In this document: piece by piece, positions 1 through 64,000 of the stretch
How positions within the stretch are numbered: the stretch's first letter is position 1
Layout of the letters: the number at the start of each line of letters is the position of its first letter
Assembly (NCBI RefSeq): GCF_044324785.1
Contig: NZ_CP172127.1
Source of the DNA: Escherichia coli
GTDB taxonomy: Bacteria; Pseudomonadota; Gammaproteobacteria; Enterobacterales; Enterobacteriaceae
DNA length: 64,000 nucleotides
Direction: 5' to 3' (one strand)
Notes under the pieces: generated by a model
The model's database searches: none
What the model was told of the DNA's origin: nothing
What the model saw: the letters and a program-made list of their open reading frames with translations, nothing else
Position numbers and translations under genes: made by a program

Positions 1-11136: not shown

Positions 11137-11477
11137 TGGAATGATCTCCTCGAAAATTTATTTACATTACTGGTAAATCGTTAACATGTGTTAATTCGGA
11201 ATATTATATCATAACAGGAAAAATCTCGTCTATTAGAAATAAAAATATTCTAAAGCCATAATATTATATTTAATCTCATAAAAACTAATGTCGTTGGCGG
11301 ATTTTTTTATAATTGTGTTTTGAAAGCATACTTGCTTTTAATATGTGGAAATCATTAAGGCTAGAATAAAACTCGTATCCGCCCCAGGAAGCAAACAGCC
11401 TGCTTTATTGCAGGCTATTTGCTGGATGACTTACTAAATCCTTCACATCTATTCCTGATAAAAAGGAACAGAATTTA

Positions 11478-12932
11478 TTACCGGAACGGCGGCTCATTAA
11501 ATGTTCGTAATTTACGTGAATGCAGTCGGTCGCCTTCTGCGCGCAGCAAATCGATCGCCCGAATGCCAATTTGCAGGTGTTCGGAAATAGCGCCTTCATA
11601 AAAACGGTTAGCCTGACCGGGAAGTTTAATCTCACCATGCAACGGTTTATCTGAAACACACAATAGTGTCCCGTATGGCACGCGGAAACGATATCCTTGC
11701 GCGGCAATGGTTGCACTTTCCATATCAATTGCTACGGCCCGGCTTAAGTTAAAACGAAGTGCAGAAGCTGAGTAACGTAATTCCCAGTTCCTGTCATCTG
11801 TGGTTACCACAGTGCCAGTACGTAGCCGCTGTTTAACTTCCTCACCGGGCCTGCCGCTGACTAACTTGGTAGCGTCATAAAGCGCACGTTGCACTTCAGC
11901 AATGCTCGGAATAGGAATATCGGGCGGCAGTACCGCATCAAGAACGTGGTCATCGCGTAAATAAGCGTGTGCAAGTACATAATCTCCAATGGCCTGGCTT
12001 TCACGTAAGCCACCACAGTGACCAATCATCAACCAGACATCCGGGCGTAGCACCGCCAGATGATCGCAGATGGTTTTTGCATTTGACGGTCCCACGCCAA
12101 TATTCACCAGAGTAATACCCTGACCATCGGCGGTAATTAAATGCCATGCTGGCATCTGGTGTTTTTTCCATGCAAGGTCGGAAATGGCTTCTTCTGGCGC
12201 TTTGGTTTCGGCGGTGATCCAGTTCCCGCCAGCACAAGAAAGGGCAATGTAGGGACTATCAGGGTCGAGGATCTGGCTGCATCCCCAACGAACGAATTCA
12301 TCCACATAACGTGTGTAGTTGGTAAACAAGACGAACGGCTGAAAATGTTCAACTGGCGTACCGGTGTAATGGCGCAACCGCGCGAGGGAAAAATCGACGC
12401 GGCGCGCATCAAAATGCGATAGCGGGGAGAATTCCGTTGGATGATAAATGCCGTCTGCAGTTTCATCGCCAATTTGCGCCAGTTCTGTTGTCGGGAAGTA
12501 GCGAGTTAACCCAGCGCTCATTGAGCGATCAAGGGTCAATTCAGAGCCATCGATGACATAAGGATAAGGGATTTCATGCTGCGAGGGTTGCACCGAGATA
12601 TGCGCACCATAATCCTGATACAACAACGTAAGTTGTTCATTGAGATACGAACGAAAGAGAGTAGGGCGAGTAATCGTGGTGGTGTAGCTGCCTGCGTGGG
12701 TAAAGCGACCAAATGCGCGCGTTTTGGGGGGATTGGTTGTGCTACCGTCCCAGGTTACGGTCAGTGATGGATAGACAAAAAGACCTTGTTTGCGGGCGTT
12801 TTCATCAGGTAATTCGCCACTTGTAATATAGTTGCCAATGGCGTTGCGTAAAGCGACTACAGATTGCTCATACAACGCGTCGAGTTTATCCAGTGCCTGA
12901 GCTGGGGTCAGACCGGAGCCCTTATTATTCAT
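11478..12932 (-). CDS. amn: AMP nucleosidase
   Basis: 484-aa product from internal Met (MNNKGSGLTPAQALDKL...) with AGGAGA RBS; the ORF track extends 52 codons upstream. Confidence 0.93.
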   Translation of the reverse strand: MNNKGSGLTPAQALDKLDALYEQSVVALRNAIGNYITSGELPDENARKQGLFVYPSLTVTWDGSTTNPPKTRAFGRFTHAGSYTTTITRPTLFRSYLNEQLTLLYQDYGAHISVQPSQHEIPYPYVIDGSELTLDRSMSAGLTRYFPTTELAQIGDETADGIYHPTEFSPLSHFDARRVDFSLARLRHYTGTPVEHFQPFVLFTNYTRYVDEFVRWGCSQILDPDSPYIALSCAGGNWITAETKAPEEAISDLAWKKHQMPAWHLITADGQGITLVNIGVGPSNAKTICDHLAVLRPDVWLMIGHCGGLRESQAIGDYVLAHAYLRDDHVLDAVLPPDIPIPSIAEVQRALYDATKLVSGRPGEEVKQRLRTGTVVTTDDRNWELRYSASALRFNLSRAVAIDMESATIAAQGYRFRVPYGTLLCVSDKPLHGEIKLPGQANRFYEGAISEHLQIGIRAIDLLRAEGDRLHSRKLRTFNEPPFR

Positions 12933-13033
12933 GTGTGTCTCCTGTTCCATACAATTACCGCACATCCGATAGTATGTCACAGAAATGTGAAACAAAAGTG
13001 TAAGACGAAGATCGGATGATCTTCGCCAGGCTA

Positions 13034-14350
13034 TCAAGCGCGTTGATTGTCTTTCATCAACAAAGCGGTCATTGCGGAAATCAGGCATCCAGCCAGCAAA
13101 TAAATAGCGACGCTATGCCAGTTCCCGGCAAAGTAAGTGATGAGTGCAGCGGCAATAAAAGGTGTAAATCCACCGCCAACCACACTGGCAACCTGATAAC
13201 CGACTCCAGCACCACTGTAGCGATAACTGGCACCAAACATTTCGGTAAACATCGGTTGTTGCACACACACCACCATGTCATGCGCAATGTTTGCCAGCAT
13301 TATGGAGAAGAAAACTATCCAGAAAATAGATTGTGCTTCAAGCGCCATAAAGAAAGGAAATGCGCTCAACGTTCCGATCAACGCGCCTGTGATATAAACC
13401 CTGCGGCGACCAAAACGATCGGCAAGCCAGGCAAAACAGGGAATTGTCAGGCAGCTTAATCCACCGACCAGCAAACCAATATTAAGGAAAAGTTCGCGCG
13501 GTAACCCCATATTCTGGGTTGAATAATTAAGTGCGAAGGCGGTAACGATGTACATCGTCAGCAACTCGCACAGTCGTAGCGCAATAATCTTCAGGAAAGC
13601 ACCGGGATGTCGTAATAGTGCTTCGATAACCGGGATGCGTTTTTTCGCGGCCGCTTGATTATGTTGCTGTTGTTCAAATTCCGCGGACTCCTCCATGCCA
13701 TTGCGCACCCACAATGCTCCCAGTACCAGTACGATGCTAAACAGGAAAGGAATGCGCCAGCCCCAGCTTAAAAACTGTTCGTCAGTCGTCATCATACTGA
13801 TCAATGAAACCAGTCCAGTTGAAAGCAGTAAACCTACACCGTAGCCAACTTGTACACCGCTACTGTAAAAGGCTTTTTTATTTTTCGGAGCACTTTCAAC
13901 AGAAAGCAACGCTGCGCCTCCCCATTCGCCGCCGACGGCAAATCCCTGTATGGCACGCAGCGTCACCAGTAAAATGGGGGCCCACCACCCAATGGTCGAG
14001 AAGGAAGGAAGAATACCAATCAAGGCTGTCGCGATACCCATCATCCAGACGGTCAGCATTAACATGCGCTTACGTCCCAGTCGGTCGCCAAAGTGACCGA
14101 AAATGACACCGCCGAGTGGTCGGAAAAGGAAGCCGACACCAAAGGTGGCAAATGCGGCGAGCGTTCCCATCGCCGGGCTTACTTGCGGGAAAAACTCGCG
14201 ATTAAACACCAGTGCGGCGGTAATGCCATAGAGTAAAAAATCATACCAGTCGACGACGGCACCAGCGAAACTGCCGAACGCAGCTCGTCGGGCGCGACTT
14301 AACGAAAGCGTCCCTTCATCGGGACGAGTGGAGATGAGCGTGGAGTCCAT
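13034..14350 (-). CDS. shiA: shikimate/dehydroshikimate MFS transporter
   Basis: 438 aa, 12-TM MFS pattern, recognised as ShiA; synteny with amn. Confidence 0.93.
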   Translation of the reverse strand: MDSTLISTRPDEGTLSLSRARRAAFGSFAGAVVDWYDFLLYGITAALVFNREFFPQVSPAMGTLAAFATFGVGFLFRPLGGVIFGHFGDRLGRKRMLMLTVWMMGIATALIGILPSFSTIGWWAPILLVTLRAIQGFAVGGEWGGAALLSVESAPKNKKAFYSSGVQVGYGVGLLLSTGLVSLISMMTTDEQFLSWGWRIPFLFSIVLVLGALWVRNGMEESAEFEQQQHNQAAAKKRIPVIEALLRHPGAFLKIIALRLCELLTMYIVTAFALNYSTQNMGLPRELFLNIGLLVGGLSCLTIPCFAWLADRFGRRRVYITGALIGTLSAFPFFMALEAQSIFWIVFFSIMLANIAHDMVVCVQQPMFTEMFGASYRYSGAGVGYQVASVVGGGFTPFIAAALITYFAGNWHSVAIYLLAGCLISAMTALLMKDNQRA

Positions 14351-14664
14351 AATGATCCTGTTTGTACTGTCTTTTTATAATTAGTATGGAAAAGGTAACT
14401 CACATTGCCGTCGATCTATAAACGAACCTTATGAGACTACCTCGACAGAGCGCATCTGCAAATGATTTTATGGCTGATTAGCGGCAACATGAAAAATTCG
14501 CTGGAAGATGAAAGCGCAGGAGTTGCTGGTGTTGTTTAAGGATTAAGCAGAGGACCCACAGGTTCGAGATATGAAACATAAAAGTCCGCATATGCACAAA
14601 ATTGCACCCTGATGATTCTGATAGACTGCATTGCATTATAACCAGTAGGGAGGCGAGGTTAGTT

Positions 14665-15666
14665 ATGTTTTTAGTATCATTGTTGAGACGTATTGCATTT
14701 AGTTACTACGATTATAAAGCTTATAATTTTAATATTGAAAAAACAGACTTTGTTGTCATACATATCCCCGATCAGATTGGCGATGCTATGGCCATCTTTC
14801 CAGTTATTCGGGCGATTGAAATGCATAAAATAAAGCATCTTTTAATTGTTACTTCGACTATTAATTTAGAAGTCTTTAATTCGCTCAAACTTGAACAGAC
14901 TAAATTAACATTAGTCACAATGACTATGCAGGATCACGCAACATTAAAAGAAATAAAAGATTTAGCGAAGAACATAACACAGCAATACGGTACGCCGGAT
15001 CTTTGTATAGAGGCGATGCGTAAAAAGAACCTGAAAACGATGATATTTATCAGTCAGTTGAAAGCAAAAACGAATTTTCAGGTTGTTGGTTTAACCATGA
15101 AGTGCTATTCCCCTTTGTGTAAGAGCGCGTCCCGGATGGATCAGAATCTCCGGGCTCCTGTACCCATGACATGGGCATTTATGATGCGTGAGGCGGGTTT
15201 TCCAGCAGTCAGGCCAATATATGAATTGCCACTAAGTAAGGATGTACTCGATGAGGTGCGCGAGGAAATGCGATCGTTAGGATCTTACATTGCGCTTAAT
15301 TTAGAAGGTAGCTCGCAGGAACGTACATTTTCATTATTGATTGCAGAAAATCTAATAGCAAAAATTCAAAGTGAAACAGATATACCAATAGTGATCGTTC
15401 ATGGACCAAAAGGGGAAGATAAAGCAAGGGTATTAGTGGATTGTTATAATAATGTCTACCGTTTATCCTTATCACCCTCGATTAAACGTTCAGCAGCAAT
15501 CATAAAAGATGCTTATATCGCAATAACTCCTGACACCTCAATATTACATATGGCAAGTGCCTATAATACCCCGTTGTTGCAATTTATGCTGATTATAAAA
15601 CGCGATGGCCCGCAATGGCCAATGTTTCGGAGTCAGTCGTCGTTGGGCAAAAAATTGACAATATAA
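14665..15666 (+). CDS. yeeL: putative glycosyltransferase (heptosyltransferase-like) YeeL; possibly frameshifted near 3' end
   Basis: GT9-like sequence; start at Met 22 with GGGAGG RBS; the family-typical C-terminus (SLDEFAKALKSVLARI) continues in another frame after 15666. Confidence 0.55.
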   Translation: MFLVSLLRRIAFSYYDYKAYNFNIEKTDFVVIHIPDQIGDAMAIFPVIRAIEMHKIKHLLIVTSTINLEVFNSLKLEQTKLTLVTMTMQDHATLKEIKDLAKNITQQYGTPDLCIEAMRKKNLKTMIFISQLKAKTNFQVVGLTMKCYSPLCKSASRMDQNLRAPVPMTWAFMMREAGFPAVRPIYELPLSKDVLDEVREEMRSLGSYIALNLEGSSQERTFSLLIAENLIAKIQSETDIPIVIVHGPKGEDKARVLVDCYNNVYRLSLSPSIKRSAAIIKDAYIAITPDTSILHMASAYNTPLLQFMLIIKRDGPQWPMFRSQSSLGKKLTI

Positions 15667-16299
15667 GTCTGGATGAATTCGCAAAGGCATTAAAAAGTGT
15701 TTTGGCGAGAATATGAAGCAGTACGTATGCAAAGTAATGCCGATCTGTTATGAACGGTGGTGTCATCAATACTCTGAGGCTGGTCAATCATCACAGAAAG
15801 CCAGCCTTTGGATCAAAGCTGTACTCACCGAAAATGATCATAGTCACACCGAACGCGATTCAGGTGGAACTAAAACAATGTAATGTATTTCACCATCATA
15901 AATAAGACAACCTGAACTTAAATCTCCGTTAACAGGCATACATTATTATGAGTGGTACTGATGTAATTTGTAATATTGAAATATGAACTGATATTGTTTG
16001 TTCGTCCTGACATATCTTCCTCCATGATGTAATTAGCTAAACATTAACGTAATTTGACTGCATAGCAACAATGATAGCCATCAAAAATAGCTCATGTACT
16101 TCGTTTTCCGCTGGCGTGGAACAGGTGGTTATACCATGTGTGAAAGCGTTTATTAAAAAAGAAAGGAGGCTCAACTATCTTCAGACTAACAGGGAGGTAT
16201 GGGAAAATGCAGGTATATTAATGGAGCGTTTGACAGCAAACGAATGTAAAAGGCAGAGCGCCCCGAATGGAGCACTCTGTAAGAAAATATAGCGAAAAA

Positions 16300-24915
<8,616 letters not shown>

Positions 24916-25113
24916 GCTTACCTTCCCTGAACGAGCTAACATAAATGCGCCCTTTCTAGCACAGCGAAAAAAAGTAAATCCTGATAGCAATATGATTGAA
25001 AATTAATAACTTTTCGTTAAGCAGTTTTGAGTGTGAGTTGCAAGAGGGGAGACTACTGAATTACTCAAGTTTTATAATCGAGGGGAAAATGGTGATGGCG
25101 TTCATAGCAAAAC

Positions 25114-25138
25114 GCCCTCAACCATAAAGGTTGAGGGC
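25114..25138 (-). terminator. hairpin terminator downstream of tRNA-Asn
   Basis: 10-bp stem GCCCTCAACC/GGTTGAGGGC, 5-nt loop, T-rich tail on minus strand. Confidence 0.5.
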
Positions 25139-25227
25139 GCTTAAGATGTCAAAAACCCGCTATCCGTTAAAAAGCAATGCTCAACTAAGATCAGTGACAT
25201 TGCGCTAAAAAGCGAATTTTTAGAATT

Positions 25228-25303
25228 TGGCTCCTCTGACTGGACTCGAACCAGTGACATACGGATTAACAGTCCGCCGTTCTACCGACTGAACTACAGA
25301 GGA
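25228..25303 (-). tRNA. asnT: tRNA-Asn (GUU)
   Basis: 76-nt exact tRNA-Asn sequence on reverse strand; symbol by synteny with mtfA/yeeJ. Confidence 0.93.
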
Positions 25304-25403
25304 ATCGTGTGAACGGGGCGCATATTACTTAGCGGTACCTTGTCTGTCAACACTAAATTTCATAAGCCATTTCAATTGGTTAATTAATCTGCAAAGTTGT
25401 TAA

Positions 25404-26201
25404 TTAATGAACATTCGTCGCCGAAAACGAGTCTGTATCATTAGCGTGATGCAGTCTCTGCAAAGGATCTTGTTGATAAAATTGGCAGAAACGTTGCCAC
25501 AATGAAGGGAAACGAGGAGCAAAAAGTTCTGGGGCGCTAAAGAAATATTCAGAAAGTACGGCAAAACACTCAGCAGGATCACTGGCAGCATAAGCATCGA
25601 TGCTCGCCGCATTCTCGCCAACTAATTCGATTTCTTCCTGAATGTTGTTCATTGCAGCATGAAGATCGTGTTCCCAGCCAGCAACCTCACGCAACGGAAT
25701 AAAGGGAACTCCGCTGGCGCGATCGCCGTTACGGGTGTCCAGCTTATGAGCGACTTCATGAATAATCAGGTTAAAACCAGAAGCATCAAAAGAATCTTGT
25801 ATATCCAACCAGTTCAAAACGATAGGCCCTTGCTGCCAGCTCTGACCTGACTGAACAATACGTTGGTTATGCACCAGACCGATATCGTCTTCCCATTCGT
25901 CATCGACCACAAATGGCGCAGGATAAATTAAGACTTCATGAAAACCATCCAGCCATTCCAGTCCTAACTCCAGAACGGGCAGGCAAAATAGAAGTGCTAT
26001 CCGGCAGCTTCTTAATGAATCCAGTTCAAAGCCCTGTAAAGGAACAAGCCGCTTTTGCTGTAAAAAACGTTCGGCAAGAGTGACTAATTTGCTTTGTTCC
26101 TGTTCCGTCAGACACGTTAAAAGGGGGATCGATAGTGCTTCCTGCCAGGGAAGGGCAGTTTGATGTGCTGATTCTTGTACTTTCCAGGGCCACTTAATCA
26201 T
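25404..26201 (-). CDS. mtfA: Mlc titration factor A (MtfA, zinc-dependent aminopeptidase-like)
   Basis: 265 aa from [23 protein letters not shown]; HEXXH (HEVAH) motif. Confidence 0.9.
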
Positions 26202-26294
26202 CGTTTTGCTCGCAAACTCGTCACTTGAACAAAATTGCACGGACAGGGACTGTTAAAATGCCAAATTTCCTGGCATCATGGCAACCATCTGAAC

Positions 26295-26384
26295 GGAGAG
26301 ATGCCGGAGCGGCTGAACGGACCGGTCTCGAAAACCGGAGTAGGGGCAACTCTACCGGGGGTTCAAATCCCCCTCTCTCCGCCA
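26295..26384 (+). tRNA. serU: tRNA-Ser (CGA)
   Basis: 90-nt sequence with long variable arm, anticodon loop CUCGAAA, ends GCCA; prophage integrase lies immediately 3'. Confidence 0.9.
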
Positions 26385-26469
26385 CTTTATCAATGACTTA
26401 CGTCACTCACTTTTCACCGTCGATCCCCCTGTTAGAACGGACTTAGAATATTCACTTAGAATTAGACCG

Positions 26470-27498
26470 TCACGGGTTTCTGCTCAGAACTGTGACATCC
26501 AGCACCGGAATATCCAGAGTCGGAGTTACTGCGGGTTTGCGATCATACGTCAGCACTTGCGCCTCTGTTTTGTGACCAGAGAACAACTGCTTTTCTTTAC
26601 TGCTTCCGTCGTAGTCTGAGATCCCCTTCGCTTTTAAATCGTGAAACGTTCCCGTAATCGGGTAGCCCAGCTTTTCACTTGCCGCCGCCCTGGCTTTACG
26701 CCAGATATCGTTAAATCCGGTATAGCTGTATTGCCCGCCATATTTGTTACAGACCACGAAATGTTGTCCTCCCAACGATTTCGCCTGCTCAAGTGCGAAC
26801 GTCAGTCGCTCTGAATACTGTTTGATCTGCTTTTTGCCAGTCTTACCCTGTTGGATAAACAACCCCTTACTCATTACCTGATCCCACGTCAGCTTTCGTA
26901 TATCGCCGATCCGCGTGGCGCACAGATAGGCGATCTCCATCGCGCACTGTAAAACGGGAGATGCCTCCTGATAAATTGCGATATATTCCTCGTCCGTGAA
27001 ATAGTAGTCGCGGGGCTTGAGGGAAAATTTACTGACGCCCTGGCATGGATTCCCTTTTACGTATCCGCGTTCGTATCCCCAGCGGAATACTCGCGACATA
27101 CTGGCTTTTTCATGGTTCGCCTGTGTTTTGCTTTTCAGCCCCCGCTTGTCCATATACAGCCGCACGTGAGCAGGTTTTATGTTGTCGGCTTTCATTTTCC
27201 CGAACGCGGCGAGTAATTTCTTCTGGTGCTGCAGATAATCCTTTTGTGTACGCTGACCGAGTTCCAGATAGTAGGTGCTGTTGAGAAATTTGTTCCAGAG
27301 TTTACTGAACGTCATGACATCAATAGCATCATTCAGGATCTCTTCGTATTTCACCCATACCTGAGCAATTGACAGATCATTAATTTTACCCAGCGTAATA
27401 CACTCTCGGGGCGTTGGTTTGAAATAATAGCTGTATTTGTTTTTATAAACGCGGGGTGGCAGCTTATTATCTTCCGCGTTTTTTCGTGTTCTGCTCAT
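26470..27498 (-). CDS. prophage tyrosine integrase
   Basis: 342 aa; adjacent to tRNA-Ser 3' end, transcribed toward it; catalytic-domain pattern (ATRIGDIRKLTW..., HDLKAKG...Y). Confidence 0.9.
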   Translation of the reverse strand: MSRTRKNAEDNKLPPRVYKNKYSYYFKPTPRECITLGKINDLSIAQVWVKYEEILNDAIDVMTFSKLWNKFLNSTYYLELGQRTQKDYLQHQKKLLAAFGKMKADNIKPAHVRLYMDKRGLKSKTQANHEKASMSRVFRWGYERGYVKGNPCQGVSKFSLKPRDYYFTDEEYIAIYQEASPVLQCAMEIAYLCATRIGDIRKLTWDQVMSKGLFIQQGKTGKKQIKQYSERLTFALEQAKSLGGQHFVVCNKYGGQYSYTGFNDIWRKARAAASEKLGYPITGTFHDLKAKGISDYDGSSKEKQLFSGHKTEAQVLTYDRKPAVTPTLDIPVLDVTVLSRNP

Positions 27499-27713
27499 CA
27501 GATTGCATCAAAATTAGGTTGTTCTTCTTCGGCTATCTGCGCGGGTCTGGCTCCGGACAGCGCGGCGTTTACATGCGTCCACGTGACGCGAGGTCGCCCG
27601 TCGCGGCGTTTTACATAAGAGATCCCGGCACGGGTCAGGGCACCGCATTGTTTTGACGGGAACTGGTAACCGGTCAGTTCAACCAGTTCCTGGTCTGTTA
27701 GCAGGTCGTTCAT
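27498..27713 (-). CDS. excisionase-like protein
   Basis: 71-aa ORF, stop overlapping int start; small basic protein in canonical xis position. Confidence 0.6.
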   Translation of the reverse strand: MNDLLTDQELVELTGYQFPSKQCGALTRAGISYVKRRDGRPRVTWTHVNAALSGARPAQIAEEEQPNFDAI

Positions 27714-27922
27714 GGTCTTTCCTCATAATGCGGTAAATCAGGTCATCTGCCGCCTTGCAGGCACGGGCAATATCAGACTCGGTCAAAGTCTGTTTCCTGA
27801 CGCTGGCCGAGAGTCGGCCAATTTTGATATCAAATGCGGAGAGCAGAGTTGCTCCCGGTTGCCATCGCAGCATTGTGATCCTCCGGTTACTGGTGAATCG
27901 CAATGCTAGCGATGGTGAGTTT

Positions 27923-28105
27923 TTATTTCTGATTAGGCGTAATCAGTTCTGGTGGGGGGAATGCCGATTTCTCCCGCGTGACCTTAATGTTTTCTGGCAG
28001 GTGTAGCCCAAGTTCGCAGCGGCTCCGTGCTTCAATAATGCCATTGGTACCATCGGCAAGTACCAGGTGAACCGCGTCACCACGCTTTAATGTGAGTTTA
28101 AGCAT
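27923..28105 (-). CDS. hypothetical phage protein
   Basis: 60-aa ORF translationally coupled to upstream gene. Confidence 0.4.
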   Translation of the reverse strand: MLKLTLKRGDAVHLVLADGTNGIIEARSRCELGLHLPENIKVTREKSAFPPPELITPNQK

Positions 28106-28674
28106 TAGCGTACCCTCAGCGAACGTTCGCCGTGTTCCAGATGTGCGCCTGGTACCGGGTTTAATAATTCGGCTGGTGGTGTTTCTCCACGCGCCAGTAT
28201 TTCGGCGGCAACCGCCTCCGCAGATTCAATCACTTCTTTAATGGCTCGTTTGTTTGGTGTAATAACCGTTTCTACATCAACAAGTGACACGCCTTCATAC
28301 TCATCCGGGATCTTATCTTTGCTATCGATAATTACCCGGATAGCCCCCTGTGCATCAGTAAATGTGTTTTTTGCGGTTTTCAGTTTATCCAGGCCAGCAG
28401 CTTGCAGGCAGGCGAGCATATGCTTCCGAATTGCTTTTTCCTTGCCTTCAAAGGACGTCTTACGGGTAGCCAGGCGAGACATTTCTTCAGCGCAGGTACT
28501 GGCATTGCCCTGTAAATTACGGCAGATGACCATCATGGCGTCCAGTTTGTCTCCCAGTTCTCCTTCCATACCTTCAAGCGTGTCGGCGATCATCTCTGGC
28601 GTCAGTTCGTCGGAGGTTTCCAGCAGGTCAATCAGGCTGGCGTATTCTTTTGCAATAGCGATAGCGGTGCTCAT
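28105..28674 (-). CDS. phage protein of recombination module (possibly Gp157-like)
   Basis: 189-aa acidic protein, overlaps neighbours at both ends; family assignment from memory only. Confidence 0.45.
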   Translation of the reverse strand: MSTAIAIAKEYASLIDLLETSDELTPEMIADTLEGMEGELGDKLDAMMVICRNLQGNASTCAEEMSRLATRKTSFEGKEKAIRKHMLACLQAAGLDKLKTAKNTFTDAQGAIRVIIDSKDKIPDEYEGVSLVDVETVITPNKRAIKEVIESAEAVAAEILARGETPPAELLNPVPGAHLEHGERSLRVR

Positions 28675-30884
28675 GCTGTTTGCTCCTGTGCGGCGGCGAG
28701 AGCGGCGAGGCGTTCGGTTTTGATTTCATTCAAACGGCGCAGGCGCGAACCAAGATAAGTTGAATACTCCTTATCACCTTTGGATTCTGCGGCCTTGCGG
28801 TGAACTTCTACTTCCCGCGCAATAAGGCCATAGACTTTATTAACTTCATTGGGGGTTACGGCTGCAGCCAGTGTTTTGGCAACACCTGAGAGTCGTTCAT
28901 CCAGTTCTTCACGCAGTCGGGTAGCATCCTCTACTTTCTCGCTTGCCTTCTTAATACCGTATTCTGTATTCAGCTCGGCGGTGTAGGCACTATCGTTATG
29001 CATATCCATATAAACATCTGCCGCAAATCCCAGATGAGATAGTGCTTTGACGGTGGCATCAGTAAGAGACTTTTTGGAGGCCTCTTTTTCCATTACCAGT
29101 GCCCCTTTGTTATTTTTTGATATGTAATCCGTGTGGCCATATGACGGAATAAATCCTTTCACTCCGTTCCAGATGTACCAGAGATCTATCCGGATGGTGT
29201 GTACTGACAGGCAGAACAGGGAACCGTCAGCATCCCTGACAGGTTTTTGTCCAATAATTTTCCCTGTCTGATCCTGTATAGGTTCAAGTAATGGCACACC
29301 GCGATCCACTCGCTCCTCCTTGATTTCAACTCCCCAACCAATGCCTTCCATTCCCAGCACTTCAGTCGCACGCATCAAAATATATTGTGCGCGTATGGAG
29401 TGCAGTCCTGCACCGTAATCATTATGTGTGACATACGCAGGATCGGTCCGCTGAACGCGATTCCAGATAGCCAAATTTGCTTTGCTCTGGTCATCATTCA
29501 TTGCTGACAGATAATGCTCCATGCGAATTGATGCAGTTTTTTCCTCGGCATGGATCCGCTCAACCAGCGCGTCAACGTTTTGCACCAGGTCTTTTACCTG
29601 CTCGCTAAGTTTTTCTTGTGGAGGAGTCTCTTCTGTCGGGGTAATAGCTGCAGGTTCCCTCTGTGATACTGCGTTATTTTCAGGTACGTCATACACATGG
29701 CGAGGCGTGACAAACTGCTCACGCAACTGCTGCAAACTACGTTCTCCAGCATTTGCTGCTTCGCTTTTTTCGCCCTGATTTGAGGGTGTTTCTGACATCA
29801 TTCCATCAATTGAGAATCGCCCGCCGCCGTGGTTGGTGACTTTTACATCATCCTTTGGTGCTGTTTCCTTTGGCTTCTCTTCAACAGCATTTGCATCACG
29901 CTGCCCGTTAGCTTGCAGCCAGTTGTCGATGTGACTGCGCAGGGATTGCGGGAAGTGGTACGTGTCTTTTGCGGGGGCGCTCTGAATAACACCGAATACT
30001 GATGCGCGGTCATAGGCAAGGATCTGATCCGTTGTGCGCAAGGCCATTGACCAGCGTTTAAAATCCTCCCGATCCTGGCTGATTATTTCGTCTGCCGCTT
30101 TCAGGACGCTGGGGGTGATTTTTTCCGGGCCAACGGGTAACAGGGCGCAGGCAATTTCACGATCCAGTGTGGCGTGAGTCTGTTTGTAAGGACGTGCGGA
30201 CGGTTTTACCTCCGGCAGCATTTCATCGCGTTTACCGGGATTCTCTACCCATTTTTTTATAAATTTGGAGATAGTCCAACTGGTCGGGTTTTGTTCCTGG
30301 GTATCGCAACTTGCCAAAATTGCATGTATCAGATTATTCAATCCAGCAATATGCATGTACTCGATGGGCTTACACGCCACCATGGCATCAAGAACGATGC
30401 GGTTAAACGCGTCAACCTCATCCTCACTGTCAGTATCACTGTTGTCGAGCATCTCCAGGTATTCACGCGTCTGCGCAAGCAATTCACTGTCGACTTCGTT
30501 GGCGTCGTGGCTGAACAGCAGAACGGCGGCGAATCGTTCACGAGCCGGCAGTTTCATCAGGTCGTTAACCTGTGCGATATCTGCTGAACCGCTATCTACA
30601 ACGGGGGTGTTAACTACCCATTTTTCGCCATCAAAACTGTGTTCTGTGGCGAACGTCTCATCAAACTCACCAACGCCTGGGCGCGGTTGGCCCGGGGCAT
30701 CTTCCCAGATTTTAGGTTTGAAATAGTTGTCGCCGTGGTCAGGGTAGGCTTCCCACAATTTGCCGATGATGATGTTCTCGGCAACTTTTTTGTTAGGGGC
30801 GTCGATGGCGATGGCCAGCGCCGGGATCGCGCCGTTTTTGAGCGCGCCTTTTTTCGCTTCTAACAAGCCGTTAAAAATGGTCAT
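28671..30884 (-). CDS. large phage recombination protein: C-terminal Rad52/Sak-like single-strand annealing domain fused to ~470-aa N-terminal region of unknown function
   Basis: C-terminal KEASKKSLTDATVKALSHLGFAADVY and GWGVEIKEE... resemble Rad52/22-family annealing proteins; GAGGAAAG RBS. Confidence 0.55.
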   Translation of the reverse strand: MTIFNGLLEAKKGALKNGAIPALAIAIDAPNKKVAENIIIGKLWEAYPDHGDNYFKPKIWEDAPGQPRPGVGEFDETFATEHSFDGEKWVVNTPVVDSGSADIAQVNDLMKLPARERFAAVLLFSHDANEVDSELLAQTREYLEMLDNSDTDSEDEVDAFNRIVLDAMVACKPIEYMHIAGLNNLIHAILASCDTQEQNPTSWTISKFIKKWVENPGKRDEMLPEVKPSARPYKQTHATLDREIACALLPVGPEKITPSVLKAADEIISQDREDFKRWSMALRTTDQILAYDRASVFGVIQSAPAKDTYHFPQSLRSHIDNWLQANGQRDANAVEEKPKETAPKDDVKVTNHGGGRFSIDGMMSETPSNQGEKSEAANAGERSLQQLREQFVTPRHVYDVPENNAVSQREPAAITPTEETPPQEKLSEQVKDLVQNVDALVERIHAEEKTASIRMEHYLSAMNDDQSKANLAIWNRVQRTDPAYVTHNDYGAGLHSIRAQYILMRATEVLGMEGIGWGVEIKEERVDRGVPLLEPIQDQTGKIIGQKPVRDADGSLFCLSVHTIRIDLWYIWNGVKGFIPSYGHTDYISKNNKGALVMEKEASKKSLTDATVKALSHLGFAADVYMDMHNDSAYTAELNTEYGIKKASEKVEDATRLREELDERLSGVAKTLAAAVTPNEVNKVYGLIAREVEVHRKAAESKGDKEYSTYLGSRLRRLNEIKTERLAALAAAQEQTA

Positions 30885-30914
30885 TGGTCTTTCCTCATTA
30901 CAGGTCAGTGGTCT

Positions 30915-31235
30915 TTAGTAGGGGATTTCATCAGTATCTGGCGTGTATTCGATGCAAAGTAACTGCTGGATTTTGTCATCGATAGCAGCAATACGCTGTT
31001 GGGCGTCGGCGACTGTTTTCTGTTTTTGTTCACGCAGCTGCTCGACCTGTAAACCGATGATGTCGATTGGCTGGGGCTGGTTGACGGTAATTTCAATTTC
31101 GCGGCTTTCCAGAAGGATGTACCTGTCTGGAAAATTTTTTGACATATCAACCGTCGCAATAAGCAGCTTTTCATGGCTGAAAGTTGAAGTTGCATAATGA
31201 ATAAAGAGTGTTACTGGGATGGTGCGCGCTTCCAT
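30915..31235 (-). CDS. hypothetical phage early protein
   Basis: 106-aa ORF with AAGGAG RBS. Confidence 0.5.
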   Translation of the reverse strand: MEARTIPVTLFIHYATSTFSHEKLLIATVDMSKNFPDRYILLESREIEITVNQPQPIDIIGLQVEQLREQKQKTVADAQQRIAAIDDKIQQLLCIEYTPDTDEIPY

Positions 31236-32078
31236 AGCGACTCCTTGGTGATGTATACTCGGGACCGATCAGCGAATATTGATCAGCTTCCATAGCGTCA
31301 GTGTCGTTGGTCTTTCCTCATCACAAGTTTGGTCACTTGTGATAAATCCGAATGGTTTGGTCGCCGTTCGGGGTAACTGGCCCGCCTTGTGCGGGTCTTT
31401 TGCTATCTAAAGGGTGCCGGTTACGTTTCCGGCGTCGTTATGTTTCCATCACGACCGTACGGGGCTGGTCTTTCCTGTTTTGAGCTGGTCAGGCTCATGG
31501 TCAACGCTGGTCAGGCGTGGTACTTCCTCCGGTCTTTCCCTGGTGTCACGCTGCGGGTTTGGCCTCTCCTGTTGGGGACTCAGGCACAGCGATAAAACCT
31601 GGCTGTGTGAAAAAATGGCCCATCGTGCGGACTGGGCAAAGACTAAACACAGCAAATTGATGATGGGCGCCCGGAATCGAACCGGGTAACGGGCAGGGAG
31701 TTCCCGTTAAACACCTGTTCACCACAACCGGGAGCGCACTCCGCCATTTCAAAATTTAACGACAAAGCTCAAAGTTGAGTCGATGAAGTGCGCTCTCGTG
31801 TTGTAGCCAGGACTCTTCCCTGGTGGTCACACCGTATCGCCTTGATGGTGAATCAATCGCTCATACCTGGCTGTGGCTTGCACATTCCGGCTACCTGCTA
31901 TGGAGACAACGCGTTAAGGCTCCGCTTCCATCCAGACCGCTTCGACACATGTGCCATATGCCGGTGAAGTCTTTCCCTCTGTCATCGTGCTGTCGGCGAC
32001 CCGAAGAATGCTCCGGGATGTTTATCCACGCCCGGTCGTGCTACCTTTTATGTCCTCACAACAAAAAAGGATATTTTC

Positions 32079-32297
32079 ATGTCAGAGATAGCCGAACTTA
32101 AAGAAGAATTAGCTAAAGTTAGAGCTGAATTACATACCCACAAGGCATTGCTCTTAACCATTCTTCGTGATCTTCCTCCTCAAAAAGATAAATTTCTCTT
32201 GAGAATTGGAGCGTCCGTTAACGATCTGAACCGCCCAGATATTCAGGAGTTAGGCACACTCATTCAATTTTTGCGGTTGCTAAATAACCGCAAATAG
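32079..32297 (+). CDS. hypothetical small protein (AT-rich gene convergent with the gene downstream of the repressor)
   Basis: 72-aa ORF with AAGGAT RBS; helical heptad-like N-terminus. Confidence 0.35.
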   Translation: MSEIAELKEELAKVRAELHTHKALLLTILRDLPPQKDKFLLRIGASVNDLNRPDIQELGTLIQFLRLLNNRK

Positions 32298-32634
32298 CAT
32301 CAACATTAAGCCGGGTGCCGTCATGTTTATTGGCGGCATCAGTAGCTATTTGTAATATTTTTCTGACGTCATCAATACTTGTTCCCCGGGTTGTTTCGCA
32401 CAGACTTTTGTCAATTGCGCAGAAAACTTCAAAAACTCCCGTAGCCAATTTTTCCCGTTCATCTGCTTTCAGAGTGATGACCGGAGAATATAGCGTAGTA
32501 AAGGCTTCTCTGATTTCCTGCGCCATAGCTACTGGTGATTTTGTTTCGCAAAGCTGGGTGCTGAACTGCATCCGGTCACTCAGTAGATGAGCGGCGATCA
32601 CCTGAATTTGTTGCGGTAAAGATTTAAATTCCAT
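32260..32634 (-). CDS. hypothetical protein encoded directly downstream of the repressor (rex-like position)
   Basis: 124 aa from MEFKSLPQQ with AGGAG RBS. Confidence 0.45.
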   Translation of the reverse strand: MEFKSLPQQIQVIAAHLLSDRMQFSTQLCETKSPVAMAQEIREAFTTLYSPVITLKADEREKLATGVFEVFCAIDKSLCETTRGTSIDDVRKILQIATDAANKHDGTRLNVDAICGYLATAKIE

Positions 32635-32737
32635 CGTTTGGTACTCCTGACACACTGGTCTGGGTTGCCCTTATCGCCGGGTAGCGGAACGTGTTTCTGA
32701 ACAACTGCCGCTGGGTAAGCGTTGTTGATGAAAGCGA

Positions 32738-32762
32738 CTTTACAATTTGTATTTGTAATGGT
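32738..32762. promoter_or_regulatory. operator-like site sharing the ATTTGTAAT half-site of the cI/cro operators
   Basis: TTACAATTTGTATTTGTAATG repeats the 9-mer found twice in the 33333..33371 operator region. Confidence 0.4.
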
Positions 32763-32884
32763 CAATGTATTTTTAAAAAATAATTTGTAGTTAGGGGCAA
32801 AAAAATATTCACTGTGTAAAGGTGTTTTTGTGTTAGGGGGAAAGTTGCATGCCAGCAGCGGCTGGCCTGGAAATTTGAACTGAA

Positions 32885-33313
32885 CTATTTTGTCTGGTTT
32901 TTGGCTTCAAGTAGTTCTTTTAGCAGTAGATCGAAGTGCTCTCTTTTTTCTTTTAGCTCATTGATTAGTTTATTTTTTTCGCTCTCAGGCAGTCCTCTGA
33001 ATAGTTGCAGTAGAGCCTGTTCTTGTGGGGTTAGTTCTTGATTGTAATTACCGGGGTGTAGCGTGGATTCATCCAAATATTCTCCTTCATTCATGAAGAA
33101 AAAATGAACAGGGTATCCGGTCACTTTTGCTAGCTTGTCTAATTTATCTTTTCTTGGCGTTACCCCATTACACCATGCCTGAACTGATTGAGCTGTAACC
33201 CCAATATGGCGAGCTAACTCAGATTGAGACCAGCCTAAGTCTTTTAGAATCCGTTGTAGTCGGCTAGCAAAAGCCATGTTTTTCGTTTTTGTGTTCATAC
33301 CGTAAGGATACAA
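32885..33313 (-). CDS. prophage repressor (XRE-family HTH, cI-like, no S24 peptidase domain); start uncertain (TTG 33313, ATG 33298 or 33277)
   Basis: HTH motif GWSQSELARHIGVTAQSVQAWCNG; divergent from Cro-like gene. Confidence 0.75.
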   Translation of the reverse strand: MYPYGMNTKTKNMAFASRLQRILKDLGWSQSELARHIGVTAQSVQAWCNGVTPRKDKLDKLAKVTGYPVHFFFMNEGEYLDESTLHPGNYNQELTPQEQALLQLFRGLPESEKNKLINELKEKREHFDLLLKELLEAKNQTK

Positions 33314-33396
33314 GGTTTAATTGTAGGGAGCATTGCAAATATAATTTGTAATTACAGTTATGATTTGTAATGATGGCGCGGACACAAGGAGTCCAT
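33314..33396. promoter_or_regulatory. divergent promoter/operator region with two inverted-repeat operators
   Basis: ATTGCAAAT-ATA-ATTTGTAAT and ATTACAGTT-ATG-ATTTGTAAT inverted repeats between divergent regulator genes. Confidence 0.6.
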
Positions 33397-33627
33397 ATGG
33401 ATAAACAACTGCAAGACAAAATTCTTTCCGTAATGAGTCAATCAGAGTTAGGTCGGCGATTAGGGAAAAAACCACAAACTGTGAGCCTCTGGTTCAAAGG
33501 ACGGGTTCCCGGTGAAGAGGTTTTGCGCACATCTGAAGCTCTTGAATGGCGCGTGACCCCTCATGATCTTAGACCGGATCTTTACCCAAACCCAGATGAC
33601 AGCTTGCCTAAAACGGAAGCAGCTTAA
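33397..33627 (+). CDS. Cro/YdaS-like HTH regulator
   Basis: 76 aa from MDKQLQDKIL with AAGGAG RBS; HTH-like SQSELGRRLGKKPQTVSLW. Confidence 0.7.
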   Translation: MDKQLQDKILSVMSQSELGRRLGKKPQTVSLWFKGRVPGEEVLRTSEALEWRVTPHDLRPDLYPNPDDSLPKTEAA

Positions 33628-33685
33628 CTGTTGGTGAGCCCCAAATCTGATTAAGCGTAATCAATTTTTAGCGACAGGAGACGCT

Positions 33686-34162
33686 ATGGAAAACCCAGAG
33701 GAATTACAAAAAGAGATTTTGACCTGGGCGGCAAGGGCAGGGCAGGAACTCGTCACGATTGAAATCTGCCGGGCCTGGTTCAGTCAGGGACGCAATGATG
33801 AGTTGAGACTACATGAATTTGAGGACGCGGACGGCAACGTGGACTGGAGAGCCATCAACAACAATCGGCAGAAAATCTTTCGCTGGTTACGTGGCGAGAC
33901 AACGGCGGCGCGCCGAAAAACTCAGGTGCTGGCCAGTGTGATGAAAGCCGTGCTACCCGCAGAACGGCGTGCGCGTCTGGAGTCGCCGGGCGATCCTGTT
34001 TTGCTGGCAACGCTGGCGGCAAAAGAAGGGGTGGAAGCGATTAACGCTGTACATCTCCACTTCGCGCCAGAGATAACTATTCAGGAAATTGACGAAGCAA
34101 TAGCGGCGCTGGTAGCGACGCGAGGGGCAGTGATAAGCACTGCGCAAGGCCATCATGCATGA
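33686..34162 (+). CDS. YdaT-like protein (CII functional analogue family)
   Basis: 158 aa; NNRQKIFRWLRGETTAARRKTQVL...LPAERRARL resembles Rac YdaT. Confidence 0.65.
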   Translation: MENPEELQKEILTWAARAGQELVTIEICRAWFSQGRNDELRLHEFEDADGNVDWRAINNNRQKIFRWLRGETTAARRKTQVLASVMKAVLPAERRARLESPGDPVLLATLAAKEGVEAINAVHLHFAPEITIQEIDEAIAALVATRGAVISTAQGHHA

Positions 34163-34201
34163 GCGCCTGACCAGCGTTTAACTTATACCGAGGAAAGACC
34201 G

Positions 34202-34426
34202 ATGTTAAGACATATTGACCGCATTACCTGGCGTAACGGCTGGCACCTGAATGGACGCCCGGCACATGTTGCAGAGATCCGCCCCATATTCGATGGCCGC
34301 GTCGCAGCTGCACGTTCTGTATGGGAAAAGTACGAAGAAGAAAAAGCGAAACTGCGTGAGCAAAATCTCTCTGGCGCTGCCTATGAGGCTGGCTGTCGCG
34401 TTCTCTCAGAGGCTTTGGGCATATGA
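34202..34426 (+). CDS. hypothetical protein
   Basis: 74-aa ORF, stop overlaps next start. Confidence 0.4.
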   Translation: MLRHIDRITWRNGWHLNGRPAHVAEIRPIFDGRVAAARSVWEKYEEEKAKLREQNLSGAAYEAGCRVLSEALGI

Positions 34427-35190
34427 ACATCCTCCCGTTACTTGATAGACCCATAGCCTTCCAGAGAAGTTTTATCCGTCTTGAAATTGGCGTGACTGCC
34501 GCATTGTTTCTGTCGCAGTTGACGTACTGGACAAACAGAACAACTGACGACGGCTGGGTGTATAAAACCCAGGATGAGTGGGAAGAGGAAACAGGGCTTT
34601 CACGATACGAGCAGGAGGGCGCCCGCAAAAAACTACGTGGTCTCGGCGTCTTGCTGGAACGTAAACAGGGCTTGCCTGCCAGGCTGTACTACAAAATCGA
34701 TAATGATGTGTTGTGCCAGCTACTTACGTCCGCATACAAGGATGCGGAAAAACCACATACAGGTGAGGGGAAAACCACCAGGCCTGTACGTGGAAAACCA
34801 ACAAACATTCTTACAGAGAATACAACAGAGATTACTACAGAGATTATTACTGATGGTGAATCGGCTGACGCCGACACCCAACAACCTGCCGACCAGAGAA
34901 TAAATTATCAGGTGATACTCGATACCTATCACGAGATTTTGCCAGAGATGCCACCAGTGAAAATCCTCACTGACGGCAGAAAAAAACACCTTCGCACTTT
35001 CTGGAAAAAATTCAATTTCAATGAGTCCCGTTGGCGGGCCTATCTGGAATTTATCGGTGGCAATTGTCGCTGGATGCTGGAGGACAGGCCAAATGGCAGG
35101 GGAGGATTCTGGCGGCGTAAAAATCTTGATTATCTGATTACCGAACGCTGCTACGTTTCGGTTAAGGAAGAACGCGCAAATGATAAATAA
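34423..35190 (+). CDS. phage replication initiation protein (O-like, N-terminal winged-helix)
   Basis: 255 aa, immediately precedes and overlaps DnaB-like helicase gene. Confidence 0.6.
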   Translation: MNILPLLDRPIAFQRSFIRLEIGVTAALFLSQLTYWTNRTTDDGWVYKTQDEWEEETGLSRYEQEGARKKLRGLGVLLERKQGLPARLYYKIDNDVLCQLLTSAYKDAEKPHTGEGKTTRPVRGKPTNILTENTTEITTEIITDGESADADTQQPADQRINYQVILDTYHEILPEMPPVKILTDGRKKHLRTFWKKFNFNESRWRAYLEFIGGNCRWMLEDRPNGRGGFWRRKNLDYLITERCYVSVKEERANDK

Positions 35191-36595
35191 CGCGATTGCA
35201 CTGTACAGCGTTGACGCAGAACAGGCTGTTCTGGGCTGTCTGATGCTGAATACCGACCACGACAGAACCAATGCGGTATTTGCGTTACTGAAACCGGAAA
35301 CGTTTTATATCAATGCGCATCAGGTTATCTACCGGGAGATCAAAGGATTATTTCAAGCTGATAAACCAACTGACCTGATAACACTGACCGAACTGATGGA
35401 ATCGAAGGGGCTGTATGAGCGCGTGGGGGGATTCGCATACCTGGCTGAAATGAGTAAGGCGGCGATACCGGCCTCAATGGTCAACTACGCGAAAATTGTA
35501 CGTGAAAAAGCCATTCTTCGTTACGCCGTGGAAAAGTTGAATTCTTGTCTGGAGATTATGACCCAGCCTGCAGATATGACTGCTACTGACAGGATCAGCA
35601 CCGTTCAGCAAGTGATTGGACAGGTAGCTGAACATGCCCGTACCGGGCATAAGGGCGGTTTGCGTCCGGCAAGTGAAGTCGTCGATGACTGGATAGATGA
35701 CCTTGATCGCCGTTTCAATGATCCAGCACATGCAGCCGGACTAACGCTCGGAATCGAAAGCCTTGATCGCTTAATGGCACCAAAGCAGGCGTTAAGAGGC
35801 TCATTGGTCGTTATTGGTGCCCGGCCAAAAATGGGCAAGACAGCCGCGTTTAATAAAATTGCGGTGCATTTTGCTCTGAATCATCGTTTGCCGACGCTGG
35901 TATTTAGCCTGGAAATGACTGACAGAAGTCTCATTGAACGCATGGTTGCGCAGGAAGCAAAGGTCAATTCGGAGATTTTTTATCTTGGCCCTAACGATGA
36001 ATCTGAATTGAGTCTCGCAATAGCAAAGGCGGGGGAGATTGCCGAATCCAACATGATGATTGACAGCACGGCAGGCGTAACCCTTGCGCATATTGTCGCT
36101 GAATGCCGAAAGGTTAAGCGGATGCATGGCTCGGTTGGCCTGGTGGCAATTGACTATTTGACGCTGATGAAAACCGAAGCGGCAGAACGTCGGGATATTG
36201 CGTATGGCGATATCACAACCGGTTTGAAGAACCTGGCAAAAGAGCTGGATTGTGTTGTGGTCCTGCTGACGCAACTCAACCGAAAACTTGAAGAACGAGC
36301 AGATAAGCGGCCTAACCCGAGCGACAGTAAAGATACCGGGCAGATCGAACAAGATTGCGATGTCTGGATTGGCCTCTATCGTGATGCTGTTTATAACGAA
36401 AATGCCGACCCAAATCTCATGGAAATGTTGCTACGTCTGAACCGCGAAGGACCATCGGGAACAGCCTACGCCCTGATGAAAAATGGCTCAGTTATTGATA
36501 TCAGCGATGAGGAGGTTTATCGCCGTACCAACTACCGCTCAGAAAAAAATAAACGTTATTCCCGTAGCGATAATTCTCGCACAAATGAATTTTAA
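35180..36595 (+). CDS. replicative DNA helicase, DnaB-like
   Basis: 471 aa; N-terminal DnaB domain (AEQAVLGCLML...), Walker A GARPKMGKT, Walker B VAIDYL. Confidence 0.9.
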   Translation: MINNAIALYSVDAEQAVLGCLMLNTDHDRTNAVFALLKPETFYINAHQVIYREIKGLFQADKPTDLITLTELMESKGLYERVGGFAYLAEMSKAAIPASMVNYAKIVREKAILRYAVEKLNSCLEIMTQPADMTATDRISTVQQVIGQVAEHARTGHKGGLRPASEVVDDWIDDLDRRFNDPAHAAGLTLGIESLDRLMAPKQALRGSLVVIGARPKMGKTAAFNKIAVHFALNHRLPTLVFSLEMTDRSLIERMVAQEAKVNSEIFYLGPNDESELSLAIAKAGEIAESNMMIDSTAGVTLAHIVAECRKVKRMHGSVGLVAIDYLTLMKTEAAERRDIAYGDITTGLKNLAKELDCVVVLLTQLNRKLEERADKRPNPSDSKDTGQIEQDCDVWIGLYRDAVYNENADPNLMEMLLRLNREGPSGTAYALMKNGSVIDISDEEVYRRTNYRSEKNKRYSRSDNSRTNEF

Positions 36596-36633
36596 CCACG
36601 CCTGACCAGCGTGAAATAACCGAGGAAAGACCA

Positions 36634-37044
36634 ATGACCACCACTCCAGGCAAATTAGAGTACCCGTCGGACAAAGGACACATAGACGACGGTAAAAACT
36701 ATCTCGACGTCATTTTGTGGAATATGAACGTCGGGCCACGTGCGCGCACTCGCGCGGTTTTTGTGCCAAGACCTAAAGCAGGCAATTTTTCAACCCCTGC
36801 TAAGCCTGCCCGTCAGGCATCCGTAGCCGCAGCGCCAGCAGTGAAACGTAAGGGCAAAACGCACACCGGGATCGCGATTCGCAGAAATGGTGAGCGGCAA
36901 GTAAAACTCCACGAAACAGCGACAACCTGGTGTGCTTCACCGCATGAAACTTACGACAAGATAACCGGGCAGCGCATTGGTGCGCCTGGTCGCTGTCGCC
37001 TGCTGTTGAGTTCCATCACTCCGATAGCAAAGAAAGGGGCGTGA
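36634..37044 (+). CDS. hypothetical phage protein
   Basis: 136-aa ORF in nin-like region. Confidence 0.4.
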   Translation: MTTTPGKLEYPSDKGHIDDGKNYLDVILWNMNVGPRARTRAVFVPRPKAGNFSTPAKPARQASVAAAPAVKRKGKTHTGIAIRRNGERQVKLHETATTWCASPHETYDKITGQRIGAPGRCRLLLSSITPIAKKGA

Positions 37045-37045
37045 T

Positions 37046-37282
37046 ATGGCCGGGCAATCAGATTACCTGCCGCCCGGCTTACCACACAACCGCGCCAAAT
37101 GGCCCCAGGAATACCAGCTTAAAGAGCACTACGACATGCGAGCGGCGACGCTGATCCGCCAACTCTTTGAGAAACGTATTCCGAGGGGAAGCGTGATTGA
37201 GCAAATCGGAATGACGCCGGATACGTACCGGGAATTTTTCAGAGAGCGTCTGAACTACTGGAGAGGGGTGATGGAGCAATGA
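37046..37282 (+). CDS. hypothetical phage protein
   Basis: 78-aa ORF, tightly packed with neighbours. Confidence 0.4.
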   Translation: MAGQSDYLPPGLPHNRAKWPQEYQLKEHYDMRAATLIRQLFEKRIPRGSVIEQIGMTPDTYREFFRERLNYWRGVMEQ

Positions 37283-37590
37283 AATACAAACGGTGGGTGC
37301 GTGCGGAAGTCGTAATCATCAAACAATGTGCGGGCAGCATGACAGTTGAACGTATAGGGCAGCTTATTGGAAGAACCGGTGCAGCGGTACGCACAAAAGC
37401 GCGCGAGCTGAAAATCTGTATGTATCTGCGGGGTAATTATCACCAGTCAGCAAAATACTGCCAGGAGGATATCGAGCTGGCAAGGGAATTACATCAGTCG
37501 GGTATTAATCGCCAGGATATCGCAGAAAAACTCGAAATGCCGATCGGAGCGGTGAATCAGTTTGTTTATTTTGAGCGGAGGATTTCATGA
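37279..37590 (+). CDS. hypothetical phage protein
   Basis: 103-aa ORF, overlapping stops/starts. Confidence 0.4.
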   Translation: MKYKRWVRAEVVIIKQCAGSMTVERIGQLIGRTGAAVRTKARELKICMYLRGNYHQSAKYCQEDIELARELHQSGINRQDIAEKLEMPIGAVNQFVYFERRIS

Positions 37591-37811
37591 AAGAACTTTT
37601 TCTGGCATTTGTGCCCCGGTTTATTAATGACCAGATCGCACTGACTGATAATGGTGAACAATATGAAATTGCCTGCAGCATGGTGGATGTGAATCCGGGC
37701 GAACGGTATGACGCGATGTGTGACCTGAAAATATTCACCTGGCTGGGTTGGGCCATTCCGTGTGGAGAACCAACAAATATTCGCCCGTTTGAGGGCAGGG
37801 AGGCTGTATGA
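37587..37811 (+). CDS. hypothetical phage protein
   Basis: 74-aa ORF. Confidence 0.4.
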   Translation: MKELFLAFVPRFINDQIALTDNGEQYEIACSMVDVNPGERYDAMCDLKIFTWLGWAIPCGEPTNIRPFEGREAV

Positions 37812-37998
37812 GTGAATTGAAAATACGTCGCAAGGCAATAGCACGCGTTAAAAATCCATTACCAGTGCCCGCCGAATGCCATTTTTGTGGTGGGAATGTA
37901 CGGATTGGTACGTATGTATGGTGATTGCGGAGTGACGTAAAACGAATCGTTGTGGGTGTAATATCGTCAATATCATTGGTTTCCCGGAGGGAAAGGAC

Positions 37999-38220
37999 AT
38001 GTTTGGCGATAAACTGGAGTTACCACGGAACGGGCGGATAGTGCTCTATATTTCAGATTACAAAGTAACCAGGGCTGAGGTGTTGGAACCGGAAAAACAT
38101 CTGGTCACGTTACCGGACATTATTGAGTTGTATAAGCGGGTCGGATATGTGGACTTGCATCGCGATGATGTTCCCGTTGAGTGTATGGAATGTGAACACC
38201 GGAGGTTTGAAGTTGATTGA
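37999..38220 (+). CDS. hypothetical phage protein
   Basis: 73-aa ORF with GGAGGG RBS. Confidence 0.4.
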   Translation: MFGDKLELPRNGRIVLYISDYKVTRAEVLEPEKHLVTLPDIIELYKRVGYVDLHRDDVPVECMECEHRRFEVD

Positions 38221-38444
38221 ATTGACTTAGAAAAAGCCCGGGGCTATAGTTTCCGCGCAGCCGCAAAATCGGTTGCCGGGATTGGCGTCCCGGATATCTA
38301 AGTGACGCATAGCCGCGTTAGCGGTTTTTTTATGTGTTAGGCACGGCCACATTCGCATTATGGTGGGCTGTGTGGGGGCTTCTGCGGAAGCGCCGGGTTC
38401 ACTTAGCCGGTTACGCCAACCCTGCACAGTTCACCACCAGATGA

Positions 38445-39137
38445 TTGGCGTCGCTGGTGGTGATGAAAAAAACACTAAGTGAGGCCACTGCGATGACAAT
38501 CCAAATATCTGCGGAATCCCTTTCTCCGCTACATCATAACCAACTTCCCGTCATCACTACTGAATTGCTTGCCAGTTTGTATGGCACGGAAGTAAATGGT
38601 ATCCAGCAAAACTTCAAGCGCAACATCGCCAGATTTGTCGTAGGAAAGCATTTTTTTAAGCTGGAAGGTAATGAATTACGCGACTTCAAAAACAGACTGA
38701 CAGATAGTCAGTCAGTTGCTAAACATACCCGATCCCTCATTCTCTGGACAGAACGCGGCGCAGCTCGCCATGCCAAAATGCTGGAAACAGAACAGGCCTG
38801 GGAAGTTTTCGAAAAGCTGGAAGATTGTTATTTTAGCCAGCGTCCAGAGAGGCGGAGTACAACTACCGATGACCGTACTCCCTTACGTGATGCCGTTAAT
38901 ATGCTGGTCGGTAAGAAAGGCATGATGTATCCCGATGCCTACACCATGATTCATCAACGCTTCGCCGTCTCTCACATAGAACAACTGTCACAGACGCAAA
39001 TGTTAGAGGCGATTGAATACATCCACTGCCTGCTACTCGATGAAAATCAACCAACCATTCCAGATCACCACTATCAAAAATGGAAAAGTGACCAGAATGC
39101 GCCATGTTGCCAAAGGCGAACATCTGATGACCTTTGA
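38445..39137 (+). CDS. ORF6N-domain antirepressor / Rha-like regulatory protein; start uncertain, 3' region possibly frameshifted into ORF 39013..39270
   Basis: N-terminal pattern LPVITTELLASLYGTEVNGIQQNFKRNIARFVVGKHFFKL resembles ORF6N antirepressor domain. Confidence 0.55.
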   Translation: MASLVVMKKTLSEATAMTIQISAESLSPLHHNQLPVITTELLASLYGTEVNGIQQNFKRNIARFVVGKHFFKLEGNELRDFKNRLTDSQSVAKHTRSLILWTERGAARHAKMLETEQAWEVFEKLEDCYFSQRPERRSTTTDDRTPLRDAVNMLVGKKGMMYPDAYTMIHQRFAVSHIEQLSQTQMLEAIEYIHCLLLDENQPTIPDHHYQKWKSDQNAPCCQRRTSDDL

Positions 39138-39270
39138 CGCTTTCAAAGAGATCGCTGAGCGGGCAGGGTATCTGGTGATCCACAGCGACAATCTGCGAAG
39201 TATGACACTGGATAAATTGATGGTAATGGGGAAAAAGTCTGCTGTATCCGTTGCTGATTCAGCATTTTGA
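39013..39270 (+). CDS. hypothetical protein or shifted C-terminal part of the antirepressor
   Basis: 85-aa ORF overlapping previous gene in another frame. Confidence 0.3.
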   Translation: MNTSTACYSMKINQPFQITTIKNGKVTRMRHVAKGEHLMTFDAFKEIAERAGYLVIHSDNLRSMTLDKLMVMGKKSAVSVADSAF

Positions 39271-39299
39271 CAGGTTGAATGTTTGGCGCGGTTATACTC

Positions 39300-39377
39300 T
39301 ATTTGCGCTTAAAAAGGTATTTAGTCACAACCAGCACGAGGCCGAATACTCTGTCAAAGTACCGCCCATGTAAAACT
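39300..39377. repeat. decayed copy of the 3' end of the two-TM gene (direct repeat partner of 42901..42978)
   Basis: about 92% identical over ~78 bp to 42901..42978, with a 1-bp deletion that frameshifts the encoded C-terminus. Confidence 0.75.
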
Positions 39378-39447
39378 GTAACGTATGTACTTGATGACTA
39401 AGCTGGCACCAGGTTAACACCAGGCGCCAGCTTGAAGGAAACTTCAG

Positions 39448-40371
39448 TTATTGGTTTCTGAGGAAAGCGATTCTTGAAAGGGTCATTTGCGTCTGGCAGT
39501 CGACCATTTTCTTGACTTCAGCATCTGTTCCCTGCATTGAAACTTTACCGCACATAGCATCCTTAGTTTTGATCCACTGACGCTGAGAAGGCAGCAAATC
39601 TTTTTTCTTCGCCGGGGTTAACTTGCTCCAGACGGTACTCAAATCAGAGTCGGCATTCGCAAATGCCATTCGGGACTGATCAAGGCTGTCAGCTTTTTGT
39701 GGCTGAAGTTGTGCCTGTCTCTCTATTTGCTTCTCCGCCTCATACTTAGCCTGTTCCTGCGCCCTGAGTTGCACCTGTTGTTCCGCTTCAATTTGGCTCT
39801 GTTGGGCATCCTTAGCCTGCTGGATTTTCTGCTGCTCAACGATCGGGTTGATAATAGAAAGTGATGTCAGTAAAGCGGCGCCCACTGATATCGGATTATC
39901 AGAAGAGGTTTTTACAAAAACGTTTTTCTGATCGTCGGTCGCCTGCACGGTGTAGGTGATACGTTTGGAAAAGGCGTTTGCGTTGTTCTCCAAAAACAGG
40001 CTTTCCATTTGCTTGTCGAGATTACGATTAAAATTCTTTCTGTAATCATCAGAAAGCTGGACGTATTCGTTCGCAGGTAGAGTCATCGTCACGGTCCCTT
40101 CACAAGTTTTCATTGTGCTGCCCGTGTCACTTGATGTTGTGGAGATTTCAGAGATGGCTAGTTTGATCTTGTCCAATGTGCTTCGTTTGGTCTGATTAGT
40201 GACATCAGGGTATTTATCGACCTGTTCAGAGAGTCCTTCATAAGCAGATTTTTTTAATAAATCCATAAGCGCTGACTGGGTTATTTCCGAAGAACAACCG
40301 ATCACATCTTTTTTGTTATCACAGCCTGTAAGGGCAATGGCGAGTAAGAGTACTGAGTATTTTAATCTCAT
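39448..40371 (-). CDS. lipoprotein with C-terminal DUF1311/LprI-like domain
   Basis: signal peptide plus lipobox LTGC; Gln-rich coiled region; C-terminal SQRQWIKTKDAMC...C pattern. Confidence 0.65.
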   Translation of the reverse strand: MRLKYSVLLLAIALTGCDNKKDVIGCSSEITQSALMDLLKKSAYEGLSEQVDKYPDVTNQTKRSTLDKIKLAISEISTTSSDTGSTMKTCEGTVTMTLPANEYVQLSDDYRKNFNRNLDKQMESLFLENNANAFSKRITYTVQATDDQKNVFVKTSSDNPISVGAALLTSLSIINPIVEQQKIQQAKDAQQSQIEAEQQVQLRAQEQAKYEAEKQIERQAQLQPQKADSLDQSRMAFANADSDLSTVWSKLTPAKKKDLLPSQRQWIKTKDAMCGKVSMQGTDAEVKKMVDCQTQMTLSRIAFLRNQ

Positions 40372-40996
40372 GAATTCCCTTTAGAGTAAGGATTGGTTTT
40401 TAAGACGCGGTCTGTAATCAGTTCCGAGAGCTACAGTAAACAACGCTGAGCACTGAACGCATCACAGGCAAGGTAAAGGCGATATCGGCAAAGGCTGTGA
40501 AACCTTTAATTCAACAGATGGAAACGGTATGCGCAGGATCCTGTAACGACGCTCCCAAAACCGGAAACCTGTAAGGCATGTTTTCGCTGCTGAACTTAAT
40601 ATACGAACCTGCACTATCATGAACATATTTTATATCGTTATACCCCGAGTGATTGTGCCCGGCAATGGATAGTGTCCTGGAGGAACTATTTCTACTGTAA
40701 AAGGTAGACATTTAATTTCAGTGTGGAATTATTCCCTGCTGTTAATAACCATGGCTCTATATGGCACCGAGCGGACTAGTTAACTTGCCTGAAAGCCGCT
40801 ATGAGTGAGGAGCGAATATTGGCACGAGAGGATACCTGAACCATTTTTTGGACATGCGCTAAAAGCGAATGATTAGTTTTATCGGAATATTTACAGTATA
40901 CTTACAAGGCAAGCTTGGCGTGCCGTCTTGGGCGAGATTGCTTAAATTATTTTGTGGATATATCATTCAAACAAAAGATAATAAAATGAGGTTGTT

Positions 40997-41194
40997 ATGT
41001 CATATATTCGCGTAGAGAAAGATGGCCTTCAGTATGAAGCAGAATACTTCCGTAAAGAGGATATGGTCACAGTCTTTGGGGTTAGAGGAGGGCATTCCAG
41101 CGTGGTTCTAAATGGAATGACAGAAGTCGCGGCTGCTCGTACTGCGTTACGAAATCTTATTAGAGAAAATCAGGTTGATCCTCTAACTGATTAA
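40997..41194 (+). CDS. hypothetical small protein (AT-rich cassette)
   Basis: 65-aa ORF. Confidence 0.35.
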   Translation: MSYIRVEKDGLQYEAEYFRKEDMVTVFGVRGGHSSVVLNGMTEVAAARTALRNLIRENQVDPLTD

Positions 41195-41398
41195 AAATAA
41201 GCCATCTTAACTGAGAGCATATTTTGATATAATTTAGATTAAATCTATTTTGAAGGTTAGTTTGGGATGAGAAGATTACATCAAAACCGTTATTACTAGC
41301 AATAAGTTGTGTAAATCAAATAATACATAATCATGTGGTAACATATACTAAGCGTAGTAAAGTTTTTATATATTCCTGTAACTTTGTGAGAAACTTCC

Positions 41399-42064
41399 AT
41401 GAAAGCCGACAACTTAAGAATTATAGAGAATGGCAAATATGTTTTCGATATGTTCTTGGATACTGGTGAATTTTACTATACAAGTCATGCCTTTGACACG
41501 AGAGAAGATGCAAAAAGCTGGATGGAAGAATGGCAGATTTGGGCAAATAATGTATCGAGTGGGAAAGTAAGTAGTATTTATTATATTTTACAAGTGCCTG
41601 ATACTTGGGCCGGTTCTTCAGATAAAAATAACCCTTACTCGGGACTTTATGTGAAAATAGGGCGTTCCAATAATGTGCTAAAAAGGTTGTCTAACCTGCA
41701 GACAGGTGCATTTGGTCAATTAATATTACACGCTTTGGAACCTGGTGGTTCAGAAAAAGAAAACTATCTTCATGAAAAATTTAGCAACGAAAGACGTCAA
41801 GGTGAATGGTTTGTTTGTACTAAGGAACTTACCAAGCATATATTTACAACATGGTTTAAAAACAAAATGCTCCCACCAGAACATCAAATAAAAATAATGC
41901 AGCTCGCAGAAAGAATAGGTATTTATTCGCATGTTCATACACTAATGGGGGGGAAGCCAGACTTAGTAAACCCATCTATTAGTGAACCTTGGGAATGCGA
42001 AAAATATGTTTTGGTTGATATGATTTATAGCTCTTTAGCAAAGCAAGTTAATCATAAAAAATAA
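41399..42064 (+). CDS. T5orf172 (GIY-YIG superfamily)-like protein
   Basis: 221 aa; core GLYVKIGRSNNVLKRLSNLQTG...ENYLHEKFSNERRQGEWFVC matches T5orf172/MUG113 pattern. Confidence 0.5.
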   Translation: MKADNLRIIENGKYVFDMFLDTGEFYYTSHAFDTREDAKSWMEEWQIWANNVSSGKVSSIYYILQVPDTWAGSSDKNNPYSGLYVKIGRSNNVLKRLSNLQTGAFGQLILHALEPGGSEKENYLHEKFSNERRQGEWFVCTKELTKHIFTTWFKNKMLPPEHQIKIMQLAERIGIYSHVHTLMGGKPDLVNPSISEPWECEKYVLVDMIYSSLAKQVNHKK

Positions 42065-42384
42065 AGTGTTACATTTTAACCATACAATTATTGATTCACT
42101 AATGAAGAGGTGATTTAAACGTATGAAGTTTTAATAAGCTCCAAGAATATTTTGTCATACATGGGTTAAAGAGTTATATAATAATATCTGCTTCTGGAAT
42201 ACAGCAGACAAGCACCTGCAGATAAAGGTCTGCTGAGAGCGAGAAGCGGATCATACGTTGGAAGTTGTTTAGGCAAATACGTTATAAACGTATTTGATTA
42301 AATTTACTTGGATCATAGTCTTCAATAACGCTTTATTATATTGTTTTTCATGCAGCAAACAGGTTTACAGGTAGGTAATAAGCT

Positions 42385-42789
42385 ATGAGTGGATGGAAAG
42401 AGTCTTTTACATTAGCAGAACAGATACAATTAGCATTAAATTTAGGTTATGAGGCTGTACCAGATGAAGAGGCATATACTGGGGCATACTTCATTAAAGG
42501 TGGTAAGAAGTGGATCTTTAACATCATCGGTCTCAAAAAGACATTGAATATATCTTCAGATGATGAACTAAGAGGGCAGGATTATGATGTTGATATGTAT
42601 TTCGAAATTCGCCAAAATTGGGCACAATACCAAGATATGATCTTTGGAAGCGAAGATATCACTCCTTCACCTAAAAATGAACTTACTTCAATTTACCATG
42701 ACCTGCAGGTAACGGATGAACCCAGGGAAATGGTGTATCTTTCTGATGGGATGTGGCTGGATCCCAACGGACGAATTGTACAACGATAG
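42385..42789 (+). CDS. hypothetical protein (AT-rich cassette)
   Basis: 134-aa ORF. Confidence 0.4.
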   Translation: MSGWKESFTLAEQIQLALNLGYEAVPDEEAYTGAYFIKGGKKWIFNIIGLKKTLNISSDDELRGQDYDVDMYFEIRQNWAQYQDMIFGSEDITPSPKNELTSIYHDLQVTDEPREMVYLSDGMWLDPNGRIVQR

Positions 42790-42898
42790 CACTCGAACAC
42801 ACTCAGTAATCGTCTATAAGGCCAGCACTTGTTACTTGGTCATTTGGGGTTGCTGGTCTTCTCCATTAAATCGACTAAAGTCTGTTCCATAGAGAGAG

Positions 42899-43504
42899 TT
42901 ACTTGCGTTTAAAAAGGTATTTTGTCACGACCAGCACGAGGCCGAATACCTCTGTCAAAGTACCGCCCATGTACAACTGGAGCGTTAAGTCTTTAAATAC
43001 AAGCCATTCAGCACCAGTGGCAAAAAATACACCATTCATTATCAAAAGCTGGCAAGCAAGGATAATAAGGAACCATTTGCCATAGCGTTTTTTTAGATCG
43101 ATTTCAGCTTCAAAATCTTTGTTGTTGAGTTGTTTGCGCTCATGCTCAGTATCAAGTGAATTCACCTGTTTCACAGATGTGAACTCGGTCAAGATTTTAC
43201 TCTCAGTACGGGTGACTTGTTGAGAGGGGGTAGGAATTGGAATTCTTTTGATTGACGCAGCTACAGCCATTTTGCGAGCTTCGGCAGCTCTTTTTCTGGC
43301 TATTCCGTGAATACGGGCAGACGGTTTTTTTGGAGCATGCGAAACCTTTGTCTGAGGTGAAGTTTCGTCAGGAGACTGAACCGGAGTTTCATCCTCCTCC
43401 GGCTCAACCTCTTCTGCTAACTGACGGTGTAGGTTGAGGGAATCCTTCAGTCGGCGTGCAACTTCCTGTTTGAAACGGCTGTTAAAATCGTCATCCGATG
43501 GCAT
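42899..43504 (-). CDS. membrane protein with hydrophilic N-terminal region and two C-terminal TM helices
   Basis: 201 aa; TM segments WFLIILACQLLIMNGVFFATGA and LYMGGTLTEVFGLVLVVTKYLF; starts 10 nt after peptidase gene. Confidence 0.6.
   Translation of the reverse strand: MPSDDDFNSRFKQEVARRLKDSLNLHRQLAEEVEPEEDETPVQSPDETSPQTKVSHAPKKPSARIHGIARKRAAEARKMAVAASIKRIPIPTPSQQVTRTESKILTEFTSVKQVNSLDTEHERKQLNNKDFEAEIDLKKRYGKWFLIILACQLLIMNGVFFATGAEWLVFKDLTLQLYMGGTLTEVFGLVLVVTKYLFKRK
42901..42978. repeat. intact direct-repeat partner of 39300..39377 (encodes last 26 codons of the two-TM protein)
   Basis: reverse-complement translation gives QLYMGGTLTEVFGLVLVVTKYLFKRK*. Confidence 0.75.
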
Positions 43505-43513
43505 TCTAAAGCG

Positions 43514-44002
43514 TTACCCCAACCTCAAGTTCTTTAAACGATAAGTCATCGCATCGTCAGATACGCCAAAATGATGCGCCATTATATAACTTGGTTGGCC
43601 GTCAGCGTGCAGTTTTCTGACCTCATCTACCGGCATCAGAAGTTCTGCTGCGAACTTGTTCGCAAAAATTTCATCAGGATGCGTTCCGGCGCTTGCGGTT
43701 TCGCCACGTAAATCAACGTACTCATATTCATCGCTATGCGATGCTTGCCGGGCGATGTAATGCCCCAACTCATGCCCACATGAAAAACGTTGACGAACTT
43801 TGTTGTCATCACTGTTTAGAAAGATCGCTGGATCTTGATCTTTTTGTTTAATCAGTGCGCCAGAAACTTTCCCAGGAAGATCGGTAATAAAAACATCTAA
43901 TCCCATGTCGTGAGCAATTTTCGCTGGATCAACAGGGAAACCACGCCCGCACCAGAACGTGTCCAGCACTCGCCGGGCGTGCTCTCTTGGGTTGGTAGCC
44001 AT
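43514..44002 (-). CDS. ImmA/IrrE-family (M78-like) zinc metallopeptidase, stand-alone
   Basis: 162 aa; HEXXH as CGHELGHYI and downstream EIFANKFAAELLMP. Confidence 0.7.
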   Translation of the reverse strand: MATNPREHARRVLDTFWCGRGFPVDPAKIAHDMGLDVFITDLPGKVSGALIKQKDQDPAIFLNSDDNKVRQRFSCGHELGHYIARQASHSDEYEYVDLRGETASAGTHPDEIFANKFAAELLMPVDEVRKLHADGQPSYIMAHHFGVSDDAMTYRLKNLRLG

Positions 44003-44569
44003 AGCTCCTCCAGTTACTGCATTACGATTATTGGTCGAAATATAGACAACATGTTCCGTACCACATTCCTGTAAAAGTGCAAATTCTGCACTTCTGGTAC
44101 GATATTAACTGTTAGTAGTAAAGTCTTCCAGATAAATCACTTTAAAATCGTGTGAATTGCTTGCTTTTTACGCTGCATTGTGGATGGCTCAATGTTTCCA
44201 GTAAAAACATACATGATAATCATGACATTAGTGGTTTTTTAGGCGTCCATCTGTTTCTTAAAAAAATGGATGCCACAAGCGCCCGGATGAGAACAGGAAG
44301 GGAAGGCTATTACATGTGTGATTTATTACATCTGTAAAAAAATACAGATCTAACCTGATCTTTTCATTGAAGTTTTTCTTGGTCCTGGATAGGATCTGGA
44401 GGTTGCGAAGATTTTAGAGTCGCATCAAAGGGAAAGCCCTGACAGCGCCAACTGTCAGGGCCATACAAAAACATCGGTTAATGCTTTCGTTGAGATCTCG
44501 GTTTGGGAGATTACCTCAACCGGGATCCCGTGTAAAGCATTCATTGCCGAAAATGATATAGGTCAATGA

Positions 44570-44848
44570 ATGAAACACATCTGTAAAAAGTCACATCGTC
44601 ACGACAGTATGTTTGATGTTCTTTCCGCAAATCAGGGGAACGTTGGGCGGCACAAATGTTGTGGATGTGCCTATGATAAAGGTATGTGGCACGCATTAAT
44701 TGGCGTTCCACGTGCGGTTGATGACTCTGTTTTAGGTGATTTGCCCGAAAGCCAGGCCGGGCATGTACGTCATAAAGATGCTTTTGAAGCATATAACATG
44801 GGATATGACCATGGGATGCATAAAAAAGCCTACGGCATGGCCTCATAA
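44570..44848 (+). CDS. hypothetical Cys/His-rich small protein
   Basis: 92-aa ORF followed by a clear terminator. Confidence 0.4.
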   Translation: MKHICKKSHRHDSMFDVLSANQGNVGRHKCCGCAYDKGMWHALIGVPRAVDDSVLGDLPESQAGHVRHKDAFEAYNMGYDHGMHKKAYGMAS

Positions 44849-44868
44849 CCAGGTGTAACTTATTAACT

Positions 44869-44896
44869 AACCCGCTTCGGCGGGTTTTCTTTTTTA
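44869..44896 (+). terminator. rho-independent terminator
   Basis: CCCGC-TTCG-GCGGG hairpin followed by TTTTCTTTTTT. Confidence 0.7.
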
Positions 44897-44966
44897 TAGA
44901 ACCCTGCGATGTGAAAACGAATAATAAATTGTGCAAATAGTGCAGTTTTTATTATTCGAGGTAATT

Positions 44967-45608
44967 ATGAAAACCTTCTATGAGGGCTGGCCTGAAACTT
45001 TCGTTAGCCGGTTAGATATGTTACGGGCGTTGGATGATCGCGGTTCGACCCGGAGGCTCTATCTTGAGCGGACCGGAGCAATATTTGGCGCTCTGGCAGA
45101 AGAGATACGTACAGCCGTTGCCGGGCATCCTGAAACTGACGCGAGTGAACTTGATATCGGGCCGCTATATCGCTATTACAAACGTGGAGAAAAGGGGGAT
45201 CCGCTGGCTGACTTACTTATTAAATTGGCTCCACCAACCTGTGAACGGGTTCGTATATCTCCTGAAGTGTACACAATCCCGTATCTGTTTTTTGCACTGT
45301 TGATAGCGCAAGGCGCTGACAACGATGCCCGAGATTTTTTCAATATGATGATGCGACCGTTGATCATCGCCTACCGCTTCAAACAACTGGCGCGCTACCT
45401 TGGCACGAAGGGCGGAGGACGACCACAGCACAGATTAAAAAGTGAAGCCATTGAACTGGCTGATCGTTTTTTTACTGAAAACCCGACTGCGCCATTATCG
45501 CGTGGTGTGCAATACATATCCGGTATTTTTGTGGCGAAATACTCCGATCCACCTGCAGCCTCGACGATTAGAAAATGGTTAATTTCAATTTACAGGAGTG
45601 ATAAATAA
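44967..45608 (+). CDS. hypothetical protein
   Basis: 213 aa from MKTFYEGWPETF with GAGGT RBS. Confidence 0.45.
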   Translation: MKTFYEGWPETFVSRLDMLRALDDRGSTRRLYLERTGAIFGALAEEIRTAVAGHPETDASELDIGPLYRYYKRGEKGDPLADLLIKLAPPTCERVRISPEVYTIPYLFFALLIAQGADNDARDFFNMMMRPLIIAYRFKQLARYLGTKGGGRPQHRLKSEAIELADRFFTENPTAPLSRGVQYISGIFVAKYSDPPAASTIRKWLISIYRSDK

Positions 45609-45759
45609 TGACCATAAACGGTTTAATCCCCTATAAAACCGTTTAATAAAATTCACGACGTGAATATAATTGTTCATTATTCCCTCATTGTATCTGGCGT
45701 TATGACAAATGCCATAAAATACTGTATAAATGTACAGGCGGTGGCGTTAGGGGGAAGAC

Positions 45760-45939
45760 ATGAATATTCAAGAATCTATAGGCGAACTACCGGAAACATG
45801 CCGGGCTGTTATCAAGCGTAAGGACGGACACATCGTTGGTGTGCGTGTTCTGACTGATGATGAACGGATTGCCAGCCTGATGGCGTTTCTCGAGTTGGCA
45901 GAAATAGCTGGATATACTATTACACCCCCTGACGCGTAA
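45760..45939 (+). CDS. hypothetical small protein (59 aa, below track threshold)
   Basis: manually translated MNIQESIGELPETCRAVIKRKDGHIVGVRVLTDDERIASLMAFLELAEIAGYTITPPDA; GGGGAAG RBS. Confidence 0.35.
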   Translation: MNIQESIGELPETCRAVIKRKDGHIVGVRVLTDDERIASLMAFLELAEIAGYTITPPDA

Positions 45940-46016
45940 AACACGGTATAATATCGGTGCTGGATTGAACACCCGGCACCATTTTCTGAACACTGCCGCG
46001 CCACCTGGAGTTAACC

Positions 46017-46613
46017 ATGGCGCAGCATTCATTTATCAGGGTATCCGGCGGTTCGCTAATACCCGCGACACCAGACACGCAACGCTGGTTGACTGAACGA
46101 GTCAAACCAGGTGCTGTTGTGTATGCAGATTTCAAACAGGCGCGTAATCCCGCGTTTCATCGTAAATTTTTCTCACTTCTCAACCTGGGCTTTGATTACT
46201 GGCATCTCTCCGGAGGGGCTATTTCTCCTGCAGAGCGCGAACTGGTTCACGGCTACGTTAAGTTACTGGCTTATTACGGTGGGCATGGTGATGTCATGGC
46301 TGAGCTGGCTGATCAGTATCTTCTCGATGAGTCGGAAAAGCGCGCGGGGAATATCAGTGCGGTTAAGTCGTTCGAGGCGTTTCGCGCCTGGGCGACTATG
46401 GAAGCTGGATTTTATGACGTTCATCAGATGCCAGACGGCAGTGTGATGCGCGTACCTCGTTCAATCTCGTTTGCTGCGATGGACGATCTTGAGTTCGGTC
46501 AACTGTATTCAGCCGTTTTAGATGTGCTGTGGAATTATATTTTGTTCCGCACGTTTGCCTCTCAGGAGGCCGCTGAAAATGCCGCCGCGCAGCTGCTGGA
46601 TTACACATCATGA
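46017..46613 (+). CDS. DUF1367 phage protein (YbcN-like)
   Basis: FIRVSGGSLIPA...ARNPAFHRKFF closely matches YbcN-type proteins. Confidence 0.7.
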   Translation: MAQHSFIRVSGGSLIPATPDTQRWLTERVKPGAVVYADFKQARNPAFHRKFFSLLNLGFDYWHLSGGAISPAERELVHGYVKLLAYYGGHGDVMAELADQYLLDESEKRAGNISAVKSFEAFRAWATMEAGFYDVHQMPDGSVMRVPRSISFAAMDDLEFGQLYSAVLDVLWNYILFRTFASQEAAENAAAQLLDYTS

Positions 46614-46903
46614 AAAAAATCGACCTGAGAAAAGCTGCACGCGGTCGCGCTTGTACTGTGCGTATCCCCGGTGTGTGCAATCACAATCCTGAAACCAGTG
46701 TACTGGCTCACTACCACCTCGCCGGAACATGCGGAACAGCAATCAAACCACACGATATGCAGGGCGCTATCGCCTGCAGTGCGTGTCACGATGCTATCGA
46801 CGGACGTACAAAAACAGATTACGAGCGTGATTCCTTATTACTGATGCACACAGAGGGCGTTTTAAGGACGTTGGCCATCTGGCGTAACGAGGGATTCATC
46901 TGA
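46610..46903 (+). CDS. DUF1364 phage protein (YbcO-like, putative nuclease)
   Basis: 97 aa with Cys/His-rich pattern of YbcO-type proteins. Confidence 0.7.
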   Translation: MKKIDLRKAARGRACTVRIPGVCNHNPETSVLAHYHLAGTCGTAIKPHDMQGAIACSACHDAIDGRTKTDYERDSLLLMHTEGVLRTLAIWRNEGFI

Positions 46904-47574
46904 TGAGTAACGAGTATTTGTTGGAATATACCCGCATAAAACTGCGCGCTGCATTGCGGGATTTGTCTGGTGGTTCTAAGGGGCAGCTGGAAGCATTGTG
47001 TGAGCACCCGCCGGCAGACAAAAACGCATATCCACGCAAACATATTCATCGTGTGCAACTGGAGGACCGGACCGTTGATGCTCTGGTTACGCCAGTTTAC
47101 GCCCTGGAAAGTTTCAGCAGACGTCGTCCCGCGCCGCCGATGAATGATTTTGAATTCGCTGATTCATCGTGGCGCCGCGCCGTGAATTCGCTCGACGTTA
47201 GCCAGCAGGCGTGGTTGCGCTATTGCTACGGTGGTCACCTGGCGTTCAAACACCAAACAGCTATTTGTGAGGCTGTCTGGAGTCGCTATAAAGGACACAT
47301 CCCCGCGTCAACTCAGAGAAAAGTAGCTAAGCGCCTGCTTTCGTTGGTGTGGTTGTCCGTGCAGGCGGTTGCAGCAGCAAATAAACGCGAGGATTTTAAG
47401 GAGATGGCTGGATCTGCGCTAGCTGGAATGTTGTCTGTTTCTCGTTCCACCTGGTGCGAAACATACTCCCCGCACTGGGTAGGAATGAAAGAGGCGGTGA
47501 GAGCACTTGATGAAATGGCACTTCTTGCAACTTTGCATCATTATCAAAACCATTTAGACGACGTTTGCGTATAA
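46903..47574 (+). CDS. putative late-gene antiterminator (Q-like, positional)
   Basis: 223-aa ORF immediately upstream of the lysis cassette. Confidence 0.45.
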   Translation: MSNEYLLEYTRIKLRAALRDLSGGSKGQLEALCEHPPADKNAYPRKHIHRVQLEDRTVDALVTPVYALESFSRRRPAPPMNDFEFADSSWRRAVNSLDVSQQAWLRYCYGGHLAFKHQTAICEAVWSRYKGHIPASTQRKVAKRLLSLVWLSVQAVAAANKREDFKEMAGSALAGMLSVSRSTWCETYSPHWVGMKEAVRALDEMALLATLHHYQNHLDDVCV

Positions 47575-47935
47575 TGCTTGCAAAACCGAACAAAACAGGC
47601 CATATTAAACGCTAATTTGGTATGTTGCCAAATTTCTAAGAACCTCGCCACGGCGGGGTTTTGTCGTTTCTGAATCAGGAAAAATCATGTCTGAACCTCT
47701 AACCGCTGGCGTTGCTGCTGGCTCGGCGGGGGTGACGTTTGCTGCGTTATTTCCTGAGGCAACACCTGCAGTGATGATCTGTGCGCTGGCAGGCGCAGCT
47801 CTCTATGTGTTGTCGTCCGGGCAGCATCGATTCTGGAAGCAGGTTAGACTGGCCCCCTGAATCTCCAGACAACCAATATCACTTAAATAAGTGATAGTCT
47901 TAATACTAGTTTTTAGACTAGTCATTGGAGAGCAG

Positions 47936-48301
47936 ATGATTGATGTCTTAGGACCGGAGAAACGCAGACGGCGTACTACACAGGAAAAGATCGCTATTGT
48001 TCAGCAGAGTTTTGAACCGGGAATGACGGTCTCCCTTGTTGCCCGGCAACACGGTGTGGCAGCCAGCCAGTTATTTCTCTGGCGCAAGCAATACCAGGAG
48101 GGAAGTCTTACTGCTGTGGCCGCAGGAGAGCAGGTCGTTCCTGCCTCTGAACTTGCTGCTGCCATGAAGCAGATTAAAGAACTCCAGCGCCTGCTCGGCA
48201 AAAAAACGATGGAAAATGAACTCCTTAAAGAAGCCGTTGAATACGGGCGTGCAAAAAAGTGGATAGCGCACGCGCCCTTATTGCCCGGGGATGGGGAGTA
48301 A
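47936..48301 (+). CDS. insC: IS2 transposase OrfA
   Basis: [29 protein letters not shown]... recognised as IS2 InsC. Confidence 0.9.
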
Positions 48302-49164
48302 GCTTAGTCAGCCGTTGTCTCCGGGTGTCGCGTGCGCAGTTGCACGTAATTCTCAGACGAACCGATGACTGGAAAGATGGTCGCCGCAGCCGTCACTCAG
48401 ATGATACGGATGTGCTTCTCCGTATACACCATGTTATCGGAGAGCTGCCCACGTATGGTTATCGTCGGGTATGGGCGCTGCTTCGCAGACAGGCCGAACT
48501 TGATGGTATGCCTGCGATCAATGCCAAACGTGTTTACCGGATCATGCGCCAGAATGCGCTGTTGCTTGAGCGAAAAACCGCTGTACCGCCATCGAAACGG
48601 GCACATACTGGCAAAGTGGCCGTGAAAGAAAGCAATCAACGATGGTGCTCTGACGGGTTCGAGTTCCGCTGTGATAACGGAGAAAAACTGCGAGTCACGT
48701 TCGCGCTGGACTGCTGTGACCGTGAGGCACTGCACTGGGCAGTCACTACGGGCGGCTTCGACAGTGAAACAGTACAGGACGTAATGCTGGGAGCGGTGGA
48801 ACGCCGCTTCGGCAACGAGCTTCCGGCGTCTCCAGTAGAGTGGCTGACGGATAATGGTTCATGCTACCGGGCTAATGAAACACGGCAGTTTGCCCGGATG
48901 TTGGGGCTTGAACCGAAGAACACGGCGGTGCGGAGTCCGGAGAGTAACGGCATAGCAGAGAGCTTCGTGAAAACGATAAAGCGTGACTACATCAGTATCA
49001 TGCCTAAACCAGACGGGTTAACGGCAGCAAAGAACCTTGCAGAGGCGTTCGAGCATTATAACGAATGGCATCCGCATAGTGCACTGGGTTATCGCTCGCC
49101 ACGGGAATATCTGCGGCAGCAGGCCAGTAATGGGTTAAGTGATAACAGGTGTCTGGAAATATAG
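48259..49164 (+). CDS. insD: IS2 transposase OrfB (DDE catalytic domain)
   Basis: [23 protein letters not shown]... recognised as IS2 InsD; overlaps orfA in -1 frame. Confidence 0.9.
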
Positions 49165-49405
49165 GGGCAAATCCACAGGTTATTTTCGCACTCATTTCGT
49201 TTGTTGGCGGTGTGTATTGCGCTGAGACAGCATCAGCCATCATTACCGGTATTCTGAACGCGGTGCTGAGTCACCTGAACCCTCCCGTAACAGTAAAAGT
49301 CTCTCCCGCCATTGGTGCACTGGTTGCATCAGTAATCAGCGTTACATCACTGTTGCGGATCATGTCACAAGCTCGTTTATGGAAATCAGATAAGGGGATG
49401 AAATA

Positions 49406-49678
49406 ATGACCCTGCACTCTGTCCTCATTAATGCCAATGCAATTATCTGTCTGATGCTGGCACTGCGGTTGATGTTTTTTCAAAAAACAGGCCGCTATCG
49501 TTTTTTCATCTCACTAACTGCTTACCTGGCGATTCTGTCTGCTGCGTGGATAGCCCTACGAATTTTTTATGGGAAATATACGCAGGTTGATCCCGCAGAG
49601 TTCTTTCTCAACCTCACCATCTGTATTGCTGTCTGGCGGGCACGAGGGAATATTTCAAAAATAACAGGAGACAGGTAA
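49406..49678 (+). CDS. small membrane protein of lysis cassette (holin/antiholin-like)
   Basis: 90 aa with ~3 hydrophobic segments. Confidence 0.45.
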   Translation: MTLHSVLINANAIICLMLALRLMFFQKTGRYRFFISLTAYLAILSAAWIALRIFYGKYTQVDPAEFFLNLTICIAVWRARGNISKITGDR

Positions 49679-50160
49679 TGACGGATCCTAAATGGCTAAT
49701 TGAGGCTCGAAAAAACCTCGGCATTCGGGAAATGAAAGGGAAGCAACATGCTGCAGAAATTGTGCAGTACTGGAAAGATATCAAACGCGGCGGCATTAAG
49801 GATGACGAAACACCGTGGTGCTCCGCCTTCACAGGAGCAATGCTGGAACGTGCAGGTATTCGCTCAACGCGTTTTGAGTCTGCGAATTCTTATCTCGATT
49901 GGGGTAATGAACTGAAGGAACCCGCCTATGGATGCATTGCTATTCTGTCTCGGTCTGGCGGTGGTCACGTCGGCTTTGTTGTCGGGAAAAATGCCGCCGG
50001 GGATTTAATGATTTTGGGGGGCAACCAGGCAGATGAAGTAAATATCAAAGCTTTTCCGAGCTCACGAGTTACCGGCTATCGCTGGCCTGTTGATGTGCTG
50101 GATGTGCCGTCAACCTTGCCGCTGCTGATGGGAGGTGAATTATCAACTTCGGAGCAGTAA
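49678..50160 (+). CDS. putative endolysin, CHAP/NlpC-P60-like Cys/His peptidoglycan hydrolase
   Basis: 160 aa; candidate catalytic TPWCSAF and GGGHVGFVV; position after holin genes. Confidence 0.55.
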   Translation: MTDPKWLIEARKNLGIREMKGKQHAAEIVQYWKDIKRGGIKDDETPWCSAFTGAMLERAGIRSTRFESANSYLDWGNELKEPAYGCIAILSRSGGGHVGFVVGKNAAGDLMILGGNQADEVNIKAFPSSRVTGYRWPVDVLDVPSTLPLLMGGELSTSEQ

Positions 50161-50162
50161 CC

Positions 50163-50354
50163 ATGAAAAAGTTCTTTCTACTGGCAGCGTTGGTGCTTGC
50201 GGGTTGCTCAAACACGACGTACACGGAAGCAACGCATCCCAACGGCACGACCGTAAAGCACATTTCTATCGCACCGGGTACGAAGATCACAACCGCAAGT
50301 GGTGGCTGTATCGACTCTGCCGGGGCTGCGGCTTCATGCCCATTGGATCAATGA
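50163..50354 (+). CDS. small lipoprotein (possible spanin-like lysis accessory)
   Basis: 63 aa, signal peptide with lipobox LAGC. Confidence 0.4.
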   Translation: MKKFFLLAALVLAGCSNTTYTEATHPNGTTVKHISIAPGTKITTASGGCIDSAGAAASCPLDQ

Positions 50355-50552
50355 GGGTAATTGGCATAGGCAATTTAACCGTATAAGTGCGCCTTCACCG
50401 GCTTCCTGCAAATAAGTGCATTTCGTAATTTATAAAGTTCTAAGAAGCAAGTCCATAAGCTTAACATTACAGCACAAACGATCTGTTTTTAGTTCTATGG
50501 GTGTTCTCTTTTTTCGGGAATATATTTTAGTAACCAGAATTAAATTCTAAAA

Positions 50553-50578
50553 GGCCTCGCAACTGCGGGGCTTTTTTA
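50553..50578 (+). terminator. rho-independent terminator
   Basis: CCTCGC-AACT-GCGGGG hairpin followed by CTTTTTT. Confidence 0.6.
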
Positions 50579-50730
50579 TATCCGTATTTCGCTGCGCACC
50601 GCATGCGCATATCAACCACCGAACCAAACCCTTTGGAATGAGCCGTTGAGGATGTCAGTTAGTGCTGGCGAGCCTCGGTGGGCTGACTTCCTATGCGGCA
50701 ACGGTTCATCTCAAAGAGTAGGTACACGCT

Positions 50731-51228
50731 ATGAAATCATTAACCCTCTTCAATCAACCAATCCGCGTCGGGGATGATGGCATGATCTGCCTCACCGACA
50801 TGTGGAAAGCCAGCGGCAAAAGTGACGCTGAATCGCCGTACCACTATCTGCGAAACAAGCAGACCAAAGAGTTCCTTGTCGAGCTGGAGAAAAACCACGA
50901 ATCTGTGGTTTTCACTGCCCGCGGCGTACACGGCGGAACCTATGGCGGGAAGTTTGTTGCTTACGATTATGCGGCTTGGTTAAACCCAGGGTTCAAGTAT
51001 GCAGCCTATAAAGTACTCGATGACTACTTCACCGGAGAGCTTCGGCATCGTAATAGCTTAAGTGCGCAGCTCAACATGAAGTGTTATGAGTTTGACCAGA
51101 AGAAAGACATGGCGAGCTTCTGTGGGCAAGGACTCGCGGCATGGCGTTATACAAAGCCTGTGCTGATCGCTGAGATGAACACCTTGGCAAACCAACTGCA
51201 GATTACGCTCCCTGGACTTCCTGGATGA
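50731..51228 (+). CDS. KilA-N domain protein
   Basis: 165 aa; N-terminal pattern consistent with KilA-N DNA-binding domain. Confidence 0.6.
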   Translation: MKSLTLFNQPIRVGDDGMICLTDMWKASGKSDAESPYHYLRNKQTKEFLVELEKNHESVVFTARGVHGGTYGGKFVAYDYAAWLNPGFKYAAYKVLDDYFTGELRHRNSLSAQLNMKCYEFDQKKDMASFCGQGLAAWRYTKPVLIAEMNTLANQLQITLPGLPG

Positions 51229-51467
51229 GTAATCGCGTCATCGAATGCGCCTCCAGAGCGGGGCGTGACTTCTCAGAGTTCATGAAAGGCGAGAAGGGTA
51301 TGGAGGACGCGCTGTCCTCGGTGAATCAGTTTGGCGAGCAGATTCGACTCAACGGCTGCGTCAATCATCACTTTGTCAGTTACATGATGCGTAACGCGAT
51401 CATGCAGGCATTCATGGACATGGCAAGCACTGAGAAAAAAGAAGAGCGCCGACGTAAACGAGCGTAA
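51225..51467 (+). CDS. hypothetical protein
   Basis: 80-aa ORF overlapping previous stop. Confidence 0.35.
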   Translation: MSNRVIECASRAGRDFSEFMKGEKGMEDALSSVNQFGEQIRLNGCVNHHFVSYMMRNAIMQAFMDMASTEKKEERRRKRA

Positions 51468-51617
51468 GCAAAAGCTGAGTAGTCATTCCAAAGCTCATCC
51501 CCGGGCGGGCTTGATAATGGATAGTCATCACAGATTTAAAATGTGGCAATGAAGTCTCTTTAATAAGCCAATTCTTAGCATTATTCTGACCTCTCCAATT
51601 GAAAAGGAGGTTGAGTA

Positions 51618-51809
51618 ATGTCAGATGAAATCCGTCGCTGTAAAATCGTCAGTATGTATGAACAACCCGAGGGAACGTTCATTAAGTTCGCTCCAGTGAA
51701 ATTCTATGACGAAGGCAACAACCCTCATGTCGGCGAGCAAGCAATCGTAGAGATGGATAACGGCAAAGTGATTACCGTAAACCCGGGTGAGATTCACTTT
51801 ATTAAATAG
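51618..51809 (+). CDS. hypothetical small protein
   Basis: 63-aa ORF with AAGGAGG RBS, followed by terminator. Confidence 0.45.
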   Translation: MSDEIRRCKIVSMYEQPEGTFIKFAPVKFYDEGNNPHVGEQAIVEMDNGKVITVNPGEIHFIK

Positions 51810-51830
51810 TGACAAAACTGATTGTGATGA

Positions 51831-51852
51831 AACCCACTGCGGTGGGTTTTTT
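51831..51852 (+). terminator. rho-independent terminator
   Basis: CCCAC-TGCG-GTGGG hairpin followed by TTTTTT. Confidence 0.7.
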
Positions 51853-51917
51853 ATTGCCATCACCATGGGCAGACCCATCGTAATGGCAAAAGCAGGGCGA
51901 GGTTATCGCCCTGTGTC

Positions 51918-52187
51918 TTAACCGCGTGCCTCACGACCCTCCTCGTCCTCAGGTACACGATATCGCCAGTATTTGTCCGGCCTAACCCAAACAACATCCC
52001 CGCCGCTATCAACTCTGAACTTATTTATGACTTTTGTTGAAAGTGCTTGGTTGCCGTCTGCATTTTCCTTCAAATGTTGCTCATTACCAACTTTGACCAA
52101 ATAATCAACGACGTCCTGCTGGTATAAGCATCCATCTTTTTGCAGTGCAGATAACATCCAATTTGATACATCTGCAACATCTAACAC
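51918..52187 (-). CDS. hypothetical protein (moron, opposite strand to late genes)
   Basis: 89-aa ORF downstream of DUF2158-like gene. Confidence 0.4.
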   Translation of the reverse strand: MLDVADVSNWMLSALQKDGCLYQQDVVDYLVKVGNEQHLKENADGNQALSTKVINKFRVDSGGDVVWVRPDKYWRYRVPEDEEGREARG

Positions 52188-52201
52188 AGTGGTTGATTGG
52201 G

Positions 52202-52420
52202 TTATGGCTTTGGGATGAATTTATCTAACGACTCTTCTGGGAAATTACCACTGTCTAATTTCCTTCCTGCAAACCATTGGCAACGGTAGTTACCATTGAA
52301 GGTATCCGATAAGGTAGTAAGTGGTTTTTCAACAGTCATTGCTGGGCCACCTGATTTCAATACGACTAGCTCCCCTTTATTAAATTTTGCAACTGGAGTT
52401 TGTGAAGGTGCTTTAGCCAT
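52202..52420 (-). CDS. DUF2158 (YodC-like) small protein
   Basis: 72 aa; GELVVLKSGGPAMTV motif. Confidence 0.55.
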   Translation of the reverse strand: MAKAPSQTPVAKFNKGELVVLKSGGPAMTVEKPLTTLSDTFNGNYRCQWFAGRKLDSGNFPEESLDKFIPKP

Positions 52421-52757
52421 TTTATGTCCTTAAAAGTTAGTGATATGACAATGATTAGATGGCGACAATAGGTATAAATTTCAATAATAACAACTTGACT
52501 TAGCTCACAAAATTTAAAGGAAATCTTATGGCAAAACCGGACTGGGGAGCACTGCAACACCAGTTCCTCGCCGTCCATGCCAAAACGGGTATATCACCGA
52601 AAGAATGGTGTGACGCGTAGGGACTGAGCTTCGCAACAGCCGCCGACGTATAAAAAACAATTGCGCAATGTGCCAAAGAGCTGGTGCCTGATGTAAGAGA
52701 CGTTTTACTTAAACGAGAGGCCGCCTTTTTGTTTTAAGACGGCACACCTTCAACAGG

Positions 52758-53003
52758 TTAAGGTAACCGATTTGACCATTTAGTTGCGCGCCAGTTGTTC
52801 TGAATCATAATCTCCTCGAGTATCTCATCTGAAGGCTCTGCTTCGCCGCTTAACCATTCTCTTAAAGTTGGACAATGCAGGTAAGAGGAGTTCGCACGAT
52901 AAAAAGATACGATGGTTTCCTCTGATAACTTCTCAGGAAATTTTTTGGGGTCAGCTTCTTTTAATATTACGCTCATTAAGGCTTCGATTTTTTCTTTGTT
53001 CAT
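52758..53003 (-). CDS. hypothetical protein (AT-rich moron)
   Basis: 81-aa ORF. Confidence 0.35.
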   Translation of the reverse strand: MNKEKIEALMSVILKEADPKKFPEKLSEETIVSFYRANSSYLHCPTLREWLSGEAEPSDEILEEIMIQNNWRATKWSNRLP

Positions 53004-53374
53004 TTTTTTGTGTGCTCATGGTTGTTGCTTTTCTGTAAGAATATCAATAATTTCAAGATATATACACATAGGGAAAACTTTGTTCGGTAGTCTATCGATA
53101 CAGCGCAAAAGGATGGCTCGCTGCCAAAGTGAAAGCTTACGCTGATAATGAGATACACAAAGCTGATGTATGCAAACAAGTACGCCGCGAGGCTACAGTC
53201 GAGTTTGATGAACCTGATGCGAGCCCCCGATTCCTGTCCTGAAAGGGATATAGCCCCCCTGGTCGCGGGTCCTTTCCGAAATTCAAAACACCGAGGGTCG
53301 GTAGACGCGCAAAAACTCACTCGTTTTTAGTATTTTTTCATTTTGGGTATTTCCGGTTCCGGTGAGGATTTTTA

Positions 53375-53941
53375 ATGGCAAGTCAGGCTGAGGTCGCAGC
53401 ACATTTACTGCTATCTGATCGTCGTCTGCGCGATCTTGCAAAACTTCCGGGAGCCCCAGTCCCCCAAGGACGTGGCGATTGGGAACTTGACGCATGGCGC
53501 CATTTTTATATTCGTTATCTCCGGAGCAATAGACGCGACACAACTAGTAATGACGAACCGGAAGCTGGGGACAATTCTCCCGAAAAAAATCGCGAGCAGT
53601 GGTTGAAAAATGAGGAACGGCAGGAGCGAATCCTGATGGCTCGCGTGAAACGCCGCATTCTTGCTAAACGCTACGCGCCAATTGAATTAATCAGCGTATC
53701 TGTATCTCGCGTCGCAGTTGAATTACGTACCCGTGTCGAATCGTGGCCACCACGGTTAAAAAAGGTGTGGCCGGAAATGCCGCAGGAGGCGAGCAGTGTA
53801 TTACGAGAGGAGCTGGCAATAGCCCTGAATGAACTGGCAGACATACGAATCGACTTCAGCGATTACGATGTCAGCGATATCGAACGCGATCTCGACAGGG
53901 TTGAATCCCTTGCGCGTGACGATACCGATGACGGGGGTTGA
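53375..53941 (+). CDS. putative terminase small subunit
   Basis: 188 aa directly upstream of and overlapping the terminase large subunit gene. Confidence 0.5.
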   Translation: MASQAEVAAHLLLSDRRLRDLAKLPGAPVPQGRGDWELDAWRHFYIRYLRSNRRDTTSNDEPEAGDNSPEKNREQWLKNEERQERILMARVKRRILAKRYAPIELISVSVSRVAVELRTRVESWPPRLKKVWPEMPQEASSVLREELAIALNELADIRIDFSDYDVSDIERDLDRVESLARDDTDDGG

Positions 53942-55790
53942 GTGGGCTGATAAACATTTTTATCTTCCCGAAGGCTCAAGCCATATTGCTGGCCACTGGA
54001 CGACTCAGCCGGTCCAGGTAGTGATGTTAAATATGATGACTAACGACGCGATAAAAATCGTGTCTGTTCGCAAATCAGCTCGTCTCGGTTATACAAAAAT
54101 ACTCGTCGCGGCGCTGCTCTATTTCGCTGAGCACAAAAAACGTAGTGCCGTGGTCTATCAGCCTATCGATGACGAATCGGATGGATTTGTCGCCGACGAG
54201 GTTGACCCCGCTATCGCCGAAATGCCGGTGATTCAGAAAATTTTCCCAGACTGGGATAAAAGCAACGAGCGTAACAATCTCCAGCGCAAAGAGATGAGCG
54301 GCGCAATTATTGATTTTCGCGGCGCGAGTACGCCGGGGAATTTTCGTCGACTGACGAAACAGGTTGTCGAAGGTGACGAGGTCGACGGCTGGCCGCTGGA
54401 GGTCGCTAAAAAAGGTAAAGGCGAAGGCTCGCCAATTGAGCTGGCGCTCGTTCGAATTAAGGGCGCAGCATACCCGAAAGCGATTTTTGGTTCGACGCCG
54501 ACCGTTACTGGCAAAAGCCATATAGAAATGTTGGAAGACGCGGCTGATCTGACGTTTCGTTTTTACCTGAAGTGTCCGCATTGTGGCGAGGAGCAGGTCC
54601 TGGTATTTGGTTTCGACGGTATCGAATACGGTCTCAAGTGGGATGACAGCCTGCAGACCAACGAGTCGAAATCGTCGTCCGCGTATTACCAGTGCTGCCA
54701 CTGCCCGGAGCATTTTTACTATCGCGATCTCGAAAAAATGGAGCTCGGGGGGCGCTGGATAGCCGAGGACTGCACCTGGACCCGAGACGGAATCCATTTT
54801 TTTGATCATGACAGTGGCGTCGTTCGCGCGCCGAAACACGCGGCGATCGTGATAAACGCCCTGTATTCACTAAACCTTGATGGATGGGGCGAGATTGTCA
54901 GCGAGTGGCTGAAAGCGAAGGGCGACCCACTCAAAGAAAAAACGTTTCATAACACGACGCTCGGCGAGCTTTGGAGCGACGTGGCCAGCGAGCAGCTGGA
55001 GCACGATATTCTGGTTAATCGCCGGGAAAAATACGCCAGCCAGGTTCCTGACGGTGTTGTTTATATAACCGGCGGCATCGACTCTCAGACGTCCGGGCGC
55101 TACGAGTGTTACGTGTGGGGCTGGGGAGCTGAGGAAGAGTGCTGGCTGATTGATAAAACAATCGTCCTCGGTCGCTACGACGAAGAGGACACGCTGCAGC
55201 GTGTCGACGGAGTGATTCGCAAACAATACCGGCGCAGCGACGGGACCACAATCGGCGTCAGCCGCTGGGCGTGGGATACCGGCGGTATAGATGCGCAGGT
55301 TGTTTATAACCGCTCGCTGAAACTCGGTCCGCTGTGGGTCATTCCAATTAAAGGCGCAAGCTCATACGGCCAGCCAGTCGTAAATATGCCGCGTACACGT
55401 AACGCGAATAAAGTTTATTTGTCGTTAATCGGTACTGACACAGCAAAAGATTTGCTCGCGATGCGCCTGCCACTGGAACCAGACCCAAAATCAGCGACAC
55501 CGGGTGCAATTCATTTTCCAAACGACGACGAAAAATTCGGCACAACAGAGGCAAAACAGCTCGTCTCTGAAGTTCTGATCCCGAAACTCATTAACGGTCG
55601 CGTCGTTTACCGCTGGGACAACCAGGGGCGGCGAAATGAGGCGCTCGACTGCTGGGTATACGGGCTGGCAGCGCTGCGTATCAGTAAAATTCGTTTCCAG
55701 CTCAATCTCGAGACGCTCGCTGAGCAACGGAAAAAATCACAAAACAAACTGTCTCTCGAGGAGATGGCGAGAATGCTCGGAGGGAGCTAA
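53829..55790 (+). CDS. terminase large subunit, lambda gpA-like (start uncertain: 53829, 53868 or 53928)
   Basis: TGVEWADKHFYLP..., Walker A-like region, CPHCGEEQ zinc motif, IPIKGAS and NEALDCWVY resemble lambda gpA. Confidence 0.9.
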   Translation: MNWQTYESTSAITMSAISNAISTGLNPLRVTIPMTGVEWADKHFYLPEGSSHIAGHWTTQPVQVVMLNMMTNDAIKIVSVRKSARLGYTKILVAALLYFAEHKKRSAVVYQPIDDESDGFVADEVDPAIAEMPVIQKIFPDWDKSNERNNLQRKEMSGAIIDFRGASTPGNFRRLTKQVVEGDEVDGWPLEVAKKGKGEGSPIELALVRIKGAAYPKAIFGSTPTVTGKSHIEMLEDAADLTFRFYLKCPHCGEEQVLVFGFDGIEYGLKWDDSLQTNESKSSSAYYQCCHCPEHFYYRDLEKMELGGRWIAEDCTWTRDGIHFFDHDSGVVRAPKHAAIVINALYSLNLDGWGEIVSEWLKAKGDPLKEKTFHNTTLGELWSDVASEQLEHDILVNRREKYASQVPDGVVYITGGIDSQTSGRYECYVWGWGAEEECWLIDKTIVLGRYDEEDTLQRVDGVIRKQYRRSDGTTIGVSRWAWDTGGIDAQVVYNRSLKLGPLWVIPIKGASSYGQPVVNMPRTRNANKVYLSLIGTDTAKDLLAMRLPLEPDPKSATPGAIHFPNDDEKFGTTEAKQLVSEVLIPKLINGRVVYRWDNQGRRNEALDCWVYGLAALRISKIRFQLNLETLAEQRKKSQNKLSLEEMARMLGGS

Positions 55791-56023
55791 TGACCGCGCG
55801 CGAGGTTTTAACAGAACGGCTGCTGGAAGCGGAAATCGCTCTGCACAAATTATTAACGGGTAAATCGACCGTGTCGCTGTCTCACGGCGATTCAGCGGGA
55901 AATAACCGGAGCTATCAGTACTCCCAGGCGAGTATTGAACAGCTCCGAACGTACATTATCGAGCTGAAATCACAGCTCGGTCTGAGTACGGGACGCCGCC
56001 GTCCCGTGGGAGTTCGATTATGA
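55790..56023 (+). CDS. head-tail joining protein, lambda gpW-like
   Basis: 77 aa; resembles gpW (…LHKLLTGK…YIIELKSQLG…RRRP). Confidence 0.7.
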   Translation: MTAREVLTERLLEAEIALHKLLTGKSTVSLSHGDSAGNNRSYQYSQASIEQLRTYIIELKSQLGLSTGRRRPVGVRL

Positions 56024-57594
56024 CTGCTCCACAGCAGCTGCTCGGGCCTGACGGTAAAACGCCACTACGCCGTTTTGCGGGGTATAACGGCGGCGGTCCC
56101 GGTTTCGGTGGCCAGCTGATTGACTGGAATGCGCCACAGCAAAGCGCCGATGCGGCACTGCTGCCTAATTTTTATCGCGGTAACGCGCGAGCAGACGATC
56201 TCGTTCGCAATAACGGTGTCGCGTCGAACGCCGTGCAGCTGCACCAGGATCATATTGTCGGCAATCTGTTTAAATTGAGTTATCGCCCTAACTGGCGTTA
56301 CCTAGGGATATCTCGCGAGGACGCCAGGGCGCTGGCGCGTGACGTTGAGGTCGCGTGGACTGAATACGCTGAGGACCCTCACTGCACGATTGATATCGAG
56401 CGGAAACGGACGTTCACAATGATGATCCGCGAGGGTGTGGCCACTCACGCGTTTAACGGTGAAACCTGCGTACAACCGGTCTGGGAAAGCAGTACCGGTA
56501 GCGTTTTTCGGACGCGATTCAAAATGGTTTCGCCGAAACGGATTCGAAATCCGGGTTACGCAGCTGACACCCGATTTCGCCGCGCCGGTGTTGATATCGA
56601 TAAAAATGGAGCCGCAGTGGGCTACTGGATAGCCGAGGACACCTATCCACTCGGTGGAATCGGCAAGTGCCGGCGTATACCAGCGCAGCTCAGCAGCGGC
56701 AGACACGCATTCATTCACATATTCGAGCCGCTCGAGGACGGACAGACCCGCGGAGATAACATTTTCTACAGCGTCATGGAGCGCCTGAAAATGCTCGACA
56801 CACTGCAGCAAACACAGCTGCAGAGCGCGATTGTTAAGGCCATGTACGCCGCGACAATCGAATCAGAGCTCGATAGTCAGCAAGCGTTTGAATATATCGC
56901 CGGCGCGGGTACTGATATCGACTCGAACCCACTGAATTCGTTTATTCAGAGTTACGTGACGTACTACAACGGCGCAAATATCAAGCTCGGTGGTGTGAAA
57001 GTTCCTCATCTGCATCCCGGCGACAAACTCAGTTTACAGACCGCTCAGAATGCTGATGCTGGTTTTAGTTCACTGGAAAAATCACTCCTGCGTTACGTTG
57101 CAGCTGGCGTTGGCGCGTCATACGAAGAACTTAGCCGGGACTACAGCCAGGTCAGTTACTCCAGCGCCCGGGCCAGTGCTAACGTCAGCTGGCGATTTTT
57201 CATGGGGCGTCGACGTTTTATCGCCGCGCGACAGGCTTCGCTGATGTTCTGCTGCTGGTTTGAGGAGGCGCTGGCGCGCGGGATTATCACTCTGCCCCGC
57301 TCCGCGGTTCGGTCGTTTTACGAGGCGCGGAACTCCTGGACGAATGCCCTCTGGATCGGCGCTGGACGTATGGCCATCGATGGGCTGAAGGAGGTTCAGG
57401 AGAGCGCCATGAGAATCACGACCGGCCTCAGCACGTATCAGAACGAACTGGCGCTGCAGGGACAGGATTACGAGGAGGTTATGGAGCAACAGGAATACGA
57501 AATTCAGCGCCGGCGTGAAATGGGGCTGAGCGAACCGTCATGGTCTGTATCTCACTCCTCAAATACCAACGATAACGGCTGGGGAGGTAACTGA
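56020..57594 (+). CDS. portal protein, lambda gpB-like
   Basis: 524 aa; extensive similarity to lambda gpB (LLGPDGKTPLRRFAGYNGGGPGFGGQL, LPNFYRGNARADDLVRNNG, FEPLEDGQTRG). Confidence 0.9.
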   Translation: MTAPQQLLGPDGKTPLRRFAGYNGGGPGFGGQLIDWNAPQQSADAALLPNFYRGNARADDLVRNNGVASNAVQLHQDHIVGNLFKLSYRPNWRYLGISREDARALARDVEVAWTEYAEDPHCTIDIERKRTFTMMIREGVATHAFNGETCVQPVWESSTGSVFRTRFKMVSPKRIRNPGYAADTRFRRAGVDIDKNGAAVGYWIAEDTYPLGGIGKCRRIPAQLSSGRHAFIHIFEPLEDGQTRGDNIFYSVMERLKMLDTLQQTQLQSAIVKAMYAATIESELDSQQAFEYIAGAGTDIDSNPLNSFIQSYVTYYNGANIKLGGVKVPHLHPGDKLSLQTAQNADAGFSSLEKSLLRYVAAGVGASYEELSRDYSQVSYSSARASANVSWRFFMGRRRFIAARQASLMFCCWFEEALARGIITLPRSAVRSFYEARNSWTNALWIGAGRMAIDGLKEVQESAMRITTGLSTYQNELALQGQDYEEVMEQQEYEIQRRREMGLSEPSWSVSHSSNTNDNGWGGN

Positions 57595-58901
57595 TGCCGT
57601 GGAACAATTTTCCGCACCTCGCCGCCAGGGCGTTCAATCAACCGCTTTTGCTGGAGCCCGCCTACGCGCGGGTGTTTTTTTCAGCGCTGAGCGACCGGTT
57701 CGGTACCGGGCGACTGATTGATACAGCGTCCGGAGAGGTAATGAACAGCGACGAAATGAACGCGCTCGCGATGGGGTGGGACAGCAGCGAGCGAACACGC
57801 CAGAAATCGTATCGCGTGGAGCGTGGTATAGCCGTTCTGCCTGTTACCGGGACGCTGGTTCATAAATTGGGTTATATCAATCCGGTCAGCGGGATGAGCG
57901 GTTACGACGGAATCGCAAAACGTCTGCAGCAGGCGATTTCTGATCCCGATGTTAAGGGGGTCTTGCTGGATATTGACTCCCCTGGCGGTGAGGTCGCCGG
58001 CGCGTTTGATACCGCTGATCTAATCGCCCGGGCGCGAGAGCAAAAACCGGTGTGGGCGCTGGCCAGCGATACGGCCTGCAGCGCCGCCTATTTGCTGGCG
58101 TCAGCGTGCTCGCGCAGGCTGATAACGCAGACCGGCACGGTTGGTTCAATCGGTGTCCTGATGGCTCACCGCTGCGTCGAAAAAGCGCTGGAGATTGCTG
58201 GCGTTGACGTGACGCTGATTTACGCCGGTGCACGCAAGGTCGACGGAAATCCTTACTCACAGCTGCCCGACGACGTTCGCGACGAATTCCAGCTGAGTAT
58301 TAACAGCACGCGCGAGCAGTTCGCGCAAAAAGTCTCGGATTATACCGGGCTGAAAAAATCCAGGGTGCTGGCCACTGAGGCCGCAGTATTTATCGGCGCG
58401 GACGCGATTAAATCTGGTCTCGCTGATCAACTCGTTAATTACGCGGACGCTATTGCAGTGATGGCCGACGCACTGAAACCAAAAATGGAGCGATTTATGC
58501 CAGGTACAGAAACCACGGCGGAGACCACGACCACAGAACAAACCGCGGCCACGACTACGGTCGCGCAGATTGAGTTCAACGAGAAACAGATTCGCGCTGA
58601 CGCTGTGTCGAGCGAACTGGCGCGCGTGATGGCCATCATCAATTGTCCCGAGGCCGTCGGGCGCGAGGCGCAGGCAAAAGCGCTCGCCGGCGTCCCCGGG
58701 ATGACCGTCGAGCAGGCGCAGCTGGTCCTCGCGGCAGCACCGCAAACGGCGCAGGCGCGGACAGAAACGGCGCTCGATACACTAATGAGCACTGAATCAC
58801 CGGCGACTATTCAGGATGCCGGCAGCATTACGGCAACAGGAACAACCGCAAACGTCTCGATGCTTGTCGCGGCAGGGCGTTCAATTTTAGGGGATGAATG
58901 A
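57594..58901 (+). CDS. prohead protease/scaffold, lambda gpC-like (S49 peptidase family)
   Basis: 435 aa; SppA/S49-like region GVLLDIDSPGGEVAG...SIGVLMAH. Confidence 0.85.
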   Translation: MPWNNFPHLAARAFNQPLLLEPAYARVFFSALSDRFGTGRLIDTASGEVMNSDEMNALAMGWDSSERTRQKSYRVERGIAVLPVTGTLVHKLGYINPVSGMSGYDGIAKRLQQAISDPDVKGVLLDIDSPGGEVAGAFDTADLIARAREQKPVWALASDTACSAAYLLASACSRRLITQTGTVGSIGVLMAHRCVEKALEIAGVDVTLIYAGARKVDGNPYSQLPDDVRDEFQLSINSTREQFAQKVSDYTGLKKSRVLATEAAVFIGADAIKSGLADQLVNYADAIAVMADALKPKMERFMPGTETTAETTTTEQTAATTTVAQIEFNEKQIRADAVSSELARVMAIINCPEAVGREAQAKALAGVPGMTVEQAQLVLAAAPQTAQARTETALDTLMSTESPATIQDAGSITATGTTANVSMLVAAGRSILGDE

Positions 58902-59230
58902 TGACCACAGAAACGTATAGCCCGGATGATTTTATTCTGGGACCTGATCTCGTTGTGACGACCGTCGGTCATTTTCAGGGTGGGATCAACGTACCCCGGC
59001 TGACACCGATTATGCTAGACGCTACCGCCGGCACGTTTAAAGTCTGGGACGGTTCAGTCGGTAAGGCCATTGGCCTCACAGCCACCGCAGTTAATACGGG
59101 TTCCAGTTCTGCAGACTGCTCGTACTACAAATCAGGCTCGTTCCGTTACACGGCGATCAATTGGGGTACGGTTACCGACGTAGCTAAACGCAAATCAGCG
59201 TTTGCTGGTACGCCAGTCAGCGTCGGCTGA
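58898..59230 (+). CDS. head decoration protein, lambda gpD-like
   Basis: 110 aa; LTPIMLDATAG...YKSGSFRY...SAFAGT resembles gpD. Confidence 0.8.
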   Translation: MMTTETYSPDDFILGPDLVVTTVGHFQGGINVPRLTPIMLDATAGTFKVWDGSVGKAIGLTATAVNTGSSSADCSYYKSGSFRYTAINWGTVTDVAKRKSAFAGTPVSVG

Positions 59231-59288
59231 TGGCAAAAAAACTCAAAACAAGCCGCCTCCGGGCGGTTTTTTTATACAGGATATCTAA

Positions 59289-60323
59289 ATGAGCGATTCG
59301 TTTACTACGTCAGAACTCATTACCGCGACACAGCAGGTATTTAAGTTCAATCCGTTATTTTTAAGACTTTTTTTTCGTGAGACATACACGTTTACGAGCG
59401 AAGAGGTTTTTCTGGATAAAATCCCGGGAAAAGTGAACATGGCCGTGTACTGCGCGCCGATGATCACCGGCAAAGTTGACCGCACTCGCGGCTATTCAAC
59501 GAACCATTTCAAACCGGGTTACACGAAGCCGAAACACACGATCAATCCGAATATGAGCATCAAGCGCGCCGCAGGTGAGCAGATTGGCCAGCCGGAAACG
59601 CCGGTCGAACGTCGTGCAAAAATTATCATGCAGAACCTGCTCGACGAGGAGCTCAGCATCAGTCAGCTCGAAGAGTTCCAGGCAGTGCAGGCGGTTCTGT
59701 ACGGTAAATACACCGTCTCTGGCAGCAATATCGAGACCTATGAGATCGATATGAGCCGCAGCGCGACGAATAACGTCACTCAGTCCGGTTCGACAGCTTG
59801 GTCGACTCAGGACGCAGAAACGTATGACCCGAGCGACGATATCGAATCCTATGCGGACCTCGCCTCCGGTGCTGTTAACGTGATAATTATGGACGGTAAA
59901 GCCTGGAAGCAGTTGAAGCGCTTTAAAAAATTCTGGACGACACTGGATACGCGCCGTGGCTCAAACAGCCAGCTCGAAGTCGCGCTGAAAAACCTGGGCG
60001 ATGTCGTTAGCTTTAAGGGCTATTACGGCGACACGGCGCTGTTCGTTTACAAGGGGCAATATATTGACCCTGTAACAGGCACTGAAACGCGTTATATGCC
60101 GGATAACACGATGATCCTGGGCAACACAAAAAATCGCGGACTCCGCACCTATGGCGCGATCCAGGACGAGGACGCGCTGAAAGAGGGTATCTGCGAGGCC
60201 ACGCGTTATCCAAAAGTCTGGACTACGACCGGCGATCCGGCAGTGACGCAGACAATGACCCAATCCGCGCCAGCGATGGTCCTCACCGACGCCGACGCGT
60301 TTGTCGTCGTAAAAATCGCGTAA
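59289..60323 (+). CDS. major capsid protein, lambda gpE-like
   Basis: 344 aa; FKFNPLFLRLFFRE, DTRRGSNSQLE, GLRTYGAIQD closely resemble lambda gpE. Confidence 0.9.
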   Translation: MSDSFTTSELITATQQVFKFNPLFLRLFFRETYTFTSEEVFLDKIPGKVNMAVYCAPMITGKVDRTRGYSTNHFKPGYTKPKHTINPNMSIKRAAGEQIGQPETPVERRAKIIMQNLLDEELSISQLEEFQAVQAVLYGKYTVSGSNIETYEIDMSRSATNNVTQSGSTAWSTQDAETYDPSDDIESYADLASGAVNVIIMDGKAWKQLKRFKKFWTTLDTRRGSNSQLEVALKNLGDVVSFKGYYGDTALFVYKGQYIDPVTGTETRYMPDNTMILGNTKNRGLRTYGAIQDEDALKEGICEATRYPKVWTTTGDPAVTQTMTQSAPAMVLTDADAFVVVKIA

Positions 60324-60355
60324 GAGCCGAAAGGCTCTTTTTTTAGGGAATTAGC

Positions 60356-60769
60356 ATGAGCACAAAAACAGAATTGCTGGCGCGCATTGACGATTTGAGC
60401 GCCCAGCTCGGTCGCGAATTGCCGCGCAGCGGGACTATTGCTGAACTGGAATCAATCGTCGCTGGCGCTGAGTCAGAGCTCGATATTCTGAACGAGCAAT
60501 CCGGTGACGCGAGTGATGCCAACATTAATGCGAACGCATCAGATGAAACTGATGATGACAGCGCAGAACAACCGTCAATCGCGAGCACGACGTCACAACC
60601 AGAACTGTCTCCCGCTACGCGCCGCGTTAAGCTGCGTAACACGCTGGATGTATATCACTACGTGAACGGGCGTCGCGTTCGCGAGATTGTTGCCGCTGGC
60701 CGTGAAATTGTTGTTGATTCACCAGAGGTTGCAGACCTCATCGCAGCTGATCACGTTTACGCTCTATGA
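60356..60769 (+). CDS. DNA packaging protein, lambda FI-like
   Basis: 137 aa; N-terminus resembles FI; position after major capsid gene. Confidence 0.55.
   Translation: MSTKTELLARIDDLSAQLGRELPRSGTIAELESIVAGAESELDILNEQSGDASDANINANASDETDDDSAEQPSIASTTSQPELSPATRRVKLRNTLDVYHYVNGRRVREIVAAGREIVVDSPEVADLIAADHVYAL

Positions 60770-64000: not shown

Follow-up and report, generated by a model that had tools for sequence, protein, structure and literature searches.

Exchangeable RNA cassettes as a possible content of a gene-free segment in a prophage early operon of Escherichia coli

The window, a stretch of 64,000 nt of E. coli DNA, contains at 31236–32078 a segment that the initial annotation called ORF-poor, and no credible gene was indeed found there. 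The longest ORFs inside it encode 91–92 aa (plus strand, GTG starts) and 68 aa (minus strand). A 98% identical copy is annotated in RefSeq with no CDS in the interval between the 106-aa gene on the left and the 72-aa gene on the right, and indels relative to a 72% identical homologue are mostly non-multiples of three. Genes for cI-like, Cro and CII-like proteins lie to the right of the segment, as do a PL-like promoter and OL repeats, which together span 32737–32800. No separate minus-strand promoter adjoining the segment was found in a promoter scan. PL is separated from the segment by a 677-nt insertion that includes a convergent plus-strand gene and may lower or alter transcription of the segment. 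This insertion is missing from most relatives, in which the PL leader (32730–32687) joins 32009 directly; such insertion-less loci were termed type A (e.g. L090, L140, and L148). The extent first drawn for the segment is too wide by its rightmost 69 nt (32010–32078), which are part of the insertion and not of conserved RNA. Megablast against the phage collection gave no match, and the relatives in this collection were reached only by blastn at low identity. Self-comparison for internal duplication returned short matches only.

The segment had also been described as highly structured. Covariation supports this strongly and thermodynamics only moderately: whole-segment folding gave z = −3.9 on the plus strand and −2.7 on the minus strand, so the thermodynamic signal was no stronger on the minus strand. 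As a single unit of ~840 bp the segment did not hold together, since it is not one RNA but a chain of separable cassettes. Their order from 5′ to 3′ is leader, core, long hairpin, tRNA-like element, and RprA-like module with terminator, and in natural variants the absence of the core, of the tRNA-like part and of the RprA part is independent. The features are compiled in Table 1. Rfam, scanned with the window and 8 phage loci at both gathering and permissive thresholds as a covariance-model check, assigned neither the core nor the box region to a family; a partial match to RprA was obtained for the 3′ module.

Table 1 Features of the segment and its surroundings (minus-strand elements are written as RNA where U is used).
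Feature	Positions	Strand	Remarks
OL operator repeats	32740–32760, 32776–32793		overlapped by PL-like promoter; match OR operators at 33337–33372
PL-like promoter, TTGACC-17-TAAAGT	32737–32765	−	drives leftward operon containing the segment
Two-gene insertion	32010–32686	.	131-aa gene (−) and 72-aa gene (+), convergent, overlapping
Conserved PL-leader segment, CAUUCUUCGGGUCGCCGACAGCACGAUGAC	31981–32010	−	present in most cassette variant types of the lineage
Hairpin GAGG-GAAAGA-CUUC	31966–31979	−	GGAAAGAC box shown as loop; left junction of core cassette
Core structured RNA domain, ~160 nt, pseudoknotted	31800–31963	−	covariance model match 141.9 bits, E 1.7e-42
Long hairpin	31725–31803	−	CAAC + CGAGAGCGCACU pairs with AGUGCGCUCCCG + GUUG; recurs as module in many phages
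tRNA-like element	31661–31724	−	4-bp acceptor-like stem (GGUG:CGCC), second arm, T-arm
Second arm of tRNA-like element	31688–31708	−	6 bp, 9-nt loop
T-arm of tRNA-like element	31670–31686	−	perfect hairpin CCCGG-UUCGAUU-CCGGG (5-bp stem)
RprA(proc)-like module	31608–31660	−	seed UUGCUGUGUUUAGUCUU (31639–31655), then intrinsic terminator
Intrinsic terminator, GCCCAGUCCGCACGAUGGGCC + U6	31610–31637	−	GC-rich hairpin 31632–31618, then CAUUUUUU
CACACAGC	31602–31609	−	directly after U-run; complementary to 5′ part of seed
Junction-motif stack, gene-free	31467–31571	−	SD-like boxes and CUGACCA-loop hairpins
SD-like boxes in stack	31561–31571, 31531–31542, 31467–31477	−	CAGGAGAGGCC, CAGGGAAAGACC, CAGGAAAGACC, respectively
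CUGACCA-loop hairpins in stack	31504–31520, 31482–31496	−	CCACGCCUGACCAGCGU, GAGCCUGACCAGCUC, respectively
Conserved GC hairpin GACCCGC-ACAAG-GCGGGCC	31379–31397	.	terminator-like on + strand (U-run 31398–31401)
Hairpin H3, CCGAA / UUCGG	31348–31371	−	loop contains GACCAAAC
Hairpin H2 (9-bp palindrome)	31320–31343	−	loop GACCAA
GAGGAAAGACC box	31309–31319	−	identical to ribosome-binding junction boxes before real genes
Upstream ORF, 40 codons	31171–31293	−	putative; runs out of frame across the 106-aa gene's start (31235)

The core is composed of P1 (CGGCAU-AUGGCACAU-GUGUCG), P2, a hairpin with a UUCACCA loop and a hairpin with a GAAGAGU loop, and two candidate pseudoknots, GCACAU:AUGUGC and CACC:GGUG. 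Covariance model R1 was derived from 27 diverse sequences of the family, one of them the copy in the window, and the match in the window is full length (model positions 1–159). In the 27-sequence alignment, 15 of the 31 predicted pairs showed compensatory changes. With the two pseudoknots added, 96.9% of cells were paired and double changes were seen in 16/38 pairs, pseudoknot 1 lying outside the covariation evidence since its 3′ side is fixed by the search pattern. None of 500 shuffles reached this pairing, and slid controls were 30–40% paired. G–U pairs are frequent in the core, which fixes the RNA to the minus strand of the window. The core matched no Rfam family, and it appears to be an RNA family that has not been described.

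Members of this family were detected in more than 120 viral contigs, in Uetakeviruses and P1-like phage-plasmids, in 684 of 5426 complete E. coli genomes (~13%), and in 24 species representatives (22 Enterobacterales and 2 short MAG contigs). All contexts examined were phage or prophage, and the PGAP entry under the core was "none" among the matches listed for the 684 E. coli genomes. The core lies close to a promoter in BUCT708-type relatives and many other phages; the aligned sequence of BUCT708 shows a TTGACG-17-TAAATT motif ~110 nt upstream of it. In L068 and L117 it forms a stand-alone gene, in which TTGACA-18-TACATT is followed by the core and then by a terminator. A tRNA on the same strand adjoins the core in 33 of 131 loci, and one on the opposite strand in 0/131; the tRNA is tRNA-Arg(UCU) in 29 loci, 165–470 nt downstream. 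Full transcripts in Uetakeviruses approach 1 kb.

These properties recall GOLLD and ROOL, the large ornate prophage RNAs, which are likewise phage-borne, large, modular, built of many conserved helices and pseudoknots, often located by tRNA genes, and patchy in their accessory distribution. The conserved domain here is only ~160 nt long, however, and the hosts of GOLLD and ROOL are Firmicutes or rumen and lake bacteria, whereas those of the core are Enterobacterales. Their Rfam models gave no match in the segment (E ≤ 10) or in the 8 phage loci (E ≤ 0.5).

The position of the core raises another explanation, namely that the segment is a cis-acting leader for transcription control, comparable to HK022 put RNA or lambda nut sites, and that its RNAs would have no function in trans. 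Resistance of polymerase to the terminator in the RprA-like module and to Rho would then be conferred by the core, or by the GAAAGA-loop hairpins as counterparts of boxB. Lambda nutL and HK022 putL are also promoter-proximal structured RNAs with GAAA-rich hairpin loops between PL and the first terminator, and the position fits that of put in the relatives. An intrinsic terminator does lie between PL and the recombination genes, and long untranslated transcripts require protection from Rho. The lambda boxB loops are GAAAA and GAAGA, and the loops GAAAGA, GAAGAGU, and GAAAA found here appear to resemble them. However, the close relatives of types B, C, and F have no core and yet keep the same terminator and the downstream genes, so that the core is dispensable there. 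In the stand-alone genes of L068 and L117, the terminator directly follows the core. The covariance model search found a single core in the window and none in the rightward operon. The GAAAGA-loop hairpins are not accompanied by the other parts of a lambda-type nut system: no boxA consensus was found in the leader, and no ORF for an N-like protein with an arginine-rich motif in 26–42 kb. A boxA next to the core in some loci was rejected because GCUCUUUAACAA there is part of a terminator and of the 3′ end of a convergent gene. We regard control in cis as a rather improbable account of the segment.

Downstream of the core, the long hairpin encloses a variable apical part with a conserved GUCGUUAAAU. 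It is followed by the tRNA-like element. The initial annotation had proposed a regulatory RNA or a tRNA-like structure, and both were borne out on the minus strand, the former by the covariation-supported core and the sRNA-type 3′ module described below. For the latter, the T-arm-like motif noted earlier on the minus strand, GGTTCGATTCC, was located exactly at 31673–31683, inside the T-arm hairpin. The T-arm, the second arm, and the short acceptor-like stem are held by compensatory changes between the window type and one relative, L167, whose T-arm stem is UCCGG/CCGGA instead of CCCGG/CCGGG. A tRNA gene at this place was rejected. ARAGORN called tRNA-Asn and tRNA-Ser in the window, both outside the segment, and made no call within it; tRNA-Sec, at 19.3 bits versus the 47 needed and thus below gathering, was the only such Rfam report in the segment, with YrlA and tmRNA not reported at E ≤ 10. 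The element has no 7-bp acceptor stem, CCA, D-arm or 7-nt anticodon loop. In comparison with tRNA-like domains (YrlA/Y RNA-like, tmRNA) and tRNA-punctuated processing (3′ETS-leuZ, mascRNA), it likewise has a canonical T-arm with a UUCGAUU loop, stacked on a short acceptor-like stem and placed immediately upstream of a small RNA, but differs in lacking the D-arm, 7-nt anticodon loop and CCA, and its processing by RNase P is putative.

The element stands where the 29 related loci have their same-strand tRNA-Arg(UCU), and a simple hairpin replaces it in BUCT708-type relatives. Together with its rejection as a tRNA by ARAGORN and Rfam, this would suit a mobile tRNA-Arg(UCU) cassette in decay, in which the tRNA is lost and the block of core, hairpin and tRNA-like element is a passive remnant. 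Against decay, the three paired regions are maintained through compensatory substitutions between the window type and L167. The core, moreover, shows 100% identity among 25 matches listed from the whole range of ranks, and 447 E. coli records carry it with at least 99% identity. We consider a passive remnant distinctly improbable.

The module at the 3′ end of the chain resembles the host small RNA RprA. Its identity to the last 46–48 nt of K-12 RprA is ~85%, loop bases included. The last 47 nt of RprA constitute the functional processed species RprAproc in E. coli (PMC9262595). This 3′ domain consists of UUGCUGUGUGUAGUCUUUGCCC followed by a terminator, and the module has the same arrangement. 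Rfam gave a partial match to RprA (RF00034) with 37.4 bits (E 0.012) versus the gathering threshold of 70, its 5′ part aligning poorly. Judged by sequence, the module and the last 47 nt of RprA are homologous. It shares UUGCUGUGU(G/U)UAGUCUUUGCCC and the subsequent GC hairpin and U-run with RprA/RprAproc. Missing from the module are the 5′ two-thirds of RprA together with the main seed hairpin. In addition, the module is joined to others and lies in a prophage operon behind a phage promoter, whereas rprA has an Rcs-controlled one, and the terminator stems vary from phage to phage. No description of a phage RprA-like RNA or motif was found in the literature searched, and the phage-borne module is apparently undescribed.

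The seed was found in more than 120 viral contigs from several types of phage, with an invariance that is partly forced by the exact search pattern. It is followed by 84 different contexts, for the most part a U-run preceded by a GC hairpin, the stems being unrelated. The terminator stem is replaced in relatives with pairing kept, and the copy in the L290 phage has the RprA terminator hairpin unchanged. In many phage copies of the module, a sequence matching CACACAGC also trails the terminator. Complementary matches to the seed within the window were at chance level only, and a pairing with the GGAAAGAC boxes was set aside, as a complementarity of 6–7 nt is too short to serve as evidence.

Beyond the terminator lie 370 nt with GACCA-loop hairpins and GGAAAGACC boxes. 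The palindrome with 9-bp arms reported here, ATCACAAGT-TTGGTC-ACTTGTGAT, is present exactly as H2 and is the sole match in the window against 0.02 expected. The recurring boxes are likewise real, with TGGTCTTTCC exact at 31308–31317 and 31466–31475 and variants at 31530–31539 (CGGTCTTTCC) and 31969–31978 (AAGTCTTTCC), so that, with the T-arm-like element, all three motifs were confirmed in 31236–32078. As a mark of the segment, the boxes failed: TGGTCTTTCC is not region-specific, and its reverse complement, GGAAAGACC, is the standard box at the phage's ribosome-binding junctions. GGAAAGACC occurs 7 times in 64 kb versus 0.45 expected, each copy on the sense strand of the local operon. Real genes preceded by GAGGAAAGACC-type junction boxes start at 27711, 30884, 34203, and 36635. 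A reading of the boxes as origin or iterons was rejected because all of them follow the sense strand of their operon and stand immediately before start codons. GACCA is found 7 times in 205 nt, compared with about once per kb per strand elsewhere. A stretch of 23 nt, CCGCACAAGGCGGGCCAGTTACC, located within and just downstream of the conserved GC hairpin on the RNA strand, is identical in 40 viral contigs. With regard to a possible CsrB/RsmZ-type protein sponge, a class with many GGA motifs in loops, there are 5–6 (A/G)GGAAAG boxes and the 7 GACCA motifs, but no Rfam match to CsrB or CsrC. Rho utilisation past the terminator was also rejected as a reading, the C-over-G skew being only modest.

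This part of the segment, above all 31236–31607, is where the possibility of DNA-level debris with no RNA function of its own is most pertinent. The GGAAAGACC and CCUGACCAGCGU boxes would then be module-boundary linkers for lambdoid recombination, and the stack would be the remains after gene deletions. The boxes are identical to those at real-gene junctions in both early operons, whole cassettes are swapped at them between relatives, and the mini-ORFs that follow them range from 2 to 54 codons as read from the sequences. Several observations are at odds with this explanation. The box stack keeps ~90% identity between phages with flanking genes too diverged for blastn to detect, and loss of the DNA between two boxes would reduce their number instead of stacking them. 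H2 has a constant GACCAA loop on at least five different stems in relatives, and the H3 stem is CCGGG/CCCGG in one of them; pairing in both thus survives complete stem replacement with the loops constant. Debris also leaves the core, the tRNA-like part and the RprA-like part unexplained. We consider it unlikely that the segment is largely debris.

Small proteins offer a further candidate function, through a 37-aa ORF of the BUCT708 type, the 40-codon upstream ORF, or the 91–92-aa plus-strand ORFs. A 37-aa CDS is annotated in BUCT708 after a GGAAAGACC-A-AUG box, and the upstream ORF has a positional counterpart in relatives. In the window, the BUCT708-type ORF meets an in-frame TAA after three codons, and the variation of ORF length among relatives given above, the lack of a PGAP annotation, and the out-of-frame indels all argue against coding. 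Moreover, the substitutions track base-pairing and not codons. Such a protein is highly improbable.

We propose that the segment is untranslated and forms the promoter-proximal part of the leftward early (PL) operon of the prophage, carried on the minus strand and made of exchangeable RNA cassettes, and put the probability of this reading at about one half. It builds on what the comparisons established, namely the modules and their strand, the covariation, the independent presence and absence of parts, the RprA homology, and the terminator signature. The PL-proximal transcript most likely would give rise to stable small RNAs, including an RprA mimic. Most PL transcripts would end at the terminator and yield a stable noncoding RNA, in which the tRNA-like element may serve as a processing signal for RNase P or RNase E. 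Processing would release an Hfq-type, RprAproc-like sRNA acting in trans on host or phage mRNAs. The putative sRNA would have an early prophage operon, a 3′ end at an intrinsic terminator, and a host-regulator seed in common with DicF, IsrK, the anti-sRNAs AgvB/AsxR, and CpxQ-type RNAs; it would differ from these prophage Hfq-type or 3′-derived sRNAs in that its seed is that of RprA and its module is attached to structured cargo RNAs. The core could be a separate accessory RNA acting in trans. Other phages have it as a gene by itself, complete with promoter and terminator, or apparently at the head of transcripts with tRNA-Arg(UCU).

A bolder reading, which we offer tentatively and hold to be possible rather than probable, is that this segment unites two RNA systems of enterobacterial temperate phages, both undescribed. 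One would be an autonomous class of pseudoknotted core RNAs, in a cassette with tRNA-Arg(UCU) or tRNA-like cargo, acting in trans on a host machine, e.g. in a tRNA-related or anti-defence role. The other would be a portable "RprA-end" module, a mimic of processed RprA in hundreds of phages that taps or blocks the Rcs/RpoS envelope-stress network. Few genomes have been studied as closely as those of E. coli, Salmonella, and Klebsiella phages, yet a covariation-supported RNA of 160 nt in ~13% of complete E. coli genomes has gone unannotated. Its repeated linkage to tRNA-Arg(UCU) or tRNA-like elements is a feature reminiscent of GOLLD and ROOL, and its occurrence in genetically tractable hosts makes the question of GOLLD/ROOL-type function directly approachable. 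The phage-borne copy of the processed RprA domain suggests that temperate phages imitate an envelope-stress sRNA of the host. If true, this mimicry would be a new route of phage–host cross-talk and could alter how RprA targets are read in lysogens.

The 370 nt past the terminator may act as a read-through leader, in which the GACCA-loop hairpins and the SD-like GGAAAGACC boxes probably control translation of the recombination genes or the read-through that reaches them. Going by their sequence, these junction motifs may point to translation control shared across the early operons; both GACCA-loop hairpins and GGAAAGACC boxes are also present at real gene junctions.

The ORF-poor segment (31236-32078, read on the minus strand) lies in a lambdoid prophage with Rac-like immunity, left of the repressor region. 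A sigma-70-like promoter is accompanied by operator-like repeats (32740-32793) common to the cI-cro gap, and was therefore identified as the leftward early promoter, PL. The operon reads leftward through a 131-aa gene, the segment, a 106-aa gene, and a 737-aa exonuclease-family gene. The region was present in 473 of 5426 complete E. coli genomes at 93-99% identity, and the RefSeq annotation places no gene inside it. Sequence checks found all four features named in the initial annotation, which had proposed a regulatory RNA or a tRNA-like structure, and folding exceeded that of shuffled sequence on both strands (z = -3.9 and -2.7). ARAGORN and Rfam at gathering thresholds gave nothing inside the segment; at permissive thresholds, the sole notable match was a minus-strand partial RprA (37.4 bits, E 0.012).

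Features of the early region and other RNA elements in the window
Feature	Position	Strand	Remark
EFASI RNA	2851-2978	-	100.8 bits
C4 antisense RNA	4413-4501	-	62.2 bits
106-aa gene	31235-30915	-	
Hairpin H2	31320-31343		9-bp palindrome
Hairpin H3	31348-31371		
GC hairpin	31379-31403	+	U-run on plus strand only
CACACAGC	31602-31609		counterpart of ACACAGC(AA)
Inverted repeat	31602-31655		around terminator
RprA-like module	31608-31660	-	
Long hairpin	31725-31803		same as in core-tRNA loci
Core RNA	31800-31963	-	141.9 bits
72-aa (+) and 131-aa (-) genes	32079-32655	+/-	convergent, overlapping; PHROGs of unknown function
Sigma-70-like promoter	32765-32737	-	
cI-like repressor gene	32885-33313	-	right of segment
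Cro/YdaS-like gene	33370-33627	+	right of segment
CII/YdaT-like gene	33686-34162	+	right of segment
c4-a1b1 target sites, isrK Hfq-binding RNA, C4 antisense RNA	38244-38441	+	tandem; isrK 80.4 bits, C4 74.5 bits

A low-stringency search of phage genomes led to a structured RNA domain, termed the core. Phages BUCT708 and BUCT709 carried a collinear homologue of the region (72% identity), and 31792-31963 alone matched unannotated gaps in very different phages: Uetakeviruses (SPN1S, PAT1, Tyrion), P1-like D6 and SJ46, and several Klebsiella phages. Searching with an invariant core 19-mer retrieved more than 120 IMG/VR contigs and 24 species representatives, of which 22 were Enterobacterales; the other two are very short MAG contigs (L173 and L186, labelled Bacillota and Lachnospiraceae), probably binning contaminants from enterobacterial phages. 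By blastn, the core occurred in 684 E. coli genomes, in 218 of them on P1-like plasmids, and the annotation beneath it was 'none' among the matches listed. Neither the window nor eight phage loci gave an Rfam match for it. BUCT708 (OM816834.1) and BUCT709 (OM816835.1), named as 'Stenotrophomonas' phages, share the leader and the order integrase, Gp157, exonuclease, RNA region, and cI/cro with enterobacterial prophages; their host assignment therefore looks doubtful.

For 27 of 63 core representatives (mutual identity below 88%), RNAalifold predicted 31 pairs, 15 with compensatory changes. With two pseudoknots added, 96.9% of cells were paired and 16 pairs showed double changes, candidate pseudoknot 1 being outside this covariation assessment because one of its strands was fixed by the search pattern; all 500 shuffles scored below this structure, and slid controls gave 30-40%. 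Pseudoknot 2 (CACC:GGUG) also occurred as AACC:GGUU. As G-U pairs are abundant in the core, the RNA was assigned to the minus strand of the window. The covariance model found exactly one copy in the whole window.

The core directly follows a good promoter in several loci, and in two (L068 and L117) it forms a stand-alone gene consisting of TTGACA-18-TACATT, a short leader, the core, and a terminator. Of 131 loci, 33 had an adjoining tRNA on its strand and none had one on the opposite strand: tRNA-Arg(UCU) lay 165-470 nt downstream in 29, and a tRNA with a CAU anticodon lay upstream in four. The core-to-tRNA interval holds a long hairpin (CAAC...GAGAGC / GCUCUC...GUUG) with variable inserts. 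In the window, the position of tRNA-Arg is taken by a 64-nt element that combines a perfect T-arm with a second arm and an acceptor-like stem of 4 bp. Apart from the T-arm, it failed every tRNA test. Relative to the viral locus L167, all three helices carry compensatory changes: CCCGG/CCGGG vs UCCGG/CCGGA in the T-arm, ACGGG/CCCGU vs AGCUGG/CCAGCU in the second arm, and GGUG:CGCC vs GGUG:CACC in the acceptor-like stem. We therefore take the element to be a tRNA-like structure that has been maintained, and not a dead gene.

Three Uetakevirus loci (L003, L006, and L007) have an unannotated gap of ~0.6-1.1 kb between terminase and portal genes. Its transcription runs divergently to that of the head genes, from a promoter bearing ATTACCTTTTAGGTAAT, a palindrome and possible operator. 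Besides the core, the gap holds several other conserved hairpin modules and, in some cases, tRNA-Arg(UCU).

The RprA-like module is ~85% identical to the terminal 46-48 nt of K-12 RprA, including the loop bases, and ends in a hairpin and U-run also detected by the terminator scan. The last 47 nt of RprA also exist as a processed form alongside full-length RprA, and this form by itself regulates narP (PMC9262595). More than 120 viral contigs contain the seed UUGCUGUGUGUAGUCUU, followed by 84 distinct downstream sequences; the invariance of the seed there is forced by the exact-pattern search, and it was intact also in loci gathered through other patterns. Downstream were mostly GC hairpins with a U-run and unrelated stems; L290 kept the RprA hairpin unchanged. 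Upstream, the module was preceded by the long hairpin, a GUGGUG...CACCAC hairpin, or the tRNA-like element, and is therefore regarded as the usual 3' end of these modular phage RNAs. In many copies, ACACAGC(AA) comes next, complementary to the seed start. The resulting inverted repeat, UUGCUGUGU ... ACACAGCAA, brackets the terminator in many such loci (e.g. L223), joining the seed with sequence past the U-run; in read-through transcripts it could sequester the seed or form an RNase III site.

Past this terminator (31236-31607), the recurring boxes noted initially, TGGTCTTTCC, are the reverse complement of GAGGAAAGACC(N)AUG, which, in exactly this form, precedes the real gene starts at 27711, 30884, 34203, and 36635. 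This 11-nt box is identical at the four genes, across both early operons, and often follows a CUGACCA-loop hairpin holding the UGA stop of the previous gene; such unusually uniform junctions suggest common translational control. The hairpin motif, (CCA)CGCCUGACCAGCGU (4 bp, loop CUGACCA), includes the preceding stop codon at 34163 and 36600 and has two more copies inside the segment, which therefore holds several gene-junction motifs without genes between. These might be plain deletion scars, but conservation of the box stack is ~90% in the 72% identical homologue, seven GACCA copies fall within 205 nt vs ~1 per kb per strand elsewhere, and H2 has retained a GACCA(A/G) loop while its stem was completely replaced at least five times, with the adjoining H3 covarying too. 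Short ORFs behind the boxes range from 2 to 54 codons among relatives and are broken off in the window, which makes a protein product unlikely. The start of the 106-aa gene lies within an upstream ORF of 40 codons. A search for arginine-rich ORFs (window 26-42 kb) found no N-like protein. The conserved GC hairpin could terminate an antisense transcript begun near the 5' end of the 106-aa gene; the promoter scan gave no plus-strand promoter for it.

Forty further viral contigs containing a 23-mer from the segment's far end were compared with the window. In most, the PL leader (32730-32687) is joined straight to 32009, so that 32010-32686 represents an insertion. This 677-nt, two-gene insertion separates PL from the RNA leader; in other relatives, different inserts occupy this site. 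Where the core, hairpin, and tRNA-like parts are all missing, as in some relatives, the leader abuts the RprA-like seed; others have the core without the RprA-like part and box stack; in L167, the core alone is missing. Each module is thus a cassette independent of the others, which favours accessory, trans-acting roles and counts against the core as the antiterminator of the operon.

From the observed anatomy, conservation, strand, and homologies, we infer that transcription from PL would yield an untranslated RNA ending mostly at 31610. The tRNA-like element would be a processing site freeing an RprA-like sRNA of ~50 nt, and the core would be a separate stable RNA with a putative trans function. 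Read-through transcripts would carry the leader with the GACCA and GGAAAGACC motifs, tuning recombination gene expression. Parts resemble processed RprA, tRNA-like domains, prophage sRNAs, and the large tRNA-linked phage RNAs GOLLD and ROOL, but each fell short in the membership tests that were run. No paper on a phage RprA-like RNA was found in the literature searched, and apparently neither the core family nor the phage RprA-end module has been described before.

Other RNAs were also detected. Phage Tyrion carries an int-alpA RNA above threshold (L007, 1447-1511; 44 bits vs 35.8), and P1-like D6 and SJ46 gave sub-threshold STnc100-like matches near tciA (L004, 3509-3629; L010, 3491-3610). 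The tandem RNAs in the rightward part of the same prophage are a P1/P7-type immI-like RNA switch. The EFASI RNA and the C4 RNA at 4413-4501, both distant from the early region, point to another mobile element at the window's left end.

Follow-up and report, generated by a model that had tools for sequence, protein, structure and literature searches.

The genes downstream of the repressor in this Escherichia coli prophage are likely to represent the left arm of a lambdoid immunity region of the DicA/PaaR2/RacR type, together with an optional two-gene cassette of which the first gene (gene A, 124 aa) is predicted to be off and the second, convergent gene (gene B, 72 aa) is probably on in the lysogen. 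This reading is drawn from comparison of the window (the whole analysed stretch of 64,000 nucleotides) with related prophages; the features discussed are listed in Table 1. A first-pass annotation of this DNA had seen gene A in a rex-like position, a placement that had to be given up, as a predicted operator (OL1) and a predicted early-left promoter (PL) stand between the repressor and gene A.

Table 1. Features of the left arm and of the A/B cassette (positions in the window).
Feature	Position	Strand	Description
KilS-like sRNA element	31608..31745	-	on the PL strand, beyond the cassette; terminator hairpin and U-run
Candidate weak B promoter	32021..32047	+	TTTATC, 15-nt spacer, TGcTACCTT (extended -10); no repressor operator
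Gene B	32079..32297	+	72 aa; AAGGA 8 nt upstream; convergent with A
Stem-loop, possible end of B transcript	32314..32340	+	10-bp stem, 17 nt past the B stop, then U-rich
Gene A	32260..32634	-	124 aa; ATG start, AGGAG 9 nt upstream; first gene after PL
Left-operon 5' leader	32635..32730	-	conserved; core motif GTTCCGCTACCCGGCGATAAGGG at 32689..32668
PL-like early-left promoter	32737..32765	-	TTGACC (32765..32760), 17-nt spacer, TAAAGT (32742..32737)
Predicted operator OL1	32739..32759	.	TTTACAATT-TGT-ATTTGTAAT, 16/18; spans the PL spacer and part of the -10 hexamer
Weak operator-like site OL2	32771..32791	.	13/18; upstream of the PL -35 hexamer
Hairpin after repressor stop codon	32848..32869	-	ViennaRNA -11.1 kcal/mol; no U-run
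Repressor	32885..33298	-	short DicA/Gifsy type, HTH_3, no S24 peptidase domain
Two overlapping right operators	33332..33352; 33351..33371	.	17/18 and 16/18; palindrome scan

The operator consensus is a 21-bp palindrome, ATTRCAAAT-N3-ATTTGYAAT, of which the half-site noticed in the first-pass annotation is the right arm. This 9-mer, ATTTGTAAT, occurs five times in exact form in the 64 kb, four of the five copies lying inside 32348..33371. A palindrome scan of the same 64 kb returned only three sites with at least 16 of 18 matching positions, namely OL1 and the two right operators, where block-shuffled sequence yields 0.1 sites at a level of at least 15/18. The right operators (33332..33371) cover candidate PR promoters on the plus strand upstream of the cro-like gene, with PWM scores of 12.0 (TTAATT-17-TATAAT) and 9.2; on this scale, scores of at least 9 arise about once per kb per strand. 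The earlier suggestion of repressor-linked control through a third site agrees well with this, since OL1 is, as predicted from its sequence, a full 21-bp operator that shares its specificity with the pair at cI/cro. The weaker OL2 is kept in L001, a relative of the same immunity. An exact half-site inside gene A (32348..32356) was considered as a fourth operator and rejected, since it stands without a partner arm and has the identical sequence in the heteroimmune relative L002. We give hardly any credence to the idea that OL1 is a chance AT-rich match devoid of a regulatory role. Its surroundings are AT-rich and one-mismatch matches are frequent in the window (33 observed vs 20 expected); however, its score stands against the shuffled control given above, it is placed exactly on PL, and it is kept in prophages of the same immunity and swapped along with the repressor in heteroimmune relatives.

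With a PWM score of 13.1, PL is the only sigma-70-like site within 30800..33700 (2.9 kb). It lies on the same strand as the repressor gene, points away from it into gene A with a predicted transcript start at about 32730, and aligns with the dicBp promoter of Qin (TTGACC-17-TAATCT). The leader that follows is 92% identical to that of the Salmonella locus L012, compared with 73% for the adjacent coding sequence, and its core motif is also found in the dicB/ydfA leader of Qin, the ydaG leader of Rac, Salmonella loci and, by eye, phage Evi. The leader was also considered as a structured RNA, a candidate that was rejected (unremarkable fold of the whole leader, z=0.11). A small conserved hairpin-like motif persists in it despite this overall fold. 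The repressor comprises 137 aa if read from its first ATG and 130 aa if read from 33277, the start used in the NCBI annotation of relatives. It aligns over its full length with DicA of K-12 (32% identity, E=1e-17), reaches 72.6 bits against the NCBIfam DicA model, which is under the cut-off of 101 bits, and is placed by PHROG among transcriptional regulators.

Three heteroimmune relatives match the backbone up to the predicted start at about 32730 and then carry their own repressor, promoter and operators. Backbone identity is 97% for L002 and 80% for L012; homology with these stops at 32730, just downstream of OL1, and the repressor, cro and spacer beyond this point are different ones. Between repressor and first gene, the spacer of each of the seven heteroimmune loci contains a promoter with a score of 8-14.5, and in most of these loci 8-mers shared with their own cI/cro spacer adjoin or cover that promoter. 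An outward promoter, an overlapping operator, co-exchange with the repressor and downstream recombination and excision genes are found together, and operator and promoter are predicted to be the left operator of the prophage on its early-left promoter (OL/PL unit). Further along the PL strand, the KilS-like element aligns with kilS of K-12 Rac (b4833), including a core TTGCTGTGT(G/T)TAGTC common to kilS and rprA; it has a terminator-like site at its end (31632..31618) and obtains 37.4 bits with the Rfam RprA model, below the gathering threshold of 70. It forms the other edge of what we refer to as the sieB slot. A 737-aa gene in the window is an exonuclease (PHROG 2489), and the next genes annotated in collinear relatives are Gp157, DUF4224 and integrase.

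Genes of the rex type have their place between the repressor gene and OL/PL and share the repressor transcript. Because the operator and a strong outward promoter separate the repressor from gene A, gene A is most likely the first gene of the early-left operon, and the repressor is predicted to keep it silent in the lysogen. Very unlikely in our view is the reading in which gene A (with gene B) forms a rex-like, lysogen-expressed exclusion module that is co-expressed with the repressor and fine-tuned by the third site. It could draw on the accessory nature of the cassette, on its being richer in AT than the backbone, and on the hairpin after the repressor, which with no U-run would not be a canonical terminator and could possibly permit some read-through of the repressor transcript into gene A in the lysogen. 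Against it stands the promoter under its operator between the two genes, together with the promoters and locus-specific operator words found at the same place in the seven heteroimmune relatives, in five of which a hairpin followed by a T-run lies at the equivalent place ahead of the promoter (sequences compared by eye). Moreover, similarity of A or B to exclusion, defence or toxin-antitoxin families was found neither in PADLOC nor in Pfam or NCBIfam. Genuine rex-position genes in this phage group sit upstream of PL, in phage Evi as a RelB-family antitoxin and a weakly RelE-like ORF, and likewise in CP-933P (PMC8630535). A type II toxin-antitoxin pair was rejected as well, A and B being convergent rather than co-directional and without a match to such a family.

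That the two reading frames are real genes, as had been proposed, is borne out by comparison: both are intact in the 80%-identical Salmonella copy (L012), their dN/dS values are of the coding type, and the NCBI annotation pipeline calls both in E. coli TUM13936. Gene B had further been described as AT-rich and convergent. Convergence is clear, with an overlap of 38 bp covering the last 12 codons of gene A, whereas the AT-richness is only modest (GC content 39.7% for B and 43.2% for A vs 48.8% for the window). The cassette is missing from L015, a representative of the most frequent class of matches in the 472 E. coli genomes of this immunity, is replaced in L001 by another convergent pair (74-aa/77-aa), and is present in TUM13936 with a different immunity region. 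As judged by this distribution, A and B are a rare, optional accessory cassette in an ordinary lambdoid layout.

The gene A product is acidic (pI 5.4) and predicted to be all-helical. Its N-domain (residues 1-52) is a member of an uncharacterised enterobacterial prophage family with the motif LP..Q.IAA..L ... AF..L, in which L6, P7, Q11, I13, A14, A15, L18, A44 and F45 are invariant among 25 sequences. PHROG matches (9419, 8e-14; 1363, 1.5e-8; 2151, 5e-8) are confined to the N-terminal 50-65 residues. The C-domain (residues 53-124) is found only in A itself, in near-identical E. coli copies and in the Salmonella L012 homologue. In the comparison with L012, dN/dS is 0.42 for the gene, 0.22 for the N-domain and 0.59 for the C-domain. 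Homologues are listed as 'hypothetical proteins' of 54-131 aa in Salmonella and E. coli. A HMMER search of 1.84 billion representatives returned only small N-domain homologues and two repeat-protein matches that were judged spurious, and sequence and profile searches of Pfam, NCBIfam, PADLOC and PDB gave no match. The initial impression was that neither product of the cassette can be annotated by eye, and indeed neither matches a family of known function. In tblastn against 50,697 phage records no match was obtained for gene A or for the L001 homologue of gene B; the A-family protein P0006 had phage Evi as its sole match among phage records. The place of the A family directly after PL is not fixed, because in Evi its gene is the fourth after the repressor. 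AlphaFold2 models of gene A from alignments of 5 and 25 rows both reached a pLDDT of 50, which is low confidence. An N-like antiterminator was considered and rejected for gene A (2 R/K in the first 25 residues, pI 5.4, no arginine-rich motif).

The gene B product is basic (pI 9.3) and carries no hydrophobic segment: no transmembrane segment was predicted, the maximum Kyte-Doolittle value over 19 residues being 0.70, compared with 2.19 for SieB of Rac, to which it displays no similarity either (BLASTP E=4.2). Sequence and profile searches of Pfam, NCBIfam, PADLOC and PDB gave no informative match. Gene B matches PHROG 20080 weakly (E=1.9e-4, residues 1-65), and the 77-aa ORF of L001 matches the same family with 6e-37; by BLASTP the two share only their first 25 residues. 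The candidate B promoter has a PWM score of 4.8, which by itself is background level; by eye its place and sequence agree with those of TTTATC-16-TGgTATACT (9.4) ahead of the convergent gene of the Salmonella loci L007 and L009, and over the 130 bp that precede B the identity to L012 is 91.5%. The stem-loop past the B stop lies within the 3' part of gene A and folds with -20.5 kcal/mol (ViennaRNA, 73-nt stretch); its arms are kept in L012, which is weak evidence, as the same bases encode part of A. No YdaT-box was found upstream of B. Antirepressors of the Gifsy type sit after the replication genes (PMC3121763). Such a LexA-controlled antirepressor was considered for B or another gene of the locus and rejected, there being no LexA box near B; CTGT-N8-ACAG sites occur only at 44332 and 45722.

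It might be argued that gene B is not a protein gene at all, and that the plus-strand signal reflects either antisense RNA or an ORF that lies opposite the PL transcript by chance. The weakness of its own promoter, the want of an annotated function and the fact that the homologous 77-aa ORF is unannotated in the L001 record speak for this, which we nevertheless consider highly improbable: the ORF keeps its exact length at 80% DNA identity, with a dN/dS of 0.21 against L012 and an excess of substitutions at third positions (11/8/25 by codon position), the other five frames carry stop codons, the ribosome-binding site is good, and PHROG 20080, the family matched by the L001 homologue at the value given above, is well established among phage proteins. 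Taking gene B as a protein gene, it may be expressed in the lysogen, and it is plausible from the analysis that the idea of a lysogen-expressed accessory gene, put forward for the region before, applies only to gene B and not to gene A.

Based on this dataset, we hypothesize the following course of events. The PL transcript would run from the leader into gene A, continue in antisense direction through gene B and the KilS-like sRNA, and then reach a 106-aa gene, the RecE-like exonuclease, the Gp157 family protein, the DUF4224 protein and the integrase. In the lysogen, repressor bound to OL1 would block RNA polymerase and keep gene A off. The repressor has no self-cleavage domain, and induction should therefore come from an antirepressor, upon which PL would fire and gene A would be made as the first early-left product. 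Gene B, in turn, would probably be expressed at a low constitutive level, lysogen included, because its own weak promoter is conserved and free of an operator. As A and B converge and overlap, strong transcription from PL should silence B, and transcription of B should dampen leaky expression of A. In the lysogen, the expected state would then be 'B on, A off', which induction would invert.

With low confidence, gene B may be thought of as a lysogen-expressed accessory or exclusion factor paired with an early-lytic gene A that counteracts B or acts on the host. In the stricter form of this thought, A and B are a functional pair, with B as exclusion or toxic factor of the lysogen, A as its early-lytic antagonist, and the overlap ensuring mutually exclusive expression. 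We regard this as unlikely, albeit with several points to its credit. A and B come and go as a unit, and convergent, 3'-overlapping pairs recur after PL with different gene families: besides A/B, these are the 74-aa/77-aa pair of L001, a 66-aa/59-aa pair in Salmonella and a 135-aa/77-aa pair in phage Evi. Genes of the PHROG 20080 type are paired with differing PL-side genes (B with A; 77-aa with 74-aa in L001), the 74-aa gene of L001 aligns with the C-domain of gene A in hhalign (E=0.0026, probability 12%; nothing in BLASTP), and Rac carries sieB in the same slot, flanked by ydaF and kilS just as gene B is flanked by gene A and the KilS-like element. In P22, Esc reportedly lets the phage escape its own SieB exclusion. 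On the other hand, no homology of either product to a defence or toxin family was found, B and SieB are unrelated, the former not being a membrane protein, co-occurrence could result from one insertion event, and the hhalign link is weak. A generalization, namely that the convergent pairs after PL are an unrecognised class of two-gene accessory switch with one partner for the lysogen and one for induction, set to either/or by convergent transcription, appears distinctly doubtful. If true, the sieB slot could, for instance, supply a new exclusion factor as the lysogen partner, and the induced partner could be its antagonist.

Apart from such pairing, the preferred reading of the region (an OL/PL unit followed by an optional cassette) corrects the expected expression state of gene A, which is predicted to be early-lytic rather than lysogen-expressed and is therefore unpromising where lysogenic conversion or exclusion is concerned; for a host phenotype encoded by the prophage, gene B is the better choice. 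A simple rule may follow for the large group of enterobacterial prophages with repressors of the DicA, PaaR2 or Gifsy type: the PL leader motif would divide the repressor operon, to which genes ahead of it would be assigned, from the repressed left operon, which would comprise those behind it. Between the PL leader and the KilS-like sRNA there seems to be a hotspot for the swapping of small accessory cassettes, and this slot may be mined for new functions.

The architecture is that of an ordinary lambdoid phage. In lambda (NC_001416), the repressor operon (cI-rexA-rexB) is followed by OL/PL, N and then the convergent accessory gene sieB, and the window likewise displays repressor, OL/PL, first early-left gene and convergent accessory gene. 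It differs from lambda in having no rex genes, in a repressor without S24 cleavage domain, and in gene A, which bears no similarity to N. The Rac prophage (racR-ydaG-ydaF-sieB-kilS-kilR-recE) shares with the window the succession of repressor, leader motif and small first genes, and continues in the same order with a convergent gene overlapping the last of these, the KilS sRNA and exonuclease genes. The genes themselves are different: RacR belongs to another repressor family, gene A is unrelated to YdaG (no match in hhalign), and gene B is neither related to SieB nor endowed with a membrane segment.

In CP-933P of O157:H7 immunity works by the same logic, with regulators that are cI-like, YdaS/Cro-like and YdaT/CII-like (PMC8630535). 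Its paaA2-parE2 toxin-antitoxin genes occupy the rex-like position in the repressor operon, upstream of PL (PMC8630535); the window has no such genes there. PL933P, the promoter downstream of the paaR2 operon, contains the repeats that are also present in the cI/cro spacer, and has been assayed with PaaR2 (PMC8630535). Finally, the dicA-dicBp-ydfA...dicF-dicB region of Qin differs from the window in operator sequence, in its first genes (ydfA/B/C in place of gene A), in an annotation without a convergent gene at this place, and in its sRNA, which is DicF rather than KilS-like. Both have a short non-cleavable repressor, a divergent cro-like gene, an operator-overlapped promoter that follows the repressor gene immediately and on its strand, and a homologous leader after this promoter with GTTCCGCTACCC..GCG.TAAGGG. 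In Qin, DicA represses dicBp 22-fold, and the antirepressor Rem relieves this repression (PMC10448788). Gene A holds the position that is taken by N in lambda, ydfA in Qin and ydaG in Rac.

The first-pass annotation described a 124-aa gene (gene A) 3′ of the repressor on the same strand and a convergent 72-aa gene (gene B) overlapping its 3′ end; both are confirmed by comparison with Salmonella L012, a copy of the module with about 80% DNA identity that served as reference for the coding test. L012 retains both frames, with one in-frame 7-codon insertion in A. Against it, dN/dS is 0.42 for A overall (0.22 for residues 1–52, 0.59 for residues 53–112) and 0.21 for B, whose substitutions by codon position are 11/8/25; stop codons are present in all five other frames across B. 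Both genes are annotated by the NCBI pipeline in E. coli TUM13936 (L002), and both proteins are on record from about 200 E. coli contigs, with adjacent locus tags. Kept frames, dN/dS and these records thus identify A and B, at sequence level, as genuine genes.

Both lie in a lambdoid prophage. The segment from 25221 to 28956 is 96.6% identical to E. coli JNE151685 (L001), where it is annotated as mtfA, tRNA-Ser and integrase, in that order. Over its full length, including the C-terminal LPESE helix, the repressor shares 32% identity with K-12 DicA; with the NCBIfam DicA model it scores 72.6 bits, below the cut-off of 101 bits. It has no S24 peptidase domain. A good LexA box, TACTGTATAAATGTACAG, is found at 45722..45737, 23 nt 5′ of a 59-aa gene at 45760..45939 (+) that belongs to PHROG 340, a family of "unknown function"; a second CTGT-N8-ACAG site is located at 44332..44347. 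Because the repressor lacks a cleavage domain, the 59-aa gene is a candidate SOS-controlled antirepressor, by analogy with the Gifsy GfoA/GftA type (PMC3121763). Its protein displays no BLASTP similarity to Qin Rem. A 224-aa protein at 38463..39137 (+) matches PHROG 4792 ("anti-repressor") at 9e-113 and is, from this match, a second candidate for inactivating the repressor. YdaT recognizes the repeat TTGATT-N6-AATCAA (PMC9986795). Near-matches occur between cro and the ydaT-like gene (CTGATTAAGCGTAATCAA, 33647..33664) and toward the integrase-proximal (left) prophage end (CTGATTAGGCGTAATCAG, 27929..27946), the latter recalling the CII-activated PI of lambda; across the window they are not above chance (6 observed, 4.5 expected).

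Features of the window and of related loci
Feature	Position	Strand	Remarks
tRNA-Asn	25228..25303		just left of prophage
tRNA-Ser	26295..26384		just left of prophage
KilS homologue	31608..31745	-	homology to Rac sRNA KilS (K-12 b4833)
Candidate B promoter	32021..32047		TTTATC-15-TGcTACCTT; by-eye counterpart of L007/L009 site
Gene B, 72 aa	32079..32297	+	convergent with A, 38-bp overlap
Gene A, 124 aa	32260..32634	-	AGGAG 9 nt 5′ of ATG
Predicted promoter PL	32765..32737	-	sigma-70-type, TTGACC-17-TAAAGT; consensus scan
Operator palindrome OL1	32739..32759		at least 16/18
Short HTH repressor	32885..33298	-	HTH, DicA-like
Operator palindrome	33332..33352		at least 16/18
Operator palindrome	33351..33371		at least 16/18
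cro-like gene	33397..33627	+	
YdaT/CII-like gene	33686..34162	+	
Replication genes			3′ of YdaT/CII-like gene
L001 77-aa ORF	6883..7116 (JNE151685, NZ_AP027258.1)	+ (locus orientation)	
Slot gene, Salmonella			59 aa, PHROG 17494; convergent, overlaps upstream gene's 3′ end
Slot gene, phage Evi			77 aa; convergent, overlaps upstream gene's 3′ end
Evi RelB antitoxin and RelE/StbE-like ORF	2065..2536 (L013, LR597642.1)		directly 3′ of repressor gene

A 250-bp spacer separates the repressor from gene A. The 9-mer ATTTGTAAT, with 5 exact copies in 64 kb and 4 of them inside 1 kb, is the right arm of a 21-bp palindrome, ATTRCAAAT-N3-ATTTGYAAT. A scan of the window for the whole palindrome returned three sites scoring 16/18 or better, against 0.1 sites at 15/18 or above in block shuffles that preserve composition; the third operator copy noted earlier is therefore borne out as a full palindrome, OL1. 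A weaker palindrome, at 32771..32791, reaches 13/18. The 9-mer inside gene A (32348..32356) was rejected as an operator, its partner arm being absent. Heteroimmune L002 carries it unchanged and L012 with one base altered; encoding part of the conserved KILQIA stretch of A, it reads as a coding-sequence coincidence.

The consensus scan of 30800..33700 found a single sigma-70-type site, PL, directed into gene A. Its position-weight score is 13.1 and the next best in the spacer 6.7, on a simple scale where scores of at least 9 arise about once per kb per strand. OL1 overlies the PL spacer and part of the -10 hexamer, so that bound repressor would exclude RNA polymerase. Predicted operator and promoter together point to an OL/PL arrangement and not to a rex gene. 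Repressor-linked control of A, as proposed before, is upheld in this form, with its direction reversed: A would be repressed rather than co-expressed with the repressor. The hairpin between repressor and PL has no U-run, and some read-through may occur.

Three sets of relatives independently support the OL/PL reading. Homology of the window to L002 (97% identical) and L012 (80%) extends from the exonuclease gene to 32730, the predicted transcript start, and returns after cro; the intervening repressor, cro, promoter and repeats are particular to each. Seven heteroimmune loci were compared (the window, L002, L012 and L006 to L009). In all seven, the spacer between repressor and first gene holds a promoter scoring 8–14.5, with 70–117 nt from the end of the -10 hexamer to the first gene. 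Locus-specific 8-mers shared with the respective cI/cro spacer adjoin or overlie this promoter in most loci, and a hairpin with T-run between repressor gene and promoter was seen by eye in 5/7. In alignment, promoter and leader of the window correspond to the Qin dicBp promoter, the ydfA leader and the Rac ydaG leader, with GTTCCGC(C/T)-ACCC-(G/A)GCG(A/T)TAAGGG common to the window, Qin and Rac leaders. Deletion of dicA raises dicBp activity 22-fold, and the antirepressor Rem 165-fold (PMC10448788). In CP-933P, PL933P sits 3′ of the paaR2-paaA2-parE2 operon, and its repeats are those of the cI/cro spacer (PMC8630535). The leader motif GTTCCGCTACCCGGCGATAAGGG occurs once in the window, at 32668..32689 (-). 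It is kept in L001, L002, L012 and L006 to L009, whatever the repressor or first gene, and also in the Qin dicB/ydfA leader, the Rac ydaG leader and phage Evi; it could form a 3–4 bp stem with a GGCG(A/U)UAA loop.

The rex-like position attributed to gene A was not borne out, since OL1 and PL stand between repressor and A. The true rex-like position, between repressor and PL, holds no gene in the window; the earlier placement of A is therefore wrong. CP-933P carries the paaA2-parE2 toxin-antitoxin pair there, inside the repressor operon and 5′ of PL (PMC8630535). Phage Evi has, 20 bp past its repressor gene, a gene annotated merely as hypothetical that matches the RelB antitoxin family (84 bits, cut-off 50). 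The next ORF, unannotated, displays a weak RelE/StbE-family match (21.4 bits, under the 27.9 cut-off), and a promoter-like sequence and the leader motif, read by eye, appear only after both. The two form a candidate toxin-antitoxin pair, placed upstream of PL like paaA2-parE2.

The order in K-12 Rac is racR, ydaG, ydaF, convergent sieB (overlapping ydaF by 4 nt), sRNA kilS, kilR and recE. Given the KilS homologue of the window, B takes the exact place of sieB, with the first PL genes on one side and KilS on the other. B was considered as a SieB homologue and rejected, being unrelated to SieB. Other relatives carry different small convergent genes in this slot, overlapping the 3′ end of the upstream gene, and one Salmonella locus additionally has a Phd/ParE pair nearby. 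The immunity-region query matches 472 E. coli complete genomes; among the matches listed, three classes appear, with 72%, 73% and 78% query coverage. In L015 (73% class), a same-immunity representative, 32001..32686 is absent and the PL leader is joined almost directly to a conserved non-coding stretch. In L001 (78% class), 32109..32664 is swapped for a 74-aa gene and a 77-aa convergent gene. The A/B cassette occurs in 1 of 5,426 complete genomes, beside a different immunity region. In absence, replacement and occurrence, A and B thus behave as one accessory unit.

Both products had been called unannotatable by eye. Searches of Pfam, NCBIfam, PADLOC and PDB gave no match for gene A. Its first 50–65 residues match PHROGs 9419, 1363 and 2151, all listed as "unknown function", and the searches returned 27 clusters of 35–131 aa, nearly all "hypothetical proteins" of Salmonella/E. 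coli. An alignment of 25 sequences displays a conserved core, LP..Q.IAA..L...AF..L, with highly variable tails; the 72-aa C-domain is found only in A, near-identical E. coli copies and the L012 homologue. A family member is present within the left operon at every locus examined, as first gene in the Salmonella loci, window, L002 and L012, second in L003 and fourth in Evi. The AlphaFold2 model is all-helical (pLDDT 50), too poor for a fold search. A is acidic; lacking an arginine-rich N-terminus and a hydrophobic segment, it was rejected as N-like and as a membrane protein, respectively.

B is small and basic without a membrane segment, its N-terminus helical and heptad-like by eye. It matches PHROG 20080 weakly (1.9e-4); the L001 77-aa ORF in its place matches full-length at 6e-37 and shares the first 25 residues of B. 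This ORF is absent from the RefSeq annotation and converges on the annotated 74-aa gene with a 50-bp overlap. No convincing stand-alone promoter was found 5′ of B (best score 6.3). Over the 130 bp upstream, identity to L012 is 91.5%, and the L007/L009 counterpart of the candidate promoter (TTTATC-16-TGgTATACT) scores 9.4 and is followed by a similar CACACAAC..AAGGA leader. No repressor operator is present at the candidate site. The conserved upstream region, the counterpart and the missing operator indicate that B probably has weak, repressor-independent expression.

K-12 KilS is Hfq-bound and northern-blot verified (PMC8175672). A 16-nt core, UUGCUGUGU(G/U)UAGUC, lies just 5′ of the terminators of KilS, the window element, the L007 copy and the core-genome sRNA RprA, which goes unmentioned in the KilS paper (PMC8175672). 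The terminator hairpin of the window element resembles that of rprA (GCCCA...CGAUGGGC); K-12 KilS and Salmonella L007 share another. With the Rfam RprA model the window element reaches 37.4 bits, short of the gathering threshold (70). From the shared core, the prophage sRNA might act on RprA targets. A window-specific insertion of the element contains a tRNA T-arm look-alike, GGTTCGATTCCGGG, at 31662..31680 (-), where ARAGORN finds no tRNA and Rfam tRNA-Sec gives merely 19 bits; it may be an attachment-site remnant. The surrounding ORF-poor stretch (31236..32078, about 840 bp), between B and a 106-aa gene, is read as non-coding because indels against L012 would shift the frame. Its identity to the Salmonella copy is 84–92%, compared with 73–79% for flanking genes with near-saturated synonymous sites. 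It contains about 5 G(G)TCTTTCC-like motifs (by eye) and several plus-strand hairpins with trailing T-runs (31379..31470); a segment of about 240 bp (~31420..31656) is missing from L012.

Based on this dataset, we propose with high confidence that repressor on OL1 would shut PL, and that PL would transcribe A, followed by the remaining left-operon genes, once the repressor is inactivated; an antirepressor is the probable agent, as it is for DicA and the Gifsy repressors (PMC10448788, PMC3121763). With moderate confidence, B would be transcribed from its own weak candidate promoter regardless of the repressor, its transcript would stop at a stem-loop (32314..32340) inside the 3′ part of A, and convergent transcription would render expression of A and B mutually exclusive. 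More tentatively, with low confidence, B may serve as an accessory or exclusion factor of the lysogen phase, and A may be an early factor, possibly directed against B. The KilS-like sRNA, the conserved non-coding stretch and the PL leader motif may merit more attention than the A/B finding. The A and B proteins are uncharacterised members of small prophage families, and the architecture is the textbook OL/PL unit of a well-studied prophage group.

Follow-up and report, generated by a model that had tools for sequence, protein, structure and literature searches.

Are two overlapping reading frames in an Escherichia coli prophage two genes, or one gene that a mutation has broken? This question is raised by a 64,000-nucleotide stretch of contig NZ_CP172127.1 (assembly GCF_044324785.1; hereafter the window), in which an ORF scan finds two plus-strand frames: ORF1 (38445..39137; 230 aa, read from a TTG) and ORF2 (39013..39270; 85 aa), which is shifted by +1 against ORF1 and overlaps it by 125 nt (39013-39137). 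The preliminary description of this DNA had reported an ORF6N-domain ORF overlapped by a second ORF in another frame, and we find both ORFs present as it stated. It had left the choice between a frameshift mutation and a genuine overlapping pair.

Two reading frames, one antirepressor family

ORF1 carries a Pfam ORF6N (KilA-N-like) domain (PF10543; E 6.6e-22, 78 bits against a cut-off of 27.8) at residues 30-112 of the 230-aa ORF, and ORF2 gave no significant match in the same Pfam scan. Both frames match a second profile, PHROG 4792 ('anti-repressor', 268 positions). Antirepressors are proteins that help to wake a dormant virus. Residues 12-210 of ORF1 align to profile positions 1-200 in frame 0 (E 1e-112), and residues 16-85 of ORF2 align to positions 199-268 in frame +1 (E 2e-42), so that no single frame holds a full-length match. 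A division of one profile over two adjacent ORFs in this manner is far beyond chance, and the gene is a disrupted member of the ORF6N phage antirepressors (PF10543; PHROG 4792). The suggestion that ORF2 could encode the C-terminal domain of ORF1's protein is borne out by the profile, which continues from the one onto the other.

The biological start of ORF1 is probably ATG 38493 (MTIQIS...) rather than the TTG, because this is the RefSeq start of intact homologues and the start to which most homologues align. Read from there, the truncated antirepressor frame (38493..39137, +) encodes 214 aa: native residues 1-191, comprising the ORF6N domain, a central helical domain and a linker, followed by 23 out-of-frame residues (HHYQKWKSDQNAPCCQRRTSDDL) and a TGA stop at 39135-39137. 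The coding sequence for the C-terminal domain, native residues I195-F262, is stranded at 39064..39270 (+) within ORF2; the last 68 codons of the native gene now lie in frame +1.

An 11-nucleotide deletion at the frame switch

Pairwise and multiple alignments of the window with intact alleles show that 11 nt (ATTTTTCTTTT) are absent at 39063..39064 (+), and this gap is the sole indel in those alignments. A 2-nt 'AT' microhomology at the junction leaves the breakpoint uncertain by 2 nt (39063/64 to 39065/66), and the lost bases form a T-rich, low-complexity run. Removing 11 nt moves the reading frame by +1, the very offset that separates ORF2 from ORF1. Around the junction the intact protein reads ...ENQPTIPD-FSF-ITTIKNGKVTRMRH..., and the window protein passes from D191 directly into its out-of-frame tail. 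The intact E. coli allele (WP_028985352.1 / WP_054626896.1; 262 aa) is 98% identical to the window in nucleotides over the whole locus and shares its neighbourhood, namely a DnaB-type helicase, four small ORFs, ant and a convergent LprI-family gene; compared with it, the window lacks the 11 nt and hence native residues 192-262.

To see how the locus is arranged elsewhere, we searched complete E. coli genomes by megablast (query 38445-39270) and matched the whole locus in 421 of 5426. The matches listed were the 30 best and a spread of 60. Among these, full-length matches measure 837 nt, against 826 nt in the window, and all but one are annotated as a single CDS, 'ORF6N domain-containing protein', of 789 nt and 262 aa in the two records examined. 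The exception is strain E03, with an 836-nt locus and split CDSs. The 826-nt form was not found among either the 30 best or the 60 spread matches.

The same picture holds outside the species. When the intact protein was compared with a collection of 5.8 billion proteins, its homologues were single polypeptides of about 250-280 aa (45-87% identity, 89-98% query coverage) from Salmonella, Klebsiella, Photorhabdus, Serratia, Dickeya, Xenorhabdus and Yersinia. In a 20-sequence alignment they cross the junction uninterrupted and carry near-invariant C-terminal residues (H214, F221, E223 and Y230). Single homologues covering both frames, for which the preliminary description had proposed a search, therefore exist in E. 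coli and in seven other genera. As they span both frames as single proteins, they speak against its genuine overlapping pair. Its alternative, a frameshift mutation, is correct, as shown by the 421 E. coli genomes (837 nt in the matches listed), the single-polypeptide homologues and the 11-nt deletion at 39063/39064. We also considered the reverse polarity, an 11-nt insertion in the other genomes, and rejected it, since distant homologues read through the tract in a single frame and their residues align there. By these alignments, the one-frame form is ancestral and the window carries the deletion.

Phage records contributed little to the comparison. Of 50,697 searched by megablast and blastn, none covers at least 80% of the gene, and their matches are confined to the isrK/C4 leader and the ORF6N part. 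We therefore used E. coli prophages as the reference. An exact search for the deletion junction in IMG/VR gave 0 matches.

Could the deletion nevertheless have left a working pair, with a 5' product and a separately initiated 3' product (from ATG 39040, 39097 or 39127) that perhaps form a non-covalent complex? The C-terminal module does match a short stand-alone protein family, phrog_340 (85 positions, E 4e-13), and gene callers in public records predict an ORF of 47 or 57 aa at the C-terminal region. However, none of the three ATGs has a convincing Shine-Dalgarno sequence upstream; a product from ATG 39040 would lose the first three residues of strand 1 of the C-terminal domain, and those from 39097 or 39127 would retain little or none of the beta-hairpin. 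A 15-billion-protein collection does not contain the 76-aa product from ATG 39040, and the arrangement is confined to one near-clonal lineage, where it arose recently through the deletion. We regard such a pair as very improbable.

A still slimmer chance is that ribosomes rejoin the frames by a programmed +1 shift at CTT TGA C (39132-39138), giving an ORF1-ORF2 fusion protein. CUU UGA C is the shift site of prfB (RF2). As in prfB, the heptamer ends the upstream frame at an in-frame stop and the downstream frame, here ORF2, lies in +1. Unlike prfB, the window has no Shine-Dalgarno-like stimulator 3 nt upstream, where the sequence is TCTGATGAC; nor is an AGGGGG-like element found upstream of CTT TGA C, where ACATCTGATGAC is read. 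The CTT itself stems from a synonymous ACC/ACG polymorphism shared by alleles that lack the deletion (loci L009, L010 and L011), and therefore was not selected after the deletion. Moreover, no homologue uses two frames, the two-frame state being a lineage-specific deletion and hence unconserved. A fusion would not restore the native domain, since native residues 192-218, including both predicted beta-strands, would still be replaced by the 23 junk residues.

The deletion in independent assemblies

The preliminary description had advised re-checking the base calls at 39000..39140, and the T-rich, low-complexity nature of the missing stretch would suit a sequencing or assembly artefact, in which the genome itself would still contain the 11 nt and an unbroken gene. 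Other public truncated versions could likewise include errors, the E03 locus with its split CDSs being one example. Against this, an 11-nt loss is atypical of a homopolymer miscall, and the identical junction occurs in four independent NCBI assemblies (GCA_958309045.1, GCA_044689045.1, GCA_050406725.1 and GCA_044681995.1) that match the window at 99.98-100% identity along as much as 6.6 kb. The 214-aa product itself (P0002) occurs unchanged on 135 public contigs, in 263 collection blocks, drawn from NCBI, ENA and Logan, whose assemblies come from separate read sets. The named records are all E. coli, and those at NCBI are EOZ3086678.1, EPA2781047.1, EPA9518195.1 and HFE3566757.1. With the same junction in four assemblies and the exact product on so many contigs, a base-call fault is scarcely credible.

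Because four independent assemblies carry the identical junction, the deletion is an inherited allele of one near-clonal E. coli lineage and not a base-call error. Within the aligned stretch, synonymous sites account for all differences between the stranded 3' part and intact alleles, which suggests that the deletion event was recent. The locus thus combines homologues that run uninterrupted across the frame switch, an indel there that is not a multiple of three, and a real allele, the features that mark a frameshift pseudogene.

A second frameshift lies in the same tract of other E. coli assemblies. Here T5 has become T4 in GATTTTTCTTTT, on another allele background (His186, Gly204), at the position corresponding to window 39063/39064 (L010 1538-1620 and L011 1538-1620). 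Its 202-aa product (P0007) occurs on 6 contigs, drawn from NCBI and Logan. T5CT4 may be a hotspot for indels, and slippage in the T-rich tract explains the second frameshift most simply.

Protein modules on either side of the junction

To place the junction in the protein, we modelled the intact form with AlphaFold2 from the 20-sequence alignment (mean pLDDT 74). The predicted modules are an ORF6N alpha/beta domain at residues 1-114, a helical domain at 124-182 and, from 194, a beta-hairpin followed by helices, with beta-strands at 194-199 and 202-208. The predicted linker at 183-193 is of low confidence, its pLDDT falling below 50 at 186-189. On this model the deletion spares both N-terminal modules and the linker and would remove the whole C-terminal module from its first strand onwards.

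No NCBIfam family was found for the intact protein, a PDB sequence search gave 0 matches at E <= 1, and a Foldseek comparison of the AlphaFold model with the PDB returned nothing at E <= 0.001. The sole suggestive Foldseek row, which is not significant, is the Mbp1 DNA-binding domain (1bm8; TM 0.48 on the target, probability 0.21); it is consistent with the known KilA-N/APSES relationship. Aside from its likeness to phrog_340, the C-terminal module weakly matches the C-terminus of phrog_2379, the 187-aa AnrP-type family (E 3.6e-4), and some relatives carry P22AR_C in its place. A tblastn search of the phage collection with the 73-aa C-terminal domain gave no match at E <= 1e-3. Across these families the module appears to be mobile.

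What remains of the protein could still be active, newly acting or dominant-negative, and kept by selection. This is the main residual uncertainty, and we consider it unlikely. In its favour, the deletion touches neither of the N-terminal domains nor any part of the upstream RNA control module, the family is built of modules whose C-termini can be exchanged, the allele is common, and the T5 to T4 change is an independent frameshift in the same tract on another allele background. Weighing against it, the C-terminal domain is kept in 20 of the 20 full-length homologues aligned, from eight genera; recurrent hits in T5CT4 are expected from mutational bias alone; and the abundance of the allele may reflect clonal expansion of the host, as the loci are 99.98-100% identical.

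The upstream isrK/C4 control region

The sequence before the antirepressor gene reads as a compact array of plus-strand control elements. It opens with a putative sigma-70-like promoter at 38222..38250 (TTGACT, 17 nt spacer, TATAGT; a 10/12 match to the consensus), which sits where the isrK promoter of the Salmonella prophage Gifsy-1 does and whose -35 and -10 boxes are conserved in the alignment with Gifsy-1. An a1/b1 target element of C4 antisense RNA follows at 38244..38296 (RF03163; 52.9 bits against a gathering threshold of 46.7), overlapping a homologue of the Hfq-binding sRNA isrK at 38257..38331 (RF01394; 80.4 bits against 50). The isrK homologue has a terminator-like site, a stem at 38311-38326 and then a T run, that would serve as its intrinsic terminator. 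A C4-type antisense RNA occupies 38356..38441 (RF01695; 74.5 bits against 45), and the same stretch is read as an ORF of 40 aa (38360..38482) equivalent to the 'orf45' of Gifsy-1.

We then searched the ant leader for exact complementarity to the C4 RNA. Two pairing sites are predicted within 38445..38484 (+): UUGGCGU (38445-38451), complementary over 7 nt to ACGCCAA of C4 (38413-38419), and CUAAGUGA (38475-38482), complementary over 8 nt to UCACUUAG of C4 (38399-38406). The second abuts a GAGG Shine-Dalgarno sequence (38481-38484), itself 8 nt before ATG 38493. Both pairing motifs recur inside isrK (38282-38288 and 38298-38305). The complements are short, but their positions are homologous to the Gifsy-1 sites. 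A C4 RNA directly upstream of the gene, an a1/b1 element and isrK with its terminator, and predicted complementarity between C4 and the initiation region together make up a C4/IsrK module. This control module is intact, and the protein alone is truncated.

The closest characterised counterpart is isrK-orf45-anrP of Gifsy-1 (AnrP = STM2616/SL2578). There, the long isrK-orf45-anrP transcript is translationally silent, IsrK acting in trans unlocks translation of orf45 and anrP, and AnrP raises expression of a Q-like antiterminator, which leads to growth arrest (Hershko-Shalev et al., 2016; PMC4825925). The presumed antirepressor role of the window protein is read from annotation names and from these experiments on AnrP, a homologue of its N-terminal domain. 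The order of elements is shared: promoter, isrK with its terminator, the C4-like/'orf45' segment and the antirepressor. All three Rfam families match in both the window and the Gifsy-1 locus, the two leaders have 82% mean column identity, and over the ORF6N domain (residues 1-116) the two proteins share 73% identity.

The two loci also differ in several respects. In Gifsy-1 the orf45 stop overlaps the anrP start (AUGA; PMC4825925), whereas the 40-aa leader ORF of the window stops 11 nt upstream of ATG 38493 with no stop/start overlap. Gifsy-1 AnrP is 187 aa long and lacks the central helical domain of the window protein, and its gene, unlike that of the window, is not frameshifted. The Gifsy-1 locus lies just downstream of Q; that of the window lies about 7.8 kb upstream of Q, between replication/nin genes and the convergent LprI-family gene. 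When the pairing motifs were compared (window 38399-38406 / 38475-38482 against Gifsy-1 968-1268 in locus L008), one differed on both the C4 and the target sides, UCACUUAG / CUAAGUGA in the window against about UCGGUGAU / AUCACCGG in Gifsy-1, while the other, ACGCCAA / UUGGCGU, was identical. The C4 motif pair looks like a co-varying specificity, reminiscent of P1/P7 heteroimmunity.

Phages P1 and P7 offer a second likeness; the mode of action of P1 c4 is established. Like their immI locus (c4, icd, ant), the window has a C4-family RNA, an upstream a1/b1 element and complementary sites over the ribosome-binding region of the antirepressor. It differs from immI in that no icd homologue was identified and that its antirepressor is of the ORF6N type. 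By its likeness to the Gifsy-1 locus, the gene is related to antirepressors of a characterised type and lies behind RNA control of a type already described.

A second C4 antisense RNA (62 bits) occurs in a separate island near the start of the window, together with an EFASI RNA (101 bits), both on the minus strand. Read by eye from translations, the two RNAs are flanked by a putative integrase-like ORF fragment and a 1393-aa Rhs/YD-repeat-like protein; the ORF downstream of the second C4 copy encodes 153 aa. The coordinates recorded for these features are 2851-2978 (-), 4413-4501 (-), 3898-4359 (-), 29-850 (+) and 4881-9062 (+).

The surrounding prophage

Compared with strain APEC20/16, the antirepressor gene lies in a lambdoid prophage that runs from an integrase gene (26473-27498), beside tRNA-Ser and mtfA, to beyond 62 kb. 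Most prophage genes are intact, including the portal gene and an HTH repressor gene (32888-33277, -; 100% identical). An IS2 element (47854-49167; 33-nt imperfect terminal inverted repeats) encodes TnpA (47891-48301; 276 bits) and TnpB (48259-49164; 707 bits) and interrupts the holin gene of the prophage, whose two parts now lie at 47687-47854 and 49176-49403. In two assemblies with the same 11-nt ant deletion the holin gene (127 aa) is uninterrupted, which places the ant deletion first and the IS2 insertion later. The picture is that of the usual gradual decay of a prophage.

Other features of the neighbourhood can be recorded beside these. The replication module (34400-36600) is mosaic relative to the closest complete-genome relative: its DnaB-type helicase shares only about 30% identity with the APEC20/16 protein and the gene before it has no counterpart there, with flanking genes 95-100% identical. 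The gene convergent with the antirepressor (39448-40371, -) encodes 307 aa. It has no NCBIfam match, its RefSeq homologue is named 'lysozyme inhibitor LprI family protein', and by eye it has a putative lipoprotein signal at the N-terminus (LLAIALTGC). Every relative examined has it in this position, and it may be a moron. Just downstream of ant, at 39302-39367 (-), a 22-aa stretch matches (77%) the C-terminus of a 123-aa hypothetical protein encoded at 42902-43270 (-) and may be the remnant of a recombination joint.

The antirepressor gene also contains a protospacer. A type I-E CRISPR spacer, CGCAACATCGCCAGATTTGTCGTAGGAAAGCA, read between GAGTTCCCCGCGCCAGCGGGGATAAACCG repeats in strain 2014C-4587 (L007), is 100% identical to 38619-38650 and the protospacer is preceded by a canonical AAG PAM (38616-38618). 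Matches of at least 99% occur in 33 complete E. coli genomes. We had considered these as identical alleles and discarded the idea: all five that we inspected are 33-nt matches to CRISPR spacers, annotated as CRISPR.

Discussion

With a probability of roughly 90%, the two ORFs are one ORF6N-type antirepressor gene of a lambdoid prophage, frameshifted by an inherited 11-nt deletion. We class what remains as a frameshift pseudogene, or as no more than an antirepressor truncated at its C-terminus, within a lambdoid prophage that is decaying. The course of events may be pictured as follows. In the ancestor of one E. coli lineage, 11 nt would have been lost, probably by replication slippage or a small deletion at the AT microhomology, from a T-rich tract that is predicted to encode the start of the first beta-strand of the C-terminal domain. 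Translation from ATG 38493 would then yield residues 1-191 and 23 nonsense residues before the stop at 39135-39137, leaving the last 68 codons unread.

The truncated protein has most likely lost its activity or been weakened in it, as the C-terminal domain is conserved in every full-length homologue and recurs in other antirepressor architectures. Loss of activity would remove one route by which the prophage is de-repressed, and would fit a prophage worn down in its host, in which the holin gene of the same window has also been split by IS2. The 191-residue core could nevertheless keep some activity, since natural relatives have other C-termini (P22AR_C) or shorter lengths, among them 199-aa Yersinia proteins and the 187-aa AnrP. 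Because the allele is so widespread (135 contigs), it cannot be strongly deleterious and might even be favoured.

The second frameshift in the tract is the sole hint that truncation at the boundary of the C-terminal domain might not be accidental. Taken further, T5CT4 would be a recurrent switch-off point, and the two independent frameshifts would reflect selection in E. coli for antirepressors without the C-terminal domain; we give this little credence. Were it true, such variants might immobilise the prophage or serve as dominant-negative decoys that dampen its induction, possibly also that of related co-resident prophages, with the isrK/C4 module kept for its own regulatory effects.

Both the event, a frameshifted prophage gene, and the system, an ORF6N antirepressor behind an isrK/C4 switch, are of kinds already known, and the truncated product has already been deposited many times in public databases. 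Beyond correct annotation the importance of the locus is small: both ORFs should be annotated as one disrupted antirepressor gene, neither as two genes nor as a novel overlap. About 8% of complete E. coli genomes carry a prophage of this family, ST131 strains among them. Within the family, the allele marks a lineage whose prophage has lost its native antirepressor and may be harder to induce, and it offers a natural truncation with which to ask what the uncharacterised C-terminal domain does.

Follow-up and report, generated by a model that had tools for sequence, protein, structure and literature searches.

The window, i.e. the whole 64,000-nucleotide stretch of Escherichia coli DNA that was analysed, carries a cargo slot in a lambdoid backbone, located between an antirepressor gene and a pair of genes for a two-helix transmembrane (TM) protein and an ImmA-type metallopeptidase. 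The slot and its flanks contain the following features:

38445..39270, plus strand: antirepressor gene of ORF6N/KilAC type, bordering the slot on the left
39299..39385, minus strand: proximal repeat, apparently the stranded 3' end of a second TM-gene allele (last 28 codons and TAG) with a 1-nt deletion, non-coding here
39448..40371, minus strand: gene of an LprI/DUF1311-family lipoprotein (Pfam LprI, E 4e-7; PHROG 5094)
40753..40817, plus strand: inter-cassette element 1, consisting of a degenerate hp1 site (40753-40776, spacer TGGCAC), an 18-nt linker and a degenerate hp2 site (40795-40817)
40795..42209, plus strand: cassette A, running from hp2 to hp1, AT-rich (GC 31-39%), with two ORFs, of 65 aa (40997-41194) and 221 aa (41399-42064, a GIY-YIG/T5orf172 (MUG113) protein)
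42186..42251, plus strand: inter-cassette element 2, consisting of an hp1 variant (42186-42209), an 18-nt linker and an hp2 site (42228-42251)
42228..42876, plus strand: cassette B, with one 134-aa ORF (42385-42789)
42899..42985, minus strand: distal repeat, the functional TM-gene 3' end, which encodes the second TM helix and the stop
42899..43504, minus strand: TM gene, bordering the slot on the right; its 201-aa product (PHROG 5346) has two TM helices at the C-terminus
43514..44002, minus strand: gene of an ImmA/IrrE-type zinc metallopeptidase with an HEXXH motif (PHROG 87, E 1e-29), transcribed with the TM gene

The antirepressor gene is split in the window into two ORFs (38445-39137 and 39013-39270) through an 11-bp deletion near 39065, and these match positions 1-200 and 199-268 of PHROG 4792, respectively. 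In relatives, TTTTTCTTTTA is present at the deletion point and the gene is intact, encoding 263-278 aa. The LprI gene is conserved cargo of about 440 E. coli prophages (the segment 39100-40771 is contiguous in 440 of 5426 E. coli genomes), in which the antirepressor end and the proximal repeat are its constant neighbours. The 201-aa TM protein belongs to no Pfam family, and the ImmA protein matched CapP (E 1.6e-25) and RmrA (E 3e-12) in PADLOC, the partner genes of both being absent. The 221-aa protein of cassette A was assigned to MUG113 (E 1e-9) and T5orf172 (E 9e-7) of Pfam and to PHROG 8130, while the 134-aa ORF of cassette B had no match in Pfam, PHROG or PADLOC. No convincing PADLOC or NCBIfam family was found for the window cargo, its only matches to the PADLOC defence models being marginal ones of the GIY-YIG protein (E 4e-3). 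Rfam detected only isrK and C4 within 38-46.5 kb, both upstream of the antirepressor gene, and the repeats and hairpin elements were unmatched. TRF run on 19-23 kb with a period limit of 500 reported nothing.

When 39200-39460 was compared with the whole window by BLASTN, 39300-39378 matched 42900-42979 at 74 of 80 positions (92.5%) with a single 1-nt gap (E 8.9e-28), and the next-best match was only 13 nt long (E 0.43). Chance similarity was ruled out by the first of these values (E 9e-28), and the alignment bears out the initial annotation, which had described two direct repeats about 92% identical and differing by a 1-nt indel. A repeat finder split the pair at this indel (39300-39349/42900-42949 and 39349-39384/42950-42985), and a repeat search within 38000-46500 returned no other direct repeat longer than 21 nt. 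The similarity spans about 86/87 nt, slightly more than the ~78 bp given initially. Its left edge is exactly the stop codon, which is TAA (42899-42901, minus strand) in the distal copy and is replaced by TAG in the proximal one, and its right edge is codon -28 of the TM gene, past which the proximal side continues into the 3' flank of LprI; the homology ends abruptly, as had been proposed.

The distal copy translates to ...TLQLYMGGTLTEVFGLVLVVTKYLFKRK and the stop, the C-terminus of the 201-aa ORF 42899-43504 on the minus strand. It had been correctly recognised as the TM-gene end, with 26 codons given in place of 28 and the stop. Like the cargo, it is 98-99% identical to its counterpart in relatives, against 92-95% for the rest of the gene. 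One C is missing from the proximal copy (CGAATA-CTCTG), which contains no long ORF; with the C put back, it reads TLQFYMGGTLTEVFGLVLVVTKYLFKRK followed by a stop. The frame-restored copy differs from the distal one at 8 of 87 nt, with one amino-acid change, so that the remnant is allelic and not a decaying local duplicate. Seven of the eight differences are silent, one of them being the stop (TAA versus TAG), which indicates that the proximal copy diverged while still coding. The 1-nt deletion is common to the window and E. coli E62 (L198), and it does not occur in the proximal copies of 22KM0354, SK1144 and the IMG/VR locus L010, and is therefore a late, lineage-specific lesion; the description of the remnant as frameshifted applies to the former two and fails for the latter three. 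Judged by its sequence, the proximal copy appears to be the orphaned 3' end of a second, diverged TM-gene allele, in agreement with its earlier interpretation as a relic at a recombination junction.

The remnant is 86 bp long in the window and in the loci L001, L002 and L010, and only 13 bp long in L005 and in E. coli EC28; in L010, an extra 126-bp LprI stub, ending at 39573, is layered on it. Such variation of junction points among lineages is the pattern that illegitimate joining yields. An out-of-register (illegitimate) crossover of two collinear lambdoid genomes probably stranded the TM-gene tail beside the antirepressor gene: one parent would have contributed the antirepressor gene with its own TM-gene tail, and the other LprI, a cassette array and its TM and ImmA genes, both intact. 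The repeats would have had no part in the acquisition of cargo. The parental phages were not found, and none of the 5426 E. coli genomes carried LprI with a different left neighbour.

The initial annotation regarded the locus as a cassette-exchange hotspot delimited by the repeats. The hotspot itself is well founded, since a comparison of relatives for alternative cargo revealed five states of the antirepressor-to-TM/ImmA interval: the window type, LprI with a 232-aa gene, an LprI stub with PD-T4-3 and three genes, a 5.4-kb four-gene block, and no cargo. The defence gene PD-T4-3 sits in the slot in L010. The GC content of 31-39% over 40950-42600, against 45-55% in the flanks, likewise confirms the AT-rich character ascribed to the three-gene block of the cargo. 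The repeats, however, do not delimit the exchanged segment, because relatives retain the antirepressor gene, the proximal copy and LprI, and only 40772-42876 is swapped, with boundaries at 40771 and 42877; other lineages have breakpoints at 39311 or 39573.

From these sequence comparisons, the exchange boundaries appear to be the hp1/hp2 sites at 40753-40817 and 42186-42251. Both sites are 24-bp palindromes of 9-6-9 structure with the spacers TGGCAC (hp1) and GAGCGA (hp2). The left border of a cassette is hp2, GTCCGCTGT-GAGCGA-GGAGCGGAC, and the right border is hp1, GTCCGCTCC-TGGCAC-AGAGCGGAC. Element 1 (E 2.5e-18) and element 2 (E 4.7e-7) were matched by an nhmmer model built on the copies of relatives; in element 2, the hp1 variant reads ATCTGCTTC-TGGAAT-ACAGCAGAC and hp2 reads GTCTGCTGA-GAGCGA-GAAGCGGAT. 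All four sites of the window are degenerate, and a relaxed regex search of the whole window for extra copies gave 15 hits against a shuffle mean of 15. Homology to the SK1144-type prophage stops at 40771, four nt past the hp1 spacer, and homology to relatives restarts at 42877, 22 bp past the TM stop. Cassette A occurs in 17 E. coli genomes with 99.4-99.5% identity, always in the same slot, and cassette B is devoid of the right-hand hp1 and the ~250-bp flank found in relatives. A small recombinase was not detected in the window by tblastn. Given the decayed sites and the lack of a recombinase in the window, both cassettes are probably immobile relics, and as they were found in this slot only, the case for their mobility comes from relatives.

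In L010, hp1/hp2 elements lie between all cargo genes, as well as at the swap boundaries. Among relatives, cassettes bounded by hp sites are shared by lambdoid and P2-like prophages alike: the cargo of L002 is 87% identical to that of the P2-like phage L099, and the cargo of L010 is 98.4% identical to that of L122, the backbones being unrelated in both cases. In phage P2 (NC_001895), fun(Z) is flanked by hp1 towards G and by hp2 towards FI. Where SNPs in the arms allow the junctions in relatives to be resolved, each falls within ~1 nt of the 6-bp spacer, and this switch of sequence inside the spacers points to conservative site-specific exchange. Cassettes may turn over in this way, probably through a 200-aa tyrosine recombinase, the gene of which, at other loci, often lies with an hp1 on one side and an hp2 on the other. 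Of 14 recombinase loci examined, five have an hp1-like site at 20-22 bp from the gene and three others an hp2-like site at 40 bp, and hp elements were present at 24 of 64 recombinase loci; among hp1 loci, just 7 of the 119 viral and 3 of the 120 genomic ones encode the recombinase nearby. It is tentatively proposed, as a possibility falling somewhat short of even, that hp1 and hp2 are heterospecific core sites of the recombinase encoded between them, forming a natural system of recombinase-mediated cassette exchange that shuttles single defence or accessory cassettes among P2-like prophages, lambdoid prophages and genomic islands across Enterobacterales. A search with the motif sequences in full-text literature found no relevant paper, and keyword searches returned no description except for one sentence of a review, according to which, citing Nilsson (2004), inverted repeats on either side of fun allow site-specific exchange (PMC8987985).

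The only recombination apparent between the repeats concerns E. coli GPEC172, which lacks exactly the inter-repeat interval. It carries an SK1144-type prophage minus 3423 bp, with flanks 99.9% identical, and its single repeat copy is chimeric, with proximal-type SNPs on the left and distal-type SNPs on the right. Recombination of RecA or Red type over ~80 bp of homology could delete the 3.4-3.6 kb between the repeats, and serving as a deletion substrate, as apparently used in GPEC172, is their only present-day effect. Since the SNP pattern is symmetric for both readings, GPEC172 could also represent an ancestral empty site. Many genomic islands integrate at tRNA genes or gene ends and bring a replacement 3' end, and the repeats might be attL and attR of such an element integrated at the TM-gene 3' end, which we consider improbable. 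The geometry, in which one border has an intact gene end and the opposite border a displaced one, and the precise 'empty site' of GPEC172 with its chimeric copy would fit an integrated element, and the distal copy and cargo are 98-100% identical among prophages compared with 92-95% for the remaining TM gene body, as if they had travelled together. However, the ORFs of 39.3-42.9 kb (LprI, 65-aa, GIY-YIG and 134-aa only) include no integrase or recombinase, the copies differ at 8% in a pattern of coding divergence unlike a shared att core, and the remnant is just 13 bp long in other lineages. The 'empty' state, moreover, was met in one of ~450 E. coli genomes (those with the TM gene or the antirepressor end), its flanks being nearly identical to occupied ones, and homologous deletion accounts equally well for the single chimeric copy. 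An in-situ tandem duplication of the TM/ImmA module, with cargo overwriting all but the last 86 bp of the left copy, would produce a direct repeat of the right orientation and position. It is nevertheless very improbable, because a non-coding duplicate should change at all codon positions, and the observed single amino-acid change suggests that both copies diverged as functional genes; besides, no intermediate with two TM genes was found in the ~450 genomes or in six IMG/VR loci.

The hp sites themselves might be REP- or terminator-like hairpins that provide short homology for ordinary homologous recombination. Arbiol, Comeau and Krisch reportedly described such elements in 2010 as PeSLs, 'mobile regulatory cassettes' of T4-type phages, in which repeated stem-loops likewise lie on either side of accessory ORFs of hyperplastic regions and delimit the shuffled segments; PeSLs, however, are promoter-plus-stem-loop units thought to work via homologous recombination, whereas the hp elements resemble recombinase core sites. 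Hyphomicrobium MAGs carry hairpins of the same family between housekeeping genes, where they look REP-like, most hp1 loci have no recombinase, and the consensus element folds stably into two hairpins (-19 kcal/mol, DNA parameters); homologous recombination over 24-bp repeats would also place junctions within the sites. A hairpin role nevertheless seems rather unlikely, as both sites have 9-bp inverted arms with an asymmetric 6-bp spacer, the two spacers being distinct and each conserved, the resolvable junctions fall at the spacer, and the recombinase gene recurrently sits among such sites, 20 bp from hp1-like and 40 bp from hp2-like ones. The arms are conserved by sequence and not by base-pairing: almost no compensatory changes occurred in the six outer pairs of 539 distinct hp1 24-mers, so covariation does not support an RNA or ssDNA structure. 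The best explanation, which we regard as probable, is that the repeats are an out-of-register scar and that cargo turns over via the separate hp1/hp2 system. The repeat would then be an ordinary mosaic scar, and the AT-rich block the relics of an under-described cassette-exchange system.

The scar is reminiscent of the mosaic junctions of lambdoid phages, for which Hendrix, Juhala and colleagues are said to have proposed a model of illegitimate recombination plus selection. Remnants at those junctions also consist of a partial gene copy beside unrelated DNA at a module boundary, with a collinear intact homologue and junctions that vary by lineage. Unlike them, the remnant and the intact gene share one genome here, 3.6 kb apart, and thus form a direct repeat that appears to have mediated a deletion. 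The cassettes resemble integron arrays in being mostly single-gene and promoter-poor, with a conserved structured separator site and a tyrosine recombinase as a candidate, but the window system has no IntI, attI or Pc, and no integrase is encoded in the window. An integron attC reading was dropped, because the two sites of each cassette differ from one another and are short palindromes with a spacer, lacking the R'/R'' boxes of attC hairpins; genes also occur in both orientations. The P2/P4 hotspots (Rousset et al. 2022, PMC9122126) share a fixed slot, conserved phage-gene flanks and diverse AT-rich cargo of defence type, but the boundaries here are discrete palindromic sites, while repeats at the flanks go unmentioned in that paper, which puts forward cos-proximal recombination. 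A further likeness is to the inverted repeats of P2 fun(Z) (Nilsson, Karlsson and Haggard-Ljungquist 2004, as far as it is summarised in PMC8987985), which appear to be the same two 24-bp palindromes. Here, in contrast, the host backbone is lambdoid, the slot lies between the antirepressor gene and the TM/ImmA pair, the copies in the window are degenerate, and one cassette has no right site.

The repeat provides a clear example from nature of how a prophage can shed an accessory block, by recombination of a gene with its own stranded 3' end. Of more use is the finding that the cargo of a lambdoid hotspot is built from palindrome-bounded cassettes of the P2 fun(Z)-slot type. The movement of defence genes between phage hotspots, on which the study of P2/P4 hotspots could only speculate (PMC9122126), becomes directly testable with two discrete sites and a candidate recombinase. 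If the proposed role of this recombinase is true, it would explain in concrete terms how phage defence hotspots turn over, and the window would hold two decayed cassettes of a recombinase-mediated exchange system.

The window is a lambdoid prophage region in which a variable slot lies between an antirepressor gene and a gene pair encoding a two-helix transmembrane (TM) protein and an ImmA peptidase. The slot and its flanks are laid out as follows:

35180-36595, replicative helicase gene, left of the slot
38244-38441, isrK and C4 antisense RNAs, directly upstream of the antirepressor gene
38445-39270, antirepressor gene, frameshifted by an 11-bp deletion
39448-40371, minus strand, LprI/DUF1311 lipoprotein gene, right of the proximal repeat
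40795-42209, cassette A of the AT-rich block (31-39% GC), 65-aa ORF and GIY-YIG/T5orf172 protein gene
42228-42876, cassette B of the AT-rich block, 134-aa ORF
42899-43504, minus strand, TM gene, right of the AT-rich block
43514-44002, minus strand, ImmA/IrrE metallopeptidase gene
right of TM/ImmA, NinB-like (DUF1367), DUF1364 and Q genes

At 38244-38441, an Rfam search of 38-46.5 kb returned isrK at 80 bits and, at 74 and 53 bits, the C4 antisense RNA and its a1/b1 targets; together they make up an antisense control module of the P1/P7 immI type within a lambdoid prophage. Relative to E. coli E62 and SK1144, the antirepressor gene lacks 11 bp (TTTTTCTTTTA) at about 39065. The gap leaves two ORFs that overlap, and the gene is therefore probably a pseudogene in the window. 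A search for a family match to the 134-aa ORF found none. The ImmA/IrrE peptidase has no HTH domain, lies directly upstream of the two-TM protein (both genes span 42899-44002) and matches the CapP model (E 1.6e-25) and the RosmerTA RmrA model (E 3e-12); the two proteins might form a toxin-antitoxin or abortive-infection pair.

The direct repeats of about 78 bp described in the initial annotation are real. When 39200-39460 was compared with the whole window by BLASTN, 39300-39378 and 42900-42979 proved identical at 74 of 80 positions with one 1-nt gap (E 8.9e-28), and this was the only non-self match, the runner-up being 13 nt long (E 0.43). MAFFT and a repeat search concur; the latter extends the similarity to 39384/42985 and lists no other long direct repeat in 38000-46500. 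The distal copy forms the 3' terminus of the minus-strand 201-aa ORF (42899-43504), which carries two TM helices in its C-terminus. The repeat starts exactly at the stop codon of this gene, where the proximal copy reads TAG. One C is missing from the proximal copy; with it restored, the translation is TLQFYMGGTLTEVFGLVLVVTKYLFKRK and a stop (TLQLYMGG...KRK and a stop in the distal copy), and the 8 nucleotide differences produce a single amino-acid change, Leu to Phe in the proximal copy. The reading of the proximal copy as a frameshifted remnant of the TM gene stands for the window and E. coli E62, which share the 1-nt deletion, and not for three other lineages, whose proximal copies are without it.

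Among the 5426 complete E. coli genomes surveyed, the window-type arrangement was found in 17, at about 98% identity. About 440 hold the antirepressor end, the proximal repeat and the LprI gene in one contiguous stretch. The proposed cargo hotspot between the antirepressor and the TM/ImmA pair, which is kept as its right flank, was borne out by the differing cargo of three prophage types. The common ST131-type prophage (e.g. SK1144) keeps the window sequence up to 40771 and again from 42877, with a single 232-aa gene instead of the AT-rich block. One IMG/VR prophage, L010, has the TM remnant and a 126-bp LprI stub, followed by a gene for PD-T4-3, a validated anti-phage GIY-YIG protein (L010 11013-11840; PADLOC E 1.7e-137), and three adjoining small membrane or unknown genes. 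Another, L005, has just 13 bp of the TM remnant and then a 5.4-kb block of four genes, among them genes for a SMEK-domain and a methyltransferase-like protein. The swapped segments are therefore bounded elsewhere than at the 78-bp repeats (at 40771 and 42877 in the ST131-type prophage), and the idea that these repeats delimit the cassette has to be abandoned. Identity to E. coli relatives is 98-100% in the cargo and distal copy, 92-95% in the TM body and 99-100% in ImmA, a patchwork typical of lambdoid prophages.

Several further observations concern the same region. Within the TM-gene body (42986-43504), less conserved than ImmA and cargo (99-100%), variation is particularly high in the inter-helix loop (FATGAEWLVFKD versus IADGAGKLEFED); this suggests shuffling of alleles or diversifying selection. 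Right of ImmA, at 44259-44868, is another variable patch, where the window has a 92-aa ORF and the ST131-type prophage a 77-aa minus-strand gene; in strain AR_0081 (L003 8604-10361) an ISL3 element and a ClbS/DfsB gene are inserted before the NinB-like gene. Two segments inside or at the start of the LprI gene (39866-39898 and 40336-40379) match annotated CRISPR arrays of about 140 E. coli genomes, one match being perfect over 33 nt and another 93% identical over 45 nt. Since E. coli spacers seldom match known targets, it seems that type I-E adaptation has sampled the LprI gene or relatives of it. Elsewhere in the window, an identical 24-mer, GCGCGTTGCTGGCATCGGGCGCAA, occurs at 20274, 20883 and 21492; the exact 609-bp spacing points to a tandem repeat of long period, probably within a structural gene, which TRF did not detect because its period limit is 500.

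As to its origin, the proximal copy would be what an out-of-register crossover between two collinear phages left behind of a separate TM allele. This reading is favoured because nearly all of the differences between the copies are silent, because the truncation points differ between lineages, and because gene stubs are layered, with a TM stub followed by an LprI stub in L010. The same three features argue against a local duplication of the TM-gene end and against the repeat being an att site, the latter being further opposed by the lack of a recombinase gene between the repeats. Parental phages of such a crossover were not found. The repeat is best explained as a mosaic scar, and one able to mediate deletion. 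A synthetic empty-site query, with the antirepressor end fused directly to the TM gene, was contiguous in exactly one of the 5426 genomes, GPEC172, whose prophage is of the SK1144 type minus 3423 bp, with flanks 99.9% identical. In its single repeat, the left part has the SNPs of the proximal copy and the right part those of the distal copy, a pattern that, taken alone, is also compatible with the reverse reaction, which it may represent. A recent homologous deletion between the repeats would be the more economical reading, as the ratio is 1:440 and the flanks are almost identical.

Alignment of the boundaries of different cargo types revealed a recurring element of about 70 bp, located by nhmmer at 40751-40826 and 42185-42252 in the window, at both ends of the L005 cargo and between every cargo gene of L010. 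It consists of two 24-bp palindromes 18 nt apart, hp1 (GTCCGCTCC-TGGCAC-AGAGCGGAC) and hp2 (GTCCGCTGT-GAGCGA-GGAGCGGAC), and no Rfam family matches it. The element is present in 977 of the 5426 E. coli genomes, intergenic in every case. It is found in a P2-like phage, between the tail-fibre-assembly and tail-sheath genes, as well as in genomic islands and a Rac/Qin-like prophage; contigs with the exact hp1 pattern number more than 120 in IMG/VR and more than 120 among genomes. Hyphomicrobium MAG contigs (L217, L219, L213 and others) contain triple tandem hairpins, ATGTCCGCTTT...AAAGCGGACAT, with the same arms as hp1 and TGGCAC in one loop; they sit between housekeeping genes (dinB, a cytochrome b gene, a universal stress protein gene) and behave like REP/BIME elements.

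Cargo is shared between phages with unrelated backbones: that of the SK1144-type prophage is 87% identical to the cargo of the P2-like phage L099, and for two L010 cassettes the identity to cargo of another such phage, L122, is 98.4%. The left arm of hp2 goes with the backbone and the right arm with the cassette; the left-arm sequence GTCTGCTTT recurs in two P2-like phages whose cargo differs. For hp1, the cassette includes the left arm and the spacer, and the backbone the right arm. This consistent pattern of arm ownership places the switch within or adjoining the 6-bp spacers. A cassette is thus hp2, genes and hp1, and the full element is the junction of two cassettes. In phage P2, fun(Z) lies between an hp1 towards G and an hp2 towards FI; according to a review (PMC8987985), which cites Nilsson 2004, inverted repeats around fun enable site-specific exchange. 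The two-site cassette system common to P2-like and lambdoid prophages, which is the least routine of the findings, was at least partly described in 2004.

A candidate recombinase for hp1/hp2 is a 200-aa tyrosine recombinase (WP_001305361.1) encoded near the elements in Nissle 1917 and strain 1EC187 (copies 95.5% identical), which matches Xer-like NCBIfam models and PHROG 216 and has legible HxxR, H and Y motifs, the catalytic tyrosine being probably Tyr183. Elements were present at 24 of the 64 IMG/VR loci encoding its relatives. At 14 closely examined loci, an hp1-like site lay 20-22 bp past the stop codon in five, and in three others an hp2-like site preceded the start by 40 bp, which puts the gene where the linker between hp1 and hp2 would be. 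The link is an association and not a proof, since most hp1 loci among the matches listed have no recombinase gene nearby, tblastn found no such gene in the window, no covariation was seen in the hp1/hp2 hairpin arms, and the related Hyphomicrobium hairpins are REP-like.

In the window, the LprI gene ends on the right at hp1 of the first element, and on the left it directly abuts the TM remnant, with no recognisable site there. Cassette B has lost the right-hand hp1 and the flank of about 250 bp present in relatives. Because all of the hp1/hp2 sites here are degenerate and the recombinase is absent, the window cassettes are probably fixed relics. They may act in phage exclusion, a reasonable guess in view of where they lie and of the analogous PD-T4-3, which occupies this slot in L010.

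Follow-up and report, generated by a model that had tools for sequence, protein, structure and literature searches.

Three co-oriented open reading frames lie in AT-rich DNA within a 64,000-nucleotide stretch of the Escherichia coli contig NZ_CP172127.1 (the window, that is, the whole stretch of DNA analysed). In a preliminary description, they were taken for a defence or exclusion module built around a T5orf172/GIY-YIG-like protein. The question raised by this locus is whether the three genes act together or whether the central gene is the unit of function, and what that function might be. The arrangement itself was confirmed, all three ORFs being on the + strand: ORF65 (40997-41194, 65 aa), a small conserved protein folded into four strands plus a helix; ORF221 (41399-42064, 221 aa); and ORF134 (42385-42789, 134 aa). 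The GC content over the block is 0.32-0.39 against about 0.45-0.55 in the flanks. The dN/dS ratio, determined against homologues from other genera, was 0.12-0.23 for each ORF (0.13-0.18 for ORF134), and all three are under purifying selection. The AlphaFold models of ORF221 and ORF65 reached pLDDT values of 89.6 and 94.9, respectively. The three ORFs are real genes. None of them matched an NCBIfam family, and the sequence search against PDB chains yielded no meaningful match to any of them.

Cargo slot of the prophage

The block is part of the early region in a lambdoid prophage, with the replication genes on one side and the Q antiterminator on the other. The backbone to its left includes a gene on the - strand (39448-40371) for a 307-aa lipoprotein of the LprI family, as identified by the RefSeq annotation of a 96%-identical gene and by phrog_5094 (E 6e-186). 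The backbone to its right (42899-44002, - strand) encodes a 201-aa protein (42899-43504; phrog_5346, E 5.7e-128), the C-terminus of which is hydrophobic, and an ImmA/IrrE (CapP-like) metallopeptidase (43514-44002; phrog_87; PADLOC capP, E 1.9e-25). Both sides are conserved in sibling prophages. By blastn, the homology to two siblings, L033 and L034, stops at 40771, and that to L033 starts again at 42877, leaving a variable cargo slot of 2.1 kb (40772-42876) with a GC content of 0.364 compared with 0.488 for the entire window. The earlier view of the block as foreign-composition cargo at a prophage hotspot is thus supported. The siblings carry other cargo, a 232-aa protein in L033 and PD-T4-3/CMoRE plus an HNH protein in L034; the PD-T4-3/CMoRE protein of L034, identified by PADLOC at E 4.7e-137, lies in the same region, past the left boundary of the slot.

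The cassette had also been described as bounded by repeats, and the repeat search detected a direct repeat of 86 nt in two copies (39300-39384 and 42900-42985) with 92% identity and one indel. The right copy forms the 3' end of the 201-aa gene on the reverse strand. The left copy, which bounds a cassette of the LprI gene plus cargo, is a remnant of a homologue of this gene and corresponds to its 3' end, and tblastn with the C-terminus of the 201-aa protein gave a match at the corresponding left-repeat position in the locus L001.

The slot is tiled by two independent mobile modules. Module A (40901-42250, + strand) consists of ORF65 and ORF221, the conserved spacer between them and some 190 nt downstream, and this exact span shows 84-86% nucleotide identity to an Enterobacter ludwigii integrative island and to a Morganella locus that adjoins a prophage integrase. 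Module B (42279-42872, + strand), ORF134 with its flanks, shows 81-84% nucleotide identity to the ends of Proteus lambdoid and Citrobacter P2-like prophages, as an independently circulating moron. The block is a mosaic of separately acquired morons in a slot exchangeable by recombination. The slot illustrates the tiling of a lambdoid prophage by modules from integrative islands, P2-like prophages and integrons. In sibling prophages this position is occupied by PD-T4-3/CMoRE and other cargo, so that the slot could be mined for further candidates.

Homologues of ORF134 were detected in Proteus, Providencia, Serratia, Citrobacter and Yersinia, with no family match in phrog, PADLOC, NCBIfam and further searches. 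The gene circulates without ORF221 at the Proteus and Citrobacter prophage ends, and neighbour clustering of 21 ORF221 loci showed it to be missing from all of those outside this prophage lineage. Both genes are found together in 17 E. coli genomes at >=99% identity, in two 100%-identical IMG/VR contigs and in one E. whittamii genome. ORF134 is probably not a partner of ORF221. ORF65 accompanies ORF221 in 6 of the 21 loci, all within a clade of at least 88% identity. In these six loci, representing three genomic settings, it is located about 200-255 nt upstream of ORF221, and the spacer is likewise conserved within this clade. Elsewhere, ORF65 without ORF221 adjoins an FRG protein, a 441-aa protein, reverse-strand cargo or CTD/MC2 conflict systems, the nucleotide homology at these loci ending just past the ORF65 stop codon. 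ORF65 is an independent unit upstream of varied cargo in enterobacterial islands, and it may be a co-travelling neighbour or regulator within the enterobacterial clade alone. As a secondary reading, ORF65 could be a marker, and perhaps a regulator, of variable slots for defence cargo in these islands.

The spacer between ORF65 and ORF221 (41195-41398, + strand; 204 nt) has a GC content of 0.275 and shows a deletion of 46 nt when aligned with five related loci (alignment A3); the gap between ORF221 and ORF134 is 320 nt. These distances are evidence against a tight operon. A three-gene operon was ruled out by co-occurrence together with the mapping of the nucleotide modules. An extended -10-like sequence, TGATATAAT, at 41225-41233 within the first spacer is suggested as a candidate promoter, though it is not conserved among the five loci of alignment A3; the promoter scan gave 9 hits compared with 9.9 expected from shuffled sequences. 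Likewise, a hairpin at 42274-42296 is suggested as a candidate terminator, with 2 hits in the terminator scan against 1.6 expected from shuffled sequences; neither scan showed an excess. A structured RNA within the long spacers was considered and dropped, as Rfam gave no match at E <= 1 over 40300-43000.

Domain organization of ORF221

Against Pfam, ORF221 gave significant matches to MUG113 (PF13455; i-E 1.1e-9, residues 85-147) and to T5orf172 (PF10544; i-E 9.2e-7, residues 74-152), so that the initial T5orf172/GIY-YIG assignment holds. RefSeq annotates the product as a GIY-YIG nuclease family protein, and both domains are among the precomputed domains of all 33 full-length homologues. From its sequence, ORF221 belongs to the T5orf172/MUG113 branch of the GIY-YIG superfamily. 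The AlphaFold model is compact and confident (pLDDT as above, pTM 0.85), and its core, residues 58-155 (41570-41863, + strand), has an alpha/beta fold resembling GIY-YIG of the SLX1 type.

The N-terminal part had been regarded as an unrelated region of about 80 aa. It is actually about 57 residues long (residues 1-57; 41399-41569, + strand) and appears, in the model, as a folded YegP/UPF0339 (DUF1508)-like domain of three strands plus a helix. This resemblance to UPF0339 was observed in the model; in the Pfam search, PF07411 was not listed even at E <= 10. The N-domain is a candidate for sensing or for substrate binding. ORF65 was considered as a mimic or relative of this domain and rejected, hhalign finding nothing. 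The C-terminal part, a family-specific helical hairpin followed by a conserved tail (residues 156-221 plus stop; 41864-42064, + strand), had no Pfam match. An apparent fusion of the tail to another domain in one protein, P0113, looks from its sequence like a chimera of an IS transposase and a gene, and was set aside as uninformative.

Alignment A1, composed of 28 ORF221 homologues with 39-90% identity, showed invariant residues both in the core (Y61, Y62, K86-I87-G88, R96, E121, H125, R132-R133 and G135-E136-W137-F138) and in the tail (L158, P159, N191, P192, W198 and D207), and no conserved Cys. Among them, Y61/Y62, KIG86-88, R96 and E136, invariant in 28/28 sequences, are the putative catalytic positions by analogy with published alignments (PMC8263062). 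Nuclease activity of ORF221 is predicted from these sequence features.

Distribution of the ORF221 family and its possible roles

Homologues of ORF221 form a very small, strongly conserved family found in Gammaproteobacteria, Cyanobacteria, Flavobacterium, Acidobacteria and one archaeon, with members in 16 of about 100,000 species representatives from several phyla. This patchy distribution, together with the high sequence conservation, is typical of horizontally traded defence genes. Among the 2.9 million contigs of IMG/VR, only three full-length copies were detected, all in temperate-phage-like contexts. The majority of the family resides outside phages, in chromosomal islets, integron cassettes and integrative islands; a prophage end and a filamentous phage end are further contexts. 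In Vibrio vulnificus, the homologue is a one-gene integron cassette between attC-like repeats. The clustering of neighbours at 21 loci identified no partner kept beyond the close clade, and the family travels as a single gene. The literature search on the family returned no paper.

In a raw count, about 6 of 15 distinct contexts had strong PADLOC or Pfam matches to defence proteins within two genes. The neighbours of diverged homologues include PARIS-like AAA_15/21 plus DUF4435, type II REase plus MTase, PDC-S70 plus AriA-like ATPase, Csx1 plus Csm4, MTase plus DrmC-like protein, and PDC-M04A plus BrxH-like helicase. In about half of the sampled contexts (L053, L055, L057, L061, L064 and L052), a recognisable defence neighbour is absent. 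The proposal of a defence or exclusion module survives in one part, defence genes often adjoining diverged ORF221 homologues, and fails in the other: the three genes are not one module, as the co-occurrence check never detected the trio together outside this prophage lineage.

Our preferred reading, for which the chances are about even, is that ORF221 is a self-sufficient single-polypeptide defence or exclusion nuclease. ORF221 would then be the functional core of the block, its N-domain packed against a catalytically intact T5orf172 core that is followed by the helical tail, and ORF65 and ORF134 would be separate small genes not required by it. The N-domain and the C-tail would recognise some feature of the invading nucleic acid, or keep the enzyme inactive until infection, and DNA would be cut by the Tyr/Arg/Glu active site, protecting the lysogen, or the carrier island or integron, against other phages or mobile DNA. 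We infer a sensor role for the N-domain and an anti-phage phenotype. A stand-alone nuclease with neither modification nor immunity partner requires a mechanism to distinguish self from non-self, which counts against defence.

More tentatively, and with rather more doubt than confidence, the ORF221 family could be an unrecognised single-protein immune nuclease in which a YegP/UPF0339-type sensor gates the T5orf172 active site. If this is true, the YegP fold, to which no function has been assigned, would receive its first one, and a defence gene of 0.7 kb would be conserved over a range that extends from enterobacteria to cyanobacteria and archaea. Should ORF221 prove protective, the defence catalogue gains a single-gene nuclease system that is very compact at 221 aa and unusual in its sensor domain, and the widespread, unexplained YegP/UPF0339 fold a testable function. 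Should ORF221 show no phenotype, the finding is an ordinary patch of prophage morons.

Co-orientation of ORF221 with prophage early transcription was also observed; the gene could serve the phage's own lytic cycle, and this counts against defence. More generally, ORF221 might act for the phage or element itself, as an early nuclease or as a domesticated DNA-binding regulator like PLE CapR; it could degrade host or competitor DNA, process recombination intermediates or counter host defence. The gene is aligned with the delayed-early transcription unit running from the replication genes to Q, the late-region cargo of phage HK106 includes a T5orf172-type gene, and T5orf172 domains have been domesticated in two ways, CapR serving as a repressor (PMC8096241) and Odn as an anti-satellite weapon (PMC8263062). 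Nevertheless, we consider service to the phage unlikely, given that the family resides mostly outside phages and that the sibling prophages lack ORF221 and carry defence cargo at the same place; a pure DNA-binding role is opposed by the invariance of the catalytic residues across phyla. Cooperation of the genes, with ORF65 as antitoxin, regulator or sensor for ORF221 and with ORF134 completing a three-gene system, draws on the conserved position of ORF65 and its spacer in the six clade loci. A nuclease preceded by a small gene is a classic toxin-antitoxin layout. This reading is nonetheless quite improbable: ORF65 never accompanies ORF221 homologues at <=76% identity, one of which is the one-gene integron cassette; it occurs beside unrelated cargo without ORF221; ORF134 belongs to a separate nucleotide module and is never with ORF221 outside the prophage lineage; the intergenic gaps are long (204 and 320 nt); and no profile similarity was detected between ORF65 and the ORF221 N-domain. 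An obligate toxin-antitoxin pair of ORF65 and ORF221 was rejected on the 6/21 co-occurrence, the 204-nt gap, the association of ORF65 with other cargo and the integron cassette that carries an ORF221 homologue as its single gene.

ORF221 might also be a selfish free-standing homing endonuclease of the ICP1/T5-like type, which spreads by cutting its cognate sites and brings no benefit to its carrier. T5orf172 proteins are the major class of homing endonucleases in ICP1 and several phage lineages (PMC10448857), and ORF221 is AT-rich, solitary and present in many unrelated contexts, with its catalytic residues intact in alignment A1. Against this, 87% of T5orf172 homing endonucleases carry a DNA-binding domain of the Zn-finger or CapR/DUF723 type (PMC10448857), whereas Pfam detected no Zn-finger, CapR, DUF723 or DUF4397 domain in ORF221 and the family has no conserved Cys. 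In addition, the full-length copies in IMG/VR are few, the flanks of the ORF221 loci share no common target gene, the sibling prophages hold other cargo instead of an empty site, and the neighbours are defence genes rather than essential phage genes. Slot exchange between conserved flanks and integron attC recombination account for the mobility. We therefore rank homing last among these explanations, with a low probability.

Relation of ORF221 to known systems

The preliminary description could not assign the block to a named system, and PADLOC bears this out, giving only a marginal match of ORF221 to PDC-S57 (E 0.0037, 14.9 bits, residues 83-157). Both are single-gene candidates, but this weak match covers the shared T5orf172 nuclease core alone, and ORF221 and PDC-S57 are therefore not the same family. 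PF10544 itself has been included in published lists of domains associated with defence (PMC7251935, citing Makarova 2011 and Doron 2018). For the N-domain, the parallels are the small UPF0339/DUF1508 (YegP) proteins and Menshen NsnA, whose paired DUF1508 domains are proposed to sense nucleic acids (PMC12065111). NsnA carries a tandem pair, whereas ORF221 has a single copy fused to a T5orf172 nuclease; no description of such a DUF1508/YegP-T5orf172 fusion was found in the literature searched.

The T5orf172 proteins of ICP1 and PLE (Odn/Gp88 and CapR) share with ORF221 the PF10544/PF13455 domain, the conserved Arg and Glu and a modular design that joins a nuclease to a specificity domain. Nuclease activity has been proven for T5orf172 proteins and depends on their conserved Glu (PMC8263062 for ICP1 Odn, with a summary in PMC10448857), and the ICP1 and PLE proteins are involved in conflicts between mobile elements (PMC8263062, PMC8096241, PMC10448857). 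Only the core of roughly 70 residues is alignable with ORF221. The ICP1/PLE proteins carry Zn-finger (CapR, DUF723, DUF4397) or RepA_N domains and are encoded next to essential genes in lytic phage or satellite genomes, whereas ORF221 combines a YegP-like N-domain with a unique C-tail and occupies cargo positions in prophages, islands and integrons.

A likeness in overall design links ORF221 to PD-T4-3/CMoRE, a validated single-protein GIY-YIG defence and type IV restriction endonuclease (PMC12923530). At the sequence level, ORF221 did not match the PADLOC model PDLC04031, and hhalign of alignment A1 against the sibling protein gave no alignment. Each is a stand-alone protein, about 220-270 aa in length, in which a nuclease of the GIY-YIG superfamily is combined with a small non-catalytic domain; in both cases, a modification partner is absent and the gene is carried as prophage or island cargo. 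The order of domains is reversed in ORF221, which starts with the accessory domain and has its T5orf172-type core in the middle, KIG takes the place of YIG in this core, and the accessory domain is YegP-like in ORF221 in contrast to the 5hmC-sensing fold of CMoRE.

The three genes of the AT-rich block

Three co-oriented genes were identified by ORF call on the plus strand, exactly at the positions of the preliminary description: ORF65 (65 aa, 40997-41194), ORF221 (221 aa, 41399-42064) and ORF134 (134 aa, 42385-42789). The AT-richness of this DNA was also borne out, with a GC content of 0.32-0.39 over the three ORFs against about 0.45-0.55 on both sides. The cargo slot containing them (40772-42876) has a GC content of 0.364, and the entire window 0.488. 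All three are real genes, with dN/dS of 0.12-0.23 against homologues in other genera. The central protein, ORF221, had been assigned to T5orf172/MUG113, and Pfam supported this for residues 74-152 (MUG113, i-E 1.1e-9; T5orf172, 9.2e-7). ORF65 and ORF134 gave zero matches in Pfam, PHROGs, NCBIfam, PADLOC and PDB sequences.

The proposal that the three genes form one module failed the co-occurrence check. Module A, consisting of ORF65, a conserved spacer and ORF221 (40901-42250), shows 84-86% nucleotide identity to an AlpA/YfjJ-type integrative island of Enterobacter ludwigii and to a segment beside a prophage integrase in Morganella. Module B, carrying ORF134 (42279-42872), shows 81-84% nucleotide identity to solitary ORF134 genes, which in Proteus occupy the integrase end of lambdoid prophages at a distance of two genes from ApeA (HEPN) (L027/L028, 5001-8689), and in Citrobacter have yegQ on one side and the ogr/D end of P2-like prophages on the other (L030/L031, 5001-5802). 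The ogr/D end is a cargo position of P2-like phages. Since the two modules are independent, ORF134 is missing from all other ORF221 loci and ORF65 is separable, the three-gene block is a mosaic, not a system, and the three-gene framing, which gave the block its novel multi-component look, does not survive.

After neighbour clustering over 21 ORF221 loci, ORF65 was the sole recurrent neighbour, and only in six, those with ORF221 at least 88% identical. Homologues of ORF65 form 32 clusters of 63-97% identity. In the loci analyzed (L016-L026) they lie in variable regions of AlpA/YfjJ/P4-integrase-type enterobacterial islands, with the cargo changing from locus to locus: an FRG-domain protein, a 441-aa protein, reverse-strand genes, and the CTD6-MC2 and CTD1-MComp1-AAA_15 conflict systems. 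Nucleotide homology of these loci to the window ends at 41206-41258, just beyond the ORF65 stop codon. Cargo slots may use ORF65 as an anchor for recombination or as a small regulator. Its model (pLDDT 94.9) shows a four-strand-plus-helix fold without a convincing structural neighbour, and no profile similarity to ORF221 was detected.

The ORF65-ORF221 spacer (41195-41398) is kept among six loci, the window, L002 (the E. ludwigii island), L008 (the Morganella locus), L037, L050 and L051, and in the window it is short by 46 nt present in the other five. The site reads TGATATAAT in the window and TGAGATAT(A/T)T, TGAAATATT or TGATATATT in the others; this deletion or variant could change ORF221 expression. 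Just upstream of the ORF65-ORF221 module in the E. ludwigii island (3176-4892), divergent genes encode a second, unrelated T5orf172/MUG113 protein of 268 aa and a 302-aa partner, for both of which PADLOC gave no match.

An exchangeable cargo slot in a lambdoid prophage

The chromosomal part of the window (1-34000), of only about 95% identity to E. coli, includes the yeeJ inverse autotransporter gene (16300-24990) and mtfA, followed by an integrase. Escherichia whittamii carries an identical ORF221. The window probably comes from an Escherichia other than E. coli whose prophage has inserted next to mtfA. The block is part of a lambdoid prophage, where, judging by the annotated genes of a prophage of 95.6% identity, replication genes with a DnaB-type helicase lie on one side of it and the Q antiterminator on the other. 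Among 5,426 complete E. coli genomes, only 17 have the block; its identity is never below 99%, and the prophage is the same in all.

Sibling prophages have in common a left flank with an ORF6N antirepressor-like gene and an LprI lipoprotein gene, and a right flank with a 201-aa gene and an ImmA/IrrE peptidase gene. In two different siblings the homology stops at 40771; the one with the common right flank is homologous again from 42877 on, and therefore 40772-42876 represents the cargo slot, an exchangeable position of the prophage. In the ST131-type sibling (strain Ecol_AZ162; L033, 4668-5366) the cargo is one protein of 232 aa, weakly matching a DRT-associated membrane protein (E 1.8e-5). Past the same left boundary, the E. 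coli L26 sibling (L034, 8436-13940) carries PD-T4-3/CMoRE (PADLOC, E 4.7e-137), a 410-aa HNH protein and three proteins of no named function. The position past this boundary looks like a minable hotspot.

The conserved pair right of the slot (42899-44002, minus strand) encodes the metallopeptidase, with a strong PADLOC match to CapP (E 1.9e-25) and no HTH partner evident adjoining it, and the 201-aa protein (phrog_5346), whose C-terminus is hydrophobic. The cassette is indeed repeat-bounded, by an 86-nt direct repeat. The right copy (42900-42985) is the 201-aa gene's own 3' end, and the left copy (39300-39384) is a relic of that end, duplicated 3.6 kb leftward, suggesting that LprI and the slot were inserted by recombination within this gene end. 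Annotated CRISPR arrays of other E. coli genomes contain matches to two stretches of this prophage region, one in the LprI gene at its 5' end (40336-40379; 44 nt at 93% identity, e.g. NZ_AP019803.1, NZ_CP173472.1 and NZ_CM169480.1) and one inside the ImmA/IrrE gene (43762-43796; 35 nt at 100%, NZ_CP178438.1). Such matches may be spacers against this lambdoid prophage family.

The ORF221 family and its neighbours

The ORF221 family is tiny. It occurs in 16 of about 100,000 species representatives, and at E <= 1e-30 in 12 of 1.84 billion 50%-identity representatives, while 29,613 representatives have the T5orf172 core alone in common with ORF221; IMG/VR holds three full-length copies only. Full-length homologues (213-252 aa, 39-90% identity) were found in Enterobacterales, Vibrio, Pseudoalteromonas, Moritella, Colwellia, Thiohalophilus, heterocystous and other cyanobacteria, one Flavobacterium and one acidobacterial MAG, with a relative by structure in Nitrosarchaeum. 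In Vibrio vulnificus the homologue is the only gene of its cassette, which is flanked by attC-like repeats within a chromosomal integron array with toxin-antitoxin cassettes among its other contents, and a CTX-like filamentous prophage carries another homologue at its end. ORF221 is a conserved, independently mobile single gene. In the metagenomic protein P0113 (259 aa), the C-terminal tail of a family member follows, in frame, an N-terminal part that by sequence alone resembles a fragment of an IS-type transposase, which suggests that an IS insertion disrupted this family member.

ORF221 homologues frequently neighbour defence systems: a PARIS-like AAA_15/21 and DUF4435 pair in Enterobacter cloacae, a type II REase and C5-MTase in a Vibrio, PDC-S70 and an AriA-like ATPase in Trichormus, Csx1 and Csm4 in the acidobacterium, an MTase and DrmC-like protein in Flavobacterium, and PDC-M04A and a BrxH-like helicase in a metagenome. 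Strong defence matches were thus found in about six of some 15 distinct contexts; six contexts contained nothing recognisable as a defence neighbour.

The family alignment contains 36 invariant columns, including Y61, Y62, K86-I87-G88, R96, E121, H125, R132-R133 and G135-E136-W137-F138 in the core and L158, P159, N191, P192, W198 and D207 toward the C-terminus. All motif residues of the T5orf172 domain are invariant. The AlphaFold model with this alignment is confident and compact (pLDDT 89.6, pTM 0.85), and residues 156-221, without known relatives, make up a hairpin of helices and a conserved tail in extended form.

Possible role of ORF221 and its relation to known systems

We infer, at about even chances, that ORF221 acts on its own as a nuclease of defence or superinfection exclusion. 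The YegP-like N-domain, perhaps together with the C-terminal tail, would sense some feature of foreign nucleic acid or, alternatively, hold ORF221 off until infection; DNA cleavage at the predicted Tyr/Arg/Glu site would follow. A phage-serving or domesticated role is unlikely, because the contexts of ORF221 are mostly non-phage and its catalytic residues are invariant. The co-occurrence data of ORF65 and ORF134 make a true ORF65-ORF221 pair or a three-gene system less probable still. Least probable is a selfish homing endonuclease: ORF221 has no Zn-finger DNA-binding domain and is nearly absent from lytic phages, its loci lack a common target flank, and recombination at the slot and in integrons accounts for its mobility. 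ORF221 is a credible and easily tested, as yet unproven, candidate for a single-protein nuclease defence.

T5orf172 is a subfamily of GIY-YIG, and Glu-dependent nuclease activity was shown for Odn (PMC8263062; PMC10448857). PF10544 has been listed in print among defence-associated domains (PMC7251935), DUF1508 domains of Menshen were proposed as nucleic-acid sensors (PMC12065111), and a preprint outlines compact defences encoded by integron cassettes (bioRxiv 10.1101/2024.07.02.601719). The experimentally validated PD-T4-3/CMoRE indicates that a single-protein GIY-YIG enzyme can be a complete defence system (PMC12923530). ORF221 belongs to neither PD-T4-3/CMoRE nor the ICP1-type homing endonucleases, and, in line with the preliminary description, to no named system in PADLOC, where the only match was PDC-S57 at just 14.9 bits. 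No paper on the family turned up in the literature searched. ORF221 belongs to the T5orf172/MUG113 branch of GIY-YIG, and its combination of YegP-like domain, T5orf172 core and conserved tail appears to be an undescribed architecture.

Follow-up and report, generated by a model that had tools for sequence, protein, structure and literature searches.

What would a stand-alone ImmA/IrrE-type (M78) zinc peptidase act on when the gene beside it encodes a small membrane protein? This question is raised by two neighbouring genes in a lambdoid prophage of Escherichia coli, carried in a 64,000-nucleotide stretch of DNA (NZ_CP172127.1; hereafter the window). In an earlier note the pair was read as a toxin or abortive-infection module in which a signal-sensing peptidase switches a membrane effector, and it was taken to be uncharacterised. 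Comparison of both proteins with sequence collections leads to another view of its origin: as judged from these matches, the pair is a relative of an already characterised system, the RosmerTA module of Gordonia phage Kita, and not a new system.

A stand-alone M78 peptidase and a two-helix membrane protein

The first gene of the pair (Table 1) encodes the 162-aa M78-like peptidase that had been described from its HELGH motif and EIFANKFAAELLMP, both of which are present. This description was confirmed by a match to Peptidase_M78 of Pfam (PF06114, 2e-17) over residues 32-157 of the 162-aa protein and by a match to phrog_87 of PHROGs, annotated as "metallo-protease", at 1e-29. The predicted catalytic residues are H77-E78-L79-G80-H81 and E120, and HELGH and E120 are invariant across six peptidase orthologues, which argues that proteolysis matters. 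Peptidases of the Enterobacterales clade share 76-100% mutual identity, and GGAGGA is kept 5' of the peptidase start codon in most of the loci compared. The protein is a single domain that ends at residue 162 and contains neither an HTH nor a GAF domain, and the best structural matches of its model were CapP (7t5t) and IrrE (3dte). Profiles of known systems reached the peptidase part only: among the PADLOC models, the capP profile matched at 1.6e-25 through just positions 3-151 of 242, and the RmrA models aligned at E 3e-12 (for example, positions 166-266 of 363), while the NCBIfam spr1629 model gave 26 bits against a cutoff of 335.

The membrane-protein gene follows the peptidase stop after 9 nt; the earlier note had correctly placed a 201-aa protein there, with a gap of 10 nt. 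Its sole family match was phrog_5346 of PHROGs, a full-length match to a family of unknown function, and searches of Pfam, PADLOC and NCBIfam returned no match for it. Both are real genes, since both ORFs are under purifying selection (dN/dS 0.09-0.27 against close E. coli alleles).

Four parts can be told apart in the membrane protein (Table 1). The N-terminal amphipathic helix was modelled by AlphaFold2 with a pLDDT of ~90 whether the peptidase was fused or not, and it is missing from the wider membrane-protein family. It leads into a linker whose length ranges from 0 to ~100 residues among orthologues and whose dN/dS of 0.5-0.7 indicates relaxed constraint; the net charge of the protein is -6 for residues 1-45 and +9 for residues 46-100. 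A conserved juxtamembrane segment, which may be a docking or cleavage site for the peptidase as the structural model discussed below faintly suggests, then precedes the membrane hairpin. In the hairpin, Q152, N157, G164, G181, T182, E185 and F187 are invariant in alignment A4 (44 sequences) and invariant or at least 90% conserved in alignment A6 (71 sequences). Two C-terminal TM helices had been noticed before. The hydrophobicity of TM1 (about residues 144-165) is clear, its maximum over 19 residues on the Kyte-Doolittle scale being 2.17, and AlphaFold2 modelled a helical hairpin at residues 119-164 and 172-197, but TM2 (about residues 173-197) is marginal by hydropathy (1.56) because T182 and E185 sit in it; in homologues TM2 passes the threshold. 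The distribution of charges, with KKRYGK before TM1, KYLFKRK at the C-terminus and a loop of net charge -1, is consistent with an N-in/C-in topology. The polar residues Q152, N157, T182 and E185 together with the three glycines would be compatible with an oligomeric polar path across the membrane.

Table 1 Features of the gene pair and its surroundings, in window coordinates
Feature	Codons	Position	Strand	Basis and remarks
rmrT-like gene		42899..43504	minus	ORF; 201-aa membrane protein, predicted pore-forming or depolarising toxin
Two-helix membrane hairpin core	144-197	42914..43075	minus	Alignments A1, A4 and A6; hydropathy; AlphaFold2 helices
Cytoplasmic juxtamembrane segment	112-143	43076..43171	minus	QVxxLDxE...LNNxDFEAEIxLKKxYGK; conserved in A1
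Disordered charge-segregated linker	34-111	43172..43405	minus	Variable in length and sequence; pLDDT <55 in both models
N-terminal amphipathic helix	4-33	43406..43495	minus	Specific to the Enterobacterales clade; L19, L23 and R27 invariant in A1
rmrA-like gene		43514..44002	minus	ORF; 162-aa stand-alone ImmA/IrrE (M78) zinc peptidase, predicted antitoxin
Shine-Dalgarno GGAGGAG of the peptidase gene		44005..44011	minus	Read from sequence
Nested inverted repeat		44058..44100	minus	Outer arms GTACCA/TGGTAC, inner AAGTGCA-GAATT-TGCACTT; predicted 5' end of the transcript
Promoter-like TGGAAG-17 nt-TAATAT		44102..44130	minus	Read from sequence; putative function
Frameshifted copy of the toxin-gene 3' end, 85 nt		39300..39384	minus	blastn, 90.7% identity over 86 aligned columns; tblastn fragments

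The pair is related to the RosmerTA module of Gordonia phage Kita

RosmerTA of Gordonia phage Kita consists of genes 32 and 33, encoding RmrA_D25 (YP_009301393.1) and RmrT_D5 (YP_009301394.1) (Ernits et al. 2023, PNAS, PMC10440598). Expression of RmrT_D5 brings translation, transcription and replication to a halt, and E. coli membranes are rapidly depolarised and permeabilised; the full-length protein is toxic by itself, and its neutralisation by RmrA_D25 is incomplete (PMC10440598). In E. coli, the native Kita operon gave protection against only the BASEL phages Bas54 and Bas59 (PMC10440598). In that description of 2023, the toxin had no relatives that could be detected (PMC10440598).

The peptidase of the window aligned end to end with RmrA_D25 in BLASTP (43% identity over 157 residues, E 7e-41). 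When 50,697 phage records were searched with it by tblastn, the top match was one E. coli phage fragment, and a group of Gordonia phages, Kita among them (43.5% identity, E 3e-30), came next. For the membrane protein the relation is more distant. A profile of its family gave 29 bits with RmrT_D5 in hmmsearch, over the whole hairpin core, against 10.6 for the best of 15,011 composition-matched shuffles, and hhalign of the family with RmrT_D5 gave a probability of 92.8% (E 4e-7) over 77 columns that span the entire hairpin, with 25% identity. From the other side, phmmer with the Kita toxin matched intermediate family members with up to 37.5 bits (P0252). The toxin homology, as seen in these alignments, is remote but consistent. 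Since the toxin and the peptidase both match, the order of the two genes is the same and they abut (in Kita they overlap by 4 nt), we treat homology of the whole module as established. As a kind, the pair can therefore no longer be called uncharacterised, as it had been, being homologous to RmrA_D25/RmrT_D5; the earlier note had itself named such homology as something that would refute its claim.

The two systems have the same layout: the leading gene encodes an M78 peptidase of ~160-180 aa that stands alone, and the next gene, abutting or overlapping it, encodes a small protein that is disordered at its N-terminus and has a two-helix membrane hairpin at its C-terminus. Both pairs are carried by temperate phages. 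The toxins differ in size: that of the window has 201 aa and that of Kita 119 aa, the former bearing ~90 additional N-terminal residues that comprise the extra conserved helix and the long charged linker. The window pair also differs from the Kita system in residing in a lambdoid prophage of a proteobacterial host and in being known here from sequence alone.

PADLOC 2.0 left the Kita toxin unmatched and gave the Kita RmrA the same pattern of capP and RmrA matches as the window peptidase. Because even the experimentally validated Kita toxin is missed, the silence of PADLOC on the window toxin reflects a gap in its library and carries little weight. Full-text searches, which took in defence-discovery work of 2026, gave no description of the window pair, and the link to Kita was found through the literature on RosmerTA. 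The window provides a native Escherichia example of a Kita-type RosmerTA module, and the E. coli pair, with its natural host and phages, would be a handy system for studying the trigger and the way in which a membrane toxin is neutralised by a peptidase of the ImmA type.

The peptidase and the membrane protein occur together across lineages

Whether the two genes co-occur in other genomes had been proposed as a check on the pairing, and the pairing passed it: an M78 peptidase lies directly upstream of the membrane-protein homologue in each of the 22 independent lineages whose upstream DNA could be read. These upstream peptidases have ~160-190 aa, and in the 19 pairs for which the gap between the two genes was measured, it ranges from -17 to +11 nt. 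Among the lineages are Klebsiella, Serratia, two types each from E. coli and Salmonella, Plesiomonas, Buttiauxella and Pectobacterium, and also Endozoicomonas, Silvimonas, IMG/VR viruses, Gordonia phage Kita, a contig of 54% GC and a Clostridia-like contig of 27.5% GC in which the pair lies beside GerA genes. The reverse association is incomplete, as one peptidase with 45% identity had no membrane-protein neighbour.

A word-indexed search returned 48 relatives of the membrane protein, and those with taxon labels were all from Gammaproteobacteria, mostly Enterobacterales. Searching 1.84 billion cluster representatives with a profile widened the family to 720 members at E<=1e-3, all of them small and with the C-terminal hairpin core in common; many have just ~15-40 residues ahead of this conserved core. 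The long N-terminal extension of the window toxin was gained in the Enterobacterales clade of the family. With tblastn, the membrane protein had no match in the GenBank phage collection and one weak match, in a 4.9-Mb E. coli record, in the plasmid collection.

The toxin regarded as an orphan in 2023 accordingly belongs to a large multi-phylum family that was always preceded by this M78 peptidase subfamily where inspected (22 lineages). Because Pfam has no model for the family and none in PADLOC or NCBIfam matches it, current defence annotators miss these proteins; a family profile would make such loci annotatable.

The pair lies in a variable prophage region and changes position between elements

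The lambdoid prophage in the window is integrated at a tRNA-Ser gene (26295-26384). Its gene order is integrase, repressor (a short HTH protein), cro, YdaT-like gene, replication genes, the accessory stretch that carries the pair, DUF1367, DUF1364, Q, and the lysis and head genes. The repressor, CI (32885-33313), is a 142-aa HTH protein without an S24 self-cleavage domain and lies 10 kb from the pair. Transcription of the pair runs opposite to that of the flanking phage genes. Elsewhere the pair was found in various settings, namely, a tRNA-att/int interval, a Q/lysis-gene interval, integrative elements with primase and AlpA, and one non-phage chromosomal site, compared with the nin-like region in the window. 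No conserved third gene was present at the inspected loci, no HTH ORF occurs within 600 nt up- or downstream of the pair, and no known defence genes flank it within the window, where neither CapH nor CBASS lies nearby. The two genes are a self-contained operon in an exchangeable prophage region.

The pair is present at 95-99% nucleotide identity in 449 of the 5,426 complete E. coli genomes. A scan of genome contigs detected two loci only, one of which, from Escherichia whittamii (L013), is 100% identical in both proteins. The earlier note had placed the pair in a prophage hotspot of cassette exchange, and three observations bear this out. The genes just 3' of the membrane-protein gene vary among otherwise near-identical E. 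coli prophages, being a GIY-YIG protein and a 134-aa ORF in some, IS1 in one, and a 266-aa ORF with a transposase fragment in another. A frameshifted, 85-nt copy of the 3' end of the toxin gene (Table 1) is a recombination scar at the other edge of the variable region, and the same scar is present alone in four further loci (L026-L029). Within the toxin gene, synonymous divergence is 0.28-0.35 in codons 113-201 and at most 0.14 in the rest (at most 0.09 in codons 1-36), and in the peptidase gene at most 0.03; this jump inside the toxin gene marks a recombination breakpoint. Recombination in the prophage cassette region uses this gene's conserved 3' end as a junction.

The nested inverted repeats previously noticed upstream of the pair are present, and as RNA they would fold with -18.3 kcal/mol (z = -4.0), with none of 200 shuffles being equally stable. 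The repeat could be a leader hairpin or an operator. A Salmonella locus (L010) keeps its outer arms with a different inner stem. The promoter-like arrangement CTGGAAG...TT(A/T)ATAT recurs in this Salmonella locus and in an E. coli locus (L006), while the remaining upstream sequence differs; across the lineages compared, the upstream regions have no non-coding element in common, and Rfam gave no match in the upstream region of the window pair. A LexA-like palindrome lies at 44332-44347, 330 nt upstream of the pair and 200 nt past the conserved promoter-like element. It is retained in close E. coli relatives, but SOS control was not assigned to the pair, as the site is absent in other lineages and is distal to the promoter-like element.

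Comparison with other peptidase and membrane-protein systems

The RosmerTA systems of Millman et al. (2022) likewise place a zinc-peptidase antitoxin beside a toxin of an unrelated, variable family. However, the RmrA proteins modelled in PADLOC (~360-400 aa) and the spr1629-family repressor/antitoxin of NCBIfam (377 aa) are about twice as long as the window peptidase and carry an N-terminal HTH that it lacks, and no RmrT model of PADLOC matched the window toxin.

The peptidases of ImmA/ImmR (ICEBs1 and phage phi105), IrrE/DdrO and CapP/CapH have the same fold and catalytic motif as that of the window, and they plausibly share with it a working logic in which the peptidase targets the protein encoded next to it. 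In those systems the partner is an HTH repressor, whereas here it is a membrane protein with no regulated operon downstream, and an ImmA/ImmR-type switch does not fit a pair that has no HTH repressor gene adjacent to it. CapP is a two-domain peptidase in which the M78 domain is followed by a C-terminal GAF domain with an ssDNA groove (PMC13228613). A CapP-like sensor was rejected for the window peptidase because it has no GAF domain. PD-lambda-2 (Vassallo et al. 2022) is likewise an E. coli defence system with an ImmA/IrrE-type peptidase domain, but unlike the window pair it has three components, including an Xre-peptidase fusion and a HigB-like toxin; the PD-Lambda-2_B model did not match the window peptidase at E<=1 and matched the Kita peptidase at E 0.018 only.

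Other small hairpin membrane proteins whose likely action is loss of the membrane potential are the toxin PanT_D11, the two-TM effectors of CBASS and Pycsar, and holins. No sequence relation of the toxin family to membrane-depolarising toxins or effectors was detected, the PADLOC "2TM" match of one member (E 0.023) being at chance level. We rejected a holin or lysis role, as lysis cassettes are not the usual site of the pair, which in many cases is transcribed in the direction opposite to the phage operons.

Proposed mechanism and alternatives

The pair is probably cargo of the prophage, a toxin-antitoxin and phage-defence module of RosmerTA type (NetFlax D25-D5 subtype), and we propose that it works in the following way. 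In the lysogen, both genes would be expressed from their own promoter on one transcript and translated. The 201-aa protein would reside in the inner membrane with its N-terminal tail in the cytoplasm, and its C-terminal hairpin, by analogy with the Kita toxin, would assemble into a leak or pore through which the membrane potential collapses. The minimal, cytoplasmic peptidase would keep the toxin harmless, most likely by binding and cutting its juxtamembrane segment, and would in that case be an enzymatic antitoxin. An infecting phage would upset this balance and let intact toxin accumulate, with the consequence that the cell is depolarised and the infection aborts, as the Kita system suggests; as a trigger, the peptidase might be inhibited or lost, or the variable tail of the toxin might itself be acted upon. 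We infer that the window pair acts like the Kita pair and that neutralisation is by proteolysis, though it could be by binding instead of cleavage. The toxin or abortive-infection reading of the earlier note agrees with the phenotype reported for the Kita homologue and would extend by analogy to the window pair; its peptidase polarity fares less well.

According to that polarity, an infection signal would turn on the peptidase, which would cut off the toxin tail, release an otherwise inert hairpin and kill the cell. In its favour, ImmA, IrrE and CapP are switched on by signals and cleave the protein encoded next to them, the toxin's long variable tail could serve as an inhibitory pro-domain, and the fusion model described below hints at docking on the juxtamembrane segment. 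However, in Kita the peptidase serves as antitoxin to a protein that, at full length, is toxic without any partner (PMC10440598), which makes this polarity less likely, and the ~15-40 residues ahead of the core in many family members leave little room for a pro-domain. The window peptidase, covered by the capP profile only to the extent given above, has no sensor domain either, and we regard activation by a signal as unlikely. The other readings dispense with abortive infection. The pair might be a pure addiction or stabilisation module, or the membrane protein might act in superinfection exclusion; the toxin-antitoxin architecture, the retention of the pair in a degraded Salmonella prophage, its position at prophage ends and the narrow protection by the Kita system, against just two BASEL phages (PMC10440598), would all suit such a role. 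Since the Kita homologue does protect against phages (PMC10440598), and since repeated relocation between hotspots and the recombination scar are typical of defence cargo, we think this role quite unlikely.

An ImmA-like anti-repressor is less probable still and, in our judgement, would be surprising. The peptidase would then cleave the short HTH repressor of the prophage and cause induction, with the membrane protein tethering or regulating it. This idea draws on the missing S24 self-cleavage domain of CI, on the induction of ICEBs1 and some phages by ImmA-type peptidases, and on the LexA-like palindrome upstream of the pair. Against it, peptidases of 76-100% identity accompany different repressors, including a self-cleaving S24 CI (L012), and the peptidase also occurs in a decayed prophage remnant (L010) and at the non-phage chromosomal site (L032). 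The repressor gene is not adjacent to the pair, the LexA-like site is missing in other lineages, and the prophage already has two other candidates for antirepression, namely, C4/isrK plus Ant, and a LexA-boxed 59-aa ORF.

A candidate contact between peptidase and toxin

No reliable AlphaFold prediction was obtained for the Kita complex (pDockQ 0.05; PMC10440598). To see whether the window toxin could be a substrate of its peptidase, we modelled a fusion in which the peptidase is joined to the toxin by a (G4S)5 linker, using AlphaFold2 and an alignment in which 17 rows were paired and further homologues were unpaired. The fusion gave a pLDDT of 82 and a pTM of 0.73, and the toxin alone, run with a different alignment, had a pTM of 0.34. 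Toxin residues 104-133 rose from a pLDDT of 50-64 alone to 76-84 in the fusion, and a beta-bridge at toxin residues 112-113 appeared in the fusion model only, as would be seen for a substrate-like strand in a zincin cleft. The linker is covalent, the alignments differ, and neither coordinates nor PAE accompany the models, so that docking or cleavage at this segment is at most hinted at. Confidence in the N-terminal helix was the same with and without the peptidase, which leaves docking of this helix unsupported.

A more specific version of the mechanism, in which the peptidase docks on the juxtamembrane segment and continuously clips the pore toxin, and in which the hypervariable tail or a phage inhibitor of the peptidase serves as the infection sensor, is conceivable but doubtful. 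If true, it would bring protease-based neutralisation, so far undemonstrated for any Rosmer system, to a family found across several phyla. In a Tn-seq preprint, rmrA and clpX were essential in Pectobacteriaceae strains with Rosmer systems, a result that points to a role of ClpXP in Rosmer systems.

Apparent recombination at the end of the toxin gene

The 3' end of the gene for the two-TM toxin is found not only in the pair but also as a frameshifted duplicate elsewhere in the prophage (Table), and this scar stands alone in four IMG/VR prophages as well. Within the intact toxin gene, synonymous divergence rises about ten-fold towards the 3' part (42899-43165, minus strand), at approximately codon 113. 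The conserved TM2-coding end of the gene appears to serve as a recombination anchor in cassette exchange. In related E. coli prophages, the genes of the neighbouring variable cassette give way to other genes or to IS elements; no family was found for its 134-aa ORF, and a search of the cassette with the PADLOC defence-system profiles gave no matches of note.

Features of the window around the peptidase-toxin pair
Feature	Position	Strand	Remarks
EFASI sRNA	2851-2978	-	outside prophage
Second C4-type antisense RNA	4413-4501	-	outside prophage
2896-aa ORF	16300-24990	-	adjoins tRNA-Asn and tRNA-Ser
Antirepressor module	38244-39137	+	isrK, C4 antisense RNA and ORF6N gene; Rfam for RNAs
ORF6N/anti-repressor gene	38445-39137	+	directly 3' of isrK/C4/a1/b1 sites
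Duplicate of toxin gene 3' end	39300-39384	-	85 nt, frameshifted; after LprI-like lipoprotein gene
Variable cassette	40997-42789	+	65-aa ORF, 221-aa GIY-YIG-family protein (phrog_8130), 134-aa ORF
Second LexA-like palindrome, CTGTAAAAAAATACAG	44332-44347		between peptidase gene and divergent phrog_3941 ORF
LexA box and 59-aa ORF	45720-45939	+	near-consensus box; ORF phrog_340, function not assigned

Related arrangements of peptidase and membrane protein

P0217, a metagenomic representative, is a protein of 130 aa in which the two-TM toxin core follows immediately on the first 45 or so residues of the peptidase. A deletion seems to have joined the two genes, and the protein is further evidence that peptidase and toxin genes are neighbours in that lineage. 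In the P2-like phage NC_070905, the right end of the genome (2989-4165) carries the gene for a 161-aa ImmA-like peptidase with 37% identity to that of the window, and the next gene encodes an unrelated protein of 159 aa that has two hydrophobic segments. These two genes may represent a further combination of a peptidase with a membrane protein.

Regulatory elements in and outside the prophage

Immediately 5' of the ORF6N/anti-repressor gene, Rfam placed isrK and the C4 antisense RNA together with the a1/b1 target sites of C4, and this segment is a P1 immI-like antirepressor module under antisense control, lying within a lambdoid prophage. The near-consensus LexA box TACTGTATAAATGTACAG is located 22 nt upstream of the 59-aa ORF. 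The prophage repressor (32885-33313), a short HTH protein, lacks an S24 domain, so this ORF may encode a small antirepressor under SOS control. The second LexA-like palindrome lies inside the 600-nt gap that separates the peptidase gene from the divergent ORF, and it is kept in close E. coli relatives and absent from the other lineages of the pair. A strong hairpin is located near this palindrome, at 44435-44462.

Outside the prophage, the EFASI sRNA and the second C4-type RNA adjoin a 1393-aa ORF (4881-9062), and this region may be another mobile element. The 2896-aa ORF adjoins tRNA-Asn and tRNA-Ser in the window; a related E. coli locus carries, close to the corresponding tRNA-Ser insertion site, a gene for a 2367-aa inverse-autotransporter/Big_1 adhesin.

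What the first reader, a model, noticed from the sequence alone, without database searches (positions are those of the whole stretch)
44570..45608. Two unannotatable genes at the edge of the accessory hotspot
A 92-aa Cys/His-rich protein with its own terminator and a 213-aa protein lie between the peptidase/TM operon and the nin-like genes, on the opposite strand to that operon. They may be further cargo of the same variable region.
Basis: inference. Interest (0 to 1): 0.3.

Follow-up and report, generated by a model that had tools for sequence, protein, structure and literature searches.

The report
Antisense-RNA gene cassette plus prophage regulator
The two "unannotatable" prophage genes are real but different: the 92-aa gene is a mobile cassette for a small zinc-type protein that carries a conserved, unlisted antisense small RNA, while the 213-aa gene is a fixed backbone gene, probably a DNA-binding regulator, next to the prophage's DNA-damage induction switch.

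Summary
Both ORFs are real, at the stated coordinates, on the stated strand, and under purifying selection. Neither matches Pfam, NCBIfam, PADLOC, the PDB or BFVD; both sit in PHROG families of unknown function.

ORF-A (44570-44848, 92 aa) is variable cargo. It is present in about 20 of 444 related E. coli prophages and occupies many different slots in other prophages. It travels as a unit with:
- a sense promoter;
- a roughly 170-nt structured leader in which the ribosome-binding site and AUG lie in a hairpin;
- a conserved minus-strand promoter (TTTACA-17-TAATCT, geometry kept in 37 of 37 distinct leaders);
- a covarying terminator hairpin.

The minus-strand elements predict a roughly 75-nt cis-antisense RNA that is absent from Rfam. 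The layout resembles SOS-linked type I toxin-antitoxin loci such as tisB/istR-1 and symE/symR. Toxicity is untested.

ORF-B (44967-45608, 213 aa) is not cargo. It occurs in 438 genomes, against 443 that carry the adjacent DUF1367-YbcO-Q block. It has a helical N-terminal domain and a C-terminal helix-turn-helix-like domain. In prophages it always lies directly upstream of a LexA box and a small Rem-like antirepressor gene. Its role as a regulator is inferred.

The parts
44326..44354 (+). Perfect LexA-box-like palindrome CTGTAAAAAAATACAG (44332-44347). It lies in the 17-nt spacer of a promoter-like pair, TTACAT ... TCTAAC, in a recA-like layout.
   Evidence: This is one of only two CTGT-N8-ACAG sites in the 64 kb window. 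It is present in relatives that carry ORF-A (L002, L005, L026) and absent in those without it. The homologous Salmonella and Cronobacter segment is conserved but the box is degenerate there. The promoter reading is inference.
44368..44396 (+). Sense promoter of the ORF-A cassette: TTGAAG-17-TAGGAT.
   Evidence: A TTGAnn-16..18-TAnnAT pair sits at a fixed distance from the AUG (end of the -10 is 173-181 nt upstream) in 35 of 37 distinct leaders. The scan tool flags the aligned site in L043 as TTGATC-18-TATAAT, 10 of 12 matches. The window copy scores only 8 of 12 and was not flagged.
44403..44569 (+). Roughly 167-nt structured 5' leader of the ORF-A mRNA. The transcription start is inferred.
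   Evidence: The leader is conserved with ORF-A in different phage contexts. Hairpins recur in every per-sequence fold. 96% of cells are paired, against 34-51% in slid controls.
44538..44572 (+). Hairpin holding the ribosome-binding site and the AUG: CATTCATTG / CAATGAATG.
   Evidence: A 9-nt, 100% complementary inverted repeat. A hairpin occupies this place in nearly all variants, with different compensated stems.
44508..44536 (-). Antisense promoter: -35 TTTACA (44536->44531), 17-nt spacer, -10 TAATCT (44513->44508).
   Evidence: TTTACA is present in 37 of 37 distinct leaders. The spacer is exactly 17 nt in all, and the -10 always keeps T1, A2 and T6. The tool flags it in L043 at 9 of 12 matches. 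It is kept in distant homologues whose leaders cannot be aligned.
44427..44501 (-). Predicted cis-antisense small RNA of about 75 nt: a 5' GAGAUCUC tail, stem-loop 1, then a terminator.
   Evidence: Predicted fold -31.6 kcal/mol, z = -4.9. No Rfam family matches here. The ends are inferred from the promoter and terminator and have not been mapped.
44435..44462 (-). GC-rich terminator hairpin followed by CTTTCCCTTT on the minus strand.
   Evidence: Flagged as terminator-like on the minus strand. There are 23 distinct compensated stems. Four to five pairs change on both sides. Distant homologues have a hairpin followed by TTTTTT.
44570..44848 (+). ORF-A: a 92-aa basic Cys/His-rich protein. Invariant residues include C5, H9, C30 and C33. 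It contains an internal tandem repeat, LPExQxG..RHK followed by a helix.
44869..44894 (+). Intrinsic terminator AACCCGCTTCGGCGGGTT followed by a T-run. It ends ORF-A and marks the left edge of the conserved backbone.
   Evidence: BLAST matches in genomes lacking ORF-A start at query position 570, which is window 44869.
44918..44958 (.). 41-bp palindrome (18-nt arms) lying 9-49 nt upstream of the ORF-B start. It is a candidate operator or a 5'-UTR hairpin.
   Evidence: The outer arms GAATAAT...ATTATTC recur upstream of diverged ORF-B homologues (L018, L021, L100). Its function is inference.
44967..45608 (+). ORF-B: a 213-aa protein with a helical N-terminal domain (conserved Cys92) and a C-terminal three-helix HTH-like domain (GGGRPxHRLK...STIRKWL).
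45615..45645 (+). Terminator-like palindrome directly after the ORF-B stop codon: TAAACGGTTTAAT / ATAAAACCGTTTA.
   Evidence: An inverted repeat occupies this place after every ORF-B homologue. This matches the Gifsy description of a terminator-like palindrome preceding the LexA box (PMC3121763).
45702..45737 (+). SOS promoter ATGACA-17-TATAAA with the LexA box CTGTATAAATGTACAG (45722-45737) over the -10.
   Evidence: A perfect box lies in the same gap in all prophage loci with an ORF-B homologue that were checked, except L103.
45760..45939 (+). 59-aa ORF, probably a Rem/GfoA-type small antirepressor. This is context for ORF-B, not part of the finding.
   Evidence: hhalign against the Rem group gives probability 87%, E 4e-6. 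There is no direct Pfam or BLASTP match. The family is phrog_340.

Best explanation
**(1) ORF-A is a self-contained, horizontally mobile moron cassette regulated by a cis-antisense RNA.**
- Its parts are an upstream LexA-type box, a sigma-70 sense promoter, a roughly 170-nt folded leader in which the ribosome-binding site and AUG are held in a hairpin, the 92-aa gene, and a terminator.
- Convergent to it, inside the leader, a conserved promoter and Rho-independent terminator specify an antisense RNA of about 75 nt.
- This RNA is complementary to the upstream part of the leader, not to the start site.
- The inferred mechanism is that the antisense RNA pairs with the leader and keeps translation off, by blocking an upstream ribosome-loading or anti-sequestering segment and/or by triggering duplex cleavage. 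Protein would be made only when sense transcription outruns the antisense RNA, for example after DNA damage in the E. coli version.
- The product is a small basic protein with a Cys-His-Cys-Cys metal site and two copies of an SQxG-x-RHK-helix unit. It probably binds nucleic acid.
- The cassette works like SOS-linked type I toxin-antitoxin loci (tisB/istR-1, symE/symR). Whether the protein is toxic is unknown.

**(2) ORF-B is a fixed backbone gene, not cargo.**
- It is an insulated transcription unit, with a terminator on each side and a 41-bp palindrome over its upstream region.
- It encodes a protein with a new helical domain and a C-terminal helix-turn-helix.
- It sits directly upstream of the LexA-controlled, Rem-like antirepressor-DUF1367-YbcO-Q operon of a prophage whose repressor is DicA-like and non-cleavable.
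- It most likely acts as a DNA-binding regulator linked to the induction switch. That role is inferred from fold and synteny only.
For: **ORF-A is mobile.**
- The full region is present in 20 of 444 related E. coli prophages.
- It lies in the cI-to-N slot in Salmonella and Cronobacter phages.
- Elsewhere it sits next to umuDC/humD-like genes, lysis genes, a methyltransferase, or IS/integrase genes.

**The leader travels with the gene**.

**Promoters.**
- A sense promoter sits at a fixed distance from the AUG in 35 of 37 distinct leaders.
- The antisense promoter has TTTACA in 37 of 37 distinct leaders, a spacer of exactly 17 nt, and a -10 that always keeps T1, A2 and T6, even where the surrounding sequence differs.
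- The same geometry, with canonical hairpin-plus-TTTTTT terminators, holds in homologues at 48-56% protein identity whose leaders cannot be aligned.

**Terminator hairpin.**
- 23 compensated stem variants; segment-fold z = -4.8.
- 4-5 pairs change on both sides; 89-96% of cells are paired against 34-53% in slid controls.
- The T-tract is on the minus strand only.

**Start-site hairpin and novelty.**
- The ribosome-binding site and AUG lie in a hairpin with varied stems across variants.
- No Rfam family matches the region.

**Precedents.**
- The LexA box is one of two perfect sites in the window.
- Precedents are antitoxin RNAs that pair far upstream of a sequestered ribosome-binding site, and the SOS-controlled non-membrane toxin SymE (PMC4147584).

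**ORF-A protein.**
- Invariant C5, H9, C30 and C33, and an internal repeat.
- Confident AlphaFold2 model.
- pN is far below pS.

**ORF-B.**
- 438 genomes carry it, against 443 with the adjacent backbone block.
- The gene pair with a LexA box and a small ORF is conserved in different prophage backbones.
- In L103 the small ORF carries a recorded Pfam Rem hit.
- The 59-aa family matches the Rem group at 87% probability, E 4e-6.
- The prophage repressor is 32% identical to DicA.
- The Gifsy and Qin antirepression models come from PMC3121763 and PMC10448788.
- The C-terminal HTH-like fold is supported.
- Distant homologues sit between an integrase gene and an alpA/HTH_17 gene in islands.
Against: **ORF-A cassette.**
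- No transcript data exist. Promoter strength, RNA ends and RNA-RNA pairing are all predicted.
- The window's own sense promoter is weak (8 of 12 matches) and the scan tool did not flag it or the antisense promoter in the window.
- The invariant TGTAAA and AGATTA could instead be constrained by the sense-strand helices.
- Hairpin covariation does not say which strand uses the hairpin.
- The LexA box is perfect only in the E. coli version and lies upstream of the better-conserved sense promoter. It could equally serve the divergent M78 peptidase operon. In 14 other loci the nearby box belongs to a divergent umuD-like operon.
- ORF-A is not hydrophobic, unlike most type I toxins, and nothing shows it is toxic.

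**ORF-B.**
- No HTH family is detected by sequence.
- The model is of moderate quality (pLDDT 74.7) and the fold matches are partial.
- Adjacency to the SOS module could be simple inherited synteny.
- L103 has a Rem gene downstream but no perfect LexA box.
- Qin has rem without any ORF-B homologue.
Confidence: 0.55

Rival explanations
1. The conserved region upstream of ORF-A is only a cis-acting structured 5' UTR, such as a thermosensor, a ligand- or protein-responsive leader, or an element autoregulated by the ORF-A protein. No antisense RNA is made. The GC hairpin is a structural or stabilising element of the mRNA.
For: - The sense promoter sits at a fixed distance from the AUG.
- The ribosome-binding site and AUG are held in a hairpin in all variants.
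- There are long complementary segments, AATGCTTT...AAAGCATT and UUGAGAUCUC/GAGAU..CUCAA.
- A basic zinc-type protein could bind its own leader (inference).
Against: - It does not explain why a minus-strand TTTACA-17-TAnnCT geometry is kept in 37 of 37 leaders and in distant homologues with unrelated leader sequences.
- It does not explain why the hairpin is followed by a T-tract on the minus strand only. In distant homologues this is TTTTTT, and it lies about 80 nt downstream of that promoter.
Confidence: 0.15
2. One reading: both genes are accessory cargo of the variable hotspot, for instance a two-gene defence or anti-defence unit.
For: - Both lack annotation.
- They are adjacent and co-oriented.
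- They lie at the edge of a region whose content differs between relatives.
- ORF-B is itself flanked by terminators, as a moron would be.
Against: - ORF-B is present in 438 genomes against 443 with the backbone block, while ORF-A is present in about 20.
- The two are separated by a terminator.
- ORF-A homologues elsewhere are never next to ORF-B homologues, and the reverse also holds, outside this E. coli family.
- Neither hits PADLOC.
Confidence: 0.07
3. ORF-B has no link to the induction switch. It is an ordinary early or nin-region gene, for example a replication or recombination accessory or a host-takeover factor, that happens to be the last gene before the terminator preceding the SOS promoter. 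Its adjacency reflects inherited synteny.
For: - The closest homologues all come from related enterobacterial lambdoid prophages.
- rem in Qin has no ORF-B upstream.
- The small downstream gene differs between loci while ORF-B stays the same.
- L103 lacks a perfect LexA box.
Against: - The pairing persists where both the upstream genes and the downstream nin genes differ: DUF1367/YbcO/Q, NinB/NinE/NinG, or a methyltransferase with lysis genes.
- Distant homologues again sit immediately upstream of the element's small switch-type gene, AlpA/HTH_17, next to an integrase gene.
- The HTH-like C-terminus and an upstream palindrome suggest a regulator.
Confidence: 0.3
4. ORF-A is not a toxin-like effector. 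It is a lysogen-expressed regulator or SOS modulator acting on LexA, RecA, UmuD or another phage's repressor, or an anti-defence protein. Antisense control merely sets its level, as sar does for ant in P22 or OOP does for cII in lambda.
For: - It sits in the cI-to-N slot used by lysogen-expressed genes.
- In 14 loci it lies divergent from umuD'-like/SOS operons that carry LexA boxes.
- It is a basic, metal-binding small protein.
Against: Nothing here excludes it directly. It shares the antisense architecture with the main explanation and differs only in what the protein does. Its promiscuous spread as a compact two-component cassette fits an addictive or selfish module at least as well.
Confidence: 0.25

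Closest known systems
tisB/istR-1 (and zorO/orzO, dinQ/agrB) type I toxin-antitoxin loci of E. coli
   Same: - The mRNA has a long, folded 5' UTR with the true ribosome-binding site sequestered.
- A small constitutive antitoxin RNA pairs far upstream of the start site rather than over it.
- The protein gene is under LexA control (PMC4147584).
- Here the predicted antisense RNA covers roughly +24 to +98 of the leader and does not reach the ribosome-binding site or AUG. The latter lie in a hairpin, and a perfect LexA box lies upstream.
   Different: - The RNA here is fully cis-antisense, from convergent overlapping promoters, rather than a divergent gene with short complementarity.
- The protein is 81-92 aa, basic and Cys/His-rich, with no transmembrane helix.
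- There is no sequence or Rfam relationship.
- Toxicity, a standby site and RNase III cleavage are untested.
symE/symR (SOS-induced, non-membrane type I toxin with a cis-antisense RNA)
   Same: - A cis-encoded antisense RNA of about 75-77 nt lies opposite the 5' part of the mRNA.
- The promoter is LexA-repressed.
- The product is comparatively large, non-hydrophobic and associated with nucleic acid (PMC4147584).
   Different: - SymR overlaps the symE ribosome-binding site and start codon, whereas here the overlap lies upstream of them.
- SymE has an AbrB/MazE-like fold according to the literature, while ORF-A has a zinc-type site and no PDB fold match.
- symR was not found at this locus. A weak SymR hit in L081 is a separate element.
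Phage 'morons' (autonomous promoter-gene-terminator units inserted between backbone genes)
   Same: - ORF-A has its own promoter and terminator.
- It is present or absent among otherwise near-identical prophages.
- It is inserted at several classical moron sites: cI to N, Q to lysis genes, and tail-fibre or attachment ends.
   Different: It carries a second, antisense gene and an elaborate leader, which ordinary morons lack.
Gifsy-type / Qin Rem-DicA SOS antirepression modules
   Same: This is the context of ORF-B.
- The repressor is non-cleavable and DicA-like.
- Outside the immunity region lies a terminator-like palindrome, then a LexA box, then a small antirepressor gene (PMC3121763; PMC10448788; window).
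   Different: - Gifsy phages place a dinI homologue between the box and the antirepressor, and Qin has hokD-relBE upstream of rem.
- This family instead has the conserved 213-aa HTH-like ORF-B immediately upstream, and the SOS promoter appears to continue into DUF1367-YbcO-Q.
- The 59-aa protein is only a remote Rem relative.
Homeodomain-like / resolvase-type three-helix HTH domains (Hin, IS3 OrfA, mariner)
   Same: - ORF-B has a GGRP motif before helix 1 and an S-T-I-R-K-W recognition-helix end.
   Different: - No Pfam HTH model reaches significance.
- There is a long loop before helix 3.
- The 145-aa N-terminal helical domain matches nothing in the PDB or BFVD.

Membership tests
Type I toxin-antitoxin system | A small antisense RNA gene is encoded at the locus, with its own promoter and terminator. 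| tested here: met
   This is met at the sequence level only. The minus-strand TTTACA-17-TAnnCT promoter is kept in 37 of 37 distinct leaders, followed by a covarying terminator hairpin with a T-tract. The arrangement is also kept in distant homologues. No transcript data exist.
Type I toxin-antitoxin system | The RNA is complementary to the toxin mRNA and represses its translation or stability. | not testable with these tools
   Complementarity is automatic, because the RNA is cis-antisense to about 75 nt of the leader. Repression is inferred by analogy with tisB/istR-1.
Type I toxin-antitoxin system | The protein is toxic when over-produced. It is usually a small hydrophobic peptide. | not testable with these tools
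   Toxicity was not tested. The protein is basic and non-hydrophobic, so the usual membrane-peptide feature is not met. SymE and RalR are precedents for non-membrane toxins.
Known antitoxin or sRNA families in Rfam 15 (Sok, SymR, IstR, Sib, Rdl, OhsC, OrzO and others) | A covariance-model match at the locus. | tested here: not met
   No match with E <= 1 in window 44300-44600. None overlaps the element in 7 other loci, apart from a 23-bit Ysr35 hit (gathering score 428) in L078.
Phage moron | An autonomous unit (promoter plus terminator) with presence/absence polymorphism between related phages. | tested here: met
   Terminator. Promoter consensus. Present in 20 of 444 genomes. Found in multiple unrelated insertion contexts. 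Expression in the lysogen was not tested.
Zinc-binding small protein (treble-clef or zinc-ribbon-like, or ZAS-like) | Four conserved Cys/His ligands with the spacing C-x3-H ... C-x2-C. | tested here: inconclusive
Anti-phage defence systems in PADLOC-DB | A profile match to a known or candidate defence protein. | tested here: not met
   ORF-A and ORF-B give no hits. The neighbouring M78 peptidase matches CapP and RmrA models.
Helix-turn-helix transcription regulators (ORF-B) | A recognisable HTH domain by sequence profile. | tested here: not met
   No Pfam or NCBIfam hit for ORF-B. Among 37 family members, only one weak HTH_16 hit, at E = 0.02.
Helix-turn-helix transcription regulators (ORF-B) | A three-helix DNA-binding fold. 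| tested here: inconclusive
Gifsy/Qin-type LexA-controlled antirepressor module (context of ORF-B) | A non-cleavable repressor, and a LexA box plus a small antirepressor gene outside the immunity region. | tested here: met
   The repressor is 142 aa and 32% identical to DicA. A perfect LexA box lies over the -10, 22 nt before the 59-aa ORF. The arrangement is conserved in nearly all ORF-B loci.
Rem/GfoA antirepressor family (the 59-aa neighbour) | Homology to Rem (Pfam PF27490). | tested here: inconclusive
   No Pfam hit and no BLASTP hit to K-12 Rem. The profile-profile comparison gives probability 87%, E 4e-6 over 44 columns. The neighbour of the ORF-B homologue in L103 has a recorded Rem hit.

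The most novel reading that the evidence does not exclude
ORF-A and its antisense RNA found a new family of type I toxin-antitoxin-like modules. The effector would be a small zinc-binding, nucleic-acid-binding protein with a previously unseen fold, rather than a membrane peptide. It would be spread as a moron through enterobacterial prophages and wired to the SOS response in E. coli. Separately, ORF-B would be a previously unrecognised second regulator of the LexA/antirepressor induction switch, in the way Mnt and Arc control ant in P22. Its distant relatives would play the same gate-keeping role upstream of alpA in integrase-borne islands or satellites.
Probability: 0.2. Interest if true: 0.7.

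Novelty: new variant of a known kind. Interest (0 to 1): 0.5.

Why it matters
- **New RNA and protein families.** If the antisense RNA is real, this is an uncatalogued small-RNA family that is absent from Rfam 15. It would also be a new class of antisense-controlled small protein, carried by hundreds of E. coli, Salmonella, Klebsiella, Cronobacter, Yersinia and Serratia prophages at classical lysogenic-conversion sites. Its effector differs from the usual membrane peptides. It would add an SOS-linked, prophage-borne module relevant to persistence, prophage stability or phage-phage conflict.
- **Induction control in ST131 prophages.** ORF-B occurs in about 8% of complete E. coli genomes, including ST131 strains such as EC958. 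It sits at the induction switch of a DicA/Rem-type prophage. Knowing whether it gates the antirepressor would bear on how these common prophages are induced by DNA-damaging antibiotics.
- **Annotation.** The ORF-A start codon is miscalled in RefSeq relatives. The hotspot boundary can be placed exactly at the terminator at 44869.

Tried and rejected
- **Profile searches.** Pfam, NCBIfam and PADLOC gave nothing for either protein.
- **PDB sequence search.** It gave only chance-level hits: CalG2 glycosyltransferase at E = 0.024 for ORF-A, and a designed ankyrin and eIF2B-beta for ORF-B. These were rejected as short, low-scoring segments.
- **Full-HMMER profile search for ORF-B.** It found only 54 representatives, all about 200-235 aa and without domains.
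- **The search for related loci.** The divergent ORF-B alignment failed because it has no conserved stretch. The close alignment returned only close relatives.
- **RNAalifold on the MAFFT leader alignment.** It was useless because the variable stems are out of register. It was replaced by anchored per-segment folding and by named-structure pair counts.
- **AAACSGTTT repeats as an ORF-B operator pair.** The two repeats after ORF-B are the only ones in the window. Where the centre is not palindromic the copies are inverted (L017, L018, L104), which fits a hairpin or terminator better. L105, with four copies, leaves the operator idea open.
- **YnfU.** It was checked as a possible zinc-protein relative and is unrelated.
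- **Leader conservation.** I tested whether the ORF-A leader is more conserved than the coding sequence. Overall it is not, at 0.57-0.68 identity against 0.59-0.67; only sub-blocks are invariant.
- **Literature.** Searching for the two PHROG identifiers found nothing.
- **The 131-aa minus-strand ORF at 44541-44936.** It is an antisense shadow of ORF-A with no support.
Full report
**Observation**

The window carries a lambdoid-type prophage. Its gene order is as follows:
- a DicA-like repressor (32885-33313, minus strand), then YdaS/YdaT, RepO and DnaB;
- a variable region;
- a minus-strand M78 (ImmA/IrrE) peptidase plus a 201-aa TM protein (42899-44002);
- the two ORFs of the finding;
- a 59-aa ORF, DUF1367, YbcO and Q (45760-47574);
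- an IS2-like element.

A hairpin with a T-run follows ORF-A at 44869-44886. Both are real genes. Homologues at 60-80% identity give pN 0.18-0.29 against pS 0.75-0.91, and both protein alignments show conserved columns. RefSeq relatives start ORF-A at Met14. Cys5 and His9 are invariant across 28 homologues, so the 92-aa form is right.

**Annotation status**

- Neither protein matches Pfam, NCBIfam or PADLOC.
- Both fall in PHROG families of unknown function, phrog_3941 and phrog_5215.
- Every public name is "hypothetical protein".
- PDB sequence searches gave only chance-level segments.

**Cargo or backbone?**

In 5,426 complete E. coli genomes, the 1.6-kb stretch has a match in 444. Only 20 of these hold the part with ORF-A. 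In the others the match begins at window 44869, the first base of the terminator. In a few it begins at about 44776, which leaves a 3' remnant of ORF-A.

In SK1144 and in phage 705R4 the slot holds a 234-nt minus-strand gene. In CFSAN061769 it holds unrelated cargo.

ORF-B alone is found in 438 genomes at 95% or higher nucleotide identity. The DUF1367-YbcO-Q block is found in 443. A diverged allele at about 72% protein identity fills the same place in other relatives.

ORF-A is therefore variable cargo. ORF-B is a backbone gene and the first fixed gene to the right of the hotspot.

**The ORF-A protein**

- The family is confined mainly to Enterobacterales: 37 clusters in 5.8 billion proteins, and 65 viral loci.
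- Invariant residues are C5, H9, R10, G26-R-H-K-C30, C33, S61-Q-A, V66-R-H-K-D70 and A74.
- Read directly from the sequences, the protein is a tandem duplication of a unit LP-E-[SN]-Q-x-G-x-x-R-H-K followed by a helix (C-x-G-C-A-[YF]-E..G in the first copy, D-A-F-E-A-Y..GY in the second).
- The first copy has acquired a C-x3-H ... C-x2-C metal-type site.
- AlphaFold2 gives a confident model (pLDDT 89.7, pTM 0.84).
- A small, basic, metal-binding protein with paired RHK loops suggests nucleic-acid binding. That is inference.

**ORF-A moves with a conserved non-coding region**

In Salmonella and Cronobacter phages the homologue lies directly after the S24-type cI gene, on the same strand. This is the slot between cI and N that lambda uses for rexAB. 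In other viral contigs its neighbours are umuDC/humD-like genes, lysis genes, a DNA methyltransferase, or IS/integrase genes.

Despite these different neighbours, about 250 nt upstream of the start codon align between the window and the Salmonella and Cronobacter copies. They also align across 37 distinct leaders.

On the plus strand a promoter TTGAnn-16..18-TAnnAT sits at a fixed distance from the AUG in 35 of 37 leaders (end of the -10 is 173-181 nt upstream). The scan tool flags the aligned site in L043 at 10 of 12 matches. The window copy, TTGAAG-17-TAGGAT (44368-44396), scores 8 of 12.

The resulting leader of about 167 nt folds into recurring hairpins. The last hairpin encloses the ribosome-binding site and AUG. 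In the window this is 44538-44546 paired with 44564-44572, 100% complementary. Its stem differs from group to group and is compensated.

**The antisense gene**

The most variable hairpin (window 44435-44462) has these properties:
- 23 distinct stem sequences, each perfectly compensated, with a segment-fold z of -4.8;
- 4-5 pairs changed on both sides on two independent alignments;
- 89-96% of cells paired, against 34-53% when the partners are slid.

Its T-tract (CTTTCCCTTT) is on the minus strand only, and the tool calls it a minus-strand terminator.

About 45 nt upstream on that strand, every one of the 37 distinct leaders has TTTACA. Exactly 17 nt follow, then a hexamer that always keeps T1, A2 and T6. 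The hexamer counts are TAATCT 23, TAGACT 8, TAGTCT 4, TAACCT 1 and TAGTAT 1. This holds across sub-families whose intervening sequence differs. The tool flags the site in L043.

Distant homologues at 48-56% protein identity have leaders that cannot be aligned. They still carry TTTACA or TTTACT, a 17-18 nt spacer, then TAGAAT, TACAAT or CACAAT, with the -35 lying 32-43 nt upstream of the ATG. About 80 nt downstream on the minus strand they have a canonical hairpin followed by TTTTTT.

I therefore infer a cis-antisense RNA of about 75 nt (window about 44501 to 44427). Its parts are a single-stranded 5' GAGAUCUC tail, an A/U-rich stem-loop and the terminator (fold -31.6 kcal/mol, z = -4.9). No Rfam 15 family matches it in the window or in seven other loci.

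It is complementary to the upstream two-thirds of the leader and not to the ribosome-binding site or AUG.

**How the cassette probably works (inferred)**

The arrangement has three features:
- a sequestered start site;
- an antisense RNA that pairs far upstream of it;
- convergent overlapping promoters.

This is the logic described for tisB/istR-1, zorO/orzO and dinQ/agrB. There the RNA competes with ribosome loading on an upstream site or triggers RNase III cleavage. SymE and RalR show that type I toxins need not be membrane peptides (PMC4147584).

The E. coli version has one of the only two perfect CTGT-N8-ACAG sites in the 64-kb window (44332-44347). The site lies in the spacer of a promoter-like TTACAT-17-TCTAAC, in a recA-like layout. 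The box came in with the cassette, because relatives without ORF-A lack it. It is degenerate in the Salmonella and Cronobacter copies, and it could serve the divergent peptidase operon instead.

Transcripts, pairing and toxicity are all untested. The claim is therefore "works like a type I toxin-antitoxin module", not "is one".

**ORF-B**

The family is small: 14 clusters by word search, and 54 representatives at E <= 0.001 among 1.84 billion proteins. All are about 200-235 aa.

The gene is insulated. It has the terminator at 44869 upstream and an inverted repeat directly after its stop codon (45615-45645). A 41-bp palindrome (44918-44958) lies just before its ribosome-binding site. The outer arms of that palindrome recur upstream of diverged homologues.

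**What lies next to ORF-B**

The second perfect LexA box of the window (45722-45737) overlaps the -10 of ATGACA-17-TATAAA, 22 nt before the 59-aa ORF.

Every prophage locus with an ORF-B homologue that I examined has the same order: ORF-B, palindrome, LexA box, then a small ORF of 59-77 aa. These loci are:
- E. coli: L001-L005, L091-L102 and L106-L110;
- Salmonella: L021 and L022;
- Klebsiella: L023 and L024;
- others: L014-L016 and L018-L020.

The order holds although the genes further upstream and downstream differ. L103 keeps the small ORF, which has a recorded Pfam Rem hit, but has no perfect box.

The 59-aa family aligns with a Rem group (K-12 Rem, L018, L103) at hhalign probability 87%, E 4e-6. 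BLASTP and Pfam do not see the relationship. The prophage repressor is 32% identical to DicA and has no peptidase domain.

This is the Gifsy/Qin scheme. A non-cleavable repressor is inactivated by a small antirepressor that LexA controls from outside the immunity region, and the box is preceded by a terminator-like palindrome (PMC3121763; PMC10448788).

Distant ORF-B homologues (17-25% identity) sit between an integrase gene and an AlpA/HTH_17 gene in islands integrated next to yicC. There too, ORF-B lies immediately upstream of a small switch-type gene.

I infer, with moderate confidence only, that ORF-B is a DNA-binding regulator associated with the element's induction switch. The alternative of plain inherited synteny keeps about 0.3.

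**Verdict**

- The unexpected part is the conserved antisense-RNA gene and folded leader attached to ORF-A. This makes it a new variant of the antisense-controlled (type I toxin-antitoxin-like) cassette, with an unusual zinc-type protein.
- All mechanistic steps beyond sequence and comparative evidence remain to be tested.

Noticed in passing
window 45702-45939: An SOS promoter (ATGACA-17-TATAAA) has a perfect LexA box over its -10 and is followed by a 59-aa ORF that is a remote Rem/GfoA-type antirepressor candidate. With the DicA-like repressor at 32885-33313 (minus strand), this indicates Gifsy/Qin-type antirepressor-mediated induction. No strong terminator was seen before DUF1367-YbcO-Q, so the same promoter probably feeds Q.
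   Followed up: partly
window 46125-46158 (inside the DUF1367 gene): CRISPR spacers annotated in several E. coli genomes (for example 2014C-3061, L725 and OkiPb01700) match this 34-nt stretch at 100%. E. coli CRISPR arrays therefore hold spacers against this prophage family.
   Followed up: no
window 47687-49403: An IS2-like IS3-family element (orfA/orfB at 47891-49164) splits the first holin gene (Phage_holin_8). Residues 1-56 lie at 47687-47854 and residues 52-127 at 49176-49403. The prophage is probably lysis-defective.
   Followed up: partly
window 39448-44002 and related loci L002-L005, L106-L110: The stretch left of ORF-A is a true cargo hotspot. The window has an LprI-like lipoprotein, a T5orf172/MUG113 221-aa protein and a 134-aa ORF. 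Relatives carry an AAA ATPase pair, a methyltransferase plus a SMEK protein, HNH plus GIY-YIG nucleases, or GmrSD.
   Followed up: partly
window 42899-44002 (minus strand): An M78 ImmA/IrrE peptidase has its best PADLOC hit to CapP (E 1.6e-25) and is co-transcribed with a 201-aa protein that has a C-terminal TM segment (phrog_5346). The pair is kept in several relatives independently of ORF-A. It lies divergent from the LexA-type box at 44332-44347 and may be SOS-controlled.
   Followed up: no
window 44869-44894 and L025 (K-12 Qin) about 5030-5055: The terminator after ORF-A (AACCCGCTTCGGCGGGTTTTC...) is the same hairpin sequence as the terminator after hokD, just upstream of rem, in the Qin prophage of K-12.
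   Followed up: no
L081 1417-1488 (+): A SymR-like match (50 bits, below the gathering score of 61, E 1.5e-6) lies 1.4 kb from that contig's ORF-A copy, next to a minus-strand 189-aa ORF. It is a separate, probably symE/symR-type, locus.
   Followed up: no
L105 2514-2662, and the L017, L104 and L103 intergenic regions after ORF-B homologues: In the island L105, four copies of AGCGGTT/AACCGCT lie between the ORF-B homologue and alpA, the last one over a TATATAAG -10-like site. This looks more like an operator array than a terminator and would fit ORF-B binding there.
   Followed up: no
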